Source: Escherichia coli (GTDB lineage: Bacteria > Pseudomonadota > Gammaproteobacteria > Enterobacterales > Enterobacteriaceae). From it: a DNA stretch of 64,000 bases. The DNA lies in assembly GCF_001677475.2 (NCBI RefSeq), contig NZ_CP015229.1. One strand, 5' to 3'. The notes under the pieces are model-generated. The model searched no databases. It was not told the origin of the DNA and was given only the letters and a program-made list of their open reading frames with translations. How positions within the stretch are numbered: position 1 is the stretch's first letter; each line of letters opens with the position of its first letter. Both the position numbers and the translations under genes were made by a program. Of the stretch, positions 1 through 64,000 are shown in pieces.

Positions 1-1
1 C

Positions 2-517
2 CTGGCGTCGTTACGTAACCAGGTTGCTCTGGTGTCGCAGAATGTCCATCTGTTTAACGATACGGTTGCCAACAACATTGCTTACGCACGGACTGAACAG
101 TACAGCCGTGAGCAAATTGAAGAAGCGGCGCGTATGGCCTACGCCATGGACTTCATCAATAAGATGGATAACGGTCTCGATACAGTGATTGGTGAAAACG
201 GCGTGCTGCTCTCTGGCGGTCAGCGTCAGCGTATTGCCATCGCTCGAGCCTTGTTGCGTGATAGCCCGATTCTGATTCTGGACGAAGCTACCTCGGCGCT
301 GGATACCGAATCTGAACGTGCGATTCAGGCGGCACTGGATGAGTTGCAGAAAAACCGTACCTCTCTGGTGATTGCCCACCGCTTGTCTACCATTGAAAAG
401 GCAGACGAAATCGTGGTCGTCGAGGATGGTGTCATTGTGGAACGCGGTACGCATAACGATTTGCTTGAGCACCGTGGCGTTTACGCGCAACTTCACAAAA
501 TGCAGTTTGGCCAATGA
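2..517 (+). CDS. msbA: Lipid A export ABC transporter MsbA, C-terminal ATPase domain (5' part lies upstream of window)
   Basis: Frame open from window edge; ABC signature LSGGQRQR, Walker [14 protein letters not shown]-loop AHRLST; stop overlaps lpxK start (ATGA). Confidence 0.9.
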
Positions 518-1500
518 TCGAAAAAATCTGGTCTGGTGAATCCCCTTTGTGGCGGCTATTGCTGCCACTCTCCTGGTTGTATGGTCTGGTGAGTGGCGCG
601 ATCCGTCTTTGCTATAAACTAAAACTGAAGCGCGCCTGGCGTGCCCCCGTACCGGTTGTCGTGGTTGGTAATCTCACCGCAGGCGGCAACGGAAAAACCC
701 CGGTCGTTGTCTGGCTGGTGGAACAGTTGCAACAGCGCGGTATTCGCGTGGGGGTCGTATCGCGGGGATATGGTGGTAAGGCTGAATCTTATCCGCTGTT
801 ATTGTCGGCAGATACCACCACAGCACAGGCGGGTGATGAACCCGTGTTGATTTATCAACGCACTGGCGCGCCCGTTGCGGTTTCTCCCGTGCGTTCTGAT
901 GCGGTAAAAGCCATTCTGGCACAACACCCTGATGTGCAGATCATCGTAACCGACGACGGTTTACAGCATTACCGTCTGGTGCGTGATGTGGAAATTGTCG
1001 TTATTGATGGTGTGCGTCGCTTTGGCAATGGTTGGTGGTTGCCGGCGGGGCCAATGCGTGAGCGAGCGGGGCGCTTAAAGTCGGTTGATGCGGTAATCGT
1101 CAACGGCGGTGTCCCCCGCAGCGGTGAAATCCCCATGCATCTGCTGCCGGGTCAGGCGGTGAATTTACGTACCGGTACGCGTTGTGACGTTGCTCAGCTT
1201 GAACATGTAGTGGCGATGGCGGGGATTGGACATCCGCCGCGCTTTTTTGCCACGCTGAAGATGTGCGGCGTACAACCGGAAAAATGTGTACCGCTGGCCG
1301 ATCATCAGTCTTTGAACCATGCGGATGTCAGCGCGTTGGTAAACGCCGGGCAAACGCTGGTAATGACTGAAAAAGATGCGGTGAAATGCCGGGCCTTTGC
1401 CGAAGGAAATTGGTGGTATTTGCCTGTTGACGCACAGCTTTCAGGTGATGAACCAGCGAAACTGCTTGCGCAACTAACCTCGCTGGCTTCTGGCAACTAG
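514..1500 (+). CDS. lpxK: Tetraacyldisaccharide 4'-kinase
   Basis: 328 aa; P-loop [11 protein letters not shown]; translationally coupled to msbA; matches recalled E. coli LpxK. Confidence 0.9.
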
Positions 1501-1536
1501 TTACGCCGCGGCAGCGTTCGATTGATGGAGTCATGA

Positions 1537-2769
1537 ATGTCGCTGCCGCACATCTCCCTTGCTGATGCGCGTAATCTTCACCTTGCCGCGCAAGGCCTGT
1601 TAAACAAACCCCGCCGTCGAGCATCGTTGGAGGATATTCCGGCAACGATCTCCCGCATGTCCTTGCTGCAAATCGATACCATCAATATTGTTGCCCGTAG
1701 CCCATATCTGGTGCTTTTCAGTCGTCTGGGAAATTATCCTGCGCAGTGGCTGGATGAGTCTCTGGCGCGTGGTGAATTAATGGAATACTGGGCGCATGAA
1801 CCCTGCTTTATGCCGCGTAGCGACTTTCGTCTTATTCGCCACCGCATGCTGGCACCTGAAAAAATGGGCTGGAAATACAAAAACGCCTGGATGCAGGAAC
1901 ATGCGGCGGAAATTGCACAGTTAATTCAGCATATTCATGATAAGGGGCCGGTACGTTCAGCCGATTTTGAGCATCCTCGTAAAGGTGCAAGCGGCTGGTG
2001 GGAGTGGAAGCCGCATAAACGGCATCTGGAAGGTTTATTTACAGCCGGGAAAGTGATGGTGATTGAACGGCGCAACTTCCAGCGCGTTTATGATTTAACC
2101 CATCGTGTCATGCCTGACTGGGATGATGAGCGCGATCTCGTTTCGCAAACAGAAGCAGAAATCATCATGCTGGATAACAGTGCGCGTAGCCTGGGCATAT
2201 TCCGCGAACAGTGGCTGGCAGATTACTATCGGCTGAAACGTCCGGCACTGGCGGTTTGGCGCGAAGCGAGGGCTGAACAGCAGCAAATCATTGCTGTGCA
2301 TGTTGAAAAATTGGGCAATCTTTGGCTGCATGCTGATTTGCTGCCGCTACTCGAGCGTGCGCTGGCCGGAAAGCTCACTGCAACGCACAGCGCGGTACTT
2401 TCGCCTTTTGATCCTGTTGTCTGGGATCGCAAACGCGCAGAGCAGCTTTTTGATTTTAGCTACCGGCTGGAGTGCTATACCCCAGCGCCGAAACGCCAGT
2501 ATGGCTATTTTGTTCTGCCGTTATTACATCGTGGGCAATTAGTTGGGCGAATGGATGCCAAAATGCATCGCCAGACAGGCATCCTTGAAGTTATCTCTCT
2601 GTGGTTACAAGAAGGCATTAAACCAACGACAACGCTGCAAAAAGGGTTACGTCAGGCGATTACTGATTTCGCTAACTGGCAGCAGGCAACGCGGGTGACA
2701 TTAGGACGCTGCCCGCAAGGCCTCTTTACTGATTGCCGCACCGGCTGGGAAATAGACCCCGTCGCATAA
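1537..2769 (+). CDS. ycaQ: Winged-helix DNA-binding protein YcaQ (AlkZ-like DNA glycosylase family)
   Basis: 410 aa ORF in conserved position after lpxK; recalled K-12 synteny. Confidence 0.75.
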   Translation: MSLPHISLADARNLHLAAQGLLNKPRRRASLEDIPATISRMSLLQIDTINIVARSPYLVLFSRLGNYPAQWLDESLARGELMEYWAHEPCFMPRSDFRLIRHRMLAPEKMGWKYKNAWMQEHAAEIAQLIQHIHDKGPVRSADFEHPRKGASGWWEWKPHKRHLEGLFTAGKVMVIERRNFQRVYDLTHRVMPDWDDERDLVSQTEAEIIMLDNSARSLGIFREQWLADYYRLKRPALAVWREARAEQQQIIAVHVEKLGNLWLHADLLPLLERALAGKLTATHSAVLSPFDPVVWDRKRAEQLFDFSYRLECYTPAPKRQYGYFVLPLLHRGQLVGRMDAKMHRQTGILEVISLWLQEGIKPTTTLQKGLRQAITDFANWQQATRVTLGRCPQGLFTDCRTGWEIDPVA

Positions 2770-2820
2770 ATGATTATGATAAGATTTATGCATTCATAAC
2801 CCGATCCATCTGGAGGAACT

Positions 2821-3746
<926 letters not shown>

Positions 3747-3899
3747 TTTCACTTCACGACACTCCAGCCAATTTTGGGAGGAGTGTCGTACCGTTACGAT
3801 TTTCCTCAATTTTTCTTTTCAACAATTGATCTCATTCAGGTGACATCTTTTATATTGGCGCTCATTATGAAAGCAGTAGCTTTTATGAGGGTAATCTGA

Positions 3900-4793
3900 A
3901 TGGAACAGCTGCGTGCCGAATTAAGCCATTTACTGGGCGAAAAACTCAGTCGTATTGAGTGCGTCAATGAAAAAGCGGATACGGCGTTGTGGGCTTTGTA
4001 TGACAGCCAGGGAAACCCAATGCCGTTAATGGCAAGAAGCTTTAGTACGCCCGGAAAAGCCCGACAACTGGCATGGAAAACCACCATGCTGGCAAGAAGT
4101 GGGACTGTCCGTATGCCGACTATTTATGGTGTGATGACGCATGAAGAACACCCCGGCCCCGATGTCCTGCTACTGGAGCGGATGCGTGGTGTTTCGGTGG
4201 AGGCACCAGCCCGAACACCAGAACGCTGGGAACAACTCAAAGATCAAATCGTTGAAGCCTTACTGGCCTGGCACCGTCAGGACAGTCGCGGTTGCGTCGG
4301 CGCGGTCGACAATACTCAGGAAAATTTCTGGCCCTCATGGTACCGGCAACATGTTGAAGTGCTATGGACCACGCTCAATCAGTTCAATAACACCGGTCTA
4401 ACGATGCAGGATAAGCGGATCCTGTTTCGTACTCGCGAATGTCTCCCGGCATTATTTGAAGGCTTTAACGACAATTGTGTGCTGATTCACGGTAACTTCT
4501 GTTTACGCAGCATGCTGAAAGATTCGCGCAGCGATCAGTTACTGGCGATGGTCGGGCCGGGACTAATGCTTTGGGCACCGCGAGAATACGAACTGTTCCG
4601 ACTAATGGATAATTCTCTGGCGGAAGATTTGCTCTGGAGTTACCTGCAACGCGCGCCAGTGGCGGAGTCATTCATCTGGCGGCGTTGGTTGTATGTGTTA
4701 TGGGATGAAGTTGCGCAACTGGTTAATACCGGACGATTTAGTCGGCGCAACTTCGATCTGGCATCAAAATCACTCTTGCCGTGGCTCGCCTGA
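3900..4793 (+). CDS. ycbJ: Putative phosphotransferase/kinase-like protein YcbJ
   Basis: 297 aa ORF, conserved position; 3' end overlaps convergent elyC by 24 bp. Confidence 0.7.
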   Translation: MEQLRAELSHLLGEKLSRIECVNEKADTALWALYDSQGNPMPLMARSFSTPGKARQLAWKTTMLARSGTVRMPTIYGVMTHEEHPGPDVLLLERMRGVSVEAPARTPERWEQLKDQIVEALLAWHRQDSRGCVGAVDNTQENFWPSWYRQHVEVLWTTLNQFNNTGLTMQDKRILFRTRECLPALFEGFNDNCVLIHGNFCLRSMLKDSRSDQLLAMVGPGLMLWAPREYELFRLMDNSLAEDLLWSYLQRAPVAESFIWRRWLYVLWDEVAQLVNTGRFSRRNFDLASKSLLPWLA

Positions 4794-5549
4794 CGAACCT
4801 TTTAGCCACTGCCAGATGCGGCCAAGCGTTTCATAGCCAACACGATCGCTATGCATCAACCAAACCGGAGAAGGGATTGCCCGTTCCCACGGATTAAGCG
4901 GCGAGTTGATGGCCAACTGATTCGCCGGGGCTGGCAGCGGATTTAGCCCTTCCTGCTGAAAAAAGATCATCGCCCGCGGCAGATGTGATGCGGAGGTCAC
5001 CAGCAGGAAAGGGGCGTCACCAATTGCCTGTTTCACTGCCGCAGCTTCTTCTTCGGTATCTTTTGGCAAATCCAGAGTGATAATTTGCTCGCGCGGCACG
5101 CCCAGCGATTGCGCAACTCGGGCACCTACTTCGGCTGTACTCACCGTATTGGTTTTTGCTACGCCTCCCGTGAAGATCAGTTTTGATCCCGGATTTTCGC
5201 GCCATAAGCGAATACCTTCATTCAGGCGGGGCAGACTGTTATTGATTAAATTCGAGCTTGGTGCCCACTGCGGGTTCCAGGTATAACCACCTCCGAGCAC
5301 CACGATATAGTCCACTTTTTGCGAATTATTCCATGTCGGATAGGTGCTTTCGATGGGACGCAGCAGGCGGTCGGCTACCGGTTGCAAACTCAATAACAAG
5401 AGTGCCAGCCACCCAATGCTAATAAAAATCTTCCCGGTTTTTTGAAAACGGCTAAACCACAGCAGCGCCAGGCCAGCGCCAATAATCAACAACATCAGCG
5501 GAAGTGGCAGCAACATATTGCCAATCACTTTTTTCAGTGTAAAAAGCAT
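4770..5549 (-). CDS. elyC: Envelope biogenesis factor ElyC (DUF218), N-terminal membrane anchor
   Basis: 259 aa; hydrophobic N-terminus; recalled YcbC/ElyC sequence. Confidence 0.7.
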   Translation of the reverse strand: MLFTLKKVIGNMLLPLPLMLLIIGAGLALLWFSRFQKTGKIFISIGWLALLLLSLQPVADRLLRPIESTYPTWNNSQKVDYIVVLGGGYTWNPQWAPSSNLINNSLPRLNEGIRLWRENPGSKLIFTGGVAKTNTVSTAEVGARVAQSLGVPREQIITLDLPKDTEEEAAAVKQAIGDAPFLLVTSASHLPRAMIFFQQEGLNPLPAPANQLAINSPLNPWERAIPSPVWLMHSDRVGYETLGRIWQWLKGSSGEPRQE

Positions 5550-5684
5550 CCTTTCTGGTTCCTTTTTTAACCATATAGCAAGGGATCGCCAGCGATATTA
5601 CACCAGACGGGTTCATTCTCGCCGTGGCTGTGACAAAATAGCGTCTTTATCAGAAAACGTCTTAGCCAACCGGTGGAGAAAGCA

Positions 5685-6470
5685 ATGCAGGATCGCAATT
5701 TTGATGATATTGCGGAAAAGTTTTCCCGTAACATTTACGGCACCACCAAAGGGCAGCTTCGACAGGCTATTCTGTGGCAGGATCTCGATCGCGTGCTGGC
5801 GGAAATGGGCCCGCAAAAACTGCGTGTGCTGGATGCTGGCGGTGGAGAAGGGCAGACCGCAATCAAAATGGCTGAGCGCGGGCATCAGGTCATTTTATGC
5901 GATCTTTCTGCGCAGATGATCGACCGCGCAAAACAGGCGGCAGAAGCAAAAGGTGTGAGCGACAACATGCAATTTATACATTGCGCCGCTCAGGATGTTG
6001 CTTCGCATTTGGAAACGCCCGTTGATCTGATATTGTTCCATGCGGTGCTCGAGTGGGTGGCCGATCCCCGCAGCGTATTACAGACCCTGTGGTCAGTGTT
6101 GCGTCCAGGCGGTGTGTTGTCGTTAATGTTCTACAATGCGCACGGCTTGCTGATGCATAACATGGTCGCCGGGAATTTTGATTACGTGCAGGCGGGAATG
6201 CCGAAAAAGAAAAAACGGACGCTTTCGCCAGATTATCCACGCGACCCGGCGCAGGTTTATCTGTGGCTGGAAGAAGCTGGTTGGCAAATTATGGGTAAGA
6301 CAGGCGTTCGCGTGTTTCATGATTATCTGCGCGAGAAGCACCAGCAGCGCGACTGCTATGAAGCATTACTTGAATTAGAAACGCGTTATTGCCGTCAGGA
6401 ACCGTATATTACCCTGGGGCGTTATATTCATGTCACCGCGCGCAAACCGCAGAGCAAGGATAAAGTATGA
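5685..6470 (+). CDS. cmoM: SAM-dependent methyltransferase (tRNA cmo5U methyltransferase CmoM/SmtA)
   Basis: ATG at 5685 (track ORF starts at upstream GTG 5673); SAM motif VLDAGGGEG; stop overlaps mukF start. Confidence 0.8.
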
Positions 6471-7789
6471 GTGAATTTTCCCAGACAGTCCCCGAACTGG
6501 TTGCCTGGGCCAGAAAAAATGACTTCTCCATCTCGCTGCCGGTAGACCGACTCTCTTTTCTGCTGGCGGTTGCCACGCTGAACGGCGAGCGTCTGGATGG
6601 TGAGATGAGTGAAGGCGAGCTGGTGGATGCATTCCGCCATGTGAGTGATGCGTTTGAGCAAACCAGCGAAACCATCGGCGTGCGCGCCAACAACGCGATC
6701 AACGACATGGTGCGTCAACGTCTGCTGAACCGCTTTACCAGCGAGCAGGCGGAAGGGAACGCAATTTACCGTCTGACGCCGCTCGGCATCGGCATTACTG
6801 ACTACTACATCCGTCAGCGCGAGTTTTCTACGCTGCGCCTTTCTATGCAGTTGTCGATTGTGGCGGGTGAGCTCAAACGCGCAGCAGATGCCGCCGAAGA
6901 GGGCGGTGATGAATTTCACTGGCACCGTAATGTCTATGCGCCACTGAAATATTCGGTAGCAGAAATTTTTGACAGTATCGACCTGACGCAACGTCTGATG
7001 GACGAACAGCAGCAGCAGGTGAAGGACGATATCGCCCAGTTGCTGAACAAAGACTGGCGGGCGGCGATCTCCAGCTGTGAATTGTTGCTTTCGGAAACTT
7101 CCGGAACGCTGCGTGAATTGCAGGATACGCTGGAAGCGGCAGGCGACAAATTGCAGGCTAATCTGTTGCGCATTCAGGATGCGACGATGACCCATGACGA
7201 TCTGCATTTTGTCGATCGTCTGGTGTTCGATCTGCAGAGCAAACTCGACCGTATTATCAGTTGGGGCCAGCAATCCATAGACTTGTGGATTGGCTACGAC
7301 CGCCACGTACACAAATTTATCCGTACCGCAATCGATATGGATAAAAACCGCGTCTTTGCTCAGCGGTTACGTCAGTCGGTACAAACCTATTTTGATGAGC
7401 CGTGGGCGCTAACTTATGCCAATGCCGATCGTCTGCTGGATATGCGTGACGAAGAGATGGCACTGCGCGATGAAGAAGTGACTGGAGAACTTCCTGAGGA
7501 TCTGGAGTACGAAGAGTTTAACGAGATCCGCGAACAGCTGGCGGCGATCATCGAAGAACAACTCGCCGTGTACAAAACCAGACAAGTGCCGCTGGATCTT
7601 GGTCTGGTGGTACGCGAATATCTGTCACAGTATCCGCGTGCACGTCACTTTGACGTTGCGCGCATTGTTATTGATCAGGCGGTACGTCTTGGCGTAGCGC
7701 AAGCAGATTTCACCGGACTGCCAGCGAAATGGCAGCCGATTAATGATTACGGAGCCAAGGTACAGGCGCATGTCATCGACAAATATTGA
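6467..7789 (+). CDS. mukF: Chromosome partition protein MukF (kleisin)
   Basis: 440 aa; matches recalled MukF N-terminus [18 protein letters not shown]. Confidence 0.9.
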
Positions 7790-8474
7790 ACAAGTGATGC
7801 CGGTTAAGCTGGCGCAGGCGCTGGCGAATCCGTTATTTCCGGCGCTGGATAGCGCCTTACGTTCAGGCCGCCATATTGGCCTCGACGAACTGGATAATCA
7901 TGCATTCCTGATGGATTTTCAGGAATATCTGGAAGAGTTTTACGCGCGTTATAACGTTGAGCTTATTCGTGCACCGGAAGGGTTCTTCTATTTACGCCCA
8001 CGTTCCACCACTCTTATTCCTCGTTCCGTCTTGTCGGAACTGGATATGATGGTCGGGAAAATCCTCTGTTATCTCTATCTCAGCCCGGAACGGCTGGCGA
8101 ATGAGGGGATTTTTACTCAACAGGAACTGTACGACGAACTGCTCACCCTGGCCGATGAAGCGAAACTGCTGAAACTGGTGAACAACCGTTCAACCGGTTC
8201 AGACGTTGACCGGCAGAAGTTGCAGGAGAAAGTACGTTCTTCGCTCAACCGTCTGCGTCGTTTGGGCATGGTGTGGTTTATGGGCCACGACAGCAGCAAG
8301 TTCCGCATTACCGAATCGGTGTTCCGCTTCGGAGCCGATGTGCGTGCTGGCGACGATCCCCGTGAAGCACAGCGTCGCCTGATTCGTGATGGCGAAGCAA
8401 TGCCGATTGAAAATCATCTGCAACTCAACGATGAAACCGAAGAGAGTCAGCCAGATAGCGGAGAGGAAGAATAA
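7770..8474 (+). CDS. mukE: Chromosome partition protein MukE
   Basis: ATG at 7770 (MSSTNIEQ) overlapping mukF 3' end; 234 aa. Confidence 0.85.
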
Positions 8475-11400
8475 TGATTGAACGCGGTAAATTTCGCTCA
8501 CTGACGCTGATTAACTGGAACGGTTTTTTTGCCCGAACTTTTGACCTCGATGAGCTGGTTACGACGCTCTCCGGCGGTAACGGGGCGGGTAAATCCACCA
8601 CCATGGCGGCGTTCGTTACGGCGCTGATCCCCGACCTGACCCTGCTGCATTTCCGTAACACCACGGAAGCCGGGGCCACCAGCGGTTCGCGCGATAAAGG
8701 TCTGCACGGTAAGCTGAAAGCGGGTGTCTGTTATTCGATGCTCGACACCATTAACTCGCGCCACCAGCGCGTGGTGGTCGGTGTGCGTCTGCAACAGGTT
8801 GCCGGACGCGATCGTAAAGTGGATATCAAACCGTTTGCCATTCAGGGACTGCCGATGTCGGTGCAGCCGACACAGCTGGTGACCGAAACTCTGAACGAAC
8901 GCCAGGCGCGCGTGCTGCCGCTTAACGAGCTGAAAGACAAGCTCGAGGCGATGGAAGGCGTGCAGTTTAAACAGTTCAACTCCATTACCGATTACCACTC
9001 GCTGATGTTCGATCTGGGCATCATCGCGCGTCGTCTGCGCTCCGCATCTGACCGTAGCAAATTCTATCGTCTGATCGAAGCTTCGCTGTATGGCGGGATC
9101 TCCAGTGCCATTACCCGTTCTCTGCGCGACTACCTGTTGCCGGAAAACAGCGGAGTGCGTAAAGCGTTCCAGGACATGGAAGCGGCACTGCGTGAAAATC
9201 GCATGACGCTGGAAGCGATTCGTGTCACCCAGTCGGACCGTGACCTGTTTAAGCATCTGATCAGCGAAGCCACCAACTACGTGGCGGCGGACTACATGCG
9301 TCACGCCAACGAGCGCCGTGTCCATCTCGACAAAGCCCTGGAGTTTCGTCGCGAGCTACATACTTCGCGTCAGCAACTGGCGGCTGAGCAGTACAAACAC
9401 GTCGATATGGCGCGTGAGCTGGCAGAGCACAACGGTGCCGAAGGCGATCTGGAAGCGGATTATCAGGCGGCCAGCGATCACCTGAACCTGGTGCAAACCG
9501 CACTGCGTCAGCAGGAGAAGATCGAACGCTACGAAGCGGATCTCGATGAGCTGCAGATCCGTCTGGAAGAGCAAAACGAAGTGGTGGCAGAAGCCATCGA
9601 ACGCCAGGAAGAGAATGAGGCTCGTGCGGAAGCTGCCGAACTGGAAGTGGACGAGCTGAAAAGCCAACTTGCTGACTACCAGCAGGCGCTGGACGTCCAG
9701 CAAACGCGCGCGATCCAGTATAACCAGGCGATTGCTGCGCTTAATCGTGCCAAAGAACTGTGCCATCTGCCGGACTTAACCGCCGACAGCGCCGCCGAAT
9801 GGCTGGAAACCTTCCAGGCGAAAGAGCTGGAAGCGACTGAAAAAATGCTCTCTCTTGAGCAGAAAATGAGCATGGCGCAAACCGCGCACAGCCAGTTTGA
9901 GCAGGCTTATCAGCTGGTGGTGGCAATCAACGGCCCGCTGGCGCGTAACGAGGCGTGGGATGTCGCTCGCGAACTGCTGCGCGAAGGGGTCGATCAGCGT
10001 CACCTGGCAGAGCAGGTTCAGCCGTTGCGGATGCGCTTAAGCGAACTGGAACAGCGTCTGCGCGAACAGCAAGAAGCTGAGCGTCTGCTGGCAGATTTCT
10101 GCAAACGTCAGGGCAAGAATTTTGACATTGACGAGCTGGAAGCTCTGCATCAGGAGCTGGAAGCACGCATTGCCTCTCTTTCCGATAGTGTGTCTAACGC
10201 CCGTGAAGAGCGCATGGCACTGCGCCAGGAGCAGGAACAGCTGCAGTCTCGCATTCAGAGTTTGATGCAGCGTGCACCGGTTTGGCTGGCAGCGCAAAAC
10301 AGCCTCAACCAGTTGAGCGAACAGTGCGGCGAAGAGTTCTCTTCCAGCCAGGATGTCACCGAATATCTGCAACAGTTGCTGGAGCGTGAGCGCGAAGCCA
10401 TTGTTGAACGCGATGAAGTAGGCGCGCGCAAAAACGCCGTCGATGAAGAGATCGAACGTTTAAGCCAGCCAGGTGGTTCTGAAGACCAGCGTTTGAATGC
10501 GCTGGCGGAGCGTTTTGGCGGCGTGCTGCTGTCAGAAATTTATGACGACGTTAGCCTGGAAGATGCGCCGTACTTCTCGGCGCTGTATGGCCCGTCCCGC
10601 CACGCCATCGTGGTGCCAGATCTGTCACAGGTAACCGAACACCTGGAAGGTTTGACCGATTGCCCGGAAGATCTCTATCTGATCGAAGGGGATCCGCAGT
10701 CATTCGATGACAGCGTGTTCAGCGTTGATGAGCTGGAAAAAGCGGTGGTGGTGAAAATCGCCGATCGTCAGTGGCGTTACTCACGTTTTCCGGAAGTGCC
10801 GCTGTTTGGACGCGCGGCGCGCGAAAGCCGCATCGAAAGCCTCCATGCCGAGCGTGAAGTGCTTTCCGAACGCTTCGCCACGCTCTCCTTTGATGTACAG
10901 AAAACCCAGCGTCTGCATCAGGCGTTCAGCCGCTTTATCGGCAGCCATCTGGCGGTGGCGTTTGAGTCTGATCCGGAAGCCGAAATCCGTCAACTGAACA
11001 GCCGTCGCGTCGAACTGGAGCGGGCGTTGAGTAATCATGAAAATGATAACCAGCAGCAGCGTATTCAGTTTGAGCAGGCGAAAGAGGGTGTTACGGCGCT
11101 GAACCGCATTCTGCCGCGTCTCAACCTGTTGGCTGATGATAGCCTGGCAGATCGCGTCGATGAAATCCGCGAACGTCTGGATGAAGCCCAGGAAGCCGCG
11201 CGTTTTGTTCAGCAGTTTGGCAATCAACTGGCGAAACTGGAACCGATCGTTTCGGTATTGCAGAGCGACCCGGAACAGTTCGAACAGTTAAAAGAAGATT
11301 ACGCGTACTCTCAGCAGATGCAGCGCGATGCCCGTCAGCAGGCGTTTGCCCTGACGGAAGTGGTGCAGCGTCGTGCGCACTTTAGCTACTCTGACTCGGC

Positions 11401-12934
11401 AGAAATGCTTAGCGGTAACAGCGATCTCAACGAAAAACTGCGTGAACGTCTGGAACAGGCGGAAGCGGAGCGTACCCGCGCGCGTGAAGCGTTGCGCGGA
11501 CACGCAGCGCAGTTGAGTCAGTACAACCAGGTGCTGGCTTCGCTGAAAAGTTCTTACGACACCAAAAAAGAGCTACTCAACGATCTGCAACGTGAATTGC
11601 AGGATATCGGCGTGCGTGCTGATAGCGGGGCAGAAGAGCGGGCGCGTATTCGCCGTGACGAGTTGCACGCGCAACTGAGCAATAACCGTTCACGCCGCAA
11701 TCAACTGGAAAAAGCGCTTACCTTCTGCGAAGCAGAGATGGACAACCTGACCCGCAAACTGCGCAAGCTGGAGCGGGATTACTTTGAGATGCGCGAGCAG
11801 GTAGTGACCGCGAAAGCGGGCTGGTGTGCAGTCATGCGCATGGTGAAAGATAACGGCGTTGAGCGCCGCTTACACCGTCGTGAGCTGGCTTATCTCTCCG
11901 CTGATGATTTGCGTTCCATGTCGGATAAGGCGTTAGGTGCGCTGCGTCTGGCAGTGGCAGATAACGAACATCTGCGCGATGTGCTGCGCATGTCGGAAGA
12001 TCCAAAACGTCCGGAACGTAAAATTCAGTTCTTCGTGGCGGTTTATCAGCATCTGCGTGAACGTATTCGTCAGGATATTATTCGTACCGATGATCCGGTG
12101 GAAGCTATCGAACAGATGGAGATCGAACTTAGCCGTCTGACCGAAGAGTTAACCTCCCGCGAACAGAAACTGGCGATCAGTTCCCGCAGCGTGGCGAACA
12201 TCATTCGCAAAACCATTCAACGCGAGCAGAACCGTATCCGTATGCTCAACCAGGGCTTGCAGAACGTATCGTTTGGTCAGGTGAACAGCGTGCGCCTCAA
12301 CGTGAACGTGCGTGAAACGCACGCCATGCTGCTGGATGTACTCTCTGAACAGCATGAGCAGCATCAGGATCTGTTTAACAGCAACCGTCTGACCTTCTCG
12401 GAAGCGCTGGCGAAATTGTATCAGCGTCTTAATCCGCAGATTGATATGGGGCAGCGCACGCCGCAGACCATTGGCGAAGAACTGCTGGATTACCGCAACT
12501 ATCTGGAAATGGAAGTTGAGGTTAACCGTGGTTCCGATGGCTGGCTGCGCGCAGAATCTGGCGCTCTGTCGACCGGTGAGGCGATTGGTACCGGTATGTC
12601 GATTCTGGTGATGGTGGTACAAAGCTGGGAAGATGAATCTCGCCGCCTGCGCGGTAAAGATATCTCTCCTTGCCGCCTGCTGTTCCTCGATGAAGCAGCG
12701 CGACTGGATGCTCGTTCTATCGCCACGCTGTTTGAATTGTGTGAACGTTTGCAAATGCAGCTCATCATCGCAGCGCCGGAAAATATCAGTCCGGAAAAAG
12801 GCACCACCTATAAACTGGTGCGTAAAGTCTTCCAGAATACCGAACACGTTCACGTCGTCGGCCTGCGAGGATTTGCGCCGCAACTCCCTGAAACGCTTCC
12901 AGGAAGTGACGAAGCGCCTTCCCAGGCGAGTTAA
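8474..12934 (+). CDS. mukB: Chromosome partition SMC-like ATPase MukB
   Basis: 1486 aa; Walker [10 protein letters not shown]; long coiled-coil middle; Walker B LLFLDEA at C-terminus. Confidence 0.95.
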
Positions 12935-12937
12935 AAT

Positions 12938-12970
12938 GAAGGCGGCAGCAATGCCGCCTTTTCTTTTTCC
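12938..12970 (+). terminator. Rho-independent terminator after mukB
   Basis: Hairpin ggcggca-gcaa-tgccgcc followed by ttttcttttt. Confidence 0.7.
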
Positions 12971-13194
12971 GAAAACTCCGTTTCTGCACTAAAAAAGTGG
13001 CACATTACGGCGCGCTTTTCTTTAAACTTCTTTACATTAGGTTATGTAAAAACGTATCGGCGTTTATATACTGAAGATAAGCCTGATGAGTAACAGGCTT
13101 GCTCGTCATACTTTCGTGAGTATTGGCGTTGTACAGGCAAGTCGTAAAATAACAGCCTGGCTATTCAGAGTATGATAAAAACAGGGGGCAAGGG

Positions 13195-15041
13195 ATGTTG
13201 CTTAATATGATGTGTGGTCGTCGGCTGTCGGCAATCAGTTTGTGCCTGGCCGTAACATTCGCTCCACTGTTCAATGCGCAGGCCGATGAGCCTGAAGTAA
13301 TCCCTGGCGACAGCCCGGTGGCTGTCAGTGAACAGGGCGAGGCACTGCCGCAGGCGCAAGCCACGGCAATTATGGCGGGGATCCAGCCATTGCCTGAAGG
13401 TGCGGCAGAAAAAGCCCGCACGCAAATCGAATCTCAATTACCCGCAGGTTATAAGCCGGTTTATCTTAACCAGCTTCAACTGTTGTATGCCGCACGCGAT
13501 ATGCAACCCATGTGGGAAAACCGTGATGCTGTTAAAGCCTTCCAGCAACAGCTGGCAGAGGTGGCGATTGCCGGTTTCCAGCCGCAGTTTAATAAATGGG
13601 TAGAGTTACTGACCGATCCTGGTGTTAACGGGATGGCACGCGACGTGGTGCTCTCTGATGCAATGATGGGCTATCTCCATTTCATTGCAAATATTCCGGT
13701 CAAAGGCACTCGCTGGCTATATAGCAGTAAACCTTACGCGCTTTCAACGCCGCCGCTCTCGGTGATTAACCAATGGCAACTGGCGCTGGATAAAGGTCAA
13801 TTGCCGACGTTTGTTGCAGGTCTGGCACCGCAGCATCCGCAATATGCAGCGATGCATGAATCGTTACTGGCCTTACTCAGTGACACCAAACCGTGGCCCC
13901 AACTGACCGGCAAAGCAACGTTGCGCCCAGGGCAGTGGAGTAACGACGTACCGGCGTTGCGCGAAATATTGCAACGCACAGGCATGTTGGACGGGGGCCG
14001 AAAATTACGCTGCCTGGCGATGACACGCCAACTGACGCGGTAGTCAGCCCATCCGCTGTTACTGTTGAAACAGCAGAAACTAAGCCGATGGACAAGCAAA
14101 CGACGTCTCGTAGTAAACCTGCGCCTGCCGTTCGTGCTGCCTACGATAATGAACTGGTGGAAGCCGTTAAACGTTTTCAGGCATGGCAAGGATTGGGGGC
14201 AGATGGTGCTATTGGCCCGGCAACGAGGGACTGGTTAAACGTAACGCCCGCCCAGCGTGCAGGCGTGTTGGCACTCAACATCCAGCGATTGCGCTTGCTG
14301 CCAACAGAGCTTTCTACCGGGATCATGGTTAACATTCCGGCCTATTCGCTGGTTTATTATCAGAACGGCAATCAGGTACTGGATTCGCGAGTCATTGTCG
14401 GTCGCCCCGATCGCAAAACGCCGATGATGAGCAGTGCCCTTAACAACGTAGTGGTAAACCCGCCGTGGAACGTACCACCAACTCTGGCACGCAAAGATAT
14501 TCTGCCGAAAGTGCGCAACGATCCGGGATATCTCGAAAGCCATGGCTATACGGTGATGCGCGGCTGGAACAGCAGAGAAGCGATTGACCCATGGCAGGTT
14601 GACTGGTCTACAATCACGGCCTCGAATTTACCGTTCCGCTTCCAGCAGGCTCCAGGCCCACGGAACTCGCTGGGTCGCTATAAATTCAATATGCCGAGTT
14701 CAGAGGCCATTTATTTGCATGACACGCCGAACCACAATCTGTTCAAGCGTGATACACGCGCATTGAGCTCAGGCTGTGTACGAGTGAATAAAGCTTCCGA
14801 TCTGGCGAATATGCTGTTGCAGGATGCAGGCTGGAATGACAAACGTATTTCTGATGCGCTGAAGCAGGGTGATACACGTTACGTCAATATTCGGCAGTCG
14901 ATTCCGGTGAATCTCTACTACCTGACGGCCTTTGTTGGTGCAGATGGTCGTACCCAGTATCGTACAGATATTTACAATTATGATCTGCCTGCGCGATCCA
15001 GCTCGCAAATCGTATCGAAAGCGGAACAATTAATCAGGTAA
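13195..15041 (+). pseudogene. ldtD: L,D-transpeptidase LdtD (YcbB) interrupted by -1 frameshift in a G-run at 13993-13997; fragments 13195-14043 and 14088-15041
   Basis: Two adjacent ORFs in different frames; the second frame is open upstream back across the first ORF's stop and reads the expected continuation; restoring one G gives a 615-aa product; catalytic YkuD domain ([16 protein letters not shown]) lies in the downstream fragment. Confidence 0.8.
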
Positions 15042-15221
15042 ATGAAGTAGTTCGGGGAAATCAGTTGTCGTAATAATTAGCATGATTGGGGGCGATTCTC
15101 TGCAGCCCCCGTCACTGCTGGGGTTGAGTCATCTTGACGTCTGCTTTACGGGCGGTTAAGGTGCCTCTTGTGCGCCAGAAGTGCATATAAACGATAACAT
15201 TGACCTGTAGACTTGATTATC

Positions 15222-15770
15222 ATGGACAAATTCGACGCTAATCGCCGCAAACTGCTGGCGCTTGGTGGCGTTGCACTCGGTGCCGCCATCCTGCCGACCC
15301 CTGCGTTTGCAACACTCTCTACCCCACGCCCGCGCATTTTGACACTCAATAATCTTCATACCGGAGAGTCAATCAAAGCGGAGTTTTTCGATGGCAGAGG
15401 CTATATTCAGGAAGAATTGGCAAAACTTAACCATTTTTTCCGCGATTATCGCGCGAACAAAATAAAGTCCATCGACCCAGGATTGTTCGATCAGTTGTAT
15501 CGCCTGCAAGGGTTATTAGGTACCCGCAAACCGGTGCAACTCATTTCCGGTTATCGTTCCATTGATACCAACAATGAACTACGCGCCCGCAGCCGTGGAG
15601 TAGCGAAGAAAAGCTATCACACGAAAGGGCAGGCGATGGATTTCCATATTGAAGGTATCGCGTTAAGCAATATTCGCAAAGCCGCGTTATCTATGCGCGC
15701 AGGTGGTGTAGGATATTACCCACGTAGTAACTTTGTGCATATTGATACCGGGCCAGCACGGCACTGGTAG
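15222..15770 (+). CDS. mepK: Murein endopeptidase MepK (YcbK), Tat signal peptide
   Basis: ATG at 15222; twin-arginine motif NRRKLLALGG; 182 aa. Confidence 0.8.
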   Translation: MDKFDANRRKLLALGGVALGAAILPTPAFATLSTPRPRILTLNNLHTGESIKAEFFDGRGYIQEELAKLNHFFRDYRANKIKSIDPGLFDQLYRLQGLLGTRKPVQLISGYRSIDTNNELRARSRGVAKKSYHTKGQAMDFHIEGIALSNIRKAALSMRAGGVGYYPRSNFVHIDTGPARHW

Positions 15771-15796
15771 CAATCGCTTAACGAAACAGGGGCAGT

Positions 15797-16444
15797 ATGA
15801 ACTATCGTATTATTCCGGTCACCGCATTCTCCCAGAACTGTTCATTGATCTGGTGTGAACAAACCCGTCTGGCCGCACTGGTCGATCCTGGCGGCGATGC
15901 GGAAAAAATCAAACAGGAAGTTGACGCCAGCGGCCTGACACTGATGCAGATCCTGCTGACGCATGGTCATCTGGACCACGTTGGTGCAGCGACGGAACTG
16001 GCGCAACATTACGGCGTGCCGGTTTTTGGCCCGGAAAAAGAAGATGAGTTCTGGCTGCAAGGCTTGCCTGCGCAAAGTCGTATGTTTGGGCTGGAAGAGT
16101 GCCAGCCGCTGACGCCAGATCGTTGGCTGAACGAAGGCGATACCATCAGCATAGGGAATGTGACTTTACAGGTGTTACATTGCCCTGGGCATACGCCGGG
16201 TCATGTCGTGTTTTTTGATGAGCGGGCAAAGCTGCTGATTTCTGGCGATGTTATTTTCAAAGGCGGAGTAGGGCGCAGTGACTTCCCGCGTGGCGATCAT
16301 AATCAACTGATTTCTTCAATCAAAGATAAATTGCTGCCACTGGGGGATGACGTGACATTTATTCCGGGTCACGGACCATTATCCACACTTGGTTATGAAC
16401 GCCTGCATAATCCCTTCCTGCAAGACGAAATGCCCGTCTGGTAA
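15797..16444 (+). CDS. gloC: Metallo-beta-lactamase-fold hydroxyacylglutathione hydrolase GloC (YcbL)
   Basis: 215 aa; metal-binding THGHLDH motif. Confidence 0.8.
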
Positions 16445-16455
16445 GGCACACATAA

Positions 16456-16487
16456 AAAAGCCCGCTTTTCAGCGGGCTTCATTGTTT
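16456..16487. terminator. Bidirectional hairpin terminator between convergent gloC and aspC
   Basis: aagcccgct-tttc-agcgggctt with A/T runs on both sides. Confidence 0.75.
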
Positions 16488-16494
16488 TTAACGC

Positions 16495-17685
16495 TTACAG
16501 CACTGCCACAATCGCTTCGCACAGCGGAGCCATGTTATCTGGTGTCATCCCGGCCACGTTTACGCGACCAGAAGCAACAGCATACACGCCAAACTCTTCG
16601 CGCAGACGCAGCACTTGTTCTTTTGTCAGGCCACTGAAGGAGAACATGCCGTTCTGTTTGATGATAAAGCTGAAGTCGCGGTTTGCGCCTTTTTCCTGCA
16701 GCGTATTGACGAACAACTGACGCATACGCTGAATACGCTGGCGCATATCAGTCAGCTCTTGTTCCCAAATCGCACGTAACGCATCGTTGCTCAGGATGGT
16801 GGCAACAACAGAAGCGCCGTGTGCTGGTGGGTTAGAGTAGTTAGCGCGAATCGCCGCTTTCATTTGGCTGAATGCGCGATCAACGGTTTCACTGTCGGCA
16901 GCAACCAGAGTACAAGCGCCAACACGCTCGTTGTACAGGCCAAAGTTTTTAGAGTAGGAACTGGCAACAATCAGCTCTTTATGCATAGCCGCGAAAGCGC
17001 GCAGTCCTTCAGCATCTTCTTCCAGACCACGGGCAAAACCCTGGTAAGCGAAGTCAAACAGCGGTAACCAGCCTTTCTCAACGGAGAGTTGTGCCAGTGT
17101 CTGCCATTGTTCCAGCGTAGGGTCGATACCGGTTGGGTTATGGCAGCAGCCATGGAACAGCACTACGTCGCCAGCCTGAGCTTCGTTCAGGCTGTTAATC
17201 AGTGCATCGAAGTCAAGGGTGTGGTTTTCCGCATCATAATAAGCGTATTCACGAACTTCCAGACCTGCAGAGTTAAAGACGCTCTTATGGTTCGGCCAGC
17301 TTGGGTTGCTCACCCACACACGCTTAACGCTGGTATTTTTTGCCAGGAAATCGGCAGCCACGCGTAGTGCGCCAGTGCCACCCGGAGTCTGTGCCGTGCG
17401 AGCACGTTTGTCATTGATCAGGGCGCTACCTTTACCAAACAGCAGTTCCTGAGTGCAGCGACCAAATTCAGGGATGCCGTCAATGCCGAGGTAATTTTTG
17501 GTGGTTTCATTTTCGAGCAGATACTGTTCAGCCTTTTTCACGCTGGTCAGTACCGGGGTTTTGCCCGTCTCATCTTTATAGACACCAATCCCGAGGTTAA
17601 TTTTGCCGGGACGTTCATCGGCACGAAACAGATCGGCCAGGCCCAGAATCGGGTCGGCAGGAGCGGCGGTAATGTTCTCAAACAT
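16495..17685 (-). CDS. aspC: Aspartate aminotransferase
   Basis: 396 aa; PLP-lysine context [14 protein letters not shown]. Confidence 0.95.
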
Positions 17686-17811
17686 GACGAGGTTCCATTA
17701 TGGTTACAGAAGGGAAGTCCGCTATCAGGGTAACGGGAGATTTACAAAATTCCAACTATTACTGATGAAAACGCAGGCTGTTTTTGCAAGACGTGAGATT
17801 GCTCTGGAAGG

Positions 17812-17845
17812 CATAAAAAAAACAGGACCAACGTCCTGTTTTTTC
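17812..17845 (-). terminator. Rho-independent terminator of ompF
   Basis: caggac-caac-gtcctg hairpin with T8 run on minus strand immediately after ompF stop. Confidence 0.8.
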
Positions 17846-17869
17846 GGCATTTAACAAAGAGGTGTGCTA

Positions 17870-18958
17870 TTAGAACTGGTAAACGATACCCACAGCAACG
17901 GTGTCGTCAGAACCTACGCCCAGTTTGTTGTCAGAATCGATCTGGTTGATGATGTAGTCAACATAGGTGGACATGTTTTTGTTGAAGTAGTAGGTTGCGC
18001 CCACTTCAAAGTAGTTCACCAGATCAACATCACCGATACCTTCTACGTCTTTCGCTTTAGATTTGGTGTAAGCGATGGACGGACGCAGACCGAAATCGAA
18101 CTGGTATTGCGCAACTAACAGAACGTCTTGCGTTTTGTTGGCGAAGCCGCTGATGTTTGTAAATTTATTAGTGATCGGCGTAGCGTTACGGGTTTCACCG
18201 TAGTTCGCTGCCAGGTAGATGTTGTTCGCGTCATACTTCAGACCAGTAGCCCACTGTTCAGCTTTTTTACCGTTGCCAAGAAGTTGAGCTTCTTGCAGGT
18301 TGGTACGGTCAGCTGCGCCATAAGCACCAACGATACCAAAGCCTTCGTATTCGTAGCTGATAGAACCGCCAACACCGTCGCCGTTAGAACGGCGTGCAGA
18401 GTCACGCTCGTTTTTACCCAGGTACTGAACAGCGAAGTTCAGGCCATCAACCAGACCAAAGAAGTTGGAGTTACGATAGGTAGCAACGCCGCCAACACGA
18501 CCAACGAAGAAGTCATCGCTGTATGCAGTATCACCACCAAATTCTGGCAGCATATCGGTGTAACCCAGTGCATCATAAACCACACCGTAGTTACGGCCGT
18601 AATCGAAAGAACCAACGTCAGCGTATTTAAGACCCGCGAATGCCAGACGCGTTTTGTTACCAGTTTGAGCGTCAGCGCCTTCAGAGTTGTTACCCTGGAA
18701 GTTATATTCCCACTGACCATAACCGGTCAGATCGGAATTGATTTGAGTTTCCCCTTTAAAACCAAGACGGGCATAGGTCATGTCGCCATTGCCACCGTAA
18801 CTGTTTTCACCGTTACCCTTGGAGAAATAATGCAGACCGACAGCTTTACCGTACAGATCTACTTTGTTGCCATCTTTGTTATAGATTTCTGCAGCGTTTG
18901 CAGTACCTGCTACTAACAGAGCAGGGACGGTCACTGCCAGAATATTGCGCTTCATCAT
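17870..18958 (-). CDS. ompF: Outer membrane porin OmpF
   Basis: 362 aa; signal peptide [22 protein letters not shown]; C-terminal VGIVYQF. Confidence 0.95.
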
Positions 18959-19102
18959 TATTTATTACCCTCATGGTTTTTTTATGACACCTGCCACTGC
19001 CGCCAATAAGTTCTGTCAATAAAAATTTACGGAACTATTGATGAGAGTTTGGTGTCTTTATGTGTCTGCAGGCATCTTTCCATTCAAACTAACGTTTCGC
19101 TA

Positions 19103-19167
19103 CCGTGAAAGTGCTACAAAGATAAAGATTTGGTTTCAGAAAGAAAAAATATGTAACCAAAAGTAAA
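19103..19167 (-). promoter_or_regulatory. ompF promoter-proximal OmpR binding sites (F1-F2-F3 boxes)
   Basis: Minus strand reads TTTACTTTTGGTTACATATTT...TTTCTGAAACCAAATCTTTATCTTTGTAGCACTTTCACGG, matching the recalled OmpR box sequence upstream of ompF; long AT-rich 600-bp upstream region. Confidence 0.7.
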
Positions 19168-19518
19168 AATTAAGGAACTTTGTGAACACCGTCATATTTC
19201 CATAGAGATGTGATGATATTTACAGCAATTTTTATCTATTTATATGATTTCCTTATATTTAAATTAACTAAACGGAAATTTTGTTTCTGATGGAAACTTT
19301 ATCGACCTGGCACAAAATCCTCTTTCAGACATCCAGAATGCCAAAAAATAGTATGAAAATTGTGCTATCAGCTAAGAAAAAACTAATCCGCAATAAGAAT
19401 GCGGGTTATTTTTTGTGCGTAAATGTTGCAATGTAATATTCCGTAACAGGATAATCGTTATGGCGGGGTTGCAAATAGATTGCTTGACTTAACAAACAGA
19501 TAACTTGACAGAAAGGAT

Positions 19519-19545
19519 AAAAAAGAGCCAGCGGGCGCTGGCTCT
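19519..19545 (-). terminator. Rho-independent terminator of asnS
   Basis: agagccagcg / cgctggctct stem followed by T5 on minus strand. Confidence 0.75.
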
Positions 19546-19558
19546 TGAAGACGCTAAA

Positions 19559-20959
19559 TTAGAAGCTGGCGTTACGCGGAGTACGTGGGAACGGAATCAC
19601 ATCACGCACGTTTTGCACACCAGTTACGTAAGCAATCAGGCGTTCAAAACCAAGACCGAAACCTGAATGCGGAACAGTACCGTAGCGACGCAGATCGCGA
19701 TACCACCAGTAATCTTCTTTATTCAGGCCCATTTCCAGCATACGCTCGTCCAGCACGTCCAGACGTTCTTCACGCTGGGAGCCACCAATGATCTCACCGA
19801 TGCCCGGAGCCAGAACGTCCATAGCCGCAACGGTTTTACCGTCTTCGTTAAGGCGCATATAGAACGCTTTAATATCTTTCGGATAGTTTTTAACCACTAC
19901 CGGTGCTTTAAAGTGTTCTTCCGCCAGATAACGCTCATGCTCAGAAGAGAGATCGACTCCCCAGTAAACCGGGTTTTCAAACTTCCTGCCGCAGTTTTCG
20001 AGAATTGTCACTGCGTCGGTATAATCCACCTGCGCGAAATCGGCCTCAATGAAGCGTTCCAGACGTGAAACGGCATCTTTATCTACGCGTTCAGCGAAGA
20101 ATTTCATGTCGTCAGCGCGTTCTTCGAGAACCGCTTTGAAGACATATTTCAGCATGGCTTCAGCCAGACCTGCGATATCGTTCAGGTTAGCAAACGCCAC
20201 TTCCGGCTCCAGCATCCAGAATTCCGCCAGGTGACGGCTGGTGTTGGAGTTTTCAGCACGGAAAGTCGGGCCGAAGGTATAAATTTTGGATAATGCGCAA
20301 GCGTAGGTTTCGCCGTTCAACTGGCCAGATACGGTCAGGAAAGACTCTTTACCAAAGAAGTCTTTGTCGAAATCCACTTTGCCCTGATCGTTACGCGGCA
20401 GGTTTTCCAGATCCAGCGTAGAAACGCGGAACATTTCGCCAGCCCCTTCGGTATCAGACGCAGTAATCAGTGGCGTTGAAACCCAGAAGAATCCCTGCTC
20501 GTTAAAGAAGCGATGCAGCGCCTGCGCCAGCGTATGGCGAACGCGCGCGACGGCACCAATCAGGTTTGTGCGCGGACGCAGGTGAGCGACTTCGCGCAGA
20601 TACTCTATGCTGTGGCGTTTTGCCGCCATCGGGTAAGTGTCTGGATCTTCAACCCAACCAGCAACTTCAACCTTGCTGGCCTGAATTTCAAATTGTTGCC
20701 CCTGGCCCGGCGACGCCACGACTTTACCCGTCACAATGACCGAGCAGCCGGTGGTCAGACGCAGGACGTCTTCATTGTAATTGGGCAGAGAATTATTGAT
20801 GACAGCCTGTACAGGATCAAAGCAGGAACCGTCATAAACGGCGAGGAAGGAGATGCCAGCTTTTGAATCTCGGCGGGTACGTACCCATCCGCGTACGGTG
20901 ACTTCGCTGTCAACGGCTACGCGGCCCTGGAGTACGTCGGCTACAGGCACAACGCTCAT
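19559..20959 (-). CDS. asnS: Asparagine--tRNA ligase
   Basis: ATG at 20959 ([13 protein letters not shown]), 466 aa; class II aaRS motifs ([13 protein letters not shown]). Confidence 0.95.
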
Positions 20960-21093
20960 AATATTCTCTCTGTTAATAGTCGGAAAAAATAAACACTTGT
21001 CCACCCGTAAATGGGGGGATACCTATGTTACCTGGCATCTGCAATCAGACAAGCAGAATTCGCAAATGCAGCGAAAGATTTCGGAATTAAAGG

Positions 21094-21120
21094 TAAAAAA
21101 AGGGAGCCGATTAGCTCCCT
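21094..21120 (-). terminator. Rho-independent terminator of pncB
   Basis: gggagc-taatcg-gctccc hairpin followed by T7 on minus strand. Confidence 0.75.
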
Positions 21121-21127
21121 GATGATA

Positions 21128-22330
21128 TTAACTGGCTTTTTTAATATGCGGAAGGTCGAACGCTTTGCGCAGCGCCCGAACAAACGCTTTATCGTGGCAG
21201 ATAGTTTTGCCAGGGCTGTCAGAAAGTTTCGCCACCGGTTTACCGTTACACTCTACCAACTTAATCACAATATTCAGGGGTTTTACCTGGGGGATATCGC
21301 AGGTCAGGCGAGTCCCAATACCAAAACTTAATTGCACGCGGGAAGAGAAGTGGCGGTATAGCTCAACCGCTTTGCGTAAATCCAGATTGTCAGAGAAAAC
21401 CAGCGTTTTACTCTGTGGATCAATTCCCAGCTTTTTATAATGTGCAATGGCTTTTTCACCCCATTCAACCGGGTCGCCAGAGTCATGACGCAGGCCCTGG
21501 TACCGACTAGCGAACTCGACACCGAAATCACGCAGGAAAGCATCCATAGTGATGCAGTCGGTTAATGCAATGCCAAGTTGGTCGGGATATTCTTCCAGCC
21601 AGGCAGCAAGTGCAGCTCGCTGGCTGTTGGCTAGATCCGGGCTGATTTGCTGATGTGCCTGGAACCATTCGTGTGCCTGTGTTCCCATCGGCGTGAGGGA
21701 AAGCCGACGCGCCAGATCGTAGTTGCTGGTGCCCACGAACCAGGATTCCTGTTGCAGACGCTTAACGATGGTTTCTTGTACTTCGCGAGAAAAACGGCGA
21801 CGGGTGCCAAAATCCATCAGATGGAAGCGCGACATATCAAGGCCGGCGGTTAACGCCGAGAAGTCGACTAATTTGCTTTCCAGCGTGTCGAGGGCTTGCG
21901 CAACGTCGGCCTGCGGTGAGCGATAGCGATGTACCATTTCACTGATAACCGCCAGCAAAGGAACTTCCCAGAGGATGACTTCACGCCACGGGCCGCTTAA
22001 ACGAATATCCAGCTTGCCATTATCGTTGGACACGGTGACTTGTTCCGGGTTAAAGCGGAACTCGCGTAGCCAGTTAAGATAGTCGGCTTTAAAGAAAGGC
22101 AGGACAGAGAGCCACTGATATTCATCATCCTGCAGGCGCAGGTACTGCATCGCCTGAACCTGTTCACGAATAGCATCGGCATAAATACCCAGCAGATCGT
22201 CACCTCGGCAACGAAACTCCGCCGCGACATGCACATCGTAATAGTGATGAAACACGGCTTGCTGCATATGCAACTTATAAGCATCTGTATCCAGCAACGA
22301 GTGCAGAACAGGAGAAGCGAATTGTGTCAT
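21128..22330 (-). CDS. pncB: Nicotinate phosphoribosyltransferase
   Basis: ATG at 22330 ([19 protein letters not shown]), 400 aa. Confidence 0.9.
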
Positions 22331-22595
22331 AGGTGCGCAGTAGCGTCCTCGTACAGGAGCGTTTAGTACAATAAACATCTTCAGGAACTGCTGGAGTATA
22401 CCTTGTTTCGCAATTTATTGAACCCCGATCACACCATATGCCACCTTTCTGGTCGATGGCATTACGCGGTGTATGTTATAAAAATGTAGCAATAAAGGCG
22501 TTTGTACCTGAAAAGATGAAGATTCTGCATAGCGCGATTTACGCAACAGGAATAGACTGAACACCAGACTCTATAAAAGATGCTAAAGGTTATTT

Positions 22596-25208
22596 ATGAC
22601 TCAACAGCCACAAGCCAAATACCGTCACGATTATCGTGCGCCGGATTACCAGATTACTGATATTGACTTGACCTTTGACCTCGACGCGCAAAAGACGGTC
22701 GTTACCGCGGTCAGCCAGGCTGTCCGTCATGGTGCATCAGATGCTCCGCTTCGTCTCAACGGCGAAGACCTCAAACTGGTTTCTGTTCATATTAATGATG
22801 AGCCGTGGACCGCCTGGAAAGAAGAAGAGGGCGCACTGGTCATCAGTAATTTGCCGGAGCATTTTACGCTTAAGATCGTTAATGAAATTAGCCCGGCGGC
22901 GAATACTGCGCTGGAAGGGCTTTATCAGTCAGGCGATGCGCTTTGCACCCAGTGTGAAGCCGAAGGTTTCCGCCACATTACGTATTATCTCGACCGCCCG
23001 GACGTGCTGGCGCGTTTTACCACCAAAATTATTGCCGATAAAACCAAATATCCCTTCCTGCTTTCCAACGGTAACCGCGTTGCGCAAGGCGAACTGGAAA
23101 ACGGACGTCACTGGGTACAGTGGCAGGACCCGTTCCCGAAACCGTGCTACCTGTTTGCGCTGGTGGCAGGCGACTTCGACGTGCTGCGCGACACCTTTAC
23201 CACGCGTTCTGGTCGCGAAGTAGCACTGGAGCTGTTCGTCGATCGCGGCAACCTTGATCGCGCGCCGTGGGCGATGACCTCGCTGAAAAACTCAATGAAA
23301 TGGGATGAAGAGCGCTTCGGCCTGGAGTATGACCTCGACATCTATATGATCGTCGCGGTGGACTTCTTTAATATGGGCGCAATGGAGAATAAAGGTCTGA
23401 ATATCTTTAACTCCAAATATGTGCTGGCCCGTACCGACACCGCCACCGATAAAGATTACCTCGATATTGAGCGTGTTATTGGTCACGAATATTTCCACAA
23501 CTGGACCGGTAACCGTGTGACCTGCCGCGACTGGTTCCAGCTCAGCCTGAAAGAAGGTTTAACCGTCTTCCGCGATCAGGAGTTCAGCTCTGACCTTGGT
23601 TCCCGTGCAGTTAACCGCATCAATAATGTGCGCACCATGCGCGGATTGCAGTTTGCGGAAGACGCCAGCCCGATGGCGCATCCAATCCGCCCGGATATGG
23701 TCATTGAGATGAACAACTTCTACACCCTGACCGTTTACGAGAAGGGCGCGGAAGTGATTCGCATGATCCACACCCTGCTTGGCGAAGAAAACTTCCAGAA
23801 AGGGATGCAGCTCTATTTCGAGCGCCATGATGGCAGCGCGGCAACCTGCGACGACTTTGTTCAGGCGATGGAAGATGCGTCGAATGTCGATCTCTCTCAT
23901 TTCCGCCGTTGGTACAGCCAGTCCGGTACGCCGGTTGTGACCGTCAAAGACGACTATAATCCGGAAACAGAGCAGTACACCCTGACCATCAGCCAGCGCA
24001 CGCCAGCTACGCCGGATCAGGCAGAAAAACAACCGCTGCATATTCCGTTTGCCATCGAACTGTATGATAACGAAGGCAAAGTGATCCCGTTGCAGAAAGG
24101 CGGCCATCCGGTGAATTCCGTGCTGAACGTCACCCAGGCGGAACAGACCTTTGTCTTTGATAATGTCTACTTCCAGCCGGTGCCTGCGCTGCTGTGCGAA
24201 TTCTCTGCGCCAGTGAAACTGGAATATAAGTGGAGCGATCAGCAACTGACCTTCCTGATGCGTCATGCGCGTAATGATTTCTCCCGTTGGGATGCGGCGC
24301 AAAGCCTGCTGGCAACCTACATCAAGCTGAACGTCGCGCGTCATCAGCAAGGTCAGCCGCTGTCTCTGCCAGTGCATGTGGCCGACGCTTTCCGCGCGGT
24401 ACTGCTTGATGAGAAGATTGATCCGGCTCTGGCGGCAGAAATCCTGACGCTGCCTTCCGTCAATGAAATGGCTGAACTGTTCGATATCATCGACCCGATT
24501 GCTATTGCCGAAGTACGCGAAGCACTCACTCGTACTCTGGCGACTGAACTGGCGGATGAGCTGCTGGCTATTTACAACGCGAATTACCAGAGCGAGTACC
24601 GCGTTGAGCATGAAGATATTGCAAAACGCACTCTGCGTAATGCCTGCCTGCGTTTCCTCGCTTTTGGTGAAACGCATCTGGCTGATGTGCTGGTGAGCAA
24701 GCAGTTCCACGAAGCAAACAATATGACTGATGCGCTGGCGGCGCTTTCTGCGGCGGTTGCTGCACAGCTGCCTTGCCGTGACGCGCTGATGCAGGAGTAC
24801 GACGACAAGTGGCATCAGGATGGTCTGGTGATGGATAAATGGTTTATCCTGCAAGCCACCAGCCCGGCGGCGAATGTGCTGGAGACGGTGCGTGGCCTGT
24901 TGCAGCATCGCTCATTTACCATGAGCAACCCGAACCGTATTCGTTCGTTGATTGGTGCGTTTGCGGGCAGCAACCCGGCAGCGTTCCATGCCGAAGATGG
25001 CAGCGGTTACCAGTTCCTGGTGGAAATGCTTACCGACCTCAACAGCCGTAACCCGCAGGTGGCTTCACGCCTGATTGAGCCGCTGATTCGCCTGAAACGT
25101 TACGATGCCAAACGTCAGGAGAAAATGCGCGCGGCGCTGGAGCAGTTGAAAGGGCTGGAAAATCTCTCTGGCGATCTGTACGAGAAGATCACCAAAGCAC
25201 TGGCTTAA
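22596..25208 (+). CDS. pepN: Aminopeptidase N (M1 zinc metallopeptidase)
   Basis: 870 aa; GAMEN motif and HEYFHNWTGN...E zinc-binding motif. Confidence 0.95.
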   Translation: MTQQPQAKYRHDYRAPDYQITDIDLTFDLDAQKTVVTAVSQAVRHGASDAPLRLNGEDLKLVSVHINDEPWTAWKEEEGALVISNLPEHFTLKIVNEISPAANTALEGLYQSGDALCTQCEAEGFRHITYYLDRPDVLARFTTKIIADKTKYPFLLSNGNRVAQGELENGRHWVQWQDPFPKPCYLFALVAGDFDVLRDTFTTRSGREVALELFVDRGNLDRAPWAMTSLKNSMKWDEERFGLEYDLDIYMIVAVDFFNMGAMENKGLNIFNSKYVLARTDTATDKDYLDIERVIGHEYFHNWTGNRVTCRDWFQLSLKEGLTVFRDQEFSSDLGSRAVNRINNVRTMRGLQFAEDASPMAHPIRPDMVIEMNNFYTLTVYEKGAEVIRMIHTLLGEENFQKGMQLYFERHDGSAATCDDFVQAMEDASNVDLSHFRRWYSQSGTPVVTVKDDYNPETEQYTLTISQRTPATPDQAEKQPLHIPFAIELYDNEGKVIPLQKGGHPVNSVLNVTQAEQTFVFDNVYFQPVPALLCEFSAPVKLEYKWSDQQLTFLMRHARNDFSRWDAAQSLLATYIKLNVARHQQGQPLSLPVHVADAFRAVLLDEKIDPALAAEILTLPSVNEMAELFDIIDPIAIAEVREALTRTLATELADELLAIYNANYQSEYRVEHEDIAKRTLRNACLRFLAFGETHLADVLVSKQFHEANNMTDALAALSAAVAAQLPCRDALMQEYDDKWHQDGLVMDKWFILQATSPAANVLETVRGLLQHRSFTMSNPNRIRSLIGAFAGSNPAAFHAEDGSGYQFLVEMLTDLNSRNPQVASRLIEPLIRLKRYDAKRQEKMRAALEQLKGLENLSGDLYEKITKALA

Positions 25209-25249
25209 AAAATAACCGAATGGCGGCAATAGCGCCGCCATTCGGGAAT
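25209..25249. terminator. Bidirectional terminator between convergent pepN and ssuB
   Basis: 12-bp perfect stem ccgaatggcggc / gccgccattcgg. Confidence 0.75.
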
Positions 25250-26017
25250 TTACCCCTGTTTTCTCAGGCGAGTTTCAGATTCACCACGCTGCATCACCCG
25301 TTGCAACACTTCCGCTTCCAGCTCCGCTAATCGCACCGACCCTAACCGGCGCGGACGGGGGATATCCACCGTCAAATCCAGACCAATTTTTCCCTCTTCA
25401 ATTAACAACACCCGGTCAGCCATTGCCACCGCTTCGCTGACATCATGCGTCACCAACAGTACGGTAAAGCCGTGCTCCTGCCAAAGTGACACAATCAAAT
25501 CCTGCATCTCGAGTCGCGTTAAGGCGTCCAGCGCCCCGAGCGGTTCATCAAGCAACAATAAACCCGGTCGATGAATCAACGCTCTTGCCAGCGCCACTCG
25601 CTGTTTCTGCCCGCCTGAAAGTGCGGCAGGCCATTCCCCTGCGCGATTCTCCAGTCCTACTGCAGCCAACGCCCGACGCGCGGCATCGCGCCACTGGCCT
25701 TTAAGGCCTAACCCAACGTTATCAATCACCGATTTCCACGGCAGCAGACGCGCATCCTGAAACATCATTCGCGTGTCTTCCTGAATTTCAGCCAGCGGTG
25801 TGGTGCCCGCTAACACATCGCCAGCGGTTGGCGTTTCCAGACCTGCCAGCAGGCGCAGCAGGGTACTTTTGCCACCACCGCTGCGGCCCACCACCGCCAC
25901 AAACTGACCAGCCGGAATATGTAAATCCAGTTGGTTCAGGACGATATTTTCCGCGTAATGTTTGCTTACTGCATTGAGCAACAATGGTGTGCCCTGGTTC
26001 AGACGAGCAGTATTCAT
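25250..26017 (-). CDS. ssuB: Aliphatic sulfonate ABC transporter ATP-binding protein
   Basis: 255 aa; Walker [10 protein letters not shown], signature LSGGQKQR. Confidence 0.9.
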
Positions 26018-26808
26018 ACAGTGGCCTCCTTCAAATGATAAGCCGGGTTCCAGCGCAACCAGAGGCGCTCTAACAGCTGTGCGCTGACGTCAGCCAGTTT
26101 GCCGAGCAGGGCGTAAAGAATAATGGCGACCACCACCACGTCCGTTTGCAAAAACTCCCGCGCATTCATCGCCAGATAACCAATGCCTGAATTGGCAGAA
26201 ATGGTTTCGGCAACAATCAGCGTCAGCCACATCAGGCCCAACGCAAAACGCACGCCGACCATAATTGAGGGCAGGGCGCCAGGCAGGATCACATGGATAA
26301 ACAGCGGTATGCCGGATAATCCATAGCTACGCGCCATCTCCACCAGCCCGCGATCGATATTACGGATGCCATGCCAGGTGTTGATATAAATGGGGAATAG
26401 CGTACCGAGTGCGACCAGAAAGATTTTTGCGGATTCATCAATGCCAAACCACAAAATCACCAGCGGGATCAGCGCCAGATGCGGCACGTTGCGCAACATC
26501 TGAATTGAGGTATCCAGCAGCCGTTCTCCCCAGCGCGACAGCCCGCTAATCAGTCCCAGAATCAAGCCCAGCGATCCGCCAATTGAAAAGCCAATGAGCG
26601 CCCGCCAGGAGCTGATCGCCAGATGCTGCCACAATTCGCCGCTGGCGGAGAGCGTCCAGAACGCCATCACTACCCCTTCCGGTGAGGGCAAAATACGCGT
26701 CGACAGCCAGCCAACTGAGGAGGCCAGTTGCCACACCGCCACGATGCCCACCGGTAAAAACCAGGGGGCAACGCGCAATAACCACTTTTTCACTGGCGTT
26801 GCCATCAT
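26014..26808 (-). CDS. ssuC: Aliphatic sulfonate ABC transporter permease
   Basis: Multi-span hydrophobic protein; overlaps ssuB start by 4 nt. Confidence 0.85.
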
Positions 26809-26816
26809 TTTGTTCC

Positions 26817-27962
26817 TTAGCTTTGCGCGACTTTACGGGGGATAAAATCATTTGCCACCGCTTCGCCTTGCGGATTCAGCGGCTGCGGCTGGGGAATTTC
26901 CGGGATGGCGACATCCAGATGCGGGAACAGCAATTCGCCAACCCGATACGCTTCTTCCAGATGCGGGTAGCCCGAAAGCACAAAACTGTCGATGCCAAGT
27001 GCAGCGTATTCGTTGATTCGCGCGGCGACCGTCGGACCATCGCCCACCAGCGCCGTCCCGGCACCGCCGCGGACTAAGCCAACGCCCGCCCATAAATTGG
27101 GGCTGATCTCCAGATTGTCGCGCTTGCCGTTATGTAACGCCGCCATCCGCTGTTGTCCTACGGAATCCGTCCGGGCGAATGCGGCCTGTGCTTTGGCGAT
27201 AGTCTCATCATCAAGATGCGAGATTAACCGCTCGGCGGCCTGCCACGCTTCGTCGCTGGTTTCACGAACAATCACATGCAGACGAATACCGAAACGAATT
27301 TTGCGTCCATGCGCGGCAGCTTTCGCCCGCACTTGTTCGATTTTCTCTTTAACCAGTTCCGGCGGTTCGCCCCAGGTAAGGTAGAGATCTACTTGTTCTG
27401 CCGCCAGCTCCTGCGCGACATCTGACGATCCGCCAAAGTAAAGTGGCGGATACGGCTGTTGAATCGCCGGGAAGAGCAGTTTTGCTCCGCGCACATGAAT
27501 ATGTTTACCGTTGAAATCGACGGTTTCTCCCTGCAATAAACGTCGCCAGACCTGGGTAAATTCTGCCGAGGCTTCGTAGCGCTCGCTATGGTCGAGGAAC
27601 ACGCCGTCGCCTGCCAGCTCTTGTGGATCGCTGCCTGTGACCAGGTTAAACAACGCACGTCCATTTGAGAGACGGTCAAGCGTGGCGGCCTGGCGGGCGG
27701 CAACGGTAGGTGAGGTTACGCTGGGACGCAGGGCGACAAGAAACTTCAGCCGCTGCGTCACCGGGATCATCGACGCCGCCACCAGCCACGCATCTTCACA
27801 CGATCGCCCTGTTGGGATCAGCACACCGGTATAGCCCAGACGATCCGCCGCTTGCGCAATTTGTTGCAGATAACCGTGATCAACCGGACGTGAACCTTCT
27901 TCCGTTCCCAGATAGTGCCCGTCACCGTGGGTCGGTAAAAACCAGAACATATTCAGGCTCAT
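26817..27962 (-). CDS. ssuD: FMNH2-dependent alkanesulfonate monooxygenase
   Basis: 381 aa; N-terminus [20 protein letters not shown] typical of luciferase-like monooxygenases. Confidence 0.9.
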
Positions 27963-28918
27963 AATTGTTTTCCTTCCAGTTGAGTGGGCTGCCAGATGCG
28001 CTGGCGAATATCGACTTTTTTCGGCACCAGACGATTTTCATAAAACAGATCTGCCGTTTGCTGCTGTAAGGCGGCAACTTCGGCGTTAACCGGTTTGATG
28101 GTAGTAGGAGGGCGATGATCTAAATAAGAGGCAATCACCGGGGCCGGTAAGCCCATCGTTTTTGCCAGTAAAGCGATGCTTTGCTCGCGCTGGCTGCGGG
28201 TTAACGCATCGGCCTCACTAAAGGTTGCCAGTACGCCCTGAATAAAAGCGCCGTTTTTTTCTGCATACGGACGGGCAGCCAGATAAAACGATCCGGTCTG
28301 ATTGAGATCGGTGCCGTCTTTTAGCACCCGCACGCCGCCCTGTAATAATGCAGCGGAGTAGTAGGGATCCCAGATAGCCCATGCGTCGACGTTACCTTGC
28401 TGGAACGCGGCGCGGGCATCAGCGGGTGTCAGGTAAGTGGGTTGTATATCGGTAAACTTAAGCCCGGCCTGGCGTAGTGCGCGTAGTAAAAGATTGTGCG
28501 AACTGGAACCTTTCTGAAAGGCAACTTTGTGACCTTTAAGATCGGCTACGGTTTTGATCGGGCTGTTTTCTGCCACCAGAATCACTTCGGCTTTGGGCTT
28601 CGGCGGCTCGACGCCCACATATACCAAATCAGCCCCGGCAGCCTGGGCAAAGATTGGCGGAATATCTCCGGTACTGCCGAGATCAATACTGCCAACGTTT
28701 AACGCCTCCAGCATCTGTGGGCCAGCGGGGAACTCCACCCAGGAGATTTTGGTTTGCGGATAGCGTTTTTCCAGTAACTGGTGGCTTTTTGCCAGCACCA
28801 TACCAATACTGCCTTTCTGATAGCCTATACGTAACGCTTCAGGAGAGGATTCTGCAGCAACCGCAATCGTAGAGACGCTAAGTAATCCCGCCAGCGCCAG
28901 TTGAATGATGTTACGCAT
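27959..28918 (-). CDS. ssuA: Aliphatic sulfonate-binding periplasmic protein
   Basis: ATG at 28918 ([15 protein letters not shown] signal peptide); track ORF extends further from an upstream in-frame start. Confidence 0.85.
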
Positions 28919-29486
28919 GGGCATTACCTCGCAGAGACAGAAGATCGGGAACCTGAACATCGCGGCGGTGCAGCGCCTGCCAGAAAGTTTCCAGCGCGGT
29001 ATCAAGACGGGTTTGCAGATTTGGCGTGAACTGCGGCTTGTGGTGGTAATCAATCACCTGTGAGTCATCGGCAAACACGCCGTGCAGGATCTCCTGGGCT
29101 TTCAGCGCACTTAAAACTGGCTTAAGGGCATAATCGACCGCCAGCAGATGGGCCACCGTACCGCCCGTCGCCAGCGGTAGCACCACTTTGCCTTGCAACG
29201 CACGTTCTGGCAGCAGGTCGAGCAGGGTTTTCAGCGCACCGGAATAGGCGGCTTTATACACAGGCGTGGCGACAATCAGCCCATCGGCCTGTTGCAGCTG
29301 TTCGGTGAAGGTTTTGAGTGCCGGACTATCGAAACGAGCATAAAGTAGATCTTCCGGGGCGAAGTTTTGCAGATTCCAGTGATAAACCTCTACATCCAGG
29401 CCATTTAGTTTTTCCCGCGCATATTCCAGCAAGGAGCTGGAACGAGAAGGAAAGCGAGGACTACCCGCCAGGGTGATGACACGCAT
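28911..29486 (-). CDS. ssuE: NAD(P)H-dependent FMN reductase
   Basis: 191 aa; first gene of the ssuEADCB operon; overlaps ssuA start. Confidence 0.85.
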   Translation of the reverse strand: MRVITLAGSPRFPSRSSSLLEYAREKLNGLDVEVYHWNLQNFAPEDLLYARFDSPALKTFTEQLQQADGLIVATPVYKAAYSGALKTLLDLLPERALQGKVVLPLATGGTVAHLLAVDYALKPVLSALKAQEILHGVFADDSQVIDYHHKPQFTPNLQTRLDTALETFWQALHRRDVQVPDLLSLRGNAHA

Positions 29487-29687
29487 ACTCTCTCCTTATA
29501 ACCAATTGTTCTTGTTTTGTTAACATTGATAACAATTCGGTCAGTCTGACAGAGGGCGTCCGCGAGTCGAAATGATTTATCTGAGGAAGAAAAGCCAAAA
29601 AAAGCATAAAAAAAGCGCAATAAGAAAACGTTTGCTATTTATTGCCACAGGTCAATTCCCTTTTGGTCCGAACTCGCACATAATACG

Positions 29688-29722
29688 CCCCCGGTTTGCA
29701 CACCGGGAATCCAGGAGAGTTC
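29688..29722 (+). promoter_or_regulatory. pyrD leader hairpin and Shine-Dalgarno
   Basis: cccgg-tttgcaca-ccggg hairpin immediately 5' of AGGAG SD and pyrD ATG; pyrimidine-dependent leader control is a recalled mechanism, not shown by the sequence. Confidence 0.5.
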
Positions 29723-30733
29723 ATGTACTACCCCTTCGTTCGTAAAGCCCTTTTCCAGCTCGATCCAGAGCGCGCTCATGAGTTTACTTTTCAGCAATTA
29801 CGCCGCATTACCGGAACACCGTTTGAAGCACTGGTGCGGCAGAAAGTGCCTGCGAAACCTGTTAACTGCATGGGCCTGACGTTTAAAAATCCGCTTGGTC
29901 TGGCAGCCGGTCTTGATAAAGACGGGGAGTGCATTGATGCGTTAGGTGCGATGGGATTTGGATCGATCGAGATCGGTACCGTCACGCCACGTCCACAGCC
30001 TGGTAATGACAAGCCGCGTCTCTTTCGTCTGGTAGATGCCGAAGGTTTGATCAACCGTATGGGCTTTAATAATCTTGGCGTTGATAACCTCGTAGAGAAC
30101 GTAAAAAAGGCCCATTATGACGGCGTCCTGGGTATTAACATCGGCAAAAATAAAGATACGCCAGTGGAGCAGGGCAAAGATGACTATCTGATTTGTATGG
30201 AAAAAATCTATGCCTATGCGGGATATATCGCTATCAATATTTCATCGCCAAATACCCCAGGATTACGCACTCTGCAATATGGTGAAGCGCTGGATGATCT
30301 CTTAACTGCGATTAAAAATAAGCAAAATGATTTGCAAGCGATGCACCATAAATATGTGCCGATCGCAGTGAAGATCGCGCCGGATCTTTCTGAAGAAGAA
30401 TTGATCCAGGTTGCCGATAGTTTAGTTCGCCATAATATTGATGGCGTTATTGCAACCAATACCACACTCGATCGTTCTCTGGTTCAGGGAATGAAAAATT
30501 GCGATCAAACCGGTGGCTTAAGTGGTCGTCCGCTTCAGTTAAAAAGCACCGAAATTATTCGCCGCTTGTCACTGGAATTAAACGGTCGCTTACCGATCAT
30601 CGGTGTTGGCGGCATCGACTCGGTTATCGCTGCGCGTGAAAAGATTGCTGCGGGTGCCTCACTGGTGCAAATTTATTCTGGTTTTATTTTTAAAGGTCCG
30701 CCGCTGATTAAAGAAATCGTTACCCATATCTAA
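29723..30733 (+). CDS. pyrD: Dihydroorotate dehydrogenase (quinone)
   Basis: ATG at 29723 ([21 protein letters not shown]), 336 aa. Confidence 0.9.
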
Positions 30734-30765
30734 TTATTTCTTCGAATTCCTCTTTATAAGATAAT

Positions 30766-30798
30766 CAGGGCTTTATTTTCAGCCCTGGTTGTTTTATA
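30766..30798 (+). terminator. Rho-independent terminator after pyrD
   Basis: cagggct-loop-agccctg followed by T-rich run. Confidence 0.6.
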
Positions 30799-30906
30799 TT
30801 CATCGCTGTTGCTTATTTAGACATTTTGTACTTTTATTGTTGAGGTTATTAAGCGAAGCGACAATGGATTGTGTTGCTGCGGTTTTATAGGGTAGGGGAG
30901 AGGCAG

Positions 30907-31449
30907 ATGCGAATTAAACCAGACGATAACTGGCGTTGGTATTACGATGAAGAGCACGATCGAATGATGCTCGATTTAGCCAATGGTATGCTATTTCGCT
31001 CACGTTTTGCGCGCAAAATGTTGACTCCAGATGCCTTTTCTCCCGCAGGCTTTTGCGTTGACGACGCCGCGCTCTATTTCTCATTTGAAGAAAAATGCCG
31101 CGATTTTAATTTATCTAAAGAACAAAAAGCCGAACTGGTGCTTAATGCGCTGGTAGCAATTCGTTATCTCAAACCGCAAATGCCGAAAAGCTGGCATTTT
31201 GTTTCCCATGGTGAAATGTGGGTGCCCATGCCGGGCGATGCGGCCTGCGTTTGGTTGAGCGACACTCACGAGCAAGTCAATTTGCTGGTCGTTGAATCTG
31301 GCGAAAATGCCGCACTATGCCTGCTGGCACAACCCTGCGTTGTTATTGCGGGTCGCGCGATGCAGATGGGCGACGCCATCAAAATCATGAACGACAGGCT
31401 GAAACCGCAGGTTAATGTTGACAGCTTCAGCCTCGAACAGGCAGTCTAA
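30907..31449 (+). CDS. zapC: Cell division protein ZapC
   Basis: ATG at 30907 ([24 protein letters not shown]), 180 aa. Confidence 0.8.
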
Positions 31450-32555
31450 CGTGCCAACTTAAGTGCAGTCTTCGGTACACAGCTACAGCAAAGAATGGTG
31501 CCATCATCGCCCATTGCTGATTTTTTCAGCGGCGTGACTTCGCCTTCTAAAAGCTGAACACGGCAACTTCCACAAATGCCCGCGCGGCAAGAATAAGGGA
31601 TACGAATTCCCTGATTTTCTAATTGCTCCAGCAACACTTGTTGGTTATTTCCACGAAATGCCCGTCCCTGCCAGTCAATATCTACATTTGCGTCCGATTG
31701 TTGCGTGATGTTGGCGGTATCATCAGCGGCAGTTGCGCCGTAAACTTTCGCCGGAGCCGTTGCCAGAATTTCCACCTCATCGCCAACGCGAATCACGCCG
31801 CTATTACGGGCAATTAAATTCTGACCAAAATCGACATCGCCGTTATTCTGGGCAGTGCGGAAAGATTGCAATGTTTTTAATGGTTCGCCTGCCGGATGTT
31901 TTTGCCCTTTTTCTGGGCTGACGGTGGTGAAAATACAGCGGCTACAAGGTTTAACCACATCAAACACCACATCACCAATGCGAATCACTTTCCAGCGATC
32001 TTCTTCCCAGGCGGACGCGCCGGAAACCACCAGATTGGGGCGGAATTGCTCCATTTTTACACTGGCCGGACAACGTTGTTGGAGATCACGTAACGAGGCT
32101 TCGTTAGCAAGAAGGTAAGGATAGCCATCAGCAAATGACAGGGGTACAGTGTTGTGGCGTTTCACGCGCCGCGTCATTTGTGGCCCCACCCAGCGCAACT
32201 GCACTTCGCGGGAGAAAAATCCACTTAGCCATTTGTTGATCGCGTCTGGCGCAATTCGCGCGGTAAAATGTGTGCCCCAAACTTCGGTTGGTGCGTCTTG
32301 TGTGGCGAAATCAGCAAAACGAACATATGCGCTACTGCCATCTGGTGCGGTGAGATGCAAGCCATCATGCACAGGTGAAGGAGTAAACCGTACCATCTGG
32401 GGAAACTGGCGAGCGGTAATAAACGTACCGTCAGGTTCCGTGATCATAAAGATGCGATCGAAGGCCAGACCACTGACATCTGCCAGGGCATGTGTAAGAC
32501 CAATGCCGCGCATCGATTTAACAGGATGAATAAAAAGCCGGGTTAATGTCGCCAC
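31446..32555 (-). CDS. ycbX: MOSC-domain protein with C-terminal 2Fe-2S ferredoxin domain (YcbX)
   Basis: 369 aa; C-terminal cysteine cluster CRAGICGSC; convergent with zapC, stop codons overlap. Confidence 0.8.
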
Positions 32556-32798
32556 GGTGCGGTCCTCAAATGAAAATAAGCCCTCAACTTTATGACATGA
32601 CGCGCTTATTAGCTATAATGCGCAACAATTTTCTTAGCGCCTGTCCCATTAGGCTATTTTATTTGTCAGTTTGGCCCAGGGAAGTGCTCGAAATCCTCAC
32701 GTACTTGTGTACGCTCCGGTTTCTCCGCGCTGTCCATGTCCAGACTGACTGCAACAATTACGCCTACTGCGGTAGGCTCTTAGAGTAAAAGTGACGAT

Positions 32799-34907
32799 AT
32801 GAATTCTCTGTTTGCCAGTACGGCCCGTGGGCTGGAAGAGCTGTTAAAAACTGAACTGGAAAACCTGGGGGCCGTTGAATGCCAGGTGGTTCAGGGTGGG
32901 GTCCATTTCAAGGGCGACACACGGCTTGTTTACCAGAGCCTGATGTGGAGCCGCCTGGCCTCGCGTATTATGTTGCCGCTGGGCGAGTGTAAGGTTTACA
33001 GCGATTTAGACCTCTATCTCGGTGTTCAGGCGATCAACTGGACAGAGATGTTTAATCCTGGCGCGACCTTCGCTGTCCACTTCAGTGGTTTGAATGACAC
33101 CATCCGCAACAGTCAGTACGGTGCGATGAAAGTGAAAGACGCGATTGTCGATGCTTTCACGCGGAAAAATCTGCCGCGTCCAAATGTTGATCGCGATGCG
33201 CCGGATATCCGCGTTAACGTCTGGCTGCATAAAGAAACTGCCAGTATCGCCCTTGATCTCAGTGGTGATGGTTTACATCTGCGTGGCTATCGCGATCGTG
33301 CTGGTATTGCGCCGATCAAAGAAACCCTGGCAGCCGCGATTGTTATGCGATCCGGCTGGCAGCCAGGAACACCGCTGCTCGATCCGATGTGTGGTTCCGG
33401 TACGTTGCTGATTGAAGCGGCGATGCTGGCGACCGATCGCGCACCAGGCTTGCACCGTGGGCGTTGGGGCTTTAGCGGCTGGGCGCAGCATGATGAAGCT
33501 ATCTGGCAGGAAGTGAAAGCGGAAGCGCAAACTCGCGCCCGCAAAGGCCTGGCTGAGTATAGCTCTCATTTTTACGGTTCGGACAGCGACGCACGGGTGA
33601 TTCAACGTGCGCGCACTAACGCCCGTCTTGCGGGGATTGGTGAACTGATCACCTTTGAGGTGAAAGATGTCGCGCAACTGACCAATCCGCTGCCGAAAGG
33701 GCCGTACGGTACAGTGTTGAGTAACCCGCCATACGGTGAACGTCTGGACAGCGAACCGGCGCTGATTGCGCTGCATAGTCTGCTGGGCCGAATCATGAAA
33801 AACCAGTTCGGTGGCTGGAATCTCTCTTTGTTTAGTGCCTCGCCGGATCTGCTCAGCTGCCTGCAGCTGCGTGCAGACAAACAGTACAAGGCGAAAAACG
33901 GCCCGCTGGACTGCGTACAGAAAAATTACCACGTTGCCGAAAGCACACCAGACAGCAAACCGGCAATGGTAGCGGAAGACTACGCCAACCGCCTGCGTAA
34001 GAACCTCAAAAAATTCGAGAAGTGGGCTCGCCAGGAAGGGATTGAATGTTACCGCCTGTATGACGCCGATCTGCCGGAATATAATGTTGCCGTTGACCGT
34101 TATGCCGACTGGGTGGTGGTGCAGGAGTATGCGCCGCCAAAAACTATTGATGCGCACAAAGCGCGTCAGCGTCTGTTCGATATTATCGCTGCAACCATTT
34201 CGGTACTGGGGATTGCGCCAAACAAACTGGTACTGAAAACCCGCGAACGCCAGAAGGGCAAAAACCAGTACCAGAAACTGGGCGAGAAGGGCGAGTTTCT
34301 TGAAGTTACCGAATATAACGCTCACTTGTGGGTGAACCTGACGGATTATCTCGATACTGGTCTGTTCCTCGATCACCGTATCGCCCGCCGTATGCTCGGT
34401 CAGATGAGCAAAGGCAAAGATTTCCTCAACCTGTTCTCTTATACCGGCAGTGCCACCGTGCATGCGGGATTAGGCGGTGCACGCAGCACCACCACCGTGG
34501 ATATGTCACGTACTTATCTGGAGTGGGCAGAACGCAACCTGCGTCTGAATGGCCTAACCGGGCGTGCGCATCGCCTGATTCAGGCCGATTGCCTGGCGTG
34601 GCTGCGTGAGGCAAATGAACAGTTCGATCTGATCTTTATCGATCCGCCAACCTTCTCTAACTCAAAACGAATGGAAGATGCGTTTGATGTTCAGCGCGAT
34701 CATCTGGCGCTGATGAAAGATTTGAAACGTCTGCTGCGTGCAGGCGGGACGATCATGTTCTCGAACAACAAACGTGGCTTCCGTATGGATCTCGACGGCC
34801 TGGCAAAACTGGGACTGAAAGCACAAGAAATTACGCAAAAAACGCTCTCCCAGGATTTCGCCCGTAACCGCCAGATCCACAACTGCTGGCTGATTACCGC
34901 AGCCTGA
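32799..34907 (+). CDS. rlmL: Bifunctional 23S rRNA methyltransferase RlmKL
   Basis: 702 aa; two SAM-MTase motifs (DPMCGSGT and later IDPPTF). Confidence 0.9.
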
Positions 34908-34918
34908 AAGGAATAGTA

Positions 34919-36826
34919 ATGTCATTAATCAGTATGCATGGCGCATGGCTGTCGTTCAGCGACGCGCCGCTTCTCGATAACGCAGAACTGCATATCGAAG
35001 ATAACGAACGTGTTTGTCTGGTGGGCCGCAACGGCGCAGGCAAATCGACGTTAATGAAAATCCTCAACCGTGAACAAGGGCTGGATGACGGTCGCATTAT
35101 TTACGAGCAAGATTTGATTGTAGCTCGTCTGCAACAGGATCCGCCGCGTAACGTTGAGGGGAGTGTTTATGATTTCGTTGCCGAAGGCATTGAAGAACAA
35201 GCGGAATACCTGAAACGCTATCACGATATTTCGCGCCTGGTGATGAACGACCCGAGCGAGAAAAATCTCAACGAACTGGCGAAGGTTCAGGAACAGCTGG
35301 ATCACCACAACCTGTGGCAGCTGGAAAACCGCATCAACGAAGTGCTGGCGCAACTGGGGTTAGATCCTAACGTTGCGCTGTCGTCGCTTTCCGGCGGCTG
35401 GTTGCGTAAAGCGGCATTAGGACGCGCGCTGGTGAGCAATCCGCGCGTATTGCTGCTCGACGAACCGACTAACCACCTGGATATCGAAACCATCGACTGG
35501 CTGGAAGGATTCCTTAAAACCTTCAATGGGACGATAATTTTCATCTCCCACGACCGTTCGTTTATCCGCAATATGGCGACGCGCATTGTTGATCTCGATC
35601 GCGGCAAGCTTGTGACCTATCCTGGGAATTACGACCAGTACCTGCTGGAAAAAGAAGAAGCCCTGCGCGTGGAAGAACTACAAAATGCCGAGTTCGATCG
35701 CAAACTGGCGCAGGAAGAGGTGTGGATCCGCCAGGGGATCAAAGCACGCCGTACCCGTAATGAAGGCCGCGTACGCGCCCTGAAAGCAATGCGTCGCGAG
35801 CGTGGCGAACGTCGCGAAGTGATGGGTACCGCAAAGATGCAGGTGGAAGAGGCCAGCCGTTCCGGTAAGATCGTTTTCGAAATGGAAGACGTTTGCTACC
35901 AGGTCGACGGTAAGCAACTGGTGAAAGATTTTTCGGCCCAGGTTCTACGTGGCGACAAAATTGCCCTGATTGGTCCGAATGGATGCGGCAAAACCACGCT
36001 GCTGAAACTGATGCTCGGTCAGCTTCAGGCGGACAGCGGGCGTATTCACGTTGGCACCAAACTGGAAGTGGCTTATTTCGATCAGCACCGTGCGGAACTG
36101 GATCCCGATAAAACGGTGATGGATAACCTTGCTGAAGGTAAGCAAGAGGTGATGGTTAACGGCAAGCCACGCCATGTTTTGGGCTATTTGCAGGACTTCC
36201 TGTTCCATCCGAAACGGGCGATGACGCCGGTACGTGCGCTTTCTGGCGGTGAGCGTAACCGCTTGTTGTTGGCGCGTTTGTTCCTCAAACCAAGCAACTT
36301 ATTGATTCTTGACGAACCGACCAACGATCTTGATGTTGAAACGCTGGAACTGCTGGAAGAACTGATCGACAGCTACCAGGGCACGGTATTGCTGGTGAGC
36401 CACGATCGTCAGTTTGTCGATAACACCGTTACAGAATGCTGGATCTTCGAAGGCGGCGGTAAAATTGGTCGTTATGTCGGCGGTTATCATGATGCCCGTG
36501 GTCAGCAAGAACAGTATGTGGCGCTCAAACAGCCTGCGGTGAAAAAAATCGAAGAAGCCGCCGCGCCAAAAGCAGAAACTGTAAAACGCAGCAGTAGCAA
36601 ACTAAGCTATAAATTGCAGCGCGAACTGGAGCAGCTACCGCAATTGCTCGAAGATCTGGAGGCGAAGCTGGAAGCCCTACAGACGCAGGTGGCGGATGCT
36701 TCCTTCTTCAGTCAGCCGCATGAGCAGACACAAAAAGTGCTCGCTGATATGGCTGCTGCAGAGCAGGAGCTGGAGCAAGCCTTTGAACGCTGGGAGTATC
36801 TTGAAGCGTTAAAAAATGGTGGCTGA
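34919..36826 (+). CDS. uup: ABC-F family ATPase Uup
   Basis: 635 aa; two Walker A motifs GRNGAGKST and GPNGCGKTT; C-terminal coiled-coil. Confidence 0.9.
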   Translation: MSLISMHGAWLSFSDAPLLDNAELHIEDNERVCLVGRNGAGKSTLMKILNREQGLDDGRIIYEQDLIVARLQQDPPRNVEGSVYDFVAEGIEEQAEYLKRYHDISRLVMNDPSEKNLNELAKVQEQLDHHNLWQLENRINEVLAQLGLDPNVALSSLSGGWLRKAALGRALVSNPRVLLLDEPTNHLDIETIDWLEGFLKTFNGTIIFISHDRSFIRNMATRIVDLDRGKLVTYPGNYDQYLLEKEEALRVEELQNAEFDRKLAQEEVWIRQGIKARRTRNEGRVRALKAMRRERGERREVMGTAKMQVEEASRSGKIVFEMEDVCYQVDGKQLVKDFSAQVLRGDKIALIGPNGCGKTTLLKLMLGQLQADSGRIHVGTKLEVAYFDQHRAELDPDKTVMDNLAEGKQEVMVNGKPRHVLGYLQDFLFHPKRAMTPVRALSGGERNRLLLARLFLKPSNLLILDEPTNDLDVETLELLEELIDSYQGTVLLVSHDRQFVDNTVTECWIFEGGGKIGRYVGGYHDARGQQEQYVALKQPAVKKIEEAAAPKAETVKRSSSKLSYKLQRELEQLPQLLEDLEAKLEALQTQVADASFFSQPHEQTQKVLADMAAAEQELEQAFERWEYLEALKNGG

Positions 36827-36955
36827 TCGCAAAATAGTCGATTTAAACAGAGACAGCTGACAACGGTAAAATTGCCTGATGAATTGGGTTTATCAGGCAT
36901 GAAAACCAACACTTTGTTCGTCATCTGTAAAATAGCGCATCATTAAGGAGTACCA

Positions 36956-38209
36956 ATGTGCGAACATCATCATGCCGCGAAGCACATCCTGTGCTCGCAG
37001 TGTGACATGCTGGTGGCGTTACCGCGCCTTGAGCATGGTCAGAAAGCGGCATGTCCCCGGTGTGGCACAACGTTAACCGTGGCGTGGGATGCCCCTCGGC
37101 AGCGTCCCACCGCCTATGCGTTGGCTGCACTGTTCATGCTGTTGCTGTCCAACTTGTTTCCTTTTGTGAATATGAACGTTGCAGGAGTTACCAGTGAAAT
37201 TACATTACTGGAAATTCCCGGCGTGCTTTTTTCTGAGGACTACGCCAGCCTCGGCACCTTTTTCCTGTTGTTTGTGCAACTGGTTCCCGCGTTTTGTCTG
37301 ATAACCATTCTGTTACTGGTGAATCGCGCGGAATTACCGGTCCGTTTAAAAGAGCAACTGGCACGGGTGCTTTTTCAACTCAAAACCTGGGGAATGGCGG
37401 AGATTTTCCTTGCGGGTGTGCTGGTCAGTTTCGTTAAACTGATGGCCTACGGCAGCATTGGTGTCGGCAGCAGCTTTCTCCCCTGGTGTTTATTTTGTGT
37501 CCTGCAACTGCGCGCCTTTCAGTGCGTTGATCGTCGCTGGTTGTGGGACGATATCGCCCCGATGCCAGAACTGCGCCAGCCGCTAAAACCTGGCGTCACG
37601 GGGATACGTCAGGGGCTGCGTTCTTGCTCCTGTTGTACGGCAATCCTTCCTGCTGATGAACCCGTATGCCCGCGCTGTGGTACTAAAGGGTACGTTCGGC
37701 GTAGAAACAGCCTGCAATGGACACTCGCGCTGCTTGTAACGTCCATCATGCTGTATCTTCCGGCTAATATTTTGCCCATCATGGTGACGGATTTATTAGG
37801 CTCGAAGATGCCATCGACGATTCTCGCTGGGGTCATCCTGTTATGGAGCGAAGGATCTTATCCCGTCGCTGCGGTTATCTTTCTGGCCAGTATTATGGTG
37901 CCAACGTTAAAGATGATCGCCATAGCGTGGTTGTGTTGGGATGCCAAAGGGCATGGCAAGCGCGACAGTGAAAGAATGCATTTGATTTATGAAGTTGTTG
38001 AGTTTGTAGGCCGCTGGTCGATGATTGACGTTTTCGTTATCGCGGTGCTCTCGGCGCTGGTGCGTATGGGAGGTTTAATGAGTATTTATCCGGCAATGGG
38101 TGCATTAATGTTTGCTTTAGTCGTCATAATGACAATGTTTTCTGCTATGACGTTTGACCCGCGTTTGTCGTGGGATCGTCAACCTGAATCAGAGCATGAG
38201 GAGTCCTGA
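36956..38209 (+). CDS. pqiA: Paraquat-inducible membrane protein PqiA
   Basis: 417 aa; paired CxxC zinc-ribbon-like motifs and TM helices. Confidence 0.85.
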   Translation: MCEHHHAAKHILCSQCDMLVALPRLEHGQKAACPRCGTTLTVAWDAPRQRPTAYALAALFMLLLSNLFPFVNMNVAGVTSEITLLEIPGVLFSEDYASLGTFFLLFVQLVPAFCLITILLLVNRAELPVRLKEQLARVLFQLKTWGMAEIFLAGVLVSFVKLMAYGSIGVGSSFLPWCLFCVLQLRAFQCVDRRWLWDDIAPMPELRQPLKPGVTGIRQGLRSCSCCTAILPADEPVCPRCGTKGYVRRRNSLQWTLALLVTSIMLYLPANILPIMVTDLLGSKMPSTILAGVILLWSEGSYPVAAVIFLASIMVPTLKMIAIAWLCWDAKGHGKRDSERMHLIYEVVEFVGRWSMIDVFVIAVLSALVRMGGLMSIYPAMGALMFALVVIMTMFSAMTFDPRLSWDRQPESEHEES

Positions 38210-38213
38210 CAGT

Positions 38214-39854
38214 ATGGAATCTAATAATGGGGAAGCCAAAATCCAGAAAGTGAAGAACTGGTCTCCCGTGTGGATATTTCCTATCGTCACGGCGCTCATT
38301 GGGGCCTGGGTTCTTTTTTATCATTACAGCCATCAGGGGCCGGAAGTGACCCTGATCACCGCGAATGCGGAAGGAATAGAAGGTGGTAAAACCACCATTA
38401 AAAGCCGTAGCGTTGACGTCGGCGTGGTTGAAAGCGCCACACTGGCTGATGATTTGACGCACGTTGAAATCAAAGCGCGGCTGAATTCCGGTATGGAAAA
38501 ATTGCTGCATAAAGATACCGTCTTTTGGGTGGTGAAACCGCAGATTGGTCGAGAAGGGATTAGCGGCCTGGGAACTCTGCTGTCTGGTGTTTATATCGAA
38601 CTGCAGCCAGGCGCGAAAGGCAGCAAAATGGATAAATACGATTTGCTGGACTCACCACCGTTGGCCCCGCCTGATGCGAAAGGTATCCGTGTGATTCTCG
38701 ATAGCAAAAAAGCCGGGCAGCTCTCGCCAGGAGATCCCGTGCTGTTCCGTGGCTATCGGGTAGGTTCGGTTGAAACCAGCACCTTCGATACGCAAAAACG
38801 CAATATCAGCTATCAACTGTTCATCAATGCACCTTATGACCGACTGGTGACCAGCAATGTTCGCTTCTGGAAAGATAGTGGCATTGCGGTTGATTTGACG
38901 TCAGCGGGAATGCGTGTGGAGATGGGCTCATTGACAACGCTGCTTAGTGGCGGTGTCAGCTTTGATGTGCCGGAAGGTCTGGATTTAGGGCAGCCAGTGG
39001 CACCGAAAACAGCTTTCGTTTTGTATGATGATCAGAAGAGCATTCAGGATTCGTTGTATACCGATCACATTGATTATCTGATGTTCTTTAAAGATTCGGT
39101 ACGCGGTCTGCAACCGGGAGCTCCGGTAGAATTCCGGGGTATTCGCCTGGGTACCGTAAGCAAAGTGCCATTCTTTGCGCCGAATATGCGTCAGACATTT
39201 AACGATGATTACCGTATTCCGGTACTGATTCGTATCGAGCCAGAGCGGCTGAAAATGCAGCTTGGCGAAAATGCGGATGTTGTTGAGCACCTTGGCGAAT
39301 TGTTGAAACGTGGTTTACGCGGATCGCTGAAAACCGGAAACCTGGTCACTGGCGCACTGTATGTTGATCTCGATTTCTATCCAAATACGCCTGCAATAAC
39401 CGGTATTCGTGAATTTAATGGTTATCAGATTATCCCGACCGTTAGCGGCGGTCTGGCGCAAATCCAGCAACGACTGATGGAAGCGTTAGATAAGATCAAC
39501 AAACTGCCATTGAATCCGATGATTGAACAGGCAACCAGTACGCTTTCTGAAAGTCAGCGCACAATGAAAAACCTGCAAACGACGCTGGATAGCATGAACA
39601 AGATCCTCGCCAGCCAGTCGATGCAGCAGTTACCGACGGATATGCAGTCAACGTTGCGTGAATTGAATCGCAGTATGCAGGGCTTCCAGCCTGGCTCCGC
39701 AGCCTACAACAAGATGGTGGCGGATATGCAGCGACTTGATCAGGTGTTGCGAGAACTGCAACCGGTGCTGAAAACGCTCAACGAGAAGAGTAACGCGCTG
39801 GTATTTGAAGCGAAGGACAAAAAAGATCCAGAGCCGAAGAGGGCTAAACAATGA
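38214..39854 (+). CDS. pqiB: MCE-domain lipid transport protein PqiB
   Basis: ATG at 38214 (MESNNGEAKIQKVKNWSPVW), 546 aa; track ORF begins further upstream inside pqiA. Confidence 0.85.
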   Translation: MESNNGEAKIQKVKNWSPVWIFPIVTALIGAWVLFYHYSHQGPEVTLITANAEGIEGGKTTIKSRSVDVGVVESATLADDLTHVEIKARLNSGMEKLLHKDTVFWVVKPQIGREGISGLGTLLSGVYIELQPGAKGSKMDKYDLLDSPPLAPPDAKGIRVILDSKKAGQLSPGDPVLFRGYRVGSVETSTFDTQKRNISYQLFINAPYDRLVTSNVRFWKDSGIAVDLTSAGMRVEMGSLTTLLSGGVSFDVPEGLDLGQPVAPKTAFVLYDDQKSIQDSLYTDHIDYLMFFKDSVRGLQPGAPVEFRGIRLGTVSKVPFFAPNMRQTFNDDYRIPVLIRIEPERLKMQLGENADVVEHLGELLKRGLRGSLKTGNLVTGALYVDLDFYPNTPAITGIREFNGYQIIPTVSGGLAQIQQRLMEALDKINKLPLNPMIEQATSTLSESQRTMKNLQTTLDSMNKILASQSMQQLPTDMQSTLRELNRSMQGFQPGSAAYNKMVADMQRLDQVLRELQPVLKTLNEKSNALVFEAKDKKDPEPKRAKQ

Positions 39855-40414
39855 AAAAGTGGCTAGTGACAATTGCAGCACTGTGGCTGGCCGGATGCAG
39901 CTCCGGCGAAATTAATAAAAACTATTACCAGTTACCTGTGGTGCAGAGCGGTACACAAAGTACCGCCAGCCAGGGCAATCGCCTGTTATGGGTAGAGCAG
40001 GTCGCTGTACCTGACTATCTGGCGGGGAATGGTGTGGTTTATCAAACCAGTGATGTGAAGTATGTGATTGCCAACAACAACTTGTGGGCCAGCCCGTTGG
40101 ATCAACAGTTGCGCAACACCCTGGTAGCCAACCTGAGCACGCAACTGCCCGGCTGGGTGGTTGCCTCCCAGCCTCTGGGAAGCGCCCAGGATACGCTCAA
40201 TGTTACCGTAACGGAGTTTAACGGGCGCTATGATGGCAAGGTCATTGTCAGTGGTGAGTGGTTGTTGAACCACCAGGGACAACTGATCAAACGTCCGTTC
40301 CGTCTGGAAGGGGTGCAAACTCAGGATGGTTACGATGAAATGGTTAAAGTGCTGGCCAGTGTCTGGAGTCAGGAAGCCGCTTCTATTGCGCAAGAGATAA
40401 AGCGTCTACCGTAA
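39851..40414 (+). CDS. pqiC: Lipoprotein PqiC (YmbA)
   Basis: Lipobox LAGCSS; overlaps pqiB stop (ATGA). Confidence 0.8.
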   Translation: MKKWLVTIAALWLAGCSSGEINKNYYQLPVVQSGTQSTASQGNRLLWVEQVAVPDYLAGNGVVYQTSDVKYVIANNNLWASPLDQQLRNTLVANLSTQLPGWVVASQPLGSAQDTLNVTVTEFNGRYDGKVIVSGEWLLNHQGQLIKRPFRLEGVQTQDGYDEMVKVLASVWSQEAASIAQEIKRLP

Positions 40415-40435
40415 TCATAAAGATTTGTAAATATA

Positions 40436-40472
40436 ACCGTCTCCGGTATGTTGCCTGAGGCGGTTTTTTTGT
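40436..40472 (+). terminator. Rho-independent terminator after pqiC
   Basis: accgtctc ... gaggcggt stem followed by T7. Confidence 0.7.
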
Positions 40473-40669
40473 TTCTAACTTGCGGAAAAAGTTGTTCCTC
40501 TTCACATTTTTTGTACAACCGACATGCCCGTGTAGCTCACAAATATGACAGTGGCGTGAATTTTGCGCATTGACGGCAGTTATGATTCGCGGTATTGCTT
40601 AACTGTGATTGCACATTTAGTAATCACTGTTTTCTTTTCCACCAGAAACCAGTATGAGGGAAACGAGGC

Positions 40670-40837
40670 ATGAAGAGACAAAAACGAGATCGCCTGGAAC
40701 GGGCACATCAACGTGGTTATCAGGCCGGCATCGCCGGACGCTCAAAAGAAATGTGTCCCTATCAGACGCTGAATCAAAGGTCACAATGGCTGGGAGGCTG
40801 GCGAGAAGCCATGGCGGACAGGGTAGTAATGGCCTGA
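40670..40837 (+). CDS. rmf: Ribosome modulation factor
   Basis: 55-aa ORF MKRQKRDRLERAHQRGYQAGIAGRSKEMCPYQ...RVVMA; below the 60-aa cutoff of the supplied ORF track, which instead lists a different-frame ORF at 40654-40851. Confidence 0.85.
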   Translation: MKRQKRDRLERAHQRGYQAGIAGRSKEMCPYQTLNQRSQWLGGWREAMADRVVMA

Positions 40838-40847
40838 TTCTGTCTCT

Positions 40848-40887
40848 TTAAAAAGAAACCTCCGCATTGCGGAGGTTTCGCCTTTTG
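40848..40887. terminator. Bidirectional terminator between convergent rmf and fabA
   Basis: cctccgc-att-gcggagg hairpin flanked by A and T runs. Confidence 0.75.
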
Positions 40888-40906
40888 ATACTCTGTCTGA
40901 TTATAA

Positions 40907-41425
40907 TCAGAAGGCAGACGTATCCTGGAACAGACCGACTTTCAGGTCGCTGGCGGTATAGATCAGACGACCATCAACCAACACTTCGCCATCTGCCAGA
41001 CCCATAATCAGACGACGATTAACAATGCGTTTAAAGTGAATACGGTAGGTCACTTTTTTCGCTGTCGGCAGTACCTGACCAGTGAATTTCACTTCGCCAA
41101 CGCCCAGCGCGCGGCCTTTACCTTCGCCGCCCAGCCAGCCGAGGTAGAACCCTACCAGCTGCCACATTGCATCCAGGCCCAGGCATCCCGGCATAACCGG
41201 ATCGCCAATGAAGTGGCATCCGAAGAACCACAGATCCGGATTGATATCCAGTTCTGCTTCAACATACCCTTTGTCGAAGTTACCACCCGTTTCGGTCATT
41301 TTGACCACACGGTCCATCATCAGCATGTTCGGTGCTGGCAATTGCGGGCCTTTAGCGCCAAACAGTTCACCGCGACCAGAGGCAAGAAGGTCTTCTTTTG
41401 TATAGGATTCGCGTTTATCTACCAT
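40907..41425 (-). CDS. fabA: 3-hydroxydecanoyl-ACP dehydratase/isomerase
   Basis: ATG at 41425 ([23 protein letters not shown]), 172 aa; active-site region [11 protein letters not shown]. Confidence 0.9.
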
Positions 41426-41493
41426 GTTCTCTGTAAGCCTTATTTTATTGAAGCACGCAGGATAGCTAACACGTGTACGCTGAACAAGTCCGA

Positions 41494-43254
41494 TCAGTTC
41501 GGAATAAACCAGTTCAGCCAACGTAATGGCCATGGAAAACGGTGACGTCCTTCCTGTTGCGATGCTTGCGCGATACGTTCCTGGATGGTTTGCATCAGCG
41601 TCGTTTGGCCTTCGCCATCCCACACCAGATTTAATAATAACGGCAGTGCGTCAGTCACATCGTCTACTGCCCAGATGGTGAATTTGCCTTCTTCTACCGC
41701 TTTCACCAGTTCACTGTGAAGACTTAAATGGCGAACGTTAGCTGTGGGGATAATGACACCTTGTTTCCCGGTTAACTCACGTTGCTGGCAAATAGCAAAG
41801 AAGCCTTCGATTTTCTCATTTAAACCACCGACCGGCTGGGCGCGACCGAACTGATCGACTGAACCTGTGATAGCGATACTCTGATTCACCGGCACATCGG
41901 CGAGGGCGCTTATCAGGGCGCAGAGTTCAGCCATCGAGGCACTATCGCCATCCACTTCACTGTATGACTGCTCAAATGTCAGCGATGCTGAGAAGGGGAT
42001 CTGTTGCTCAAGCTGTAGTTCCGACATCAGGAACGCCTGCATGATCATCATCCCTTTCGCATGGATATTGCCGCCAAGCTCCGCTTTGCGTTCGATGTCG
42101 GTGAATTCACCATCGCCAATATGCACAACGCAGCTAATGCGAGAAGGTTCGCCAAAAGCGCGTGGATGACCCGGAAATTCAATGACCGAAAGGGCGTTAA
42201 TTTGCCCGATGCGTTCGCCTTCGGTTTCAATCAGGATTTGCTCCTGAAGGATCTCATCCTGCATGCGTTCAGCGAGGAAACCTTCACGCCATTCACGCTG
42301 CTGCAGCATTAAGTTTAGCTGCTCGCCGGAGAAGGTGTCGCCATCGCACAGGGAGGCGACCTCTTTACACTGGCGGAGGATCCACTGCGGGCTAAGCGGA
42401 AGTGTTTCTTGTTCACCGGTGTAGCGGGCTGCTTCGCGGATAAGTACCGGCCAGGCATCCGCTCCCGGTGCAGGTAAGTGATTATGTCTTGCGGTCAATG
42501 TTACCCAGCGACACCACTGACTTACTGACTCCGCATCGACAATCTGCAGAGTATCTTCAAATTCGCTATAAATAGCCTGCTCTGAAAGCTCTGGTTCCAT
42601 CTCCTGGAAATCAGCCAATGATTCGCGTTCGCCTACCAGAATGACTTTCAGCTTCAATGGCATCGAAGGCACAGAGACGGGGAGAGGGCGCGACTCATCA
42701 AACGCAACCCAGTCAAAACGCTCGCGGTTAACGATATTTTTCAGCCGCATCCACAGCAGAGGTTGCGCCAGCAGTGTACGCAAAGAGATGATGAGAATAC
42801 CGCCATTTGCCTGATGCACCAGACCTGGCTGCAGGGTAATGTCGCCATTAAACTGGCGCAGGCAGCCAAAGAGTTGTTCCGCTTCTACCCAGTCGGCAGC
42901 GACAACTTGCGTTAAAGTCGCAAAATTATCATCTGCACTCACTGCGTTACGTAAGCGGATGGTGTGCCCGGAAACCTCATAGTGACCGCCCACCAGTTGG
43001 CCTGCATCGCTTTGTAGCGCACGCGCGGCATCGGCAATAAGATTCAGATACTCAGACTCTTCCGGGGCCTTCGCCAGCATAAAAGAGGAGGATGCTCGCG
43101 TATGCAGCAGCTGCTCCAGCGCAAATTGCAGCCGCGGTTGAGTATCACTGAATAAAGGATCGTTTTCGTCAATCAAATGTGGCTGAGCAAATATTTCCTG
43201 ATAGCTATCGGTATCAGGAACCAGGTCACGCCATGCAAGTTTCGTAATGGTCAA
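41494..43254 (-). CDS. ycbZ: Lon-like protease homolog YcbZ (no AAA+ module)
   Basis: 586 aa; Lon S16 proteolytic-domain-like motif DGDSAS near C-terminus. Confidence 0.8.
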
Positions 43255-43439
43255 AGTTGATGTTTTTTAGTCTGTTGTCAAAGCCGCGATTATACCGTAA
43301 CCGGCACTGCAGCACACGTATAAAGCACCGACAATACTCCTGGCATGGGCGTTAAAGCTCACAGGATGGAGATTCTTTTCTTCACTGGCCTAAAAAGCTG
43401 ATATTCTGTAAAGAGTTACACGGTAACATTGAGATCGCT

Positions 43440-43892
43440 ATGAAATATCAACAACTTGAAAATCTTGAAAGCGGTTGGAAATGGAAGTATCTGGTGAAGA
43501 AGCATCGCGAAGGGGAGTTAATCACCCGTTACATAGAAGCCAGTGCCGCCCAGGAAGCCGTCGATGTGTTGCTCTCGCTGGAAAATGAACCCGTGCTGGT
43601 CAATGGCTGGATTGACAAGCATATGAATCCGGAACTGGTCAATCGCATGAAGCAAACCATTCGGGCCAGACGGAAGCGCCATTTTAATGCGGAACACCAG
43701 CATACGCGCAAAAAATCGATCGATCTGGAATTTATTGTCTGGCAACGTCTGGCTGGTCTTGCGCAGCGTCGCGGTAAAACGCTTTCTGAAACGATTGTTC
43801 AGCTGATTGAAGATGCGGAAAACAAAGAGAAATACGCGAATAAAATGTCTTCTTTGAAGCAGGATCTGCAGGCATTGCTGGGTAAGGAATAA
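43440..43892 (+). CDS. matP: Macrodomain Ter protein MatP
   Basis: 150 aa; matches recalled MatP N-terminus [19 protein letters not shown]. Confidence 0.85.
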
Positions 43893-43924
43893 CTGACGAA
43901 AGTCAGTTCAATTTTCTAAAGACG

Positions 43925-43956
43925 AAAAAAAACCCCGCAGCAGCGGGGTTTTTTAC
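43925..43956. terminator. Bidirectional terminator between convergent matP and ompA
   Basis: A8-ccccgc-agca-gcgggg-T6. Confidence 0.85.
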
Positions 43957-43967
43957 CAGACGAGAAC

Positions 43968-45020
43968 TTAAGCCTGCGGCTGAGTTACAACGTCTTTGAT
44001 GCCTTTAACTTCGATCTCTACGCGACGATCCGGAGCCAGGCAGTCGATCAGTGCAGCACGCTGTTTCACGTTGTCACAGGTGTTGCCAGTAACCGGGTTG
44101 GATTCGCCCATACCACGTGCGGAGATCTTGTCTGCCGGGATACCTTTGGAGATCAGGTAATCAACAACAGACTGAGCACGGCGCTCGGACAGACCCTGGT
44201 TGTAAGCGTCAGAACCGATGCGGTCAGTGTAACCCAGAACAACTACGGAACCGTCTTTCGGATCCAGGTTGCTCAGCTGGCTGTACAGCTGATCCAGAGC
44301 AGCCTGACCTTCCGGTTTCAGGGTTGCTTTGTTGAAGGTGAACAGAACGTCAGACTTCAGAGTGAAGTGCTTGGTCTGTACTTCCGGTGCCGGAGCTGGA
44401 GCCGGAGCAACTACTGGAGCTGCTTCGCCCTGACCGAAACGGTAGGAAACACCCAGGCTCAGCATGCCGTTGTCCGGACGAGTACCGATGGTGTGTGCGT
44501 CACCGATGTTGTTGGTCCACTGGTATTCCAGACGGGTAGCGATTTCAGGAGTGATCGCGTACTCAACACCGCCAGCGAAAACCGGAGAAACGCCGGTGTC
44601 GTGGTCTTTAAAAGATGCGCCACCAGGTACGTTAGCCTTGGTGTCTGCACGCCATACCATACCACCCAGACGAGTGTAGATGTCCAGATCGTCAGTGATT
44701 GGGTAACCCAGTTTAGCGGTCAGCTGAACGCCCTGAGCTTTGTATGCGCCGTTGATGTTGTCGCCTTTGTACGGCATACGACCTAACCAGTCGTAACCCA
44801 TTTCAAAGCCAACATACGGGTTAACCTGGTAACCACCAAAAGCACCTGCACCCAGTTGGTTTTCGTGGGTCGGACCATTGTTAGGAATAAAACCAGTGTC
44901 ATGGTACTGGGACCAGCCCAGTTTAGCACCAGTGTACCAGGTGTTATCTTTCGGAGCGGCCTGCGCTACGGTAGCGAAACCAGCCAGTGCCACTGCAATC
45001 GCGATAGCTGTCTTTTTCAT
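43968..45020 (-). CDS. ompA: Outer membrane protein A (variant surface-loop allele)
   Basis: ATG at 45020 ([21 protein letters not shown]); 350 aa versus 346 in recalled K-12 form; APAPAPAP hinge and OmpA C-terminal domain. Confidence 0.9.
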
Positions 45021-45153
45021 TTTTTGCGCCTCGTTATCATCCAAAATACGCCATGAATATCTCCAACGAGATAACACGGTTAAATCCTTCACCGGGGGAT
45101 CTGCTCAATATTAACTCTACCGATATCTTCGGCTTATGCCGAGCACCCCTGGC
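45021..45153 (-). promoter_or_regulatory. ompA 5' untranslated leader (sRNA/Hfq target region)
   Basis: Long untranslated region upstream of ompA ATG; extent taken from recalled K-12 133-nt leader, transcription start not verifiable here. Confidence 0.45.
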
Positions 45154-45376
45154 GATGTAAAGTCTACAACGTAGTTGAAAACTTACAAGTGTGAACTCCG
45201 TCAGGCATATGAAAAAAAAGTCTTGTATAAGGTACGTTTAATCTTTTTTGTCAGCGACAATTTACAGAAGAAAATCGCGGAAACCGCTTCAGACAAGCCT
45301 CTGCAAGGAAAATTAGTCACGACTGAAAGCATTGGCTGGGCGACAAAAAAAGTTCCAGGATTAATCCTAAATTTAC

Positions 45377-45886
45377 TTAATGATACAAATTAGAGTGAAT
45401 TTTTAGCCCGGAAAGTTGTCTCGTTGCGTGAGAGGATGCGCTTACCGGACGCATAATAAACCCCATAGCGTTACCTTCATTTGCCGCATCAACAAGTTCA
45501 GCATGCTCTTCTTCAGTCAAATCATCTGCCAACCAACCGATCACCACACTGTAATTGCCCGTGCGTAAAGCGCGAACCATTGACTCCACGGTGTGGCAAG
45601 GGGAGAGCTGGTTAATCTGCATTACTTTCGTTAAGGGTAGCCCAGATGCCTGAACCCATTCCCGACTCAGTTTTTGTTGCGGTGTTAACCAGAGTTGCCA
45701 GCGCGATTGCTGACCGAGTTGCTGTAACAATGGCAACAGTAGAAGTTGCGTCATCATGGGCTGATCTTCGCGATAGACAACTTCACTGATAAGCCCGGCT
45801 GTAGTGTTTTCCGTAGAGACACGCGCAATTTTACTTGCTGCGGATGAGAACGACGAAGAACGATGTGCATAGCCTGAAGTGTACAT
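45377..45886 (-). CDS. sulA: SOS cell division inhibitor SulA
   Basis: ATG at 45886 ([23 protein letters not shown]), 169 aa. Confidence 0.9.
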
Positions 45887-45908
45887 AATCAATCCAGCCC
45901 CTGTGAGT

Positions 45909-45928
45909 TACTGTATGGATGTACAGTA
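45909..45928 (-). promoter_or_regulatory. LexA operator (SOS box) of sulA
   Basis: Minus strand TACTGTACATCCATACAGTA, fits CTGT-N8-ACAG consensus, 23 bp upstream of sulA ATG. Confidence 0.85.
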
Positions 45929-46104
45929 CATCCAGTGACGACAAAGATCAACCCTATTTTCGGAAAGAGCCTCGCAAATTTTGTCGTTGGTGACGGGAAA
46001 ACATAAATTAATCTTGCCCCTTAAGAATAAGTTGCCTATTTTCGTAGTTAACGGATCCGTTAATGTGAATCATTCTTTTACGTTATGATTTTAAAAGGAA
46101 TTTT

Positions 46105-46734
46105 ATGAAAAGCCTCTCCTATAAGCGGATCTATAAATCACAAGAATACCTGGCAACGTTGGGCACAATTGAATACCGATCATTGTTTGGTAGTTACAGC
46201 CTGACCGTTGACGACACGGTGTTTGCGATGGTTTCTGATGGTGAGTTGTATCTTCGGGCTTGTGAGCAAAGTGCACAGTACTGTGTAAAACATCCGCCTG
46301 TCTGGCTGACATATAAAAAGTGTGGCCGATCCGTTACCCTCAATTACTATCGGGTTGATGAAAGTCTATGGCGAAATCAACTGAAGCTGGTGCGTCTGTC
46401 GAAATATTCTCTCGATGCTGCGCTGAAAGAGAAAAGCACGCGCAATACCCGGGAAAGACTGAAAGATTTGCCCAATATGTCTTTTCATCTGGAAGCGATT
46501 CTCGGGGAGGTGGGGATTAAGGATGTACGGGCGTTACGTATACTTGGGGCAAAAATGTGTTGGTTGCGACTGCGGCAGCAAAACAGTCTGGTGACAGAAA
46601 AGATTCTGTTTATGCTTGAAGGGGCCATTATCGGCATTCATGAAGCTGCGCTCCCGGTGGCACGCCGCCAGGAGCTTGCAGAATGGGCTGACTCTCTTAC
46701 GCCGAAACAGGAGTTTCCTGCGGAACTTGAGTAA
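46105..46734 (+). CDS. sxy: Competence regulator Sxy/TfoX
   Basis: 209 aa; matches recalled Sxy N-terminus MKSLSYKRIYKSQEYLATLG. Confidence 0.85.
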   Translation: MKSLSYKRIYKSQEYLATLGTIEYRSLFGSYSLTVDDTVFAMVSDGELYLRACEQSAQYCVKHPPVWLTYKKCGRSVTLNYYRVDESLWRNQLKLVRLSKYSLDAALKEKSTRNTRERLKDLPNMSFHLEAILGEVGIKDVRALRILGAKMCWLRLRQQNSLVTEKILFMLEGAIIGIHEAALPVARRQELAEWADSLTPKQEFPAELE

Positions 46735-48859
46735 TCTGGCGTTGCAGACGACCAATCTCTGGCAGTAATGCAATCAATAACCCAACTTGTTGTACGACCA
46801 GAGGTTCTTTGCTGTCTGCCCGTGGTTCAAGTTGCTGCATCCGCTGTTTCAGGCCAGCTAATGCCTGATTGACGCGTTCTTCATCAGCAGGTTGATGATG
46901 TAACGCGTCATCAACATAGCAAACTGCGTCATCAAGAAACGCCAGAATTTCAGGATTAGTTAACTGCTCCCGGTGAGCACCGAGGGCTGAGATATAGCTG
47001 GTAAACGTATGGTTAAGGCACAGCAACCGAAACGCGGCCTCACTAATTTGCGGGGTAACGTTCGGCTCGCTGGACATATTTGATACCACCGACGCCAGTT
47101 CAGCATCACGGTTGTGTGCATCGCGGCGGGCAATACGATACGCCAGACGGTTATCACGCCCCTGATGGTATTGCTCCAGTATGGCATCGAGATAGCGACA
47201 GTTGGCCTCGGTGGCGCGTTCGAGCATGCGCGGCAGATTGCGAAACTTCCAGTCAGGCCAGATGTAGCTCACCGCCGCCCACGCAATGGCACAACCAATC
47301 AGCGTATCGATTACGCGAGGTAACGCCACTTCAAAACCTTCACCCAGCAAGTTAAAACAAAGTAGCACCAAAAGTGTGATGAACATCGTTGCATGGGCAT
47401 ATTGCACGTTACGGAAGGCAAAAAAGAGCACGCCGGTAATAACCAGTAGCACCAGCTGCCCTTCCAGTGACGGCACAAACCACAGCACAGGAATGCCAAT
47501 GGCGATACCTACCAGCGTCCCAATAATCCTTAACTTCAGGCGGTGGCGAGTGGCGTTATAGTTTGGCTGGCAGACAAACAAACTTGTCAGCAAGATCCAA
47601 TACCCGTGATGCATTCCGGTTATCTGAATGATGGCGTAGCCGAAGCACAACACCAGCGACATTCTTACCGCATGACGGAAGAGGGCGGATTCCGGCGTGA
47701 AGTGACGGCTAAGACGCAGCCAGATATCACTCAATCCGTGCGGGCTGTCATCAGCGAGCTCATTTTCGTCATTATTATGGGGCAGTGCCTGGGCCTGTTC
47801 TGATTCAATTGTTGCCAGTTGGGCATCAATAGCGCGTAAATTGTTCAGCAAAAATCCCAGTGTTTTGAGTAAATCGGCAGGCGCGCCGTTATCGCGCATC
47901 CGCTCCAGCGCAGCATCAATATGCGTAAAAGCGCGCTCAAAATGCGGATCATGTTGATAAGGCTGGCGCAGCAAAATACAGCGTGACAGTTGCTGGCACG
48001 CCTGGCCCTGCATCGACATCAGCCGCTGAAAACGGAACAGCACGTCGCTGTGGCGAAAATGTTCACGCAATGTTTGATACTGAATATGAGAAGAGCTGGC
48101 ACGCTCGTGAATATCCTGCGCGACGAAGTAATAATGCAGCGTGCGACGCGTTCCCCGTTGACCACGATCGCCACGTAAGCGGGTCAGCAGCGAGAGTTTC
48201 GTCTGATTCAATGTCGCCATCAGCTGACCGTTGGCGAGAGCCAAATCGTACAGCGGTGCCTGGCTTTCATCTTCAATATCAGGATCAAACATGCGCGACT
48301 TGAGCTCAAGATAACGCGCCAGTTGTTCATAGCAACGCGCCAGGTTGTCCTGCAGCGGGCGGACCGGGAACAGCAGATGACCAATAAGTGTCAGGACGTT
48401 GTACCAGACGGCACCGGCCAGCAGATACATCGGCTGCTGATACCAGTGCTCATACAGTGATGTTCCCAACATAGTGTAAATGGCGATCAGCAATGCACCG
48501 AAGGCAATTGTTGCATAGCGTTGACCCAGACCGCCGAGCAAAATGAAGCCGCTGGTAGAGAGCGTTAAGCCAATCGCAAATAGCCAGGGCCAGGGAAACA
48601 GCAATTCTACTGAGGCCGAGGCGATAAAAAAGCAGAACAGCGTAATGATGAGGTTACGCAAACGTCCCGCCAGTCGGTCATCGAGATCGGTCAGCGCCGC
48701 TGCCACCATCCCCAGCGTTAGCGGAATCGTCAGTTTTACATCACCCAGCCACCACGGAAACGCTGTGGTTCCACAAAGCGCAATAAAAATACGCGCGTAA
48801 TACAGCCAGGCGCTGTTCCAGGTATAGCGTTTGAGCAAAGGACTTAGCATAAAGGCCAT
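46697..48859 (-). CDS. yccS: Putative inner membrane efflux/FUSC-family protein YccS
   Basis: 720-aa ORF (alternative ATG at 48850 gives 717 aa); two blocks of TM helices; 3' end overlaps convergent sxy by 38 bp. Confidence 0.8.
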   Translation of the reverse strand: MAFMLSPLLKRYTWNSAWLYYARIFIALCGTTAFPWWLGDVKLTIPLTLGMVAAALTDLDDRLAGRLRNLIITLFCFFIASASVELLFPWPWLFAIGLTLSTSGFILLGGLGQRYATIAFGALLIAIYTMLGTSLYEHWYQQPMYLLAGAVWYNVLTLIGHLLFPVRPLQDNLARCYEQLARYLELKSRMFDPDIEDESQAPLYDLALANGQLMATLNQTKLSLLTRLRGDRGQRGTRRTLHYYFVAQDIHERASSSHIQYQTLREHFRHSDVLFRFQRLMSMQGQACQQLSRCILLRQPYQHDPHFERAFTHIDAALERMRDNGAPADLLKTLGFLLNNLRAIDAQLATIESEQAQALPHNNDENELADDSPHGLSDIWLRLSRHFTPESALFRHAVRMSLVLCFGYAIIQITGMHHGYWILLTSLFVCQPNYNATRHRLKLRIIGTLVGIAIGIPVLWFVPSLEGQLVLLVITGVLFFAFRNVQYAHATMFITLLVLLCFNLLGEGFEVALPRVIDTLIGCAIAWAAVSYIWPDWKFRNLPRMLERATEANCRYLDAILEQYHQGRDNRLAYRIARRDAHNRDAELASVVSNMSSEPNVTPQISEAAFRLLCLNHTFTSYISALGAHREQLTNPEILAFLDDAVCYVDDALHHQPADEERVNQALAGLKQRMQQLEPRADSKEPLVVQQVGLLIALLPEIGRLQRQITQVPQETPVSA

Positions 48860-48868
48860 ATTAGTGGA

Positions 48869-49315
48869 TTATTGGAAACGACGACGTGCATTGGCTTCAC
48901 GCGCAGCTTGCGCTGTTTCTACCGATACCACGCGACGACCAACCGGCCATAGTGCAATAGCGGCAATTTTAAAGTTCGCAATGCCGACAGGAATGCCAAT
49001 GATTGAAATACATTGTGCGATGCCCGTTGCAATGTGCATCAGGCATAACCACCAGCCAAAGAAAATCAGCCAGAAAATATTCAATACCGTACCGCCAGTA
49101 TTTAGCAGCACATTTTTGCCAGCCGGGTTCAGTTCATCGACATGAATAGCTTCATTGCCATAAGGCACCAGAGACAGTTTAGTGATCTCCCAGCAGGATC
49201 GTGTCAGCGGTAAGGTAAAAATCAGCACAATACTGACCAGAGTCGCCAACAGCCAGCCCAGAGTGGTGGCAAATCCGCCAAGCACAAAGTTCAGAATGTT
49301 CAAAACGGTACGCAT
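48869..49315 (-). CDS. yccF: Inner membrane protein YccF (DUF307)
   Basis: 148 aa, highly hydrophobic; 9 bp upstream of yccS. Confidence 0.8.
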   Translation of the reverse strand: MRTVLNILNFVLGGFATTLGWLLATLVSIVLIFTLPLTRSCWEITKLSLVPYGNEAIHVDELNPAGKNVLLNTGGTVLNIFWLIFFGWWLCLMHIATGIAQCISIIGIPVGIANFKIAAIALWPVGRRVVSVETAQAAREANARRRFQ

Positions 49316-49437
49316 AAAACCTCGCTTTACTGTGGTTTTCAGTAATGGGCGGCAATTGTAACGTTTTTTTGGGCTGGAGCACGTTTTCTCTGACGGTTAC
49401 ACTGATAAGAAATCATTTCGTGTGGATCTACAGAGTC

Positions 49438-51492
49438 ATGGAACTGAAAGCGACAACGCTTGGAAAACGTCTGGCACAGCACCCTTACGATCGGGCGGTG
49501 ATCCTCAATGCCGGGATTAAAGTCTCCGGCGATCGCCACGAATACCTTATTCCTTTCAATCAATTACTGGCGATTCACTGTAAGCGCGGTCTGGTATGGG
49601 GCGAGCTGGAATTTGTACTGCCGGGCGAAAAAGTGGTGCGTCTGCACGGTACCGAATGGGGCGAGACGCAGCGTTTTTACCATCATCTTGATGCTCACTG
49701 GCGGCGGTGGAGTAGCGAGATGAGCGAAATTGCATCTGGTGTTTTACAGCAGCAACTGGATTTAATTGCCACGCGCACCGGAGAAAATAAATGGCTGACG
49801 CGTGAGCAAACCTCTGGCGTGCAGCAACAAATCCGCCAGGCTTTGTCGGCGTTGCCGTTGCCGGTTAACCGACTGGAAGAATTCGATAACTGCCGTGAGG
49901 CGTGGCGTAAATGTCAGGCCTGGTTGAAAGATATTGAAAGCGCTCGGTTGCAGCATAATCAGGCGTATACCGAAGCCATGCTTACCGAGTATGCGGATTT
50001 TTTCCGCCAGGTCGAGTCTTCACCGCTGAATCCGGCGCAGGCCCGGGCAGTCGTTAATGGCGAGCATTCTTTGTTAGTGCTGGCTGGTGCAGGAAGCGGA
50101 AAAACGTCGGTGCTGGTGGCCCGTGCAGGCTGGTTGCTGGCGCGTGGTGAAGCGTCCCCTGAGCAAATTTTATTGCTGGCGTTTGGTCGCAAAGCCGCTG
50201 AAGAGATGGACGAGCGTATTCGCGAACGGCTACATACCGAAGACATTACCGCACGCACGTTTCATGCGCTGGCGCTGCATATTATTCAGCAGGGCAGCAA
50301 AAAAGTTCCGATAGTCAGCAAACTGGAAAATGATACCGCTGCCCGTCATGAACTCTTTATTGCTGAGTGGCGCAAGCAATGCAGCGAAAAGAAAGCGCAG
50401 GCGAAGGGCTGGCGGCAATGGCTGACGGAAGAAATGCAGTGGTCAGTGCCAGAAGGTAACTTCTGGGATGATGAAAAATTACAGCGTCGTCTTGCCTCAC
50501 GCCTCGATCGTTGGGTAAGTCTGATGCGGATGCACGGTGGTGCACAGGCAGAAATGATTGCCAGTGCACCCGAAGAGATTCGCGATCTGTTCAGTAAACG
50601 TATCAAGTTGATGGCTCCGTTATTAAAAGCCTGGAAAGGTGCGCTGAAGGCAGAAAACGCTGTCGATTTTTCGGGCCTTATTCACCAGGCGATTGTGATT
50701 CTGGAGAAAGGTCGCTTTATCAGCCCGTGGAAGCATATTCTGGTTGATGAATTTCAGGATATCTCGCCGCAGCGCGCAGCGTTGTTAGCGGCATTACGCA
50801 AGCAAAATAGTCAAACGACGTTGTTCGCTGTTGGTGATGACTGGCAGGCGATTTACCGTTTCAGCGGTGCGCAAATGTCGCTCACCACCGCTTTCCATGA
50901 AAACTTTGGTGAAGGCGATCGCTGTGATTTAGACACGACTTACCGTTTTAACAGTCGTATCGGTGAGGTGGCAAACCGTTTTATTCAGCAGAACCCAGGC
51001 CAGCTGAAAAAGCCGCTAAACAGCTTAACCAATGGAGACAAAAAAGCCGTCACGTTATTGGATGAGAGTCAACTTGACGCTTTGCTGGATAAGCTCTCTG
51101 GTTATGCCAAACCGGAAGAGCGCATTCTGATCCTGGCGCGTTATCATCACATGAGGCCTGCCAGCCTGGAAAAAGCGGCAACACGCTGGCCGAAGTTGCA
51201 AATCGACTTTATGACCATTCATGCCAGCAAAGGGCAACAGGCGGATTACGTCATCATCGTTGGCTTGCAGGAGGGGAGTGATGGTTTTCCGGCTGCGGCG
51301 CGGGAGTCGATTATGGAAGAGGCGCTACTACCCCCGGTTGAGGATTTCCCGGACGCTGAAGAACGGCGGTTAATGTACGTGGCGCTGACCCGGGCACGCC
51401 ATCGGGTATGGGCATTATTTAACAAAGAGAATCCCTCTCCCTTTGTCGAAATACTGAAAAATCTGGATGTGCCGGTGGCGAGAAAACCGTAG
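49438..51492 (+). CDS. helD: DNA helicase IV
   Basis: ATG at 49438 (MELKATTLGKRLAQHPYDRAV), 684 aa; UvrD-type Walker A AGAGSGKTS. Confidence 0.9.
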   Translation: MELKATTLGKRLAQHPYDRAVILNAGIKVSGDRHEYLIPFNQLLAIHCKRGLVWGELEFVLPGEKVVRLHGTEWGETQRFYHHLDAHWRRWSSEMSEIASGVLQQQLDLIATRTGENKWLTREQTSGVQQQIRQALSALPLPVNRLEEFDNCREAWRKCQAWLKDIESARLQHNQAYTEAMLTEYADFFRQVESSPLNPAQARAVVNGEHSLLVLAGAGSGKTSVLVARAGWLLARGEASPEQILLLAFGRKAAEEMDERIRERLHTEDITARTFHALALHIIQQGSKKVPIVSKLENDTAARHELFIAEWRKQCSEKKAQAKGWRQWLTEEMQWSVPEGNFWDDEKLQRRLASRLDRWVSLMRMHGGAQAEMIASAPEEIRDLFSKRIKLMAPLLKAWKGALKAENAVDFSGLIHQAIVILEKGRFISPWKHILVDEFQDISPQRAALLAALRKQNSQTTLFAVGDDWQAIYRFSGAQMSLTTAFHENFGEGDRCDLDTTYRFNSRIGEVANRFIQQNPGQLKKPLNSLTNGDKKAVTLLDESQLDALLDKLSGYAKPEERILILARYHHMRPASLEKAATRWPKLQIDFMTIHASKGQQADYVIIVGLQEGSDGFPAAARESIMEEALLPPVEDFPDAEERRLMYVALTRARHRVWALFNKENPSPFVEILKNLDVPVARKP

Positions 51493-51523
51493 GAAACAGG
51501 TGGCGTTTGCCACCTGTGCAATA

Positions 51524-51982
51524 TTACTTCAGACGGTCCGCGAGATAACGTTGATAATCGGGGATCAGAATATCGACCGCGTCGTTGAAATGCGGTGACT
51601 GGATAATGAAGTCTGCCGTTGCCACGTTGGTGGCGACCGGAATGTTCCATACCGTCGCCAGACGCAGCAAGGCTTTCACGTCAGGATCGTGCGGCACGGC
51701 ATTTAGTGGATCCCAGAAGAAAATCAATACATCAATTTTCCCTTCTGAGATCAATGCGCCAACCTGCTGGTCACCCCCCATTGGGCCACTCAACATCGCG
51801 TTGACGTTCATGCCGGTCGCGCGGGAAATTAAGTTACCGGTAGTGCCTGTTGCATACAGTACGTGTTGTTCCAGTAACGGTTGATGCCGTTCCACCCAGC
51901 TCATCAGCATTTGTTTGCAGTGATCGTGTGCCACCAGCGCAATATGTTTCCGCGCAGGTAAAGTGCGTGTCGTCAGTTCCAT
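51524..51982 (-). CDS. mgsA: Methylglyoxal synthase
   Basis: ATG at 51982 ([23 protein letters not shown]), 152 aa. Confidence 0.9.
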
Positions 51983-52077
51983 AATGTACATCCGTAGTTA
52001 ACTTTCCTACAGATTACTGTAAGCACTTATCGCTGCAAGATAAAGACCGAAAAAGCCTGCGCACAGGCACAAAAATC

Positions 52078-52740
52078 TCAGGAAGATGGTTGTTTTTCCG
52101 CCCATTGCAGAAAAGTATTTCGCGTTTGTGGGTCAGCCAGTTTAAACCAATACTTCAGCCGTTGTTCTGTGAGCACCTGAGACTGCGGTGGAATAGCATC
52201 CAGCTCGGAAACACCCGAAAGCAGCGTACTGTCATCTGCCATCATCGTGGCAAATTGCGGTAGTGAAGCGCGTTTCGCGGATTTGTTATAGCGTTCAACC
52301 TCGACCTCATAATCAATCGTTTTTGCCGTTGAGGTAATGGCGAGAATATCCAGCTTTACCGGAATCGGCGTCGCATCGCCATCCAACAATTCAAGGCGCG
52401 GCGCGGCATCAAAATGGTTAGCTTCCCGCTCATTCTCCAGGCGAGGCAGGCGAAAATTGACCTGGTTGATGAGCTGGGTATTAAAACTGACCACCAGCGG
52501 TGGGGAGATATACAGCCGTTCTTCACTATTGGAAAGATGAATCGTCTTCTCAACGCGAAACACTAACTGATGCGGTCCGTTATCCAGTTCAATGCTGTCC
52601 GCACCGCGCAGCAGAGAGCTGGAAACCTTCTTGCCGTCGAGTACCAGAAGATCGACATCGGTTGAAAGCCGCAGCGTGGTGGCAAAAACGGATACCGGCA
52701 AACATAATGCAATCAAGGTGGTCACGATGCCGGTTTTCAT
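52078..52740 (-). CDS. yccT: Periplasmic protein YccT (UPF0319)
   Basis: 220 aa with N-terminal signal peptide. Confidence 0.8.
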
Positions 52741-52912
52741 AGATAGCTCCTGTCAAAAGACCGCCCGAATAATAATGTGTCAAATTTTTTCTTTAATCAT
52801 ACTTACTAACATATAGACATATTTCCCGCTTTTGCTCTCATTCATTCGTATTAGCTGCATGGTTGGCATGTCGGCTTTGTCGTACACTTTGTTAAACAGT
52901 CTGGAGGAAATA

Positions 52913-53326
52913 ATGAAAGAAACCGATATTGCAGGCATTTTAACGTCCACTCACACCATTGCGCTGGTGGGGGCAAGCGACAAACCCGATCGTCCCAGCT
53001 ATCGCGTGATGAAATATCTACTCGACCAGGGGTATCACGTCATTCCGGTTTCACCAAAAGTTGCCGGCAAAACGCTGCTGGGCCAGCAGGGGTATGGCAC
53101 GCTGGCAGACGTTCCGGAAAAGGTCGATATGGTCGATGTTTTCCGTAATTCAGAAGCAGCGTGGGGCGTGGCGCAGGAAGCGATCGCCATAGGCGCGAAA
53201 ACCCTCTGGATGCAACTGGGGGTGATTAATGAGCAAGCGGCAGTACTGGCACGGGATGCCGGATTAAATGTGGTGATGGATCGCTGCCCGGCTATTGAGA
53301 TCCCTCGCCTGGGCCTGGCCAAATAA
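52913..53326 (+). CDS. yccU: CoA-binding domain protein YccU
   Basis: ATG at 52913 preceded by GGAGG; 137 aa. Confidence 0.8.
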
Positions 53327-53363
53327 AAAATCCCCGGAAGGCTAAAACCTTCCGGGGATTTGT
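53325..53363. terminator. Bidirectional terminator between convergent yccU and hspQ
   Basis: tccccggaagg-ctaaaa-ccttccgggga hairpin flanked by A6 and T-rich runs. Confidence 0.85.
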
Positions 53364-53370
53364 TCAGGGA

Positions 53371-53745
<375 letters not shown>

Positions 53746-54936
53746 TTACATGACGCGACAGGCAAACCCTTTCAGATATAGCCCTTCCGGATAGGTAGCG
53801 ATCACCGGATGATCGGCTGCCTGACGGAACTGCTCTATAAATTGTACATCACGACCGGCATCAATTGCGGCATCCGCGATGATTTTCTGAAATAAATCGC
53901 TGGTCATCAGACCGGAACAGGAGAAAGTCAGGAGAATACCGCCTTCATTCAGCAGCTGAATCGCCAGCATGTTGATATCTTTATAACCACGACACGCGCC
54001 CATCAACTGGCTTTTATTCTCAACAAACTTCGGCGGGTCCATCACGATAACGTCAAATTTTTCACCGCGATCGCGATAGGTACGCAGCAATTTAAAGACA
54101 TCATCACGGACAAACTCAGCCTTGCTCAGATCCAGTTTGTTCAGCTCAACGTTCTGCCGTGCAATATCCAGGGCTTCCTGGGAGGTATCAACGCTGACAA
54201 CCTGGCTGCAACCGCCCATCAGTGCCGATACGGCGAAACCACCGGTATAGGAGAAACAGTTCAGTACGCGTTTATTTTCAACGTAGCGGCGGGTAGCCAG
54301 GCGGCTATCACGCTGATCCAGGTAGTAGCCCGTTTTGTGTCCGTGCTGAATATCCACCAGCAGCTTCATGCCGTGTTCTTCAATCGGCAGCAGGGCAGGC
54401 GGCAACTCGCCGGTGACGGGGCCCTGGGTCAGCTCCATCCCTTCTTTTTTACGTACCGCAACATCGCTGCGATCGTAAATCGCACATTCCGGGTACAGCG
54501 TTTGCAGGGCGCTAATTAATGCCGCGCGCTGATATTCTGCGCCAGCACTCAGTAGTTGCAGTACCAGAAAATTACCGAAACGATCGATAGTAATACCCGG
54601 CAGGCCATCAGATTCTCCGGCGATTAAACGATAGCTGTCGAGGCCATCTTTTTGTGCCAGCCAGTCACGCCATTTTTGCGCTTGTTGCAAACGGCGGGTA
54701 AAAAAAGCAATGTCGATAGACTCAGACGGGTCAAACGTCCAGACGCGCGCCCGGATTTGCGAAGCTGGCGAATAAGCGCCGCGTGCTAACCATTTTCCCT
54801 GATGATCAACAATATCGATGGTTTCACCGAGGCTGGCTTTACCTTCCATGCGGGCAACGGCCCCGGAAAAGACCCACGGATGGCGACGAAGTAATGATTT
54901 TTCGCGCCCTTTGGCTAACACTAAACGTACACTCAT
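53746..54936 (-). CDS. rlmI: 23S rRNA m5C1962 methyltransferase RlmI
   Basis: 396 aa; SAM-dependent MTase motifs (FSYTGGF, DPPKF). Confidence 0.85.
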
Positions 54937-55030
54937 AATTTACTTTTCTGTCGATGCAAAGAAATGGGCGTCATTGTCCGGAGTTTTCCATGGATTTGCA
55001 ACGCGTCCATTAAGGATAAGGAGAGCAGCA

Positions 55031-55309
55031 ATGTCGAAAGTCTGCATAATTGCCTGGGTTTACGGGCGAGTTCAGGGCGTAGGATTTCGCTACACCACGC
55101 AGTACGAAGCGAAAAAACTGGGCTTAACCGGGTATGCCAAAAATCTTGACGATGGCAGCGTGGAAGTGGTTGCCAGCGGTGAAGAAGGGCAGGTGGAAAA
55201 ATTAATGCAGTGGTTAAAAAGTGGCGGCCCGCGTTCTGCGCGTGTAGAACGGGTGCTTAGCGAGCCGCATCATCCCTCGGGGGAATTAACCGATTTTCGT
55301 ATCCGTTAA
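55031..55309 (+). CDS. yccX: Acylphosphatase
   Basis: ATG at 55031; 92 aa; acylphosphatase motif [11 protein letters not shown]. Confidence 0.85.
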
Positions 55310-55635
55310 ATACATTTTACCGGTTTAGGCAGGCCAGCAATTTTGGTGGCTTGCTTTGCCGGACCTTTCGGAAACAGTCGGTATAAATAGCGGCTGTTAC
55401 CTTTTTCTTCGCCAAATTTATTCGCCATCGCTTTTACCAGCATACGAATCGCCGGAGAAGTATTGAATTCCAGATAGAAATCACGCACAAAACGCACCAC
55501 TTCCCAGTGTTCTGGCGACAGCGAAATCCCTTCGTTCTCTGCAATCACCACTGCCAGCGGCTCACTCCACTGGCTGCTTTCTTTGAGATAGCCTTCGGTA
55601 TCCGTTTCTATCTCTTTACCTTCGAAGATCAGCAT
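55306..55635 (-). CDS. tusE: Sulfur relay protein TusE (DsrC-like)
   Basis: ATG at 55635 ([18 protein letters not shown]), 109 aa; C-terminal PKPVKCI. Confidence 0.85.
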
Positions 55636-55725
55636 AATTATTACTACCTTAATCAGACTGGCGGCAGTGTAACAAAAAACAAAGCCCCGCATAAAGCGAG
55701 GCTCGGTAAGTAACCCTGGGCGAGA

Positions 55726-56385
55726 TTAATCGCGGCTGGCGAAGCCCAGAATGCTCAGCAGGCTGACGAAGATGTTGTACAGCGAAACATACAGGCTAAC
55801 CGTGGCACGAATATAGTTCGTTTCACCGCCATGAATGATGTTGCTGGTTTCAAACAAAATAGCGCCAGAGGAGATCAGAATGAAGACCGCGCTGATCGCC
55901 AGATGCAGAGCAGGCAGTTGCAGGAAGATATTCGCAACCATACCAATCAGCACCACCACAATACCCGCCATCAGCATACCGCCGAGGAACGACATATCTT
56001 TGCGGGTGGTCAGCACATATGCAGAGCAGCAGAAGAACACTAACGCCGTTCCGCCCAGTGCCATCGCGATTACGTCACCCATTCCGGCAGACAGATAGGT
56101 ATTCAGAATTGGTCCGAGGATATAACCCAGAAAACCGGTAAAGGCGAATGCGGAGATAATCCCGGTCGGCTTATTCGCCGTTTTATAGGTCAGGAACATC
56201 AAACCATACATACCCACCAGCGTCAGAATCAGACCCGGAGATGGCAGCATCAGCACCGTACTGGCAGTTGCGGTAATCGCCGAAAAGGCCAGCGTCAGGC
56301 TCAGCAGAAAATAGGTATTACGCAGCACCTTATGGGTGCTAAGCAGTGATGTACGGTCATGTGAAGAACTAACAATACGATCCAT
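55726..56385 (-). CDS. yccA: BAX-inhibitor-1 family membrane protein YccA (FtsH modulator)
   Basis: 219 aa, seven hydrophobic segments. Confidence 0.85.
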
Positions 56386-56548
56386 TGAGTCACTCTCTAT
56401 GACAGATGTAATTAATTAAGCAGCATAATGATAATGCGTAAGGGCACCCAGAAGTTTTACCCATCTTTACGCATTTGATCTGGAACAGGTTTAACAGCGG
56501 ATTATCAGGTCATTAAGCAAATATAACGCCCTGAGAATTTCGACAGGC

Positions 56549-56580
56549 AAAAGAAAAAGGGGTTAGCATTTAGCTAACCC
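56549..56580 (-). terminator. Rho-independent terminator of serT, retained next to the displaced tRNA fragment
   Basis: ggggttagc-attta-gctaacccc hairpin followed by T-rich run on minus strand directly 3' of the tRNA CCA end. Confidence 0.75.
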
Positions 56581-56591
56581 CTTATCTTATT

Positions 56592-56651
56592 TGGCGGAAG
56601 CGCAGAGATTCGAACTCTGGAACCCTTTCGGGTCGCCGGTTTTCAAGACCG
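56592..56651 (-). tRNA. serT: Truncated tRNA-Ser(UGA): 3'-terminal 60 nt only (anticodon loop to CCA); attL copy at prophage junction
   Basis: Minus strand reads CGGTCTTGAAAACCGGCGACCCGAAAGGGTTCCAGAGTTCGAATCTCTGCGCTTCCGCCA; the 5' 28 nt of the recalled serT sequence are replaced by AT-rich prophage DNA. Confidence 0.8.
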
Positions 56652-56792
56652 AAGAAAAATAAAGAAAAATCAGTATAATACGCAAAATAGCCGAAAAGTT
56701 AATCAGACTTAACACCAAGAAAAATCAAGATGTTAGGGAGTTATTCAGAGTTAATATACCAGGTCTTTTTGCCAGAAAATTTTCTGGATTGT

Positions 56793-57812
56793 CTACTTAC
56801 TGACCACAAGCGGCAAATCCAGTGTTGGCGTGATTTTGGTTTTACGATCGTAAATCAACACCTGATTTTCTGTTTTGTGTCCACTGAAAATTTGTTTGTC
56901 GCGACTGCTGCCTTCGTAATCTGAAATCCCTTTGGCTTTTATGTCATGGAAGTTGCACCCAAACGGAACGCCGGCTTTTTGCTCGGCTGCACGTTTAGCC
57001 TGATTCCACCAGTTGTTCAGCGTCTTGGCTATTACCTTCCCGCCTTTGGTTGTGTTGATCACATACTCGCATGTGCCGGAAGATACATTTCGGGCTAACT
57101 GGATCGCCGTACGTAATCGCGGAGACCATTCCTTGATTTGTTTAGTGCCAGTCTTGTTTTGCTCAATGTAAATCCCTTTATCCATAATATCCTGCCATTT
57201 CAGCTCGAGTACATCACCGAGCCTTGCCGCACAAAGATAGGATATCTCCATTGCAATACGTAACTGTGGAATTGCTTCCGCATATATTGCTGCATACTGT
57301 TCATCGGTGATGTAAACAGTACGGGCTTTAAGTGTGAATTTTCTGACACCTTTGCATGGATTATTTTTCACATACCCACGCTCATATCCCCATCCGTATA
57401 CACGGCTCAGACTTGCCAGTTCATGGTTTGCCTGGGTCTTGCTCTCAAGTCCTCGCTTATCCATGAAAATTCTTACCTGTTCAATTTTTACATTATCAGC
57501 AAGCACTTTTCCGAATACTGCCAACAATGCCCTTTGATGTTGCCGATAATCTTTTTGGGTTCGGGGGGCCAGTTCTGTAAATGCAGGGGAGTCCATAAAC
57601 ATGTGCCATAATTTAGCTACTGTCATTATGTTGTGGAGTTTTGCTTTTTCCAGCTCATAATTTTGCCAGACTTTAGCTACGCTGGTTTCCCGCACTCTTC
57701 CGAGCCCTATAGTTCTTGTGCTTCCTTCGGGTTTCCATACGTAACTGTAACCGTTCGATCTAACACGCGGTGGTAGTGCATTATCTTTTTTGTTTTTTCT
57801 TGGTCTTCCCAT
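56793..57812 (-). CDS. int: Tyrosine-type site-specific integrase (lambda Int family)
   Basis: 339 aa; C-terminal catalytic region GHKTENQVLIYDRK resembles lambda Int LLGHKSDTMASQY; 3' end faces the att site. Confidence 0.9.
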   Translation of the reverse strand: MGRPRKNKKDNALPPRVRSNGYSYVWKPEGSTRTIGLGRVRETSVAKVWQNYELEKAKLHNIMTVAKLWHMFMDSPAFTELAPRTQKDYRQHQRALLAVFGKVLADNVKIEQVRIFMDKRGLESKTQANHELASLSRVYGWGYERGYVKNNPCKGVRKFTLKARTVYITDEQYAAIYAEAIPQLRIAMEISYLCAARLGDVLELKWQDIMDKGIYIEQNKTGTKQIKEWSPRLRTAIQLARNVSSGTCEYVINTTKGGKVIAKTLNNWWNQAKRAAEQKAGVPFGCNFHDIKAKGISDYEGSSRDKQIFSGHKTENQVLIYDRKTKITPTLDLPLVVSK

Positions 57813-58032
57813 TGTTCAGCGCCTCAAAATCGGGTTCAGCGGAAACCAGCTCAGGTGCTTTTGGCATCGTTGTCAGTCCGTGTGGAATATCCCTGCGAAG
57901 AACTATTGGTTCGTTTTTAGGACCGATTACAAATGGGATGCCGTGCAGCCTTAACTGGTGTTGCTGTTTTGTGTATCGCTCGTATTTCGTGATCTCTTGA
58001 ATCTCTGCTGGCGATAGAGTTAATTCGTACAT
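57781..58032 (-). CDS. xis: Excisionase-like protein (lambda Xis-like)
   Basis: 83 aa, N-terminus MYELTL and basic C-terminal tail KTKKKQKR resemble lambda Xis; overlaps int start by 32 nt. Confidence 0.6.
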   Translation of the reverse strand: MYELTLSPAEIQEITKYERYTKQQHQLRLHGIPFVIGPKNEPIVLRRDIPHGLTTMPKAPELVSAEPDFEALNNGKTKKKQKR

Positions 58033-58098
58033 GTGGTCACGTGCCTTACAGCATGACCGCCGCCAATATAATTCGGAGACGGCGATCAGGGGTGAACA

Positions 58099-60549
58099 TT
58101 AAAAATCAACCGGATTCGGGATCAGTTTTTGCCAGATTGCTGAAACGTATTTTGCCTGGTAACGAGCGTCATCAAGTGCATTATGGCGCTCACCTTCGAA
58201 TGGGATAGCTGTTCTGGCATCGAAGTCTATGGCTTTCCCCAGCTCAACGATTGTGCGTACATCGCGATCGTTGCAGTAGCGCCAAGGGCAGGGGATACCC
58301 TGTCGTTCGTATGAACGGCGTAAAATCACGTTGTCGAAGTTGGCCCCATTACCCCAGACCTGAACAAAAAATTCACCGGAGTTTTCGTCGATAAATTCCC
58401 GCAATTGCAGCAGTGCATCATCTAACGGGATTTCATCGGTCAGAATGGCAGATTGCGCCTCGCGTGATTGCTTAAGCCACCATTTTATGGTGTCACGATT
58501 AATGACTCCGCCAGCAGTTTCCAGATCGATGGTCTTACTAAATTCCGGCCCCATATCTCCGGTTTGCGGATCGAAAAATATTGCACCTATTGAGATAATC
58601 GGGGCATCGGGATTTTTTCCCATGGTTTCAAGGTCGATCATAAGATGGTCACATGACCTGCTTGTGGATGTGATATTGTGATAACCGTTCACCTTAATTA
58701 AGGGATCTGTTGCTTCGCCAGTTTCATTATCGCTGGCGTGATGCTGATTGCCTCCAGTGTTCTCCTTGTGTGGATGTTCAGCGCCTTCCATTTCCTCCGG
58801 ATCATTCTCCTGAGCTTCAACCTGATTCTCTTCATCGAATGTTTCCTGGTATGTTGCGTTTCCCATGACCGCGCCACAGTCAGGACAGTTGCCGCCGCTG
58901 CTCTGACCGCAGACGGTGCAGACTTTTTCCGGTTCCTGTTGCACTACTGGTTCGGATTGTTTCGTTTCTGGTTCGTTTTGTTGCGCATTTGGGCTGTTTT
59001 GTTCCGCTTTCTGGTCGTTCTGTGCCGTTTCTTGCTGGTTCTGGTTCACAGAATCGCGGGTTTCAATCCCCTTCACCCATTTCGGATCATTCGGGTCGCT
59101 AATCCCTGCAACAAATTCACCACGTGATGCAGCGAGCAACTGACTGGCGTCAGGCAGGCTGATATTGGCTGCCTGCATAATTTTGTTTACTTCGTCAGCG
59201 GTAACTTTTACCTGATTAACCGGATCTATCTGTGCCTGAGTATCCAGCGATTGCGTGTCCTGGCGAAGTTCAGTTGTATCCGGCTCCATTGCTTCAGTCG
59301 TTGCCTGTTCATCTGCCATTGCGTCAGACGGTTGTGATTTTTCATCATTATTTTTTTCTTCTTCTGTTTCGCGTTTAGCAGCCAGTTCGCGGTTAACTTC
59401 TTCCTGGATATCTTTTTCCGGTGTATGTCGTGCAGCAGCGAGAGTTTCTTCGGTAGGGTTCTCGTGATCAGTCTCCGTTAAGTGGGCGTTGATATACTCC
59501 TGAAGGCGTCCCGGGTAGAGATAAAGTTCAGGGTGAGCACTTCGGATAAGTGCAAAAATAGCGGCACGGGAATAATCCAGAATACCAGGGGTTGCGCGAA
59601 GTGCTGCGGACCATTCTTTGAACGGACTTTCTTTCTTCCGGACGACTTCTTTTGCGCGACGATAAACGCTGCCCGGAATTTCATAAATATTAAAATCCAT
59701 CGGAAGTGTGGCCGCTGCAATCTCCACATCCAGCGTATCGAAGGTGTGTACTAAATTCGGATTGCGATCGGTTTTGTTCCCGCCGCCAGCATTAGCACCG
59801 GAAGCCGTGCGGATGATGCGTGAAACACGATTCCCCTTCATCCACTCTTTTGTAAGCAGACCGCGATCGGTGTAGTCAGCGCCCAGGTATGCTTCGAAAA
59901 AAGCAGTCATCAGTCCCAGGTCTGAATTGCCAGGATTAGGGAAAACTTTGTCAGTGTCACGAACCAGTTTGTGGAGATCGCGAATTTCCAGCGGTTCGAG
60001 TTGCGCTGCTTTATTTGAGATGGCCAGCGCGGTAACGGCGGGAAGTTTTTCATCCTGTGCGTTATGTAATGCGCGCAGTTCGCCCCGCGAAACGTGAGTG
60101 ATCGGTTTTTCGCTGCCGTGCTGAGCAAGCCAGCGAATGGGAAGTATCTGGCCAGAAACCGGGAGTAGCATATTCTCCTCAATATCAGTCATGTCTTCGC
60201 CGTTGACGTTGGTATTGTCAGTGCTGGCTGGTTTATCCTGAACAGAGGGCGCGATAAATACCATTGTGATACCATCTTCCCCGCCTTTTTCGTATCGGTT
60301 GCAGAATTCGGTATCAAACACACCTTCCGGAGGCAGGTCATTCACAACGGGTAAATGGACGCGGACGGGTTTTTTAAAGTCGTCTTCATCATAATCGTTG
60401 TCATCCATTGCGGTAATACAACGGGAGATGGCAACAGATAATTTTTTTGCTGTGGTCCAGTAAAAACCACCTTTAATTCCCAGGCGTTTTCTGACTTTGT
60501 CATTTTTTGCTTCGCAATATAGCGCAAATTCTTCTTTTTCAGTGCTCAT
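58099..60549 (-). CDS. Large prophage protein: unknown N-terminal domain, acidic/Gln-rich low-complexity linker, CxxC-x9-CxxC zinc ribbon, C-terminal DnaQ-like (DEDDh) 3'-5' exonuclease domain
   Basis: 816 aa; exonuclease motifs IDLETMG (Exo I), WGNGANFDNVIL (Exo II), HNALDDARY (Exo III) in last ~185 aa (about 58102-58656); SD GAGG 7 nt upstream of ATG. Confidence 0.75.
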   Translation of the reverse strand: MSTEKEEFALYCEAKNDKVRKRLGIKGGFYWTTAKKLSVAISRCITAMDDNDYDEDDFKKPVRVHLPVVNDLPPEGVFDTEFCNRYEKGGEDGITMVFIAPSVQDKPASTDNTNVNGEDMTDIEENMLLPVSGQILPIRWLAQHGSEKPITHVSRGELRALHNAQDEKLPAVTALAISNKAAQLEPLEIRDLHKLVRDTDKVFPNPGNSDLGLMTAFFEAYLGADYTDRGLLTKEWMKGNRVSRIIRTASGANAGGGNKTDRNPNLVHTFDTLDVEIAAATLPMDFNIYEIPGSVYRRAKEVVRKKESPFKEWSAALRATPGILDYSRAAIFALIRSAHPELYLYPGRLQEYINAHLTETDHENPTEETLAAARHTPEKDIQEEVNRELAAKRETEEEKNNDEKSQPSDAMADEQATTEAMEPDTTELRQDTQSLDTQAQIDPVNQVKVTADEVNKIMQAANISLPDASQLLAASRGEFVAGISDPNDPKWVKGIETRDSVNQNQQETAQNDQKAEQNSPNAQQNEPETKQSEPVVQQEPEKVCTVCGQSSGGNCPDCGAVMGNATYQETFDEENQVEAQENDPEEMEGAEHPHKENTGGNQHHASDNETGEATDPLIKVNGYHNITSTSRSCDHLMIDLETMGKNPDAPIISIGAIFFDPQTGDMGPEFSKTIDLETAGGVINRDTIKWWLKQSREAQSAILTDEIPLDDALLQLREFIDENSGEFFVQVWGNGANFDNVILRRSYERQGIPCPWRYCNDRDVRTIVELGKAIDFDARTAIPFEGERHNALDDARYQAKYVSAIWQKLIPNPVDF

Positions 60550-60639
60550 TGATAAACCTCATTACAGATTTAAGGGTGAACAAATCCCTGCCATTGCTGG
60601 CATATAAAAATGAAACCGGATATTTATTACTGTGCTGTT

Positions 60640-60831
60640 TTAAAGTCCTGCCGGGACTTCGTTATTATCCATGCGAATAACTTTATCGACCGGATAACAG
60701 TTACCGGGAATTTTTTGTTCTGCTGCGGCAGCCATGCATTCTTTCATTGAACCGTATAAGCCAGTCACCAGCTCAAGAGATTCGCCGGAAACAAGATAAA
60801 CTGTCAGAACGAGTGCAAATGTTGTATTCAT
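60640..60831 (-). CDS. Hypothetical small protein (63 aa) with hydrophobic N-terminal segment
   Basis: ATG preceded by AAGGA SD; start overlaps upstream stop (ATGA); sequence MNTTFALVLTVYLVSG suggests signal/TM segment. Confidence 0.55.
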   Translation of the reverse strand: MNTTFALVLTVYLVSGESLELVTGLYGSMKECMAAAAEQKIPGNCYPVDKVIRMDNNEVPAGL

Positions 60832-61016
60832 TGTTTATATCCTTTTTGCCGCAGGTCCAGACGAGCCAGCATTGAAGGAATGCATACTTCATTTAACAGG
60901 TCCTGCTCGAGTGTTCTCTGCTTAATGGCGTCTTCAATAAATGTTTTGTCTCCGGTGATAACGCCAATTTCGAAACGAAGTTCAGACGTACTGGCATTGC
61001 ATGATAACTTTTCCAT
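60828..61016 (-). CDS. Hypothetical small protein (62 aa)
   Basis: ATG preceded by GAGGA SD at 7-nt spacing; translationally coupled to downstream 63-aa gene. Confidence 0.55.
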   Translation of the reverse strand: MEKLSCNASTSELRFEIGVITGDKTFIEDAIKQRTLEQDLLNEVCIPSMLARLDLRQKGYKQ

Positions 61017-61033
61017 TATCGCGTCCTCAACAA

Positions 61034-61186
61034 TGAATTTTGTGATGCGGTGCCTGGTGCCTCCAGGTGACGTTAACCAGTTAACAATTAACGCCGGAGT
61101 ATTTCACGTTACGCCAGTAAAGGACCGCTTTACTGTTTTAACTGTTCCGCGTGCGCTTAGCCGCATTCACCGCATCACAAAATTCA
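61034..61186. repeat. 19-bp perfect inverted repeat (TGAATTTTGTGATGCGGTG / CACCGCATCACAAAATTCA) flanking a 115-bp hairpin-rich spacer
   Basis: Arms at 61034-61052 and 61168-61186; spacer holds nested hairpins cctgg-tgcct-ccagg, cgttaa...ttaacg and cagtaaag-gaccg-ctttactg; no ORF over 26 aa on the minus strand across 61017-61573. Confidence 0.7.
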
Positions 61187-61573
61187 CTTTAAAAAGGGCG
61201 GACATCAGCCAGCAATGAAAACTGATGCCGCCAAAGGTACCAATCAACATGGAGTGTTGCGGCGGGGTTGTCACTCAGGCGTATGGTCAACCTGACAACC
61301 CGGTGTCACCAGTGGGGGTAAGGAAAACCCCGCCATACTTACCGCCGCGCCATTTCGCGGAGTGCCACAACCGGAAGCGCACGGTCGACGAAAATTTAAC
61401 GACAGGCTATCTATGAACCATAAACCTCGCCGTGCGCTTTCGCGTTATGCCCTGACTTTTCAGGGAAATATCCTTTCAGTAAACTGTCAGTGCCGGATGT
61501 TCACCCGTGTCCGGCGCACGCACTCCACCTCACCCGTGGAGAACCCCTTAATTACCAACCCTCAGGAGAGTGA

Positions 61574-61807
61574 ATGTTAAAATCAACTCTTATTGCTAAA
61601 TGCCTTTATCAAAATCGCATGGTAAGCAGCATTTCAATAGGCGAGTCTGCAGTTAAAAGTATTTTCGAAGAGTTCTTTCCCGGGCATGATTTTAATAAAT
61701 GGAATACCAAATTACCGCCAGCAGTTTCAACGCGTATTCTGAAAGCAACTGAAAGAGCAAGTACAATTCGCGTTAACTATTTCATTAAAGATTTGTGGGA
61801 TCTTTGA
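61574..61807 (+). CDS. Hypothetical AT-rich small protein (77 aa), opposite orientation to neighbours
   Basis: ATG preceded by AGGAGA SD; low GC relative to surroundings; 3' end overlaps convergent 135-aa gene by 23 bp. Confidence 0.45.
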   Translation: MLKSTLIAKCLYQNRMVSSISIGESAVKSIFEEFFPGHDFNKWNTKLPPAVSTRILKATERASTIRVNYFIKDLWDL

Positions 61808-62192
61808 TATCCACAGAGCCTAAAGTATGTGCATATGGATGTGCTATTGTGCGCCCTCGCAGATTTGCATCATTTTCTAAATTCACTGAACGAAACAGGG
61901 CATCAACAAGGCTCTGTACAATGCAAAGGCAATCGAAGACTGTCGCTGTTTCTGTTTTGATTGATGAAAGAACATGGCCATTCACGCAAACAGAAATTAC
62001 CCGTTCATTAACATCGCTTTCCTGCTTTTGATTATCAGAACTATATAGCCCAGAAAAAGCATTGCGCACATTATGAACCATATTATCGATGGTTTCTTTT
62101 TCTACGGTACTCAGGTCAAGAGTCGCCAGTTGAGAACGAACTATATTCGCTGCCATTTCCTGGAATGGTACTGGTAAATCTTTAAATTCCAT
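61785..62192 (-). CDS. Hypothetical protein (135 aa; alternative start at 62204 gives 139 aa)
   Basis: ATG at 62192 with GAGG 6 nt upstream; upstream gene stop TGA lies within the ribosome-binding region, implying coupling; no recognisable motif. Confidence 0.6.
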   Translation of the reverse strand: MEFKDLPVPFQEMAANIVRSQLATLDLSTVEKETIDNMVHNVRNAFSGLYSSDNQKQESDVNERVISVCVNGHVLSSIKTETATVFDCLCIVQSLVDALFRSVNLENDANLRGRTIAHPYAHTLGSVDIKDPTNL

Positions 62193-62207
62193 CGTCAACC
62201 TCATCAG

Positions 62208-62423
62208 TCAGTGGTTTTCAATCTCTCGTGAAACGTTTAATGCCGCGCTTTTTGCCAGAGTGGTAATATCCAGCTCCGCTGACGCCAGTTCTTTAGAGAG
62301 GTGCTCTTTGTTGTTAGCAGCCTGTTTCAGGTCATTAATGGCGCGTATCTTCCCGAACATCCATTCGTAAATTTCATCATCGGTATAGCCTGGTGCGATG
62401 ATGGTGGGTTCTGGTTTCTGCAT
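62208..62423 (-). CDS. Hypothetical protein (71 aa)
   Basis: ATG at 62423 preceded by AAGGAG at 5-nt spacing (track ORF starts at an upstream GTG, 62462); first gene of a two-gene coupled unit. Confidence 0.6.
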   Translation of the reverse strand: MQKPEPTIIAPGYTDDEIYEWMFGKIRAINDLKQAANNKEHLSKELASAELDITTLAKSAALNVSREIENH

Positions 62424-62515
62424 GTCAGCTCCTTGTGGTTCGCATTGCCTGCTTTTAACCACGTCAGGCGAGGTGGTATCCTCTGAGGGGTCTGTTACTC
62501 GAGAGGAAATTGGTT

Positions 62516-62716
62516 ATGAATACAATCAAGTTTTCTTGCCCAGAATGTGGTGGCGAAGTCTTTGACACATCCTTTAAGCCGCAGGGCTCTGACAGTTTCG
62601 CGGGAGCCATCTGCAAAAATTGTGGTCACCTTGTAACTGAAGATGAGTCCTCGCAGTTCGATGACGAAATCGTTGATAATATCTTCGGCGCACTCACCAG
62701 AGATTTCCTGAAGTAA
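62516..62716 (+). CDS. Small zinc-ribbon protein (66 aa)
   Basis: CPEC-x19-CKNC motif; GAGAGGA SD 8 nt upstream of ATG; divergent from the 71-aa gene with 92-bp shared upstream region; fewer rare codons than the overlapping antisense ORF. Confidence 0.5.
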   Translation: MNTIKFSCPECGGEVFDTSFKPQGSDSFAGAICKNCGHLVTEDESSQFDDEIVDNIFGALTRDFLK

Positions 62717-63030
62717 AAGCGCATGCCGTTTAGTTACCGCTCTGATCATTCTTACTTGTCCGGTAATGGCGCTGACATCAGTATAAAGCGCCATTGCTGC
62801 TTCTTTGCCGATCCCAGGATGCCTTCCATTCTGATGTTTGACTTCGCCCACTGAGAAATCCTCTGTTTCCCCTTAACGCCGGGGTAGCGGAACAAAAACC
62901 TGCTGCATAGTTAAAGTTGAACCCTGCCGTCATGTTCTTACGCCTCGGGCTGGCTACTTAACCCCTGACCACTGCCTGGTAACTCGAAGTATTGCCCTGC
63001 GTTTTGTGGGGCGGGGTGGGTTAGTAAAAA

Positions 63031-63052
63031 TAGTTTATACAAAAATAAACTA
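63031..63052. repeat. 22-bp palindrome TAGTTTATACAAAAATAAACTA (candidate operator or structural site)
   Basis: Perfect 8-bp arms around a 6-bp AT core, in the 400-bp non-coding gap between the zinc-ribbon gene and the ParE-like gene. Confidence 0.5.
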
Positions 63053-63116
63053 AACAGTCAATATGCAACTTAACTCTTTGGCGAGGATAACCCCTGTTGA
63101 GAGGGGCTTCGGGGGA

Positions 63117-63404
63117 TTAAGGTGTTACAGGGAACTGTCGGCGGGCGTGAACTACGCTAACAATTTCAATGCCTGAAATTGTCACGCGGTATAGAATTAT
63201 GTAATTGGGGTGAGCAACAATTTCACGCAAACCCGGAACTCTGTCGCTTGGCGGGTATAAATACGGATGCTCAGATAATGGCAGGACGCAAGTCCTTAAG
63301 CGTTTCCACAAACGTTCTGCCGCATCTATATCAAAACGAGCAATATAGCTAGTTATATCATCCAAGTCGGCATCTGCGCTTTCGAGCCATAAAACCGGTA
63401 ACAT
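63117..63404 (-). CDS. parE: ParE/RelE-family toxin
   Basis: 95 aa; family pattern (LPVLWLESADADLDDITSYIA ... PGLREIVAHPNYIILYRVTISGIEIVSVVHARR); start abuts antitoxin stop (TAAATG). Confidence 0.8.
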   Translation of the reverse strand: MLPVLWLESADADLDDITSYIARFDIDAAERLWKRLRTCVLPLSEHPYLYPPSDRVPGLREIVAHPNYIILYRVTISGIEIVSVVHARRQFPVTP

Positions 63405-63596
63405 TTACTGCTTGCTCCGTTCCTTGCGCATGTTAGCAAAGCGTTCAGCCATTCTGCGTTCAACTTCGTCATGTGGGATGGCTGGACGTGGATCAGCAAG
63501 GCTTGCGGCCACTTTTGCACGCAGCCATTCGTTATAACTATTTTCTTGCTCGATGGTTTCAAATTCAGAAACCATTGGTGAAAGGGCTGTGTTCAT
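63405..63596 (-). CDS. Small antitoxin (63 aa), PaaA-like partner of the ParE-like toxin
   Basis: ATG at 63596 with GAGG SD; immediately upstream of toxin; size and position as in recalled three-component paaR-paaA-parE modules. Confidence 0.7.
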   Translation of the reverse strand: MNTALSPMVSEFETIEQENSYNEWLRAKVAASLADPRPAIPHDEVERRMAERFANMRKERSKQ

Positions 63597-63631
63597 GGCG
63601 AACCTCGTTTTGTAAGTGCTGGTAATTCTGC

Positions 63632-64000
63632 CTAGGTAACTTTTTGTTGTGCTGCTAGCCACCTTGCAACTATACGATCCATTGTCTCTTTTTTTTCCTT
63701 CATATCTTTAAGTATTTGCTGTTGATCTTCCTCTGGAAATGCCTCAAATGTTTGAAGTAGCTCCTTTTGCTTAGGAGATATTTTTAATATATCCTGTGTT
63801 TTGTCTTCTTTTTCTTCATTTAATGGTAAGAAAAACCAATGTTGGGGAAAACCCGTTACTTCAGATAGTTTATCTAGATTAGCTGCTGTAGGGCTTGATA
63901 TACCACAAACCCACCTTTGGACGGATTGTTGAGCAATACCAATTCTGCGCGCAAGCTCTGCTTGACTCCAGCCTTTTTCTAATAGAAGCATCTTAATTCT
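63632..64000 (-). CDS. HTH XRE-family transcriptional regulator (PaaR-like), 5' end beyond window
   Basis: Helix-turn-helix signature GWSQAELARRIGIAQQSVQRW; frame open to window edge; 35 bp upstream of the antitoxin gene. Confidence 0.75.
   Translation of the reverse strand, partial: RIKMLLLEKGWSQAELARRIGIAQQSVQRWVCGISSPTAANLDKLSEVTGFPQHWFFLPLNEEKEDKTQDILKISPKQKELLQTFEAFPEEDQQQILKDMKEKKETMDRIVARWLAAQQKVT

Follow-up and report, generated by a model that had tools for sequence, protein, structure and literature searches.

A perfect 19-bp inverted repeat in an Escherichia coli prophage dicBF operon as the probable core of an RNase III stem between a variant DicF and dicB

What occupies the 557 nt at 61017-61573 of the window (the whole 64-kb stretch of DNA that was analysed), where a perfect inverted repeat and a dense array of hairpins lie between genes? 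Comparison with known genomes points to an answer. Over 98% of its 557 nt the segment is 87.6% identical to E. coli K-12 BW2952, in which the matching stretch occupies the space from dicB to ydfC. It has matches in 4731 of 5426 complete E. coli genomes, with a median of 2 and up to 10 copies per genome, and the homologous position in phage Tritos is annotated as DicF. The gene order dicB-ydfD-exonuclease is common to the window, K-12 and Tritos. Gene order and strand logic are those of the dicF locus in the K-12 Qin cryptic prophage (ydfABC-dicF-dicB-ydfD), while the upstream neighbors differ, with ydfC directly adjoining in K-12 versus a 139-aa ORF and an antisense 77-aa ORF in the window.

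On the strength of this homology, the segment is very probably the ydfC-dicF-dicB intercistronic region of a Qin-type (lambdoid PL-like) dicBF operon on the minus strand: a long non-coding stretch of transcript that carries a variant DicF with a structured precursor upstream of it, and in which the inverted repeat forms an RNase III stem. The functional strand of the segment is the minus strand. The dicF locus, DicF maturation and the dicBF operon are already known and have been studied since 1989-1990; the present copy is another one, in another prophage. From 5' to 3' on the minus strand, the features are as follows.

61443-61573, minus strand: 5' part of the intercistronic non-coding RNA, hairpin-rich, highly conserved and largely invariant across 34 distinct homologues
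61371-61446, minus strand: hairpin A, with a stem of about 14 bp (61442-61430 with 61384-61372) and a variable apical part; inverted repeat I6, putative RNase III substrate
61246-61370, minus strand: leader body of pre-DicF, with a long-range helix (61371-61364 with 61263-61256) around two or three hairpins in the consensus fold of 56 homologues
61191-61245, minus strand: variant DicF sRNA, consisting of a single-stranded 5' part, the terminator hairpin GGCGGCAUCAG...CUGAUGUCCGCC and a U-tail, assigned from the Rfam DicF match and a position homologous to K-12 dicF and Tritos DicF
61168-61195, minus strand: 5' strand of the closing stem P1, made of the DicF U-tail and repeat arm 61186-61168, from fold and covariation; probable RNase III cut at 61177/61176
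61053-61167, minus strand: STnc100-like core with H1 (61164-61149), the P2 base (61148-61146 with 61098-61096), a hypervariable insert (61145-61099), H3 (61095-61069) and H4 (61067-61053), from an Rfam STnc100 match and our own covariance model
61024-61052, minus strand: 3' strand of P1, made of repeat arm 61052-61034 and an extension, from the fold; its last 7 nt, UUGAGGA (61030-61024), contain the dicB Shine-Dalgarno sequence
60828-61016, minus strand: dicB, a 62-aa cell-division inhibitor and the first gene 3' of the element (NCBIfam NF049927 CellDivInhibDicB, 117.4 bits against a cut-off of 100)

The DicF copy is a divergent one. The Rfam DicF model (RF00039) aligns over its full length (positions 1-52) to 61245-61196 on the minus strand with 44.1 bits (E = 2.3e-7), short of the gathering score of 48, whereas K-12 DicF and other relatives score 71-77 bits. 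Because the PyrD leader is the sole feature to pass in a scan of the whole window at Rfam gathering thresholds, this DicF would escape standard annotation. Its setting is that of a dicBF-type operon, from the ydfC-side genes to dicB, with both flanks homologous to K-12 in alignments. A single-stranded 5' part precedes a Rho-independent terminator that forms the 3' end, a 13-bp hairpin that has a single bulge and leads into UUUUU (−20.1 kcal/mol). Promoter and terminator scans of the segment gave nothing exceeding chance, the loop of the DicF terminator being larger than the scanner's limit, so that this terminator was missed. The terminator scaffold (UUUGGCGG...CCGCCC and U-tail) is shared with K-12 dicF. 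The body differs: compared with K-12, the window DicF has a 5' part reduced by 8 nt and without the 5' seed UUUCUGGUGAC, and its loop reads UUUUCAUUGCUGG where K-12 has UUUUACUCCGUGAC, so that the K-12 ACUCCG loop motif is absent. Since both seed and loop motif are missing, the targets of this variant may differ from those of K-12 DicF. DicF is a small RNA that blocks cell division, its characteristic activity being base-pairing with the translation-initiation region of ftsZ. In a simple duplex calculation against the K-12 ftsZ leader, shuffled controls did as well as either K-12 DicF or the window DicF, so that the calculation is uninformative even for K-12.

Upstream of DicF, the GC-rich stretch singled out in the initial annotation is real (GC content 0.54-0.56 at 61200-61500 versus 0.38-0.45 in the flanks), and it corresponds to the DicF precursor. 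Variation in the 5' part (61443-61573) is confined mostly to the first ~15 nt, at a mosaic junction, and has no codon periodicity. The consensus fold of 61559 to 61443 contains no pairs with compensatory change, in a sequence that varies too little for covariation to support or refute structure. Hairpin A, which is the same in K-12 Qin dicF, folds to −27.4 kcal/mol (z = −2.6); its variation consists almost entirely of wobble changes and a few unpaired cells, and one pair (columns 31/82) has a single compensatory AU. The leader body that follows is about 95% identical to K-12, as judged by eye from the conservation line of the alignment.

In K-12, a 190-nt pre-DicF depends on RNase III and a 53-nt form of DicF depends on RNase E (PMC10448788). 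Counting 190 nt back from the K-12 DicF terminator places the 5' end of the former at CCGUGCG/CUUCC/GGUUG, which falls at about 61372-61377 in the window, in the 3' base of the hairpin A stem. Mapped by alignment from the K-12 experiments, RNase III would therefore be expected to cut the base of hairpin A at this point to give the ~190-nt pre-DicF, and an RNase E-dependent cut at the 3' edge of the leader body (61246-61370) would generate the 5' end of mature DicF.

The inverted repeat lies on the other side of DicF. Its arms, at 61034-61052 (TGAATTTTGTGATGCGGTG) and 61168-61186, are 19 nt long, 100% complementary and 115 nt apart, exactly as first described, although they span only the first 153 bp of the segment (61034-61186) and do not bound all 557 bp as had been claimed. 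A search allowing up to 3 mismatches finds the 19-mer at only those two sites in the 64-kb window (0.01 expected by chance). The many genomic copies of a known repeat family that, according to the initial annotation, would overturn its reading exist only in the sense that each copy is in a prophage dicF-type locus. DicF is only 5 nt upstream of the repeat, its U-tail ending at 61191 and the arm starting at 61186. Directly after the DicF terminator, the repeat is predicted to form a stem of 28 pairs, P1, with the 19 perfect Watson-Crick pairs as its core and pairing that continues 9 bp past the arms. Folding of the 179 nt from 61195 to 61017 gives −70.9 kcal/mol, compared with −45.9 ± 4.2 for shuffled sequences (z = −6.0, 0 of 200 shuffles), and the spacer, in which at least three hairpins had been noted, is predicted to hold four helices. 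The plus strand reaches z = −5.8, so that fold energy alone does not tell the strands apart.

Comparative evidence does separate them. Among 91 distinct homologues, 96.9% of cells are paired versus about 40% with slid partners, and 36 cells are changed on both sides versus 5.9 in shuffles. A broader set of 46 sequences has 17 pairs with compensatory change; shuffles give 8.1 ± 2.1 and slid partners 7-9. For P1 itself, 89-95% of cells are paired across 46-91 distinct homologues, compensatory changes included, and the outer pairs are kept in 88-100% of cells even though the dicB and kilR contexts differ in sequence there. At three pairs, changes from G-C to G.U and from C-G to U.G account for 17, 11 and 19 cells. 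The arm changes are wobbles and compensatory pairs, and therefore fit a minus-strand RNA only. The covariation of the arms across related prophages that had been proposed as a check is thus present; of the other checks proposed with it, the folding is given above, and the Rfam covariance search returned DicF and STnc100 matches that both stay below their gathering scores.

This evidence also bears on the readings in which the segment acts as DNA or encodes protein. The arms could be the terminal inverted repeats of a 153-bp non-autonomous transposon, a miniature inverted-repeat element as the initial annotation had offered among its options: they are perfect, look terminal, flank a short non-coding body, and occur in several copies per E. 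coli genome. We reject this reading, whose probability is negligible: the syntenic position is fixed, target-site duplications are lacking (the flanks are AAAG and TTGT), and the arms vary as an RNA helix typically does, by wobble and compensatory substitutions. In 89 of 91 loci the element sits in the same place, with a DicF-type terminator directly upstream and a small gene downstream, and the two exceptions (L053 and L054), among late-region tRNAs, are likewise at a fixed phage position. There is a single copy in the 64-kb window, and base pairs outside the arms reach into the U-tail of DicF on one side and the dicB ribosome-binding site on the other. That the two arms are instead bound by protein as DNA, as an operator pair or as a recombination or packaging site, agrees with the very high conservation of the arms and core halves and with a plus strand that folds almost as well by energy alone. 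It is nonetheless highly improbable, since the G-C to G.U and C-G to U.G changes would be mismatches in DNA or irrelevant on the other strand. The arms are also 115 bp apart, the operators known for the dicBF operon are about 2 kb away at dicA-dicC (PMC10448788), and in K-12 the homologous stretch is transcribed and, as reported in PMC5069750 and PMC9438474, cleaved here by RNase III.

A decayed or unrecognized protein-coding gene, either in the plus-strand ORFs or as a minus-strand pseudogene, is likewise very unlikely. The plus-strand ORFs at 61225-61416 (63 aa) and 61362-61580 (72 aa) exist and overlap the GC-rich part, the second with the ATGTTAA overlap onto the 77-aa ORF and with about 70 codons open in the same frame in K-12, and some phage records carry a "hypothetical protein" here. 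Against this, variable columns are spread evenly over codon positions (28/30/30 and 15/14/11) without a third-position excess, which agrees with the initial view of these ORFs as weak. A 1-nt indel puts the window out of frame with K-12, where the ORF is framed differently and its boundaries differ, no NCBIfam family is matched by either ORF, and RefSeq has no gene there in K-12 or O55:H7; an intact protein-coding gene in relatives, named at the outset as the finding that would overturn a non-coding reading, is thus not annotated in these two genomes. The statement that the minus strand has no ORF longer than 26 aa holds for ATG starts; with GTG or TTG starts there are ORFs of 31-35 aa at 61167-61274, 61189-61290 and 61287-61382.

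With P1 read as an RNA stem, the published processing of K-12 DicF can be placed on it. RNase III requires about two helical turns (at least 20 bp) of uninterrupted double-stranded RNA, and the 28 predicted pairs of P1 are long enough. PMC5069750 and PMC9438474, both citing Faubladier 1990, describe a 72-nt DicF produced by RNase III in K-12. Placed by counting 72 nt in K-12, the 3' end of this species maps to AAAGUGAAUUUUGU/GAUG, equivalent to 61177/61176 in the window and inside the 5' arm of the repeat. Both published RNase III cuts, for the 190-nt and the 72-nt species, map into the two long stems of the segment. The repeat that is perfect in the window has two G.U pairs in K-12, where the closing stem and core before dicB are otherwise shared. 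The expectation that this is a structured RNA or processing site, not random spacer, was thus borne out: the region is that of dicF, and the repeat is the core of a stem reported to be cut by RNase III. The initial annotation had missed the identity of the dicF locus (DicF at 61245 to 61191), the repeat as the core of an RNase III stem, and the GC-rich part as pre-DicF precursor.

In such a scheme, DicF would end either at its own terminator or, in read-through transcripts, some 19 nt beyond it, where RNase III would cut (61177/61176). A staggered double-strand cut could then separate DicF from the dicB-ydfD message and set free the enclosed four-helix core of about 130 nt; the leader left on dicB would be short and unstructured, with its ribosome-binding site exposed. 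Folding and covariation indicate that P1 links the DicF U-tail with the stretch immediately ahead of the start of dicB, where it covers the dicB Shine-Dalgarno sequence. The predicted pairing at that point, in which the U-tail faces UUGAGGA through mostly G.U and A-U pairs, is weak, so that any translational consequence for dicB can only be inferred. RNase III processing stems are found in the early polycistronic transcripts of phages, for example in the lambda N leader and at the early R1-R5 sites of T7, where long intercistronic double-stranded RNA upstream of a ribosome-binding site is cut to separate cistrons and reshape the downstream leader. Those stems have a simple internal loop or bubble, whereas the stem in the window encloses a conserved multi-helix core of 115 nt. 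The upstream product also differs, being a regulatory sRNA here, and the effect on dicB is a prediction.

The enclosed core is, by sequence and model scores, a divergent, below-threshold relative of the prophage sRNA family STnc100. The Rfam STnc100 model (RF02076) matches it with 38.0 bits over model positions 21-154 of 206. Such cores, in the window and at homologous positions elsewhere, score 33-44 bits, none reaching the gathering score of 47, versus 136-165 bits for canonical STnc100 copies, and canonical membership was rejected on score. Detection is reciprocal: R1, our covariance model built only from dicF-type cores, gives 182 bits on the minus strand of the window versus 32 on the plus strand and finds canonical STnc100 at 46-62 bits (rough E 1e-12 to 1e-17). 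Compensatory changes occur in P2, H3 and H4. STnc100 (EcOnc27/sRNA103, PasD-related), a group of Hfq-associated prophage sRNAs from lambdoid late regions, shares with the core its helix order, consisting of a closing stem, GGUGAAU junction, first hairpin, variable middle and long third hairpin, as well as the 3' motif UCACC-(C/U)GGAGGCACC-GGCACC that closes back on the stem. Each directly follows processed RNAs, tRNAs for STnc100 and DicF for the core. The two differ in the sequences of H1 and H3 and in the closing stem, lengthened to 28 bp in the core. Canonical STnc100 ends in a terminator and is a stand-alone late-region sRNA, whereas the core has no terminator of its own (the dicB ribosome-binding site comes next) and is embedded in an early-left operon mRNA leader. 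No mention of an STnc100-like module after DicF was found in the dicBF or STnc100/PasD papers returned by searches of open-access PubMed Central and bioRxiv.

The two constant halves of the core are near-invariant in 91 distinct loci that have different DicF hairpins beside the core and different genes downstream of it (dicB, kilR and others), and the core is almost unchanged ahead of dicB, kilR and the tciA of P7 and D6, with the hypervariable insert in its middle. There, 30-60 nt are swapped for unrelated sequences among loci, and the window and K-12 carry different insert types. An 8-bp GUAAAG/CUUUAC hairpin is found only in the window-type insert. The idea that the insert is always a hairpin was rejected, the 38 insert variants folding with z from −1.7 to +1.6, mostly near zero. 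The helix order alone, a closing stem and four arms, recalls a cloverleaf. A tRNA-like core was rejected: ARAGORN found nothing in 60800-61800, there was no Rfam tRNA match at E ≤ 1, and the H4 loop has 5 nt.

The core also occurs without DicF, next to late-region tRNAs (L053 and L054), ahead of tciA/terB in P7 and D6, in remnant form in P1 and in a Klebsiella phage. The ban operon of phages P1, P7 and D6 resembles the dicF arrangement, in that a dicF-like sequence, processed tRNAs and the same core stand right before a possible cell-division-inhibitor gene (tciA/terB). It differs in having tRNA genes between the dicF-like sequence and the core and a closing stem of only ~9 bp; the phage P1 core is truncated (model positions 23-151, 70 bits). 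In P7, D6, the Klebsiella phage and the late-region loci the closing stem has 9-10 bp. Because this is too short for RNase III, the core must do more than provide a cleavage site.

These observations bring in a reading that overlaps with the RNase III stem between DicF and dicB and does not oppose it. The repeat-enclosed unit could be mainly a separate functional RNA, either an STnc100/PasD-type Hfq-associated sRNA or a protein-binding scaffold, in which constant arms flank an exchangeable middle. In that case the long stem would simply be its closing helix, lengthened in dicF contexts, and RNase III cleavage would serve maturation of the core and not chiefly DicF finishing or dicB control. 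We consider this a serious possibility that falls somewhat short of even chances. It is favored by the near-invariance of the core beside changing DicF hairpins and downstream genes, by its presence without DicF in other phage settings, and by the reciprocal detection of canonical STnc100, which overlaps the Northern-confirmed Hfq-binding sRNA EcOnc27/sRNA103 (PMC12711010, PMC7873438). The swapped, non-hairpin middle of 30-60 nt has the look expected of a seed or specificity region. Against it stand the missing terminator, the Rfam gathering score that is never reached, and the lack of a nameable target or binding partner. A more specific version, which we advance tentatively and hold to be rather unlikely, is that the repeat also acts as the stem from which a second RNA is excised, an unannotated module of about 130 nt from the STnc100 superfamily. 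Its scaffold arms would be invariant and its middle hypervariable and mostly unstructured, and after release from the dicBF (or kilR, or P1-ban) transcript it would be stable, with targets or a protein partner of its own.

For the variant DicF, the lack of the K-12 seed and loop motifs suggests that prophage dicF copies in pathogenic strains may not be interchangeable regulators. If the second RNA exists, the "DicF locus" would be a two-RNA cassette that temperate enterobacterial phages put ahead of cell-division-inhibitor genes. The core, if released, would explain why the spacer is better conserved than the surrounding genes, and would be one more phage-borne regulator at a locus important for virulence and cell division.

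The 557-nt gap at 61017-61573 lies among minus-strand genes, which are arranged from right to left as follows.

YdfC-like ORF, minus strand: 84 aa, rightmost of the genes around the gap
61785-62204, minus strand: 139-aa ORF, between the YdfC-like ORF and the gap
DicB ORF, minus strand: 62 aa, left of the gap (117 bits with the curated DicB model, cut-off 100)
YdfD-like ORF, minus strand: 63 aa, left of the DicB ORF
816-aa ORF, minus strand: left of the YdfD-like ORF, labelled only by its position, at which related records annotate an exonuclease VIII-type exonuclease

Of 5426 complete E. coli genomes, 4731 contain a match to the segment when it is used as a query; identity is typically 80-90%, and the median is two places per genome. 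The match in K-12 (BW2952; 87.6% identity over 98% of the query) exactly spans the dicB-ydfC gap of the Qin prophage, and the homologous place in phage Tritos is annotated as "DicF antisense sRNA". Together with the DicB match and an Rfam DicF match, these hits identify the segment, on grounds of homology, as the dicF intercistronic region of a dicBF-type operon, and we consider its identity as the dicF processing region very probable. The host backbone resembles E. coli, with a pyrD-zapC-ycbX region 98.8% identical to that of E. coli, so the prophage sits in an E. coli or Shigella-type chromosome. A PyrD leader is present at 29655-29728 on the plus strand (Rfam RF02373, 97.9 bits).

K-12 has ydfC directly where the window has a 77-aa ORF (61574-61807, plus strand) that is preceded by a good Shine-Dalgarno sequence and runs antisense to the dicBF-type operon in which it lies. 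This ORF matches phrog_10348 (E = 8e-47), is annotated by PGAP in O55:H7, and overlaps the 3' end of the 139-aa ORF by 23 nt. Farther along, 2 small minus-strand ORFs of 95 and 85 aa (63117-63662) abut at 63404/63405; judged by eye only, they look like a RelE/ParE-type toxin and antitoxin, and they adjoin a helix-turn-helix repressor-like ORF at 63632-63991.

The Rfam DicF match (61245-61196, minus strand) scores 44.1 bits (E = 2.3e-7), slightly below the gathering score of 48. A scan of the window at the gathering threshold did not report it, so routine annotation misses this copy. Its 5' part is 8 nt shorter than that of K-12 DicF and lacks the UUUCUGGUGAC found there, and the loop is UUUUCAUUGCUGG in the window (61191-61245, minus strand) whereas K-12 has UUUUACUCCGUGAC. 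The window copy is a DicF variant that has neither the seed motif nor the loop motif of K-12. Related loci show at least 6 types of DicF hairpin.

Downstream of DicF lies the inverted repeat, whose 19-nt arms (61034-61052 and 61168-61186) are separated by 115 nt and are complementary at every position (100%). The initial annotation had treated this repeat as the boundary of the whole segment; the arms are exact, but they bound only 153 bp of the 557. In the folded minus-strand RNA, the repeat lengthens to a closing stem (P1) of 28 pairs, through pairing of AAAG and the 5 tail U residues of the DicF terminator with sequence 3' of the 3' arm, the last 7 nt of which, UUGAGGA, include the dicB Shine-Dalgarno sequence. 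The stem encloses a core with the following helices.

61164-61149, minus strand: helix H1
61148-61146 with 61098-61096, minus strand: P2, a short helix surrounding an insert
61095-61069, minus strand: helix H3
61067-61053, minus strand: helix H4

The proposal of a structured RNA was borne out by folding energy, with the 179 nt from 61195 to 61017 reaching -70.9 kcal/mol against -45.9 +/- 4.2 for shuffles (z = -6.0), an energy that on its own does not distinguish the 2 strands. Relatives gathered via DicB and via a 22-nt core motif gave 91 distinct sequences, in which 96.9% of cells were paired (about 40% with slid partners) and both sides had changed in 36 cells (5.9 in shuffles). When P7, D6, a Klebsiella phage and late-region copies were added, compensatory change was found at 17 of 51 pairs, distributed across P1, P2, H3 and H4; shuffles gave 8.1 +/- 2.1 such pairs and slid partners 7-9. 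G-C to G.U and C-G to U.G substitutions are frequent, being seen already among the window, K-12, Tritos and PPompW, and such wobble changes are compatible only with a minus-strand RNA. A covariance model that we built from dicF-type cores scores 182 bits on the minus strand of the window and 32 bits on the plus strand.

The exact arms had also been offered as a miniature inverted-repeat element or an operator pair. A window-wide search for further copies of the 19-mer with up to 3 mismatches returned the 2 arms only (0.01 matches expected by chance), and the single copy, its fixed position, the lack of a target duplication and arms that evolve like an RNA helix lead us to reject a miniature transposon. 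An operator pair or other DNA site is likewise rejected, on the wobble substitutions and because the operators of this operon are located at dicA-dicC. A tRNA-like element is unsupported, with no match from ARAGORN or the Rfam tRNA model.

A decayed gene was also considered for the GC-rich upstream part, where GC is 0.54-0.56 across 61200-61500 versus 0.38-0.45 in both flanks, as had been described. The 2 weak plus-strand ORFs reported there are present, as is the ATGTTAA overlap with the start of the 77-aa ORF; the claim that the minus strand has no ORF above 26 aa is correct for ATG starts, but GTG or TTG starts give ORFs of 31-35 aa. From 61573 to 61246, identity to K-12 is about 95% (by eye, from the alignment), a conservation exceeding that of DicF. 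Variation has no codon periodicity (28/30/30 and 15/14/11 over the three positions), the K-12 counterpart has one 111-aa ORF in another frame and a 1-nt indel relative to the window ORFs, and neither ORF has a protein-family match in NCBIfam. The region is therefore non-coding, and a decayed gene is rejected on these same observations. A consensus fold of 56 homologues contains a hairpin of about 14 bp (hairpin A, 61446 to 61371), together with inner hairpins and a helix that pairs 61371-61364 with 61263-61256 over a long range, supported mostly by wobble changes plus 2 isolated compensatory cells, one in hairpin A; the first 130 nt vary too little across homologues for covariation. Like the core insert, hairpin A has a hypervariable stretch at its apex (about 61390-61425).

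In considering processing, we separate what was obtained in this analysis (homology to the dicF locus, a minus-strand RNA structure with covariation, and no coding signal) from K-12 experiments and from inference. In K-12, DicF is processed out of a polycistronic transcript starting at dicBp, with the 5' end of a 190-nt species requiring RNase III and a 53-nt species requiring RNase E (PMC10448788). The 3' end is given, in 2 papers citing Faubladier 1990, as DicF's own terminator or, where RNase III cleaves the full-length mRNA, as the end of a 72-nt DicF (PMC5069750, PMC9438474). Counting these lengths on the K-12 sequence and moving them over by alignment, rather than from a published map, places the 72-nt end at AAAGUGAAUUUUGU/GAUG (61177/61176), midway along the 5' arm of the inverted repeat, and the 190-nt start at CCGUGCG/CUUCC/GGUUG (61372-61377), at the 3' base of hairpin A. 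Thus, the segment's 2 long stems match both reported RNase III events. The RNase III and RNase E steps and the 53-, 72- and 190-nt species are K-12 results that would carry over to the window transcript by alignment. If RNase III made a staggered cut in the 28-bp stem, dicB would be left with a leader of about 25-29 nt and a free ribosome-binding site, and the core would come away still closed by a short protective stem. Because the Shine-Dalgarno pairing is weak, we hold a translational effect of this cleavage on dicB with moderate confidence. RNase III processing also seems to stabilize the upstream ydfA-containing RNA (PMC10448788), and we suggest that stable 3' hairpins could be the cause.

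The core also resembles STnc100, an RNA that overlaps the Hfq-binding sRNA EcOnc27/sRNA103 (PMC12711010, PMC7873438) and has been linked to PasD. The Rfam STnc100 match in the window (61184-61039, minus strand) reaches 38 bits, below the threshold of 47, and the same model gives only 33-44 bits on dicF-type cores; our model gives 46-62 bits on canonical STnc100, copies of which (136-165 bits) lie directly after tRNA genes in some of the same contigs. Both share helix order, GGUGAAU, and UCACC-GGAGGCACC-GGCACC. Given this mutual detection at low scores and the common motifs, the core is a divergent STnc100 relative, and by the curated threshold not a member.

The core halves GGUGAAUGCGGCUnnGCGCACGCGGAACAGUUAAA and CCGGCGUUAAUUGUUAACUGGUUAACGUCACCUGGAGGCACCAGGCACC are nearly invariant over all 91 loci, the invariance of CCGGCGUUAAUUGUUAACUGGUUAACGUCACCUGGAGGCACCAGGCACC being partly set by the search pattern itself. 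The 30-60 nt between them (61099-61145, minus strand, in the window; columns 54-123 of one homologue alignment, A7) are swapped for several unrelated sequence types, which fold no better than shuffles and are not consistently structured. A DicF-type terminator hairpin, with a widely varying loop, lies directly upstream in 89 of 91 aligned loci (all dicF-type contexts); in the 2 exceptions, L053 and L054, the core is found among late-region tRNAs, and its closing stem is short, at about 9 bp. Downstream, dicB follows in Qin-type phages, kilR in Rac-SA53, Shigella Stx phages and one record labelled Actinobacillus phage, and several other small ORFs in further relatives. P7 and D6 have the core in their ban operon too, directly upstream of tciA/terB, where the stem is again about 9 bp; phage P1 retains a remnant.

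L172, 1777-1942: core copy of P7
L173, 1777-1949: core copy of D6
L171, 1799-1922: core copy of phage P1

In P1-like phages the ban operon contains tRNA genes as well, and the P1 record marks a "dicF-like region" within it. Up to 3 superfamily copies occur in D6 and some lambdoid contigs. Some relatives have three or four non-coding RNAs in series (DicF, core, IsrK, C4), and isrK and C4 antisense RNA genes lie at most 100 nt past the core at L122 (4658-4846) and L132 (1877-2065). Near-identical E. coli-type DicF and core copies appear in 2 further phage records. In the 254-kb Straboviridae genome of Aeromonas phage AP1 (MT713136.1, 249920-250142; L049), the copy lies at the end and is not followed by dicB; the other record is Actinobacillus phage pPE4 (L050). 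For these Aeromonas- and Actinobacillus-labelled copies, contaminated or misassembled sequence may be the explanation instead of a real host range.

Both the locus and the sRNA with its processing are already well established. A DicF variant below the Rfam threshold is not obvious from the open-access PubMed Central and bioRxiv papers found, and the same holds for the module next to it: the stem 3' of DicF encloses a strongly conserved STnc100-like module, which phages reuse before dicB, kilR and tciA.

Follow-up and report, generated by a model that had tools for sequence, protein, structure and literature searches.

Does a 77-amino-acid (77-aa) open reading frame (ORF) that runs against the early genes of an Escherichia coli prophage encode a protein, and if so, what might that protein do for the prophage? 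The ORF, listed with an ATG start, occupies positions 61574 to 61807 (plus strand, stop codon included) of a 64,000-nucleotide stretch of E. coli DNA, which we refer to in its entirety as the window. An initial annotation, prepared from the sequence letters alone, drew attention to it.

A conserved, protein-coding gene

Several lines of evidence show that the ORF is a genuine protein-coding gene, far beyond a chance frame. Its product matches the unnamed phage family phrog_10348 over its full length (E value of 7.9e-47, with residues 1 to 77 aligned to profile positions 1 to 77 of 77). RefSeq annotates it as a hypothetical protein, WP_000920491.1, in O145:H28, O157, and O55 genomes, and it also occurs in phage Evi. 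Among 5426 complete E. coli genomes, 649 (approximately 12%) carry the gene, 597 of them at an identity of at least 99%, and the 1.5 kb around it is just ~89% identical. Carriers include O157:H7, O55:H7, O145, O111, and O121 prophages, and everywhere the annotation is that of a hypothetical protein only.

The initial annotation had proposed a homology search as a check, and this search identified homologs at 53 to 71% identity in Klebsiella, Salmonella, Dickeya, Xenorhabdus, Yersinia, Serratia, Morganella, Proteus, and Providencia. Exactly 77 aa are predicted in 20 of 25 homologs, with the others reflecting mainly upstream start calls; internal indels are absent, and almost all homologs are 77 to 78 aa long. 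Both ends are invariant (MLKSTLIAKCL at the N terminus and FIKDLW at the C terminus), and 21 residues are invariant across 41 distinct aligned protein sequences. A profile search of 1.84 billion representative proteins recovered 160 clusters, mostly of 74 to 80 aa and reaching down to 25 to 30% identity, and a tblastn search of 50,697 phage records placed the family in 12 records, all of them from E. coli.

The 77-aa gene is under purifying selection, the E. coli copy included. Across 41 distinct DNA sequences, the entropy of third codon positions is 1.10, versus 0.65 and 0.44 for the other two, and pN/pS in the 77-aa frame is 0.345. Each of the other five frames contains stops in every one of these 41 unique DNAs. 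The E. coli alleles alone differ at six synonymous and eight nonsynonymous sites, giving a normalized nonsynonymous/synonymous ratio of 0.35. As a separate observation, a few E. coli copies carry a frame-breaking 13-nt duplication.

The initial annotation had also pointed to a canonical Shine-Dalgarno sequence and to low GC content. The former is present as AGGAGA at 61564 to 61569 (plus strand), 4 nt 5' of the ATG, where it forms the first bases of an inserted two-gene cassette; the Shine-Dalgarno sequence of the E. coli gene is stronger than those of its relatives. The GC content of the ORF is 35.9%, below its surroundings: the 370 nt upstream have 54.8%, and the prophage and chromosomal parts of the window have 46.2% and 51.6%, respectively. 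Low GC is not limited to the ORF, however, because the island spans both genes of the insertion: the neighboring partner gene has a GC content of 40.2%, and the two-gene cassette as a whole (61563 to 62207) has 39.4%.

A fixed two-gene module

The gene that faces the 77-aa gene, referred to here as the partner, encodes 135 aa (phrog_1363) and lies at 61785 to 62192 on the minus strand, with its TAA stop at 61785 to 61787. Its start may be either the ATG at 62192 (135 aa, which is the RefSeq start in homologs) or the ATG at 62204 (139 aa). PHROG matches to the partner are split into N- and C-terminal parts. The C-terminal domain of ~75 aa (61785 to 62009, minus strand) is conserved beside every 77-aa gene and has the consensus ..VNG..V..I.T..AVAADY....L..LE.EAN.SGKT..H.., while the N-terminal ~60 aa are variable or mosaic. 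These N-terminal extensions swap between loci: Yersinia-type loci have a YdfC-like segment, one locus has a ClpX-type zinc finger (PF06689; E value of 7.5e-9), and E. coli has an unrelated segment of ~60 aa.

As the initial annotation had described, the two coding regions overlap at their convergent 3' ends by 23 bp (61785 to 61807), because the minus-strand gene ends at 61785 and the 77-aa gene ends at 61807. The same arrangement recurs at each locus inspected. Of 90 loci, 83 have an overlap of 23 bp and 7 have one of 26 bp, and in all 90 the convergent ORF matches a hidden Markov model of the partner domain. In Dickeya, Serratia, Yersinia, and Xenorhabdus loci, the minus-strand gene ends exactly 23 bp into the 77-aa gene, with its own length ranging from 77 to 191 aa. 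Homologs at 38 to 42% identity also retain both the partner and the 23-bp overlap. Viewed from the side of the partner domain, 45 of 50 IMG/VR loci contain a convergent, overlapping gene of the 77-aa family; one locus is truncated, and the remaining 4 of 49 informative loci have a different counter-oriented gene in its place. Linkage is therefore complete in one direction (90/90) and nearly complete in the reverse (45/49), and the 77-aa gene and its convergent partner are shown to be a fixed two-gene module.

The constant length of the overlap arises because the 77-aa gene has invariant Phe-Ile(-Lys) codons (TTY ATH AAR), which give TGA or TAA in the antisense frame of the partner and so force a stop. 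Selection of the overlap for its length was considered and rejected, since these forced stops are sufficient to explain it. Moreover, the last six residues of the partner vary freely with synonymous changes in the 77-aa gene. The length of the overlap is thus a by-product, and the conserved feature is the convergent, abutting arrangement. The initial annotation had suggested that the convergent overlap allows mutual antisense interference. The geometry would permit such interference, for which OOP/cII and sas/sieB are phage precedents, but the constancy of the 23-bp overlap is not itself an argument for it.

Convergent units with overlapping 3' ends and the potential to form an RNA duplex are exemplified by lambda OOP RNA and cII and by type I toxin-antitoxin pairs of the txpA/RatA type. 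The layout of the 77-aa gene and its partner is the same in that convergent units overlap at their 3' ends. Here, in contrast, both partners are conserved protein-coding genes, and neither is a small hydrophobic toxin or a noncoding RNA.

An insertion in the leader of a dicBF-type operon

From ~56.8 kb on, the window contains the left arm of a lambdoid prophage beside yccA. The minus strand of this arm encodes an integrase, an excisionase, an 816-aa exonuclease, a DUF1482 protein, DicB (60831 to 61016; PF05358, E value of 4e-37), and the small RNA DicF (61196 to 61245; Rfam RF00039, 44.1 bits versus a gathering score of 48, E value of 3e-7), with a long untranslated leader. Beyond the leader, also on the minus strand, are the 135-aa partner gene, a YdfC-like gene, a 99/118-aa ORF, and a PaaA2/ParE toxin-antitoxin pair with an HTH regulator. 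The dicBF operon of Qin-type prophages is organized as ydfABC-dicF-dicB-ydfD, and the minus-strand genes here are a dicBF-type, PL-equivalent early-left operon as described for Qin (PMC5069750, PMC10448788).

DicF, DicB, DUF1482, and the YdfC-like gene are found in the window in the minus-strand order of that operon, and the 77-aa gene lies within the long untranslated leader, antisense to the stretch that early-left (dicBp/PL) transcripts cross toward dicF and dicB. The 77-aa gene differs from the operon genes in being on the other strand, so that it is no member of the operon, and in being absent from Qin-like phages such as Tritos. What the initial annotation had recorded as an ORF on the strand opposite its neighbors is a real gene that opposes the surrounding early operon.

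Phage Tritos, whose gene order is Qin-like (three small genes, leader, DicF, and DicB), marks the edge of the insertion. Homology to Tritos extends up to ~61562 and breaks directly before CAGGAG, and the stop of the Tritos ydfC-like gene is ~20 nt farther on. Compared with Qin-like phages, the window has the low-GC, two-gene cassette as an insertion that separates the long DicF leader from the ydfC-like gene. The block at 61320 to 62100 is 95 to 100% identical to an O145 prophage and to phage Evi, whereas identity to the same two falls to 48 to 77% in the flanks (the ydfC-like gene and the partner's N-terminal part); the mobile unit is therefore the 77-aa gene together with the conserved domain of its partner. 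The initial annotation had regarded the ORF as recently acquired low-GC cargo. An inserted low-GC block in an accessory-type slot agrees with the idea of cargo, but "recently acquired" is unsupported, because the gene and its partner are an old module that has been kept together at 38 to 64% protein identity across Enterobacterales and metagenomic phages.

In lambdoid prophages of Enterobacterales, the module is located in the early-left (PL/dicBp-type) operon, where the partner runs in the direction of the operon and is often the first gene, and the 77-aa gene is opposed to the operon in nearly all loci. For instance, in four loci (L003, L004, L006, and L007), the partner is directly downstream of a cI-like repressor and PL-type operators. 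One metagenomic phage (L094) has a 76-aa gene that is co-oriented with its neighbors, and the partner is the reversed gene; counter-orientation to the operon is therefore not universal.

The sieB slot and its upstream cassette

Outside E. coli, ~70 nt 5' of the ATG is conserved at the DNA level across genera, with the pattern ..GCCTG..TTTTCACCAC.TCAGGC..GGTGGTATCTTGG..CACAACCAAGAAG..ATG. This upstream cassette is located 33 to 37 nt ahead of the ATG of the 77-aa gene in other genera, and a segment of it is 94 to 97% identical over 35 nt to lambda 34394 to 34428 and to P22 29650 to 29684. The P22 record places the sieB promoter at 29690 to 29720, the sieB RNA start at 29727, sieB itself at 29758 to 30336 (plus strand), and gene 24, the N analogue, at 30357 to 30659 (minus strand), convergent with sieB. 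The 77-aa gene can be assigned to the sieB slot because it follows the first PL gene, is convergent with it, and, in other genera, stands behind sieB-type upstream DNA.

The shared segment ends differently in the two settings. In lambda and P22, it ends in GGTGGTTCTC, with the ATG at a distance of 74 nt; in cargo cassettes, it ends in GGTGGTATCTT, with the ATG at a distance of 33 to 37 nt. This ending and spacing fit TGgTATCTT as a putative extended -10 element in cargo cassettes, with TTCACC 16 nt upstream as the -35, and so the cassette reads as a candidate sigma-70 promoter followed by a short leader. In P22, by contrast, the mapped sieB promoter is 6 to 36 nt downstream of the homologous segment and not inside it, whereas the segment in cargo cassettes itself ends in TGgTATCTT.

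The cassette contains two interleaved dyads, GCCTG/CAGGC and CCAC/GTGG, with standard pairing in 93.5% of cells and compensatory changes at three positions. In 500 shuffles, the observed values were never reached for the percentage of cells paired, the cells changed on both sides, or the covariation score, and slid registers pair in 23 to 48% of cells. An identification of these dyads as phage repressor operators was rejected, as they are unlike the operators seen in L004 and L006.

A scan of IMG/VR for the core pattern of the cassette yielded 122 instances among the matches listed, on at least 120 stretches. An ORF starts 26 to 38 nt downstream of the cassette in 118 of these 122 listed instances, and in 102 of them the long flanking ORFs are mainly on the other strand. 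The ORFs behind the cassette belong to at least 20 unrelated families, with the 77-aa family accounting for 13 to 14 instances among the matches listed. The partner domain is near a cassette only where the 77-aa gene is also present, among the matches listed. The partner was considered as a regulator of the cassette and rejected, given that it is nearby in 14 of the 122 instances among the matches listed.

All E. coli copies of the 77-aa gene, that of the window included, are preceded by a degenerate cassette with no -10. A possible degenerate relic of a sieB-type cassette (GTGCCGGATGTTCACCCGTGTCCGGCGC; 61490 to 61517, plus strand) matches a Serratia-type element at 22 of 29 positions, a score that 5 of 500 shuffles reached, and is devoid of a -10-like TATCTT. 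The same relic sequence is present in Tritos, which has no 77-aa gene. The canonical cassette upstream of the window's 77-aa gene has given way to DicF-leader sequence, with at most a degenerate trace left. A scan for a consensus promoter upstream of 61574 found none, the best sigma-70-like site upstream of the gene being a weak one with 8 of 12 matches (61457 to 61485). Also, a scan of 60900 to 62600 found no intrinsic terminator 3' of 61807.

Comparison with sieB and prophage morons

The similarity to sieB of P22 and lambda is one of position. Both genes are in the slot after the first PL gene, convergent with it and on the strand opposite the early-left operon, so that a PL-direction transcript is necessarily antisense to the 77-aa gene as it is to sieB. 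In other genera, the 77-aa gene also stands behind DNA homologous to the sieB upstream segment, of which the E. coli copy has a relic only. The two gene products, however, are unlike in both sequence and fold: the prediction here is a soluble helical protein of 77 aa, versus the 192-aa product of the P22 sieB coding sequence. Further differences are that the coding regions here overlap by 23 bp, while P22 sieB and gene 24 are 20 nt apart, and that the convergent neighbor of the 77-aa gene is not an N-type antiterminator.

The P22 prophage is reported to express SieB (PMC10461980), and an antisense RNA, sas, switches translation of the sieB message (PMC12197685). Moreover, genes that are antisense to lytic genes and have their own promoter are transcribed in lysogens, as exemplified by STMMW_20121 of ST64B (PMC7067206). 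In the cI-proximal gap of ST64B, neither the cassette nor the two-gene module is present.

The 77-aa gene resembles prophage morons (PMC3594210, PMC7067206) in being inserted relative to related phages, in its distinct base composition, in its orientation opposite to lytic genes, and, in most genera, in having what looks like a promoter cassette of its own. It differs in that no terminator was found, and therefore one classic moron feature is missing. It also differs in that the inserted unit consists of two convergent genes and in that the 77-aa gene is tightly and anciently tied to one partner instead of being freely mobile.

Structure prediction and family searches

The 77-aa product is small, all helical, and basic (pI 9.5 in this allele). 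AlphaFold2, run on a 41-sequence alignment, gave a five-helix model with a mean pLDDT of 97.7 and a pTM of 0.87, and the product is thus predicted to be a compact, soluble, five-helix protein with no detectable relative of known function. Sequence-profile searches of the PDB with the 77-aa and partner families found no match, and Pfam, NCBIfam, and PADLOC scans of both proteins found no meaningful match; a match of the partner to ROS_MUCR was rejected because it was below threshold (16 bits versus a cutoff of 25.4). The 77-aa protein is not a SieB homolog, is not a known toxin or antitoxin, and is in no PADLOC system. Neither protein matched a type II toxin-antitoxin family in Pfam or PADLOC, searches in which the ParE/PaaA2 pair of the same window (63117 to 63662) was detected as a control, and the operon layout of type II toxin-antitoxin systems is absent, since the two genes are convergent in 90 of 90 loci.

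A complex between the two proteins is unsupported by structure prediction. A linker-fused AlphaFold2 model of the partner domain and the 77-aa protein (28-row paired alignment) had a mean pLDDT of 67 and a pTM of 0.47, and residues 42 to 74 of the partner tail were not ordered, with a pLDDT below 50. Charge complementarity of the pair was also rejected as a family-wide feature, as it is seen in E. coli only.

Proposed role and alternative explanations

We favor, with about even confidence, the explanation that the 77-aa gene belongs to the accessory ("moron") genes of prophages and, placed in the sieB slot, has its own transcription against the early-left (dicBF) operon and is made in the lysogen. 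The gene would be transcribed independently, counter to a repressed early-left operon, and hence would be expressed in the lysogen, as SieB is. When PL fires upon induction or infection, leftward transcription would run antisense through the 77-aa gene and would lower its expression through collision and antisense pairing, with an RNA duplex forming at its 3' end. The proposed effect would be comparable to that in P22, which uses antisense sas RNA against the sieB message (PMC12197685). Conversely, the gene's own transcription may oppose leaky read-through toward DicF and DicB. Expression of the E. coli copy is the weakest step in this mechanism, because its canonical cassette has been replaced, leaving a degenerate trace at most. 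The most likely class of function for the protein would be a host- or phage-directed accessory role, such as the exclusion of other phages.

A more specific explanation, which we consider possible though rather doubtful, is that the two genes are an exclusion and self-immunity pair. Here, the 77-aa protein made in the lysogen would harm incoming phages or the infected cell, and the partner, expressed first from PL, would protect the phage's own lytic growth, much as Esc and sas do for SieB, with the proteins or their pathways interacting. The asymmetry of linkage is typical of pairs of a harmful gene and its antidote: the 77-aa gene was never seen without the partner (90/90 loci; 14/14 among the matches listed for the cassette; and three remote loci), while 4 of the 49 informative loci have the partner but no 77-aa gene. 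Exclusion may thus be the task of the 77-aa protein, and the partner may serve as an early escape function for the phage that encodes it. Consistent with this idea, several phages have the partner as their first PL gene, the 77-aa gene is in the same slot as sieB, and the most conserved stretch of the partner (LE.EAN..GKT..H) is, in isolation, predicted to lack order, as a binding tail would. Nevertheless, the paired AlphaFold2 model left that tail disordered (pLDDT below 50 for residues 42 to 74; mean of 67; pTM of 0.47), charge complementarity was not consistent across pairs, and PADLOC gave no match. Moreover, physical overlap by itself would hold the two genes together.

It is unlikely, in our estimation, that transcription and not the protein is what matters at this locus. 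In such a scenario, a counter-directed promoter after the first PL gene would brake leaky early-left transcription into the toxic DicF, DicB, and Kil, and the ORF would be a passenger. The position of the 77-aa gene, antisense in the long leader that dicBp/PL transcripts cross before dicF and dicB, would suit this role, as would the many different cargo ORFs in the same counter-oriented place behind the same cassette. Also, OOP/cII, paQ, and sas are established cases, in lambdoid phages, of interference by convergent promoters and of antisense control. What makes a pure brake unlikely is selection on the 77-aa protein, which is clearly purifying, with 21 invariant residues across 41 sequences, a very confidently predicted fold, and a length of 74 to 80 aa that is held down to 25 to 30% identity. 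In addition, despite the loss of the canonical cassette, the E. coli copy retains an intact ORF and a stronger Shine-Dalgarno sequence.

We regard as quite improbable the proposal that the 77-aa gene is an early lytic or antidefense gene, expressed in infection and not in the lysogen. The early-left region of lambdoid phages is rich in host takeover and antidefense genes, such as ral beside sieB, and the gene in L094 is co-oriented with its neighbors. The two dyads of the cassette, with their compensatory changes, could moreover be an operator for a phage regulator, although they are unlike the operators of the same phages. In nearly all loci, however, the 77-aa gene is opposed to the early operon, and sieB, the sole characterized gene behind the homologous segment, is expressed from the prophage.

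Finally, a chance AT-rich frame antisense to an untranslated leader would be in keeping with the lack of functional annotations found and with the spread of spurious small ORFs via annotation pipelines, but this explanation is effectively refuted by a length conserved across genera with no internal indels, a coding-type substitution pattern with stops in every other frame, and a confident structural model (pLDDT of 97.7).

Implications and a second counter-oriented ORF

The gene is already known in the sense that it is annotated, though only as a hypothetical protein and an unnamed PHROG, and the literature searched on this prophage type in O157 and on dicBF does not describe it. In the literature searched, three features appear to be undescribed: the strict two-gene module, the lack of a fold relative, and the widespread recurrence of the sieB upstream segment ahead of many families of cargo genes. 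We tentatively propose, as a speculative extension, that the 77-aa protein and its partner are an unrecognized exclusion and self-immunity pair, a functional analogue of SieB/Esc with a fold that has no solved relative, and that the sieB upstream segment is a general plug-in expression socket through which temperate phages of Enterobacterales express interchangeable small cargo genes, more than 20 in number, in opposition to the early-left operon.

Placement in the sieB slot offers a concrete hypothesis, namely, that the lysogen expresses the gene, that other phages are affected, and that the partner relieves this effect, and the confident predicted structure of the 77-aa protein is on hand as a starting point. 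Because the gene is antisense within the leader that feeds DicF and DicB, its transcription could set the leakiness of these toxic division inhibitors in pathogenic strains. A side result may prove more useful than the gene itself: a short cassette in common with the sieB genes of lambda and P22 precedes many unrelated small genes and could act as a sequence tag for prophage accessory genes.

The window itself contains a canonical copy of this cassette (GCCTG..TTTTAACCACGTCAGGCGAGGTGGTATCCT) at 62447 to 62482 on the plus strand. It includes an exact match to the pattern at 62459 to 62480, for which 0.03 matches are expected by chance, and aligns with the sieB upstream DNA of both lambda and P22. 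The ATG of a second counter-oriented ORF follows 33 nt downstream. This ORF (62516 to 62716, plus strand) encodes a 66-aa CxxC zinc-ribbon protein of the ECs_2282 family (NCBIfam NF047912, 57 bits versus a cutoff of 37). It is wholly contained, in antisense, within the 99/118-aa minus-strand ORF (62498 to 62851), which has a match to phrog_21318, and both frames of this nested pair are conserved.

A portable upstream cassette and the ORFs behind it

A copy of a roughly 70-nt cassette homologous to the DNA immediately 5' of sieB, the exclusion gene of phages lambda and P22, lies at 62447-62482 on the plus strand. The same sieB-type cassette occurs at four compared loci (L104, L122, L128, and L134) and at no fewer than about 120 IMG/VR loci (L150 onward), and some phages carry two copies. 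Among the IMG/VR matches listed, at least 20 unrelated families of small ORFs follow the cassette; among the matches listed, the spacing from cassette to ORF is fixed at 26 to 38 nt, and the ORFs are mostly oriented opposite to their neighbors. The sieB-type cassette has the look of a movable promoter-plus-leader unit serving prophage cargo genes.

A 66-aa zinc-ribbon ORF (62516-62716, plus strand; NCBIfam ECs_2282 family) lies wholly within, and antisense to, the RefSeq-annotated 99/118-aa ORF at 62498-62851 on the minus strand (phrog_21318). Both frames are open in the homologs at L104 and L105 (56-63% identity). The pN/pS ratio is 0.38-0.56 for the candidate zinc-ribbon frame versus 0.55-0.72 for the candidate antisense 99/118-aa frame. 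In one common E. coli allele (13 loci), the zinc-ribbon ORF is cut short by a stop at codon 14.

Early-left RNAs and leaders

The DicF copy at 61196-61245 (minus strand) scores 44.1 bits, short of the Rfam gathering score of 48, and 61201-61260 is only 55-59% identical to the DicF copies of an O145 prophage and phage Evi. On this score and this identity, the copy in the window is a divergent DicF variant. Between DicF and dicB, also on the minus strand, lies a subthreshold STnc100-like match (61039-61184; 38 bits). In Serratia, Yersinia, and Salmonella phages, the PL-type operators are separated from the first early-left gene by a GC-rich conserved leader of about 70 nt (PL strand, ..AGCGAACAGGCAGGACGCCCACGAAGTAGCCGCC..GGATGATTCGCT..; L004, 5470-5560; L006, 5800-5900; phage ST64B, about 9870-9960); this leader could be a nut- or put-like site for antitermination.

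Neighboring protein modules

The domain conserved in the convergent 135-aa partner carries N- or C-terminal fusion modules that differ from phage to phage (the partner ORFs of L073, L006, L080, and L082; L104 and L131). One is a C4 zinc finger of the ClpX type (PF06689; E = 7.5e-9) and another a segment resembling YdfC; in other cases the domain is joined to the 99-aa or 116-aa protein, each of which has a gene of its own elsewhere.

A three-gene minus-strand module (63117-63991) separates the early genes from the immunity region. Its products match PF01381 (HTH regulator), PF21217 (PaaA2-type antitoxin; E = 2e-20), and PF05016 (ParE toxin; E = 1e-16), and the module resembles the paaR2-paaA2-parE2 system of O157 prophages.

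Variants of the 77-aa gene

In E. coli, a minority of the 77-aa genes (L077, 4001-4244; L078, 1420-1663; and hit H80, NZ_CP025847) are thrown out of frame beyond about codon 35 by a tandem duplication of 13 nt (TTTCGAAGAGTAC); these copies are occasional pseudogenes. In one metagenomic phage (L094, 2208-4105), the module is turned around with respect to the early genes (YfdP/DUF2303), with the 76-aa gene oriented like its neighbors and the partner as the sole reversed gene. An E. coli-type 77-aa gene (97% identity) is also present on a 3.3-kb contig binned to a Collinsella sp. MAG (L008, JAIJJM010000357.1), which is most likely misbinned Enterobacterales prophage DNA.

Follow-up and report, generated by a model that had tools for sequence, protein, structure and literature searches.

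Shuffled accessory genes and a putative nested antisense gene pair at the start of a dicBF-type early operon in an Escherichia coli prophage

What are the three small genes between positions 61785 and 62716 of our E. coli window (the whole 64,000-nucleotide stretch of contig NZ_CP015229.1 that was analysed), and do they belong together? The first-pass annotation proposed a three-gene module, in which tightly coupled 71-aa and 135-aa genes face a divergently transcribed zinc-ribbon gene, as a regulator faces its target operon or an antidote its effector. We find that the three are accessory genes of an ordinary kind, shuffled independently of one another, which stand at the head of an early operon of a dormant E. 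coli prophage. They are early-region genes of the dicBF operon, an identity that by that annotation's own account speaks against a module. The locus forms the part nearest the promoter of a leftward early operon, of dicBF type, in a Qin/Rac-like lambdoid prophage adjoining yccA, and comprises the following features.

63632-63991, minus strand: HTH repressor ORF, truncated at the edge of the window (131 aa long in L099, an identical contig)
63032-63061, minus strand: pL-like early-left promoter candidate, TTGACT-18-TAAACT (promoter scan)
62495-62794, minus strand: orf99, 99 aa, opening gene of the early-left operon (full-length match to phrog_21318, 203.6 bits)
62516-62716, plus strand: Zn66, 66-aa CxxC-x21-CxxC protein of the ECs_2282 family (NF047912, 57.3 bits against a cutoff of 37, residues 4-59)
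62446-62482, no strand assigned: conserved 35-37-nt element in the orf99-ydfC spacer, candidate Zn66 promoter
62208-62423, minus strand: ydfC homolog, the 71-aa gene (54% identity to K-12 YdfC over 68 aa, E=3e-24)
61785-62192, minus strand: orf135, the 135-aa gene (phrog_1363, 156.6 bits, plus PHROG matches to the N-terminal or the C-terminal part only)
61574-61807, plus strand: orf77, counter-oriented 77-aa ORF (SD AGGAG; phrog_10348, 158 bits; annotated in RefSeq O157)
61196-61245, minus strand: DicF-like sRNA (match over the whole Rfam model RF00039, 44.1 bits, E=1.3e-7)
60828-61016, minus strand: dicB, cell-division inhibitor (NF049927, 117.4 bits against a cutoff of 100)
60640-60831, minus strand: ydfD-like gene, DUF1482 small protein (phrog_1092, 120 bits)
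58099-60549, minus strand: RecE-like exonuclease, a distal gene of this operon (match to NF007259 with E=6.6e-263, under the profile cutoff)

The assignment to a dicBF operon follows from the annotation of the O157 and K-12 counterparts, the YdfC homology, a dicB match above its cutoff, the DicF-like RNA and the published Qin operon, in which ydfABC-dicF-dicB-ydfD form a single DicA-repressed unit (PMC5069750). Gene order runs from the repressor through a ParE/RelB pair, the pL-like promoter, orf99, ydfC, orf135, the DicF-like sRNA, dicB, the ydfD-like gene and the exonuclease to xis and int. The HTH repressor ORF lies upstream in the same orientation as the operon and is 31% identical to K-12 DicA (tblastn). 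The DicF-like sRNA sits in a long untranslated stretch downstream of orf135 and is followed by a T run; its score falls below the RF00039 gathering score of 48. Counterparts in O157 are annotated DUF1482 for the ydfD-like gene, which is 65-69% identical to K-12 YdfD (tblastn), and exonuclease for the distal gene, whose match spans positions 1-603 of the 877 of the NF007259 profile.

Backbone and order, from HTH repressor to exonuclease, are thus those of K-12 Qin (dicA-ydfA-ydfB-ydfC-dicF-dicB-ydfD; PMC5069750), whose ydfA, ydfB and ydfC are likewise without known function. The two prophages differ in that the orf99/Zn66 nested block here takes the place of ydfA and ydfB, neither of which tblastn found in the window's prophage (L004/L099), and in that an insertion of orf135 and orf77 separates ydfC from the DicF region. 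In addition, YdfC is only 54% identical, the DicF match stays below the Rfam gathering score, the exonuclease, xis and int are intact, and the ParE/RelB pair stands between repressor and early promoter. ydfC, Zn66 and orf135 are accessory genes of a well-known operon and were already catalogued, as YdfC, as the ECs_2282 family and in PHROGs.

The most likely start of operon transcription is a pL-like promoter near 63030-63060, under control of the repressor. The candidate at 63032-63061 overlaps a palindrome (AGTTTAT-N6-ATAAACT), and the pR-side promoter across the immunity genes, TTGACTGGTTTATTTAGTTGCGTATAAACT, read in the identical contig L099, has nearly the same design. The leftward transcript would carry orf99, ydfC, orf135, a long leader with the DicF-like sRNA, dicB, the ydfD-like gene and the exonuclease. 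The first-pass annotation had placed control in a shared region between the 71-aa gene and the zinc-ribbon gene. This gap does measure 92 bp (62424-62515), but a conserved minus-strand ORF ends within it, and the promoter candidate of the operon lies about 600 bp further upstream. Within 62424-62515 the promoter scan returned no minus-strand match; its sole minus-strand candidates, which are pattern matches, were 63061-63032 and 61030-61001.

Within this operon ydfC and orf135 would be co-transcribed; the two closely spaced genes encode accessory early proteins, of which YdfC and the N-domain of orf135 evolve fast. The 71-aa gene has the AAGGAG SD already described for it, 6 nt before its ATG. 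Its stop codon had been placed inside the ribosome-binding region of the 135-aa gene; the two are indeed close, but the 135-aa ATG comes 15 nt after the 71-aa TGA with GAGG between, so that the stop lies just upstream of the SD and not strictly inside it. The tight coupling drawn from this arrangement stays plausible, the genes being adjacent, co-directional and near enough for co-translation. Less complete was the statement that none of the proteins shows a recognisable motif: the 71-aa protein is a YdfC homolog (phrog_1744, 83.6 bits; its O157 counterpart is ‘protein YdfC’ in RefSeq) and the zinc ribbon clears the NF047912 cutoff, while orf135 is ‘hypothetical’ in every one of its 228 clusters, nearly all from Escherichia. 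The orf135 protein is built of two parts, a conserved N-domain (aa 1-52, MEFKDLP...), which occurs fused to at least four different C-termini, and a C-domain of family phrog_23433. Its dN/dS is 0.27-0.29 in the C-domain and 0.56-1.14 in the N-domain; for ydfC the value is ~0.8 against the K-12 allele. An AF2 model of orf135 from 23 sequences reached a pLDDT of only 44 and was unusable. On the native function of YdfC we found nothing in the literature, the sole substantial mention being an artificial evolution experiment in yeast. Both genes are dispensable, as their presence or absence varies among relatives.

Could Zn66 regulate or neutralise the divergent ydfC-orf135 pair through the intervening spacer, as first proposed? 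Zn66-ydfC divergent adjacency recurs in E. coli and Citrobacter, and the spacer holds a strongly conserved element containing dyads. Moreover, the family of the orf135 C-domain (phrog_23433) adjoins the zinc-ribbon block in L160, L164-166 and L174, which hints at a residual trace of linkage in three other lineages, although the arrangement is different in all three. Against this, the parts assort independently among related prophages, including within E. coli. The zinc-ribbon block alternates with ydfA+ydfB, the presence of orf135 is independent of either, and all four combinations of zinc-ribbon block or ydfA/B with or without orf135 were found. orf135 is absent from 39 of 63 zinc-ribbon loci, and in 37 of 58 loci with full-length orf135 ydfA+ydfB stand in place of the zinc ribbon. 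The block occurs without ydfC, orf135 and orf77 in L156 and without ydfC or orf135 in L167-L171 (counting against the proposal in L167, L168, L170 and L171), while K-12 has ydfC with neither the zinc ribbon nor orf135. Furthermore, ydfC and orf135 lie within a longer operon that has its own upstream promoter candidate.

Family searches point the same way. PADLOC, NCBIfam and Pfam gave no toxin-antitoxin, defence or DNA-binding match for a regulator-target or antidote/effector set: YdfC and orf135 had no matches at all and Zn66 had generic zinc-ribbon matches only, the best one in PADLOC being non-significant (E=0.0019). Among its 25 Pfam matches listed, Zn66 hit generic zinc ribbons (DUF5795, 7.5e-5) but no HTH or Ogr/Delta family, and the protein is acidic (~12 D/E against 5 K/R by our own count), so that DNA binding is not suggested. 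A zinc-finger regulator of the Ogr/Delta or Lar type was also considered and set aside, given the absence of Ogr/Delta from the Pfam matches listed and a Lar-like PHROG match of only E=0.0098. Like the genes of type II toxin-antitoxin pairs, of which ParE/RelB is an example only 400 bp away, ydfC and orf135 are small, adjacent, tightly spaced and co-directional; they differ in having no family match, no strict co-occurrence and no evident promoter of their own. When examined as a type II or antidote-effector system, the partners proved not to be co-inherited as a unit, and none matched a known toxin, antitoxin or defence family. Altogether, we consider regulation or neutralisation of ydfC-orf135 by Zn66 quite improbable, and favour a setting in which Zn66 is a separate transcription unit reading against the operon.

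Such a unit would probably be transcribed from the promoter-like element in the orf99-ydfC spacer. This candidate Zn66 promoter consists of a -35 box TTAACC (62455-62460), a 16-nt spacer and an extended -10 box TGgTATCCT (62474-62482), and agrees with the consensus at 8 of 12 positions, plus the TGn; the promoter scan did not call it. The element contains two interleaved inverted repeats, GCCTG/CAGGC (62447-51 and 62465-69) and ACCAC/GTGGT (62458-62 and 62473-77), the first of which covaries in L173. It occurs once in the window, where none is expected, and is kept in 7 of 8 lineages; in Citrobacter a duplicated copy precedes another plus-strand ORF. An Rfam search of 60500-64000 (E<=1) returned only DicF and STnc100 and no family for the element. 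A hairpin next to the Zn66 SD folds in every lineage, with two alternative stem sequences; z-scores were only -0.3 to -1.6 and RNAalifold showed almost no covariation, and we do not claim an SD-sequestering hairpin in the Zn66 5' UTR.

The 66-aa gene lies on the opposite strand with an SD of its own, as first described, GAGAGGAA being found 8 nt upstream of its ATG. Its two CxxC pairs were likewise correctly seen, but their spacing is x21 instead of the x19 given (Cys 8, 11, 33 and 36). These four cysteines are invariant in 10 aligned lineages, and in 8 lineages compared at the DNA level the protein is always 66 aa long with fixed start and stop. In the Zn66 frame dN/dS is 0.20-0.33 in 9 of 10 pairs and 0.58 in the tenth; the antisense frame gives 0.45-0.69, with 1.35 for a single close pair. 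Every pair shows a higher protein identity and a lower dN/dS in the Zn66 frame. By these comparative measures Zn66 is a real gene under purifying selection, on the strand opposite to the operon. Its family is wide, made up of proteins of ~65 aa with 99 family representatives, many of them outside this context. In E. coli-type loci the gene is dispensable, since it carries a nonsense mutation in 27 of 99.

Zn66 is wholly nested, in antisense, within orf99 (201-nt overlap), and the two frames are in register, each Zn66 codon being the reverse complement of an orf99 codon. The orf99 frame is open up to a GTG at 62851, an extension that is not conserved, and its ATG and SD are conserved in the same place in most lineages. 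At least 10 lineages from Escherichia, Citrobacter, Klebsiella and Enterobacter keep both nested reading frames unbroken (the window lineage, L156, L160, L164-166, L167, L168/169, L170, L171 with L250-256, and L173/174), and paired protein calls on the same contigs add C. amalonaticus and K. michiganensis. At the protein level, orf99 forms 36 clusters in four genera. We find the block in 936 of the 5426 complete E. coli genomes, O157:H7 prophages included, and in every prophage lineage with flanking sequence (L160 excluded) it is the first unit outside the immunity genes, on their pL side except in L167, where it lies on the pR side. In L170 the gene upstream of the block is an endonuclease. 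The minus-strand ORF had appeared frameshifted in O157 prophages; we rejected this, as the indel lies upstream of the ATG at 62794 and leaves the 99-aa frame whole.

The two main annotation traditions keep opposite strands of this same DNA: RefSeq annotates only the zinc ribbon, RAST and PHROGs only orf99. Is one of the two frames a shadow? That Zn66 is the chance frame and orf99 alone is real, as the phage annotators' call of the minus-strand ORF alone would have it, could draw on the 27 of 99 loci in which Zn66 has a nonsense mutation while orf99 is intact. It fits poorly with the constant 66-aa length, the fixed ends, the lower dN/dS and higher identity of the Zn frame in every pair, and the family representatives outside this context. 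In particular, the orf99 codons opposite the four Zn66 cysteines are always ACA or GCA in 7 lineages. Both are rare codons, ACA serving for 13% of Thr and GCA for 22% of Ala here. Read from these alignments, the Zn66 cysteines are held by an invariant rare third-position A in four-fold degenerate orf99 codons. We regard a shadow Zn66 as highly improbable.

The converse, that only Zn66 is real and orf99 its shadow, is RefSeq's view. The orf99 frame would then be open because Zn66 avoids TTA, CTA and TCA codons, and the pL transcript would have a ~600-nt untranslated leader antisense to Zn66. The frame opposite a zinc-ribbon gene stays open by chance with a probability of 0.2-0.47 per lineage, while that of each frame staying open in 7 lineages is at most ~3-8e-4. 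Antisense frames are likewise open in remote zinc-ribbon homologs lying in co-directional operons, for which reason an open frame alone is weak evidence, and the cross-lineage likeness of the orf99 core partly mirrors the conservation of the zinc ribbon. An OLGenie-style partition was discarded as evidence for orf99: both ratios fell below 1, the one for orf99 within the overlap being 0.58, yet shadow frames of single-coding neighbour genes at the same loci already range from 0.50 to 1.15, so that the orf99 value lies within the null range.

Outside the overlap the picture is different. In the 26 non-overlapped codons of orf99, third positions vary at 25 of 26 sites against 35 of 52 first and second positions (Fisher p=0.004), and dN/dS is 0.32-0.46. 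Support from substitution patterns for selection on orf99 thus comes only from outside the Zn66 overlap. The conserved ATG and SD also argue against a shadow, as do an N-terminus that is recognisable at the protein level even in L173 and a confident predicted fold (AF2 pLDDT 77.9 from 21 sequences). Finally, orf99 is intact in 95 of 99 E. coli-type loci and never broken alone, as against the 27 loci with a broken Zn66. A shadow orf99 is therefore, in our judgement, unlikely, and orf99 and Zn66 both appear, from their patterns of conservation, to encode proteins. The comparison across four genera suggests that both annotation traditions are right.

As to what these proteins do, no fold or family match supplied a function for YdfC, orf135, orf99 or Zn66. 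Foldseek searches with the orf99 model against PDB and BFVD gave nothing better than E=0.08, sequence searches found no relatives of the proteins with solved structures, and we found nothing in the literature on ECs_2282 and no paper on the orf99/Zn66 locus.

For the nested pair we favour the role of a strand switch between the lysogenic and induced states. With pL repressed, only the zinc-ribbon strand would be readable. Upon induction, transcription from pL would read through Zn66 and express orf99 and the rest of the operon, and this transcript would collide and pair with that of the zinc ribbon. What the sequence comparisons show is the identity of the genes, their order in the operon, their independent assortment, the conservation of both nested ORFs and selection on the Zn66 cysteines; promoter use, expression timing, mutual interference and any protein function are what we infer. 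We hold the account as a whole, with the first kilobase of the dicBF operon starting at pL and carrying the Zn66/orf99 pair as a strand switch, to be probable on balance. More tentatively, with a confidence slightly below even, we propose that the pair is a mobile unit joining an old, widespread Zn66 family to a ~99-aa encloser that is confined to enterobacterial prophages and arose by antisense overprinting, lysogen and induction proteins being made from opposite strands.

Antisense RNAs inside lambdoid early operons are familiar from lambda OOP against cII and P22 sar against ant, which likewise are short counter-transcripts near the immunity region, with convergent transcription and RNA pairing. 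OOP and sar are non-coding, whereas the counter-transcript at orf99 would encode a conserved 66-aa protein. A precedent for the arrangement of orf99/Zn66 is the antisense-overlapping coding pair olg1/gene 10 from the lysis-lysogeny region of Pseudomonas phage Fc02 (PMC9936078). Its opposite-strand ORFs also lie by the repressor; one is on the strand transcribed in the lysogen, the other is an early gene of the lytic operon, and an exclusion activity was shown by experiment. Fc02 is a Mu-like phage of an unrelated type, and the pair described here differs from olg1/gene 10 in the complete nesting of its small gene and in its conservation across four genera.

E. coli O157:H7 itself provides embedded ORFs antisense to annotated genes, namely ano, pop, asa, laoB and oloz (PMC5960689, PMC7103648, PMC6294744, PMC5810103, PMC9927249); in the frame -1 case oloz0137, the codons of both genes are reverse complements, as in orf99/Zn66. 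In those cases the embedded gene is young and limited to Escherichia/Shigella, and the ‘mother’ gene is widespread without it. Here, in contrast, the embedded Zn66 comes from a wider, apparently older family, the enclosing orf99 is the restricted partner, and in the enterobacterial prophages that we examined each is always accompanied by the other.

Whether two bacterial genes can both code across a long antisense overlap is still a matter of dispute, and such overlaps are routinely dropped by annotation pipelines. If the present reading is right, it would flag a systematic blind spot in prophage annotation and give comparative work an unusually clean example of a functional pair of antisense overlapping bacterial genes, for which the E14* allele would be a ready-made natural single-partner knockout. 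The block also stands at the head of an operon that has two potent inhibitors of cell division, DicF and DicB, among its products. Should its strands be read in alternative states, it would make a simple system for how convergent transcription and overprinting shape lysis-lysogeny regions.

At the other end of the locus, the first-pass annotation was silent on orf77, which overlaps the 3' end of orf135 by 23 nt. This ORF is present in 77 of the 84 loci that have the orf135 C-domain. Its diverged alleles contain indels.

The window is E. coli-like chromosome (pyrD leader, rlmI and yccA) with a lambdoid prophage inserted beside yccA, and the locus examined here corresponds to the dicBF operon known from Qin-type prophages. 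Indeed, dicB reaches 117 bits (cutoff 100), a ydfD-like gene matches phrog_1092, and the 71-aa protein shares 54% identity with K-12 YdfC. The K-12 operon, ydfA-ydfB-ydfC-dicF-dicB-ydfD, differs in having neither a 135-aa gene nor a zinc ribbon. Partial matches to the prophage region occur in 4097 of 5426 complete E. coli genomes and matches over at least 80% of its length in 540 of the 5426, the best full-length ones being O157-type 'PPompW' prophages (91%), for which RefSeq gives the order exonuclease, DUF1482 protein, DicB, plus-strand hypothetical protein, 135-aa hypothetical protein, YdfC, plus-strand ECs_2282-family zinc-binding protein, HTH repressor and Cro.

Features of the prophage region in the window
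56793-57812, int of the prophage
57781-58032, xis of the prophage
58099-60549, minus strand, RecE-like exonuclease (816 aa), RecE model match below cutoff
61196-61245, minus strand, DicF-like RNA (44.1 bits, E=1.3e-7; gathering score of 48 not reached)
61574-61807, plus strand, orf77 (putative gene, 77 aa), SD AGGAG, phrog_10348, annotated in RefSeq O157
61785-62192, minus strand, orf135 (135 aa), start 15 nt past the ydfC TGA with GAGG between
62208-62423, minus strand, ydfC (71 aa), AAGGAG 6 nt 5' of the ATG
62446-62482, conserved 35-37-nt spacer element, also at L172 1501-1537 and at about 1058 in L156 (related loci)
62495-62851, minus strand, open reading frame enclosing the zinc-ribbon gene antisense (ORF reading); orf99 (99 aa) starts at ATG 62794
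62516-62716, plus strand, zinc-ribbon gene (66 aa), Cys 8, 11, 33 and 36, GAGAGGAA 5' of the ATG
63117-63662, minus strand, ParE toxin and RelB antitoxin pair, between the repressor and the early-left promoter
63632-64000, repressor HTH ORF, cut by the window end

The first-pass annotation had proposed a three-gene module of ydfC, orf135 and the divergent zinc-ribbon gene, and as an observation this is largely right: all three are real open reading frames at those positions, and the divergent starts do lie 92 bp apart. The cysteine positions, however, make the motif CxxC-x21-CxxC instead of the CxxC-x19-CxxC given there, and two ORFs had gone unlisted, orf77 and the minus-strand frame around the zinc ribbon. 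The genes sit at the promoter-proximal end of a dicBF-type early operon, the zinc ribbon on the opposite strand, and are ordinary early-region prophage genes, the identification named there as speaking against a module.

The 92-bp gap had also been taken as the control region of ydfC and orf135. Pattern matching points elsewhere, to a minus-strand -35/-10 match at 63061-63032 (TTGACT-18-TAAACT) overlapped by the palindrome AGTTTAT-N6-ATAAACT. The DNA beyond the window end can be read from L099, an IMG/VR contig that shares 5485 identical nt with the window. At 5117-6304 it holds a tandem pair of repressor-like HTH genes (131 and 123 aa), followed by a divergent cro/YdaS-like gene whose promoter (TTGACTGGTTTATTTAGTTGCGTATAAACT) is built almost like the 63061-63032 match, and then by YdaT-like and O-like genes. 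An immunity region with a promoter on either side is classical for lambdoid phages such as lambda and P22. Hence, ydfC and orf135 are most likely transcribed from the 63061-63032 match, about 600 bp upstream, rather than from the gap. The slot between repressor and early-left promoter, filled in lambda by rexAB, here holds ParE (95 aa, PF05016, 1.4e-16) and a RelB-family antitoxin (85 aa, NF050103, 84.6 bits); phage Evi has a 90% identical pair, whereas the O157 counterpart prophage has none.

Using tblastn, we looked for every gene in 160 related loci taken from viral contigs. Among 58 evaluable loci with full-length orf135, ydfC is always present, and the zinc ribbon occurs in 20, ydfA and ydfB in the same slot in 37 and neither in one. 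Conversely, the 63 evaluable zinc-ribbon loci carry full orf135 in 20 cases, an N-domain-only variant in three and no orf135 in 39, with ydfC in 62. Together with K-12, all four combinations (zinc ribbon or ydfA and ydfB, with or without orf135) therefore exist. In L156, the zinc-ribbon block is joined straight to the DicF leader and ydfC, orf135 and orf77 are absent; in lineages of other genera, the block likewise occurs without ydfC or orf135. A module is thus unsupported, its parts assorting independently, and the trio looks like a set of accessory early genes that can replace one another. A hint of residual linkage between zinc ribbon and orf135 comes from the orf135 C-domain family (phrog_23433), which adjoins the zinc-ribbon block in three further lineages and three arrangements, fused upstream of orf99 (Citrobacter), upstream (L160) or downstream (L174), and is absent from four others. 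No toxin-antitoxin, defence, regulator or solved-structure relatives were found for YdfC, orf135 or the zinc ribbon.

orf135 itself is a mosaic, its conserved N-terminal 52 residues (MEFKDLP...) being joined to at least four unrelated C-termini. orf77, which overlaps its stop region by 23 nt and reads against the operon, accompanies the 135-aa form in 77 of 84 loci; loci without orf77 carry a 201-aa form, so that the 135-aa form looks like the 201-aa one with its tail swapped for the orf77-carrying segment. The orf135 C-domain is constrained (dN/dS 0.27-0.29). YdfC evolves nearly neutrally, with dN/dS of about 0.8 between the window and K-12 alleles and 1.3 in one close pair, its first 22 residues staying conserved. 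This points to constraint that is very weak, or else to diversifying selection acting on the C-terminal helix.

The locus nevertheless contains a probable conserved antisense-nested pair of protein-coding genes, the zinc ribbon lying within orf99. Each annotation system examined retains one strand only, RefSeq the plus-strand zinc ribbon, RAST-type annotations and PHROGs the minus-strand frame (phrog_21318, 99 aa), and we found no description of the pair in the searchable literature. Across the eight DNA lineages under comparison (the window, L156, L160, Citrobacter L164, Klebsiella L167, L168, L170 and L171), orf99 identity falls to 39%. The zinc ribbon keeps 66 aa throughout, with start, stop and four cysteines invariant. 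The two frames are codon-for-codon reverse complements, and the orf99 codons facing the cysteines are without exception ACA or GCA, which make up only 13% and 22% of Thr and Ala codons here, both families being four-fold degenerate. In the 26 orf99 codons upstream of the overlap, 25 of 26 third positions vary but only 35/52 first and second positions (Fisher p=0.004); the invariant A facing each cysteine therefore cannot stem from selection on orf99 alone. Furthermore, dN/dS in the zinc-ribbon frame is 0.20-0.33 in nine of ten pairs (0.58 in the other), and 0.45-0.69 in the antisense frame (1.35 in one close pair). A full HMMER scan gave 99 family representatives, mostly of 60-75 aa with the motif CPxC...GAxCxxCGHxxTED, some of them in co-directional operons well away from this setting. 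Altogether, the zinc ribbon is very probably coding and apparently the older partner.

For orf99, coding is probable. Its upstream codons show dN/dS of 0.32-0.46, its ATG and an SD lie at the same place in most lineages, and its N-terminal motif TLxVDxSAxxGQ is still recognisable in L173 despite diverged DNA. An AF2 model (pLDDT 77.9 from 21 sequences) has an alpha/beta fold, for which no structural neighbour was found. In 27 of 99 E. coli-type loci (L143, L147, L153, L154 and relatives, all E. coli viral contigs), codon 14 of the zinc ribbon changes from GAA to TAA (E14*), which on the opposite strand is a conservative Phe-to-Leu change, a natural single-partner knockout; orf99 alone is broken in none of the 99, and indels break both frames in four. 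Both are intact in six further Enterobacter-type loci. By chance, either frame would stay open in a given lineage with a probability of 0.2-0.47, and openness taken by itself therefore carries little weight; antisense frames of remote co-directional zinc-ribbon genes are likewise open. An OLGenie-style ratio of 0.58 for orf99 falls within the 0.50-1.15 of neighbouring ordinary genes' shadow frames, which makes this test uninformative. That both frames are coding we consider likely.

The spacer element is better conserved than the flanking coding DNA and is found in seven of the eight lineages. With a -35 TTAACC, a 16-nt spacer and an extended -10 TGgTATCCT, we read it as a candidate promoter and operator of the zinc-ribbon gene. 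An RNA element within the minus-strand transcript is an equally good reading. The sequence holds two interleaved inverted repeats, one altered on both arms in L173 (GCCTG/CAGGC to GCCGGG/CCCGGC), and matched no Rfam family. In the Citrobacter freundii prophage L164, the stretch 3992-4262 carries a second copy ahead of another counter-oriented plus-strand 66-aa ORF; this unrelated ORF encodes no zinc ribbon, matches no PHROG and runs into the end of a YdfC-like gene of 142 aa. The element thus resembles a portable cassette serving genes that are transcribed against the early operon. The element alone occurs at 100% identity in more than 1000 complete E. coli genomes lacking the zinc-ribbon gene, and in L156 it is the joint of a 986-bp deletion/insertion removing ydfC, orf135 and orf77; it may serve as a recombination joint between mosaic segments.

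In every prophage lineage with a known flank (L160 outside this count), the nested block comes first after the immunity genes, on the side of the leftward early promoter pL in most and of the rightward pR in Klebsiella L167; in L170 an endonuclease gene lies upstream. In a lysogen, pL would be repressed, so that only the counter-oriented zinc-ribbon unit could be expressed. Upon induction, pL transcription would cross this unit, expressing orf99, YdfC, orf135, DicF and DicB, and would oppose the zinc-ribbon transcript via collision and pairing. Exclusion, host modulation and operon control are all candidate roles for the four proteins. The closest functional precedent in the literature is Pseudomonas phage Fc02, in which two genes reportedly overlap antisense beside the repressor, one of them early lytic and the other expressed in the lysogen, and both exclude superinfecting phages (PMC9936078).

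Several smaller observations concern individual elements. The exonuclease matches the RecE (exodeoxyribonuclease VIII) model below cutoff and over profile positions 1-603 of 877 only, and its C-terminal region by eye resembles a DnaQ-type 3'-5' exonuclease. The DicF-like RNA departs from the Rfam consensus in its loop and 5' part, and the leader just 5' of dicB (61039-61184, minus strand) matches the STnc100 family at 38 bits (gathering score 47). In Citrobacter L164 (4995-5519, minus strand), an orf135 C-domain homologue (phrog_23433, 5.2e-18) is fused in frame before orf99 to give 174 aa, an internal SD and ATG being kept at the usual orf99 start. In the Enterobacter-type loci L171 and L250-L256, the minus-strand partner begins with 33 extra N-terminal residues, which include one CxxC, and lacks a Met where orf99 usually starts, so that lineages differ in their orf99 N-terminus.

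Follow-up and report, generated by a model that had tools for sequence, protein, structure and literature searches.

A conserved, covarying leader RNA at a predicted early-left promoter of an Escherichia coli prophage

The 64,000-nucleotide stretch of Escherichia coli DNA analysed here (the window) contains a gap between two convergent gene ends (Table 1), whose length of 400 bp and non-coding character, both claimed by a sequence-only reading of the same DNA, were borne out. The ParE-family toxin gene on the right reads as the last gene of a three-gene toxin-antitoxin insert coding for a PaaR2-like HTH protein, PaaA2 and ParE; the DicA-like HTH protein, whose gene is incomplete at the window end, scores 55.7 bits against an NF007257 cut-off of 101. 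The zinc-ribbon gene on the left is annotated by PGAP in relatives, and its membership of the ECs_2282 family is indicated both by passing the NF047912 cut-off and by a pattern of purifying selection in its own frame. Both 3' ends face the gap, as was implied when the region was first described as lying downstream of both genes, but that description overlooked a minus-strand 5' control region and leader with a predicted promoter.

Table 1. Features of the gap and of its borders, with positions in the window.
Feature	Position	Strand	Basis or remark
Antisense ORF, 118 aa	62495-62851	-	PHROG 21318 only
Zinc-ribbon gene, ECs_2282 family (CPEC...CKNC), left border	62516-62716	+	NCBIfam NF047912 at 57.3 bits (cut-off 37)
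Gap (400 bp)	62717-63116		Flanked by the zinc-ribbon ORF end at 62716 (+) and the ParE-like ORF end at 63117 (-)
Spacer of the predicted PL-type transcript	62717-62865	-	Fast-evolving, non-coding; holds the 9-bp repeat and the 5' third of the antisense ORF
Leader 3' extension	62866-62923	-	Megablast matches covering 62866-63026 (query 150-310); alignments
Leader RNA core, 102 nt	62924-63025	-	Covariance model, covariation, single-copy folds
22-bp palindrome TAGTTTAT-N6-ATAAACTA	63031-63052 (arms 63031-63038, 63045-63052)		Overlaps promoter spacer and -10
Predicted sigma70-type promoter of the early-left (PL-equivalent) operon	63032-63061	-	Promoter scan, alignment
Short hairpin CCCCU-CUCAAC-AGGGG	63091-63106	-	11 nt past the ParE stop codon, then UUAUCCU
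ParE-family toxin gene, right border	63117-63404	-	Pfam PF05016 ParE_toxin, 61.4 bits against a cut-off of 23
PaaA2 antitoxin gene	63408-63596		PF21217, 73.7 bits
HTH_3, DicA-like protein gene	63635-63991		Cut by window end

Coding assignment at the left side of the gap had been called ambiguous, as an antisense ORF overlaps the zinc-ribbon gene. The ORF exists, with a GTG start and a Shine-Dalgarno-like AGAGGA ahead of it, and the ambiguity can be resolved: all eight variable sites in the overlap fall at codon position 3 of the zinc-ribbon gene, which is position 1 of the antisense ORF, so that the substitution patterns in relatives favour the zinc-ribbon frame and not coding conservation of the antisense ORF. 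In the part of the ORF that lies within the gap (62717-62851), 16 variable sites among five homologues split 6:3:7 by antisense codon position, and no minus-strand frame has a third-position excess, which leaves the earlier suggestion of a decayed gene unsupported. The sole match of the antisense ORF is PHROG 21318 (E = 1.3e-60), a family built from predicted phage ORFs, and no Pfam or NCBIfam family matches it. Judged by these patterns, the zinc-ribbon gene is a real gene here, opposed to the PL-type transcription considered below, and the antisense ORF is most likely its shadow, not a gene.

Among the inverted repeats reported earlier in the gap, the 22-bp palindrome lies exactly where it had been placed, with 8-nt arms and a 6-nt spacer. 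The 9-bp repeat AATGGCGCT/AGCGCCATT is present, but its true position is four bases further left (62765-62773 and 62787-62795); in the homologue alignment its stems are invariant, while loop and flanks vary. The CCCCT-GTTGAG-AGGGG hairpin is likewise real but lies two bases to the left of its first assignment. The statement that the gap has no convincing terminator stands, since a scan for a stem plus T-run gives 0 sites in 62717-63116 on either strand, and U-runs are absent after the hairpins at 63091-63106 and 62765-62795. By a rough estimate, about 0.4 8-bp and 0.1 9-bp arm pairs with spacers of up to 60 nt are expected by chance per 400 bp; the repeat lengths alone barely exceed chance, and their significance lies in context, not in statistics. 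The hairpin next to the toxin gene, uncalled by the terminator scan and conserved in close relatives only, is at best a weak terminator or a 3' stabiliser of the toxin-antitoxin transcript.

Regulatory sites, which had been suggested for the gap, were found as a promoter-like site and an operator-like palindrome. The -35 hexamer is TTGACT (63061-63056) and the -10 is either TATAAA (63039-63034, 16-nt spacer) or TAAACT (63037-63032, 18-nt spacer); the promoter scan itself calls the TTGACT/TAAACT pair on the minus strand. Transcription is predicted to start near A63025. The TTGAC of the -35 can be aligned over eight otherwise unrelated upstream regions, and a promoter of this type occurs in 109 of 120 distinct upstream regions, in 97 of which the distance from the end of the -10 to the CAATAC motif of the leader described below is 35-40 nt. 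The spacing between -35 and -10 of 16-18 nt and the orientation, from the repressor towards the early-left genes, are those of a PL/OL-type promoter.

The palindrome that overlaps this promoter is probably an immunity-specific operator (the equivalent of OL) and not a free-standing hairpin. Relatives each have a different palindrome at the equivalent promoter position. In Rac, the leader promoter has two TAGGCATNNCCTA palindromes around it and the racR-ydaS region has a further three; 12 matches were counted where 0.98 were expected. RacR binds the racR-ydaS region in vitro and in vivo, and a TTAGGC...GCCTAA repeat is reported there, with no description of the left-hand palindromes on the leader side (PMC5700373). 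The window palindrome occupies a position equivalent to that of the two Rac palindromes before the leader, but differs from them in sequence, which points to a different immunity. At a further locus (L001), the PL palindrome is found again in the repressor-cro intergenic region. In L159, which has the window's own immunity type, the PR region carries TTGACTGGTTTATTTAGTTGCGTATAAACT, closely similar to TTGACTGTTTAGTTTATTTTTGTATAAACT at PL, as well as TTGACT-N16-TATAAACT and GTTTAT/ATAAAC half-sites; the exact palindrome is absent from it at up to three mismatches, and a window-type repeat with the same spacing was not found there. Between phages of different immunity, the predicted promoter and operator vary and the leader RNA is constant.

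The suggestion that the gap holds a small RNA proved right in that an RNA element is present; rather than a small RNA that stands alone and ends in its own terminator, this element is a conserved structured 5' leader. The covariance model (R1) scores it at 111.1 bits (E = 1.9e-27) and has no other match in the window. The core is one long hairpin with an outer helix (63017-63013/62965-61), a middle helix (63009-06/62972-69) and an inner helix of seven pairs (63001-62995/62979-73), the outermost of which is a C.A mismatch in the window copy. It has a 5' bulge ending in AAC and is capped by a near-invariant apical motif, CAAUAC-YNN-GAGUUA (62994-62980). A single-stranded tail, AAGUAGCCAG (62959-50; AAGUAGCYAG), and a small 3' hairpin (62950-48/62928-26) follow. 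The 3' extension is conserved in the E. coli/Salmonella subgroup only, where the whole leader reaches up to 160 nt, and consists, in order, of a variable hairpin flanked by GGCAG and GCAGCAG, of GUUCCGCY and of CCCCGGCGUUAAGGGG, directly after which the ribosome-binding site of the first gene stands at other loci. Covariation in the extension is weak (GCA/UGC to GCG/CGC; CCC/GGG to CCG/CGG).

The case for structure rests on covariation, because fold-energy z-scores are insignificant on both strands; the minimum-free-energy fold of a 176-nt stretch is no more stable than shuffles (z = +1.46). The helices were specified by hand and then checked against controls in which the pairing partners were slid. 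When 55 sequences were aligned by MAFFT and the alignment left unfitted, 80.8% of cells were paired (17-49% with partners slid), 18 pairs had changed on both sides and the covariation score was 0.246 (at most 0.076 when slid), while 24 diverse sequences gave 85.3% paired cells against 23-40% and a score of 0.571 against at most 0.095. When 16 divergent copies were folded singly, the shared architecture was recovered in all except one or two, with about 8 nt unpaired ahead of the first helix. Furthermore, the retained G-U pairs are compatible with the minus strand only. The pattern by which most copies were gathered demanded both the apical and the tail motif, and the invariance of these two is hence partly by construction; a scan anchored on the tail only added four copies, with a single apical-motif change, CAAGAC. 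The RNAalifold consensus on a plain MAFFT alignment was discarded: misaligned 5' arms hid the long hairpin from it, and it proposed a GUUAY/GUAGC pairing. That pairing joins invariant motifs and is hence beyond the reach of covariation testing.

Protein coding is a highly improbable source of this conservation, whether the antisense ORF is taken as the first gene, a short peptide as starting from the AUG of GAACAUGACGG, or the region as a decayed gene. Besides the start site and PHROG match of the antisense ORF, a GAGG 9 nt ahead of the conserved AUG within the element speaks for it, but to the codon-position patterns given above are added paired changes that preserve helices, which would be unexpected under coding. 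The short ORF (GAGG-N9-AUG) was rejected as a feature of the family because it can be as short as 6 codons or exceed 50, and because T7-like copies and some of those from Gilliamella lack the AUG.

Scanning the gap against Rfam 15 yields no family at E <= 1, and at E <= 10 there is one 16-bit chance match on the opposite strand; a Gilliamella copy of the leader matched no Rfam 15 family. Full-text literature searches, whose coverage did not include King et al. 2011, reportedly a study on put-like RNAs, found no account of the leader RNA.

A megablast search finds the leader segment in 3722 of 5426 complete E. coli genomes, none of which annotates it; in K-12 it lies inside Rac, between racR and ydaG. 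Matches extend over six Enterobacterales genera, and the leader is carried by prophages of Salmonella, Arsenophonus, Pectobacterium, Serratia and Gilliamella and also by T7-like phages or contigs. T7 itself, with a partial tail-like match (E = 0.14), was rejected as a member. A low-GC group was assigned to Gilliamella by protein search, DNA searches of phage and plasmid collections having given no host. In every annotated relative of the synteny set (K-12 Rac, O18, ARS-C301, O157-type strains, Salmonella, Arsenophonus and an E. coli phage-plasmid) the leader has a repressor gene on one side and the first early-left gene on the other, and it reads in the same direction as the early-left genes. 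Neither a second copy nor a PR-side copy was found in 25 loci, of which those from E. coli reach about 3 kb past the repressor. Behind the Arsenophonus leader come a canonical boxA, a boxB-like hairpin and a gene for an arginine-rich, N-like protein, and in the Gilliamella copies strong terminators separate the leader from the first ORF.

The gap is thus very probably the minus-strand early-left (PL-type) control region of a Rac/Qin-type lambdoid prophage. From right to left, the order would be the prophage repressor (beyond the window end), the PaaR2/PaaA2/ParE insert and a sigma70 promoter equivalent to lambda PL, with the palindrome over the promoter serving as operator for the prophage's own repressor. 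The transcript would run leftwards from near 63025, antisense through the zinc-ribbon gene and into ydfC, DicF, dicB and the exonuclease gene, and its first 100 nt or so (up to 160 nt in E. coli) would fold into the conserved leader. This is the slot of PL, OL and nutL in lambda, between the immunity region with its accessory inserts (compare lambda rexAB) and the early-left genes, and as in lambda, immunity-specific operators over the promoter would precede a leader common to immunity types. Unlike the N-dependent leader of lambda, the window leader has no boxA, boxB or N-like protein: its 607 nt contain no rrn-type boxA at up to three mismatches and no boxB, with one lambda-type 8-mer at one mismatch. 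A nut site with an N protein was therefore rejected for the window, where the sole arginine-rich ORF is an out-of-frame one within the exonuclease gene. Nor does the leader simply replace N and nut, because in Arsenophonus it coexists with both, and as it stands there upstream of a genuine nutL, it is a module separate from nut.

The best guess is that the leader, while nascent, acts in cis to modify early-left transcription. On departure of the repressor, the nascent leader would fold and engage a conserved host component, the likeliest being the transcribing RNA polymerase or the termination machinery; early-left transcription would become resistant to pausing and termination, by Rho/NusG or at the DicF terminator, and the distal early-left genes would be expressed. 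Architecture and mechanism taken jointly, this is the best explanation and is given an even chance of being correct, while the specific mechanism, leader-driven resistance to termination via host machinery, is a possibility that must be rated doubtful. A need for read-through is suggested by the DicF hairpin, which has a U-tail and lies upstream of dicB and the exonuclease gene, and expression of kilR in Rac has been reported to depend on read-through under NusG repression (PMC5793797). The strong terminators behind the Gilliamella leaders and the absence of nut and N from the window speak for the same need. Within the flanks examined, no phage protein family is common to T7-like, Gilliamella and E. 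coli loci, and a host partner is therefore indicated.

A precedent for action of this kind is found in HK022, whose put elements are structured RNAs just after the PL transcript start that function free of phage protein and have unpaired conserved nucleotides framed by stems (PMC9378689). Like putL, the leader is a structured RNA of about 70-100 nt placed a few nt past a predicted PL start, it apparently needs no phage protein and it has unpaired conserved nucleotides between stems. The put RNA binds the zinc-binding domain of the RNA polymerase beta' subunit and suppresses pausing and termination. Homology to put was rejected, as blastn against the HK022 immunity region gave chance words and R1 found no match in HK022. 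The two also differ in form and setting: put consists of two comparable stem-loops of about 70 nt, whereas the leader is a long three-helix hairpin plus a short one, and the leader also occurs beside a nutL/N system and in T7-like phages. Against antitermination stand the single leader copy per locus, with none on the PR side, where HK022 has both putL and putR, the lack of sequence similarity to put, and the Arsenophonus locus, at which the leader stands alongside nut and N. T7-type early operons, moreover, have few terminators to overcome.

An effect on RNA polymerase would not be needed if the leader were a 5'-terminal stabiliser or processing element, which would shield the long early-left transcript against 5'-end-dependent decay (RppH, RNase E) or set a defined cut by RNase III or RNase E. 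The RNA is strictly 5'-terminal across unrelated promoter contexts, its long irregular hairpin has about 20 bp and is bulged, and it is present in T7-like early leaders, for which RNase III processing and mRNA stabilisation are established; coexistence with N/nutL would pose no problem. A stabiliser needs a stem, however, and not unpaired apical-loop and tail nucleotides that are near-invariant across Enterobacterales and Orbales, and the roughly 8 unpaired nt before the first helix exceed what classical 5' stabilisers tolerate, so that this reading is considered unlikely. The leader resembles ompA-type stem-loops and T7 early-leader hairpins in being a 5'-end structure of a long transcript, but those act by their structure alone, whereas its long unpaired motifs are near-invariant over two bacterial orders.

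Such motifs would also suit a conserved host ligand if the leader acted in trans, as an RNA decoy or aptamer that neutralises a host factor such as a nuclease, defence protein, RNA chaperone or small RNA. It would be the first RNA made after infection or induction, active within the transcript or once released. By position it would be the first sequence transcribed in temperate and virulent phages alike, it has no co-occurring phage protein, and a single copy per genome would suffice; in Gilliamella, where terminators precede the first ORF, the leader could form a separate non-coding RNA some 300 nt long. Downstream of the element, however, the E. coli copies show neither a terminator nor an evident processing site, and the complementarity of the leader motifs to 16S, 23S, 5S and three tRNAs is no better than in shuffled controls. 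A decoy is regarded as improbable, to the same degree as a stabiliser.

Covarying helices that frame near-invariant unpaired nucleotides could also belong to a riboswitch-like sensor, in which the hairpin and tail form a ligand pocket and alternative pairing with the 3' extension sets early-left expression. In the small hairpin, the 3' strand (GGC) indeed has an alternative pairing partner in the downstream GUUCCGCC, and a CCCC/GGGG hairpin in Rac adjoins the ribosome-binding site. Yet most groups other than E. coli lack the 3' extension, the would-be expression platform, or have something else in its place, the downstream contexts are heterogeneous (direct ORF, spacer, nutL or terminators) and no Rfam riboswitch resembles the leader, all of which makes a sensor very unlikely.

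It is tentatively proposed, with somewhat less than even confidence, that the leader represents a new class of phage RNA, free of phage protein and binding a conserved host machine (RNA polymerase and termination factors, or a nuclease or defence factor), and that it is the first transcript of lambdoid phages, including Rac of K-12, of T7-like phages and of Gilliamella phages. If the main reading is right, roughly two thirds of complete E. coli genomes, K-12 Rac included, hold a strongly covarying structured RNA that lacks annotation, and this RNA connects lambdoid prophages to T7-like phages. PHROG 21318, meanwhile, is probably a shadow-ORF family. In Rac-type prophages the leader would mark the early-left promoter and operators, a side far less described than racR-ydaS in the literature searched. 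It may also offer a handle on how N-less Rac/Qin-type prophages overcome Rho/NusG and intrinsic terminators to express the early-left genes that lie far from the promoter (kilR, dicB, recET, xis/int), and it is a compact candidate for a second protein-independent, host-directed leader RNA besides put.

The interval between the zinc-ribbon and ParE-like genes is identified here as the probable early-left promoter/operator region (PL/OL) of a lambdoid prophage, followed by a covarying leader RNA, a conserved structured segment at the predicted 5' end of the PL transcript; the sequence-only reading had proposed a small RNA, regulatory sites or a decayed gene, and was partly right. The gap is real, the two ORFs converging on it by their 3' ends, and a scan gave no terminator-like site within it, as that reading had concluded. 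The 22-bp palindrome (8-bp arms, 6-nt spacer) is exactly where it had been placed, and the 9-bp inverted repeat and the CCCCT/AGGGG hairpin are both present but lie four and two bases, respectively, to the left of the positions claimed. The stems of the 9-bp repeat are unchanged while its loop and flanks vary, in too few sequences to judge.

By megablast, 3722 of 5426 complete E. coli genomes match the gap, most of it being covered in only 354; the great majority of matches span 62866-63026 only, a segment that is never annotated. In K-12 strain W3110 the segment sits in the Rac prophage, between racR and ydaG, the first early-left gene, and in other strains between a repressor gene (LexA/cI-like or other) and a DUF1391 gene. 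In the alignment, conservation sets in abruptly a few bases past a TTGAC...TATAAT-type promoter, and upstream of this point each locus has its own sequence and its own palindromes. As judged from these alignments, this is the lambda pattern, in which an immunity-specific OL/PL precedes a leader common to immunity types. Diverged copies, found by BLAST in distant mode in an E. coli phage-plasmid, Salmonella, Arsenophonus and the T7-like Serratia phage Kaonashi, occupy the same slot, after the repressor gene and oriented into the early-left genes. More copies came from a degenerate pattern, which matched over 120 viral contigs as well as 25 genome loci (Superficieibacter, Arsenophonus, Pectobacterium, Serratia, Prodigiosinella and E. 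coli). A second pattern picked up a low-GC group, hosted by Gilliamella (order Orbales), along with T7-like contigs some 42 kb long. A covariance model of the leader RNA (R1) has a single match in the window (111 bits, E 1.9e-27) and elsewhere one per locus, with none on the repressor-cro promoter (PR) side and none in phage HK022. The immunity and early-left region of Actinobacillus phage vB_Apl-pPE4, with the Rac-like genes DicA, YdaT, Kil and exonuclease VIII, is nearly identical to that of the E. coli phage-plasmid p727A3-47K, and its recorded Actinobacillus host looks doubtful.

When 16 divergent copies were folded singly, all but one or two (L148 and, in part, L079) gave the same architecture: an internal loop separates the outer helix (3-5 bp) from the middle one (3-6 bp), after which a 4-6 nt 5' bulge with AAC at its end leads to the inner helix (6-7 bp), capped by the apical motif CAAUAC-YNN-GAGUUA. 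On the 3' side of this long hairpin follow a single-stranded AAGUAGCYAG tail and a small hairpin with GAGGCRUAYGAA in its loop. In sequence the helices are completely different from group to group; the inner one, for example, is GCCGGG/CCCGGC, CACUGAG/CUCAGUG, ACGAAG/CUUUGU or AAUUAAG/CUUAAUU. In a plain MAFFT alignment (n=55), with the structure derived from the same sequences as those scored, standard pairs occupy 80.8% of cells; sliding the partners by 1-3 columns lowers this to 17-49%. Both partners have changed in 18 pairs, and covariation scores 0.246, the slid controls reaching 0.076 at most. A covariance-model alignment of 24 diverse sequences, which its fitting biases towards the structure, gives 85.3% paired against 23-40% and a score of 0.571 against a maximum of 0.095. 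Retained G-U pairs are compatible only with the strand transcribed from the promoter; fold energy alone gave no significance. Motif invariance is partly imposed, since most sequences were gathered with a pattern fixing the apical and tail motifs; a tail-anchored scan added four further copies with an apical motif one base different (CAAGAC), and 18 of the 23 new pattern matches were not the element. The 3' extension of the leader contains two small helices with weak covariation. No family in Rfam 15 matches the element, and a full-text search for its sequence motifs and the flanking Rac genes, in which the older literature was covered in part, found no description; on the sequence comparisons, the leader RNA is a widespread, strongly covarying element absent from Rfam.

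A sigma70-type promoter was found in 109 of 120 distinct regions upstream of the element, across many phages, and in 97 of these 109 the CAATAC motif lies 35-40 nt past the end of the -10, so that the first RNA helix would start at about +5 to +10. In the window, the 22-bp palindrome overlies the promoter spacer and the -10. The Rac palindrome TAGGCATNNCCTA (12 matches against 0.98 expected) has two copies around the PL-type promoter; another three lie between racR and ydaS, in an intergenic region that RacR binds in vitro and in vivo and whose TTAGGC/GCCTAA repeats are proposed RacR sites (PMC5700373). The related locus L001 has a second version of its PL palindrome, with 3 mismatches, in the 97 bp that separate repressor and cro. 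In the immunity type to which the window belongs, TTGACTGGTTTATTTAGTTGCGTATAAACT of the PR region and TTGACTGTTTAGTTTATTTTTGTATAAACT at PL are clearly related but differ in dyad spacing, and the assignment of the window palindrome as an operator is therefore well supported by analogy, not proven.

The window ends in the left arm of a Rac/Qin-like lambdoid prophage, with transcription on the minus strand. Read from the right, this arm carries a DicA-like HTH gene, a PaaA2-type antitoxin, the ParE toxin, the gap, the oppositely oriented zinc-ribbon gene, ydfC, a 139-aa ORF, a DicF-like RNA, a dicB-like ORF and a large exonuclease gene. In E. coli SCU-171 (99.6% identical), another gene, of 123 aa, and a divergent cro-like gene come after the toxin-antitoxin genes, which indicates that the toxin-antitoxin trio is an insertion separating the prophage repressor from the early-left operon. 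PL transcription has to get through a terminator, the DicF hairpin with its GUUUUA tail. Farther along the left arm are three strong terminator-like minus-strand hairpins (stems of 9-15 bp, one bidirectional), which may mark operon or prophage boundaries.

Features of the prophage left arm and of related loci (window coordinates unless a locus is named)
Feature	Position	Strand	Remarks
DicA/PaaR2-like HTH protein	63991-63635	-	gene cut by window end
PaaA2-type antitoxin	within 63117-64000	-	PF21217
ParE toxin	from 63117	-	PF05016
Prophage repressor	beyond window end; 3557-3928 in L159 (locus of the same immunity type)		three-gene toxin-antitoxin insert (63117-64000) between repressor and early-left promoter
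Gap	62717-63116		
CCCCT/AGGGG hairpin	63091-63106		
-35 TTGACT	63061-63056	-	-10 either TATAAA (16-nt spacer) or TAAACT (18-nt spacer)
22-bp palindrome	63031-63052		
Leader RNA (R1 match)	63025-62924		
3' extension of leader	62923-62866		E. coli/Salmonella subgroup only
Spacer	62865-62717		comparatively fast-evolving; contains 9-bp inverted repeat
9-bp inverted repeat	62765-62773 / 62787-62795		
Zinc-ribbon ORF	ends 62716	+	
Antisense ORF	62495-62851	-	118 aa
PHROG 21318 match	62498-62794	-	99 aa, E 1.3e-60
DicF-like RNA	61245-61196	-	RF00039, 44.1 bits, just under gathering score 48
STnc100-like match	61039-61184	-	38 bits vs 47
dicB-like ORF	61016-60828		in early-left operon, DicF-like RNA and STnc100-like match upstream
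Terminator-like hairpins	56557-56583, 55682-55704, 53328-53361	-	
boxA CGCTCTTTAACA, L011	2607-2618		
boxB-like site CGCTGAAAAAGCG, L011	2625-2637		
N-like protein, L011	2797-3141		arginine-rich N-terminus

The antisense ORF exists as an ORF, and the sequence-only reading had left the coding assignment ambiguous; the substitutions instead show selection on the zinc-ribbon frame. The zinc-ribbon coding region has eight variable sites among five distinct homologues, and every one is a third codon position of that gene and a first position of the antisense ORF (probability by chance, (1/3)^8). Among the same five, 62717-62851 has 16 variable sites, split 6:3:7 over the codon positions of the antisense frame, and no minus-strand frame has an excess at its third position. 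NCBIfam NF047912 recognises the zinc-ribbon protein (57.3 bits, cut-off 37), and the only match of the antisense ORF is PHROG 21318, which was assembled from predicted phage ORFs. On these observations, the antisense ORF is most likely a shadow ORF, and PHROG 21318 is probably a family of such ORFs. The zinc-ribbon gene is probably crossed in antisense by the PL transcript, an arrangement like that in Rac, where sieB points against the early-left genes. In E. coli E2855 (L002, 3096-3397), the zinc-ribbon gene is broken by two single-base insertions 12 nt apart, and PGAP annotates the antisense ORF instead, as a frameshifted pseudogene.

The leader RNA is strictly 5'-terminal on a predicted early sigma70 transcript, in single copy and on the left side only. 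A nut site was rejected as its identity, the window having neither a nut site nor an N-like protein, and the RNA is present in N-less Rac-type prophages. In the Arsenophonus nasoniae plasmid locus L011 the leader RNA (2480-2585) lies upstream of a genuine boxA, a boxB-like site and an N-like protein, i.e. it coexists with a nutL/N system, and in T7-like phages an A1-like promoter precedes it and a boxA comes further downstream. No phage protein is common to the T7-like, Gilliamella and E. coli groups in the flanks compared. Its position, single left copy, N/nut contexts and the lack of a common phage protein point to a conserved host component as partner; complementarity of the leader motifs to rRNA and three tRNAs was not beyond chance. 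The A1 leader of phage T7 (L158, 527-595) has CCGGAUAAGUAGACAGCCUGA, like the leader-RNA tail UUAAGUAGCCAGCCYGA, and scores only E = 0.14 against the covariance model; the likeness may be coincidental or that of a degenerate relative.

Gilliamella prophages have strong terminators on the stretch from the leader RNA to the first ORF. A covarying hairpin, GCCCATTT...AAGTGGGC or GCGCATTC...GAGTGCGC, is found about 150 nt past the element in Gilliamella-type loci L171 (3995-4320), L162, L164, L165, L168 and L170, and a strong intrinsic terminator, GCCCTC-N4-5-GAGGGC-T6-7, lies further downstream in L162, L164 and L171, in the last just before the first ORF. Here the leader might be attenuated, or the RNA might form a separate non-coding species of about 300 nt.

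The position, conservation and structure of the leader RNA are shown by these comparisons, and its action is what we infer. The element is rated as falling within a known kind, the phage early-leader RNA elements. It resembles HK022 putL in position and in apparently needing no phage protein, but falls outside the put family, having no sequence or model similarity, another architecture and no PR copy. A put-like logic, in which the target of the nascent leader is the polymerase transcribing it or the termination machinery, can be proposed only tentatively: the lack of a PR-side copy and the coexistence with N/nutL in Arsenophonus both speak against it, and roles as a 5' stabiliser and as a trans-acting decoy are each nearly as likely. 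Under the put-like model, the nascent leader would allow early-left transcription to pass Rho/NusG-dependent sites and intrinsic terminators, such as the DicF terminator in the window, and kilR in Rac, the expression of which is reported to depend on read-through (PMC5793797), would be an example.
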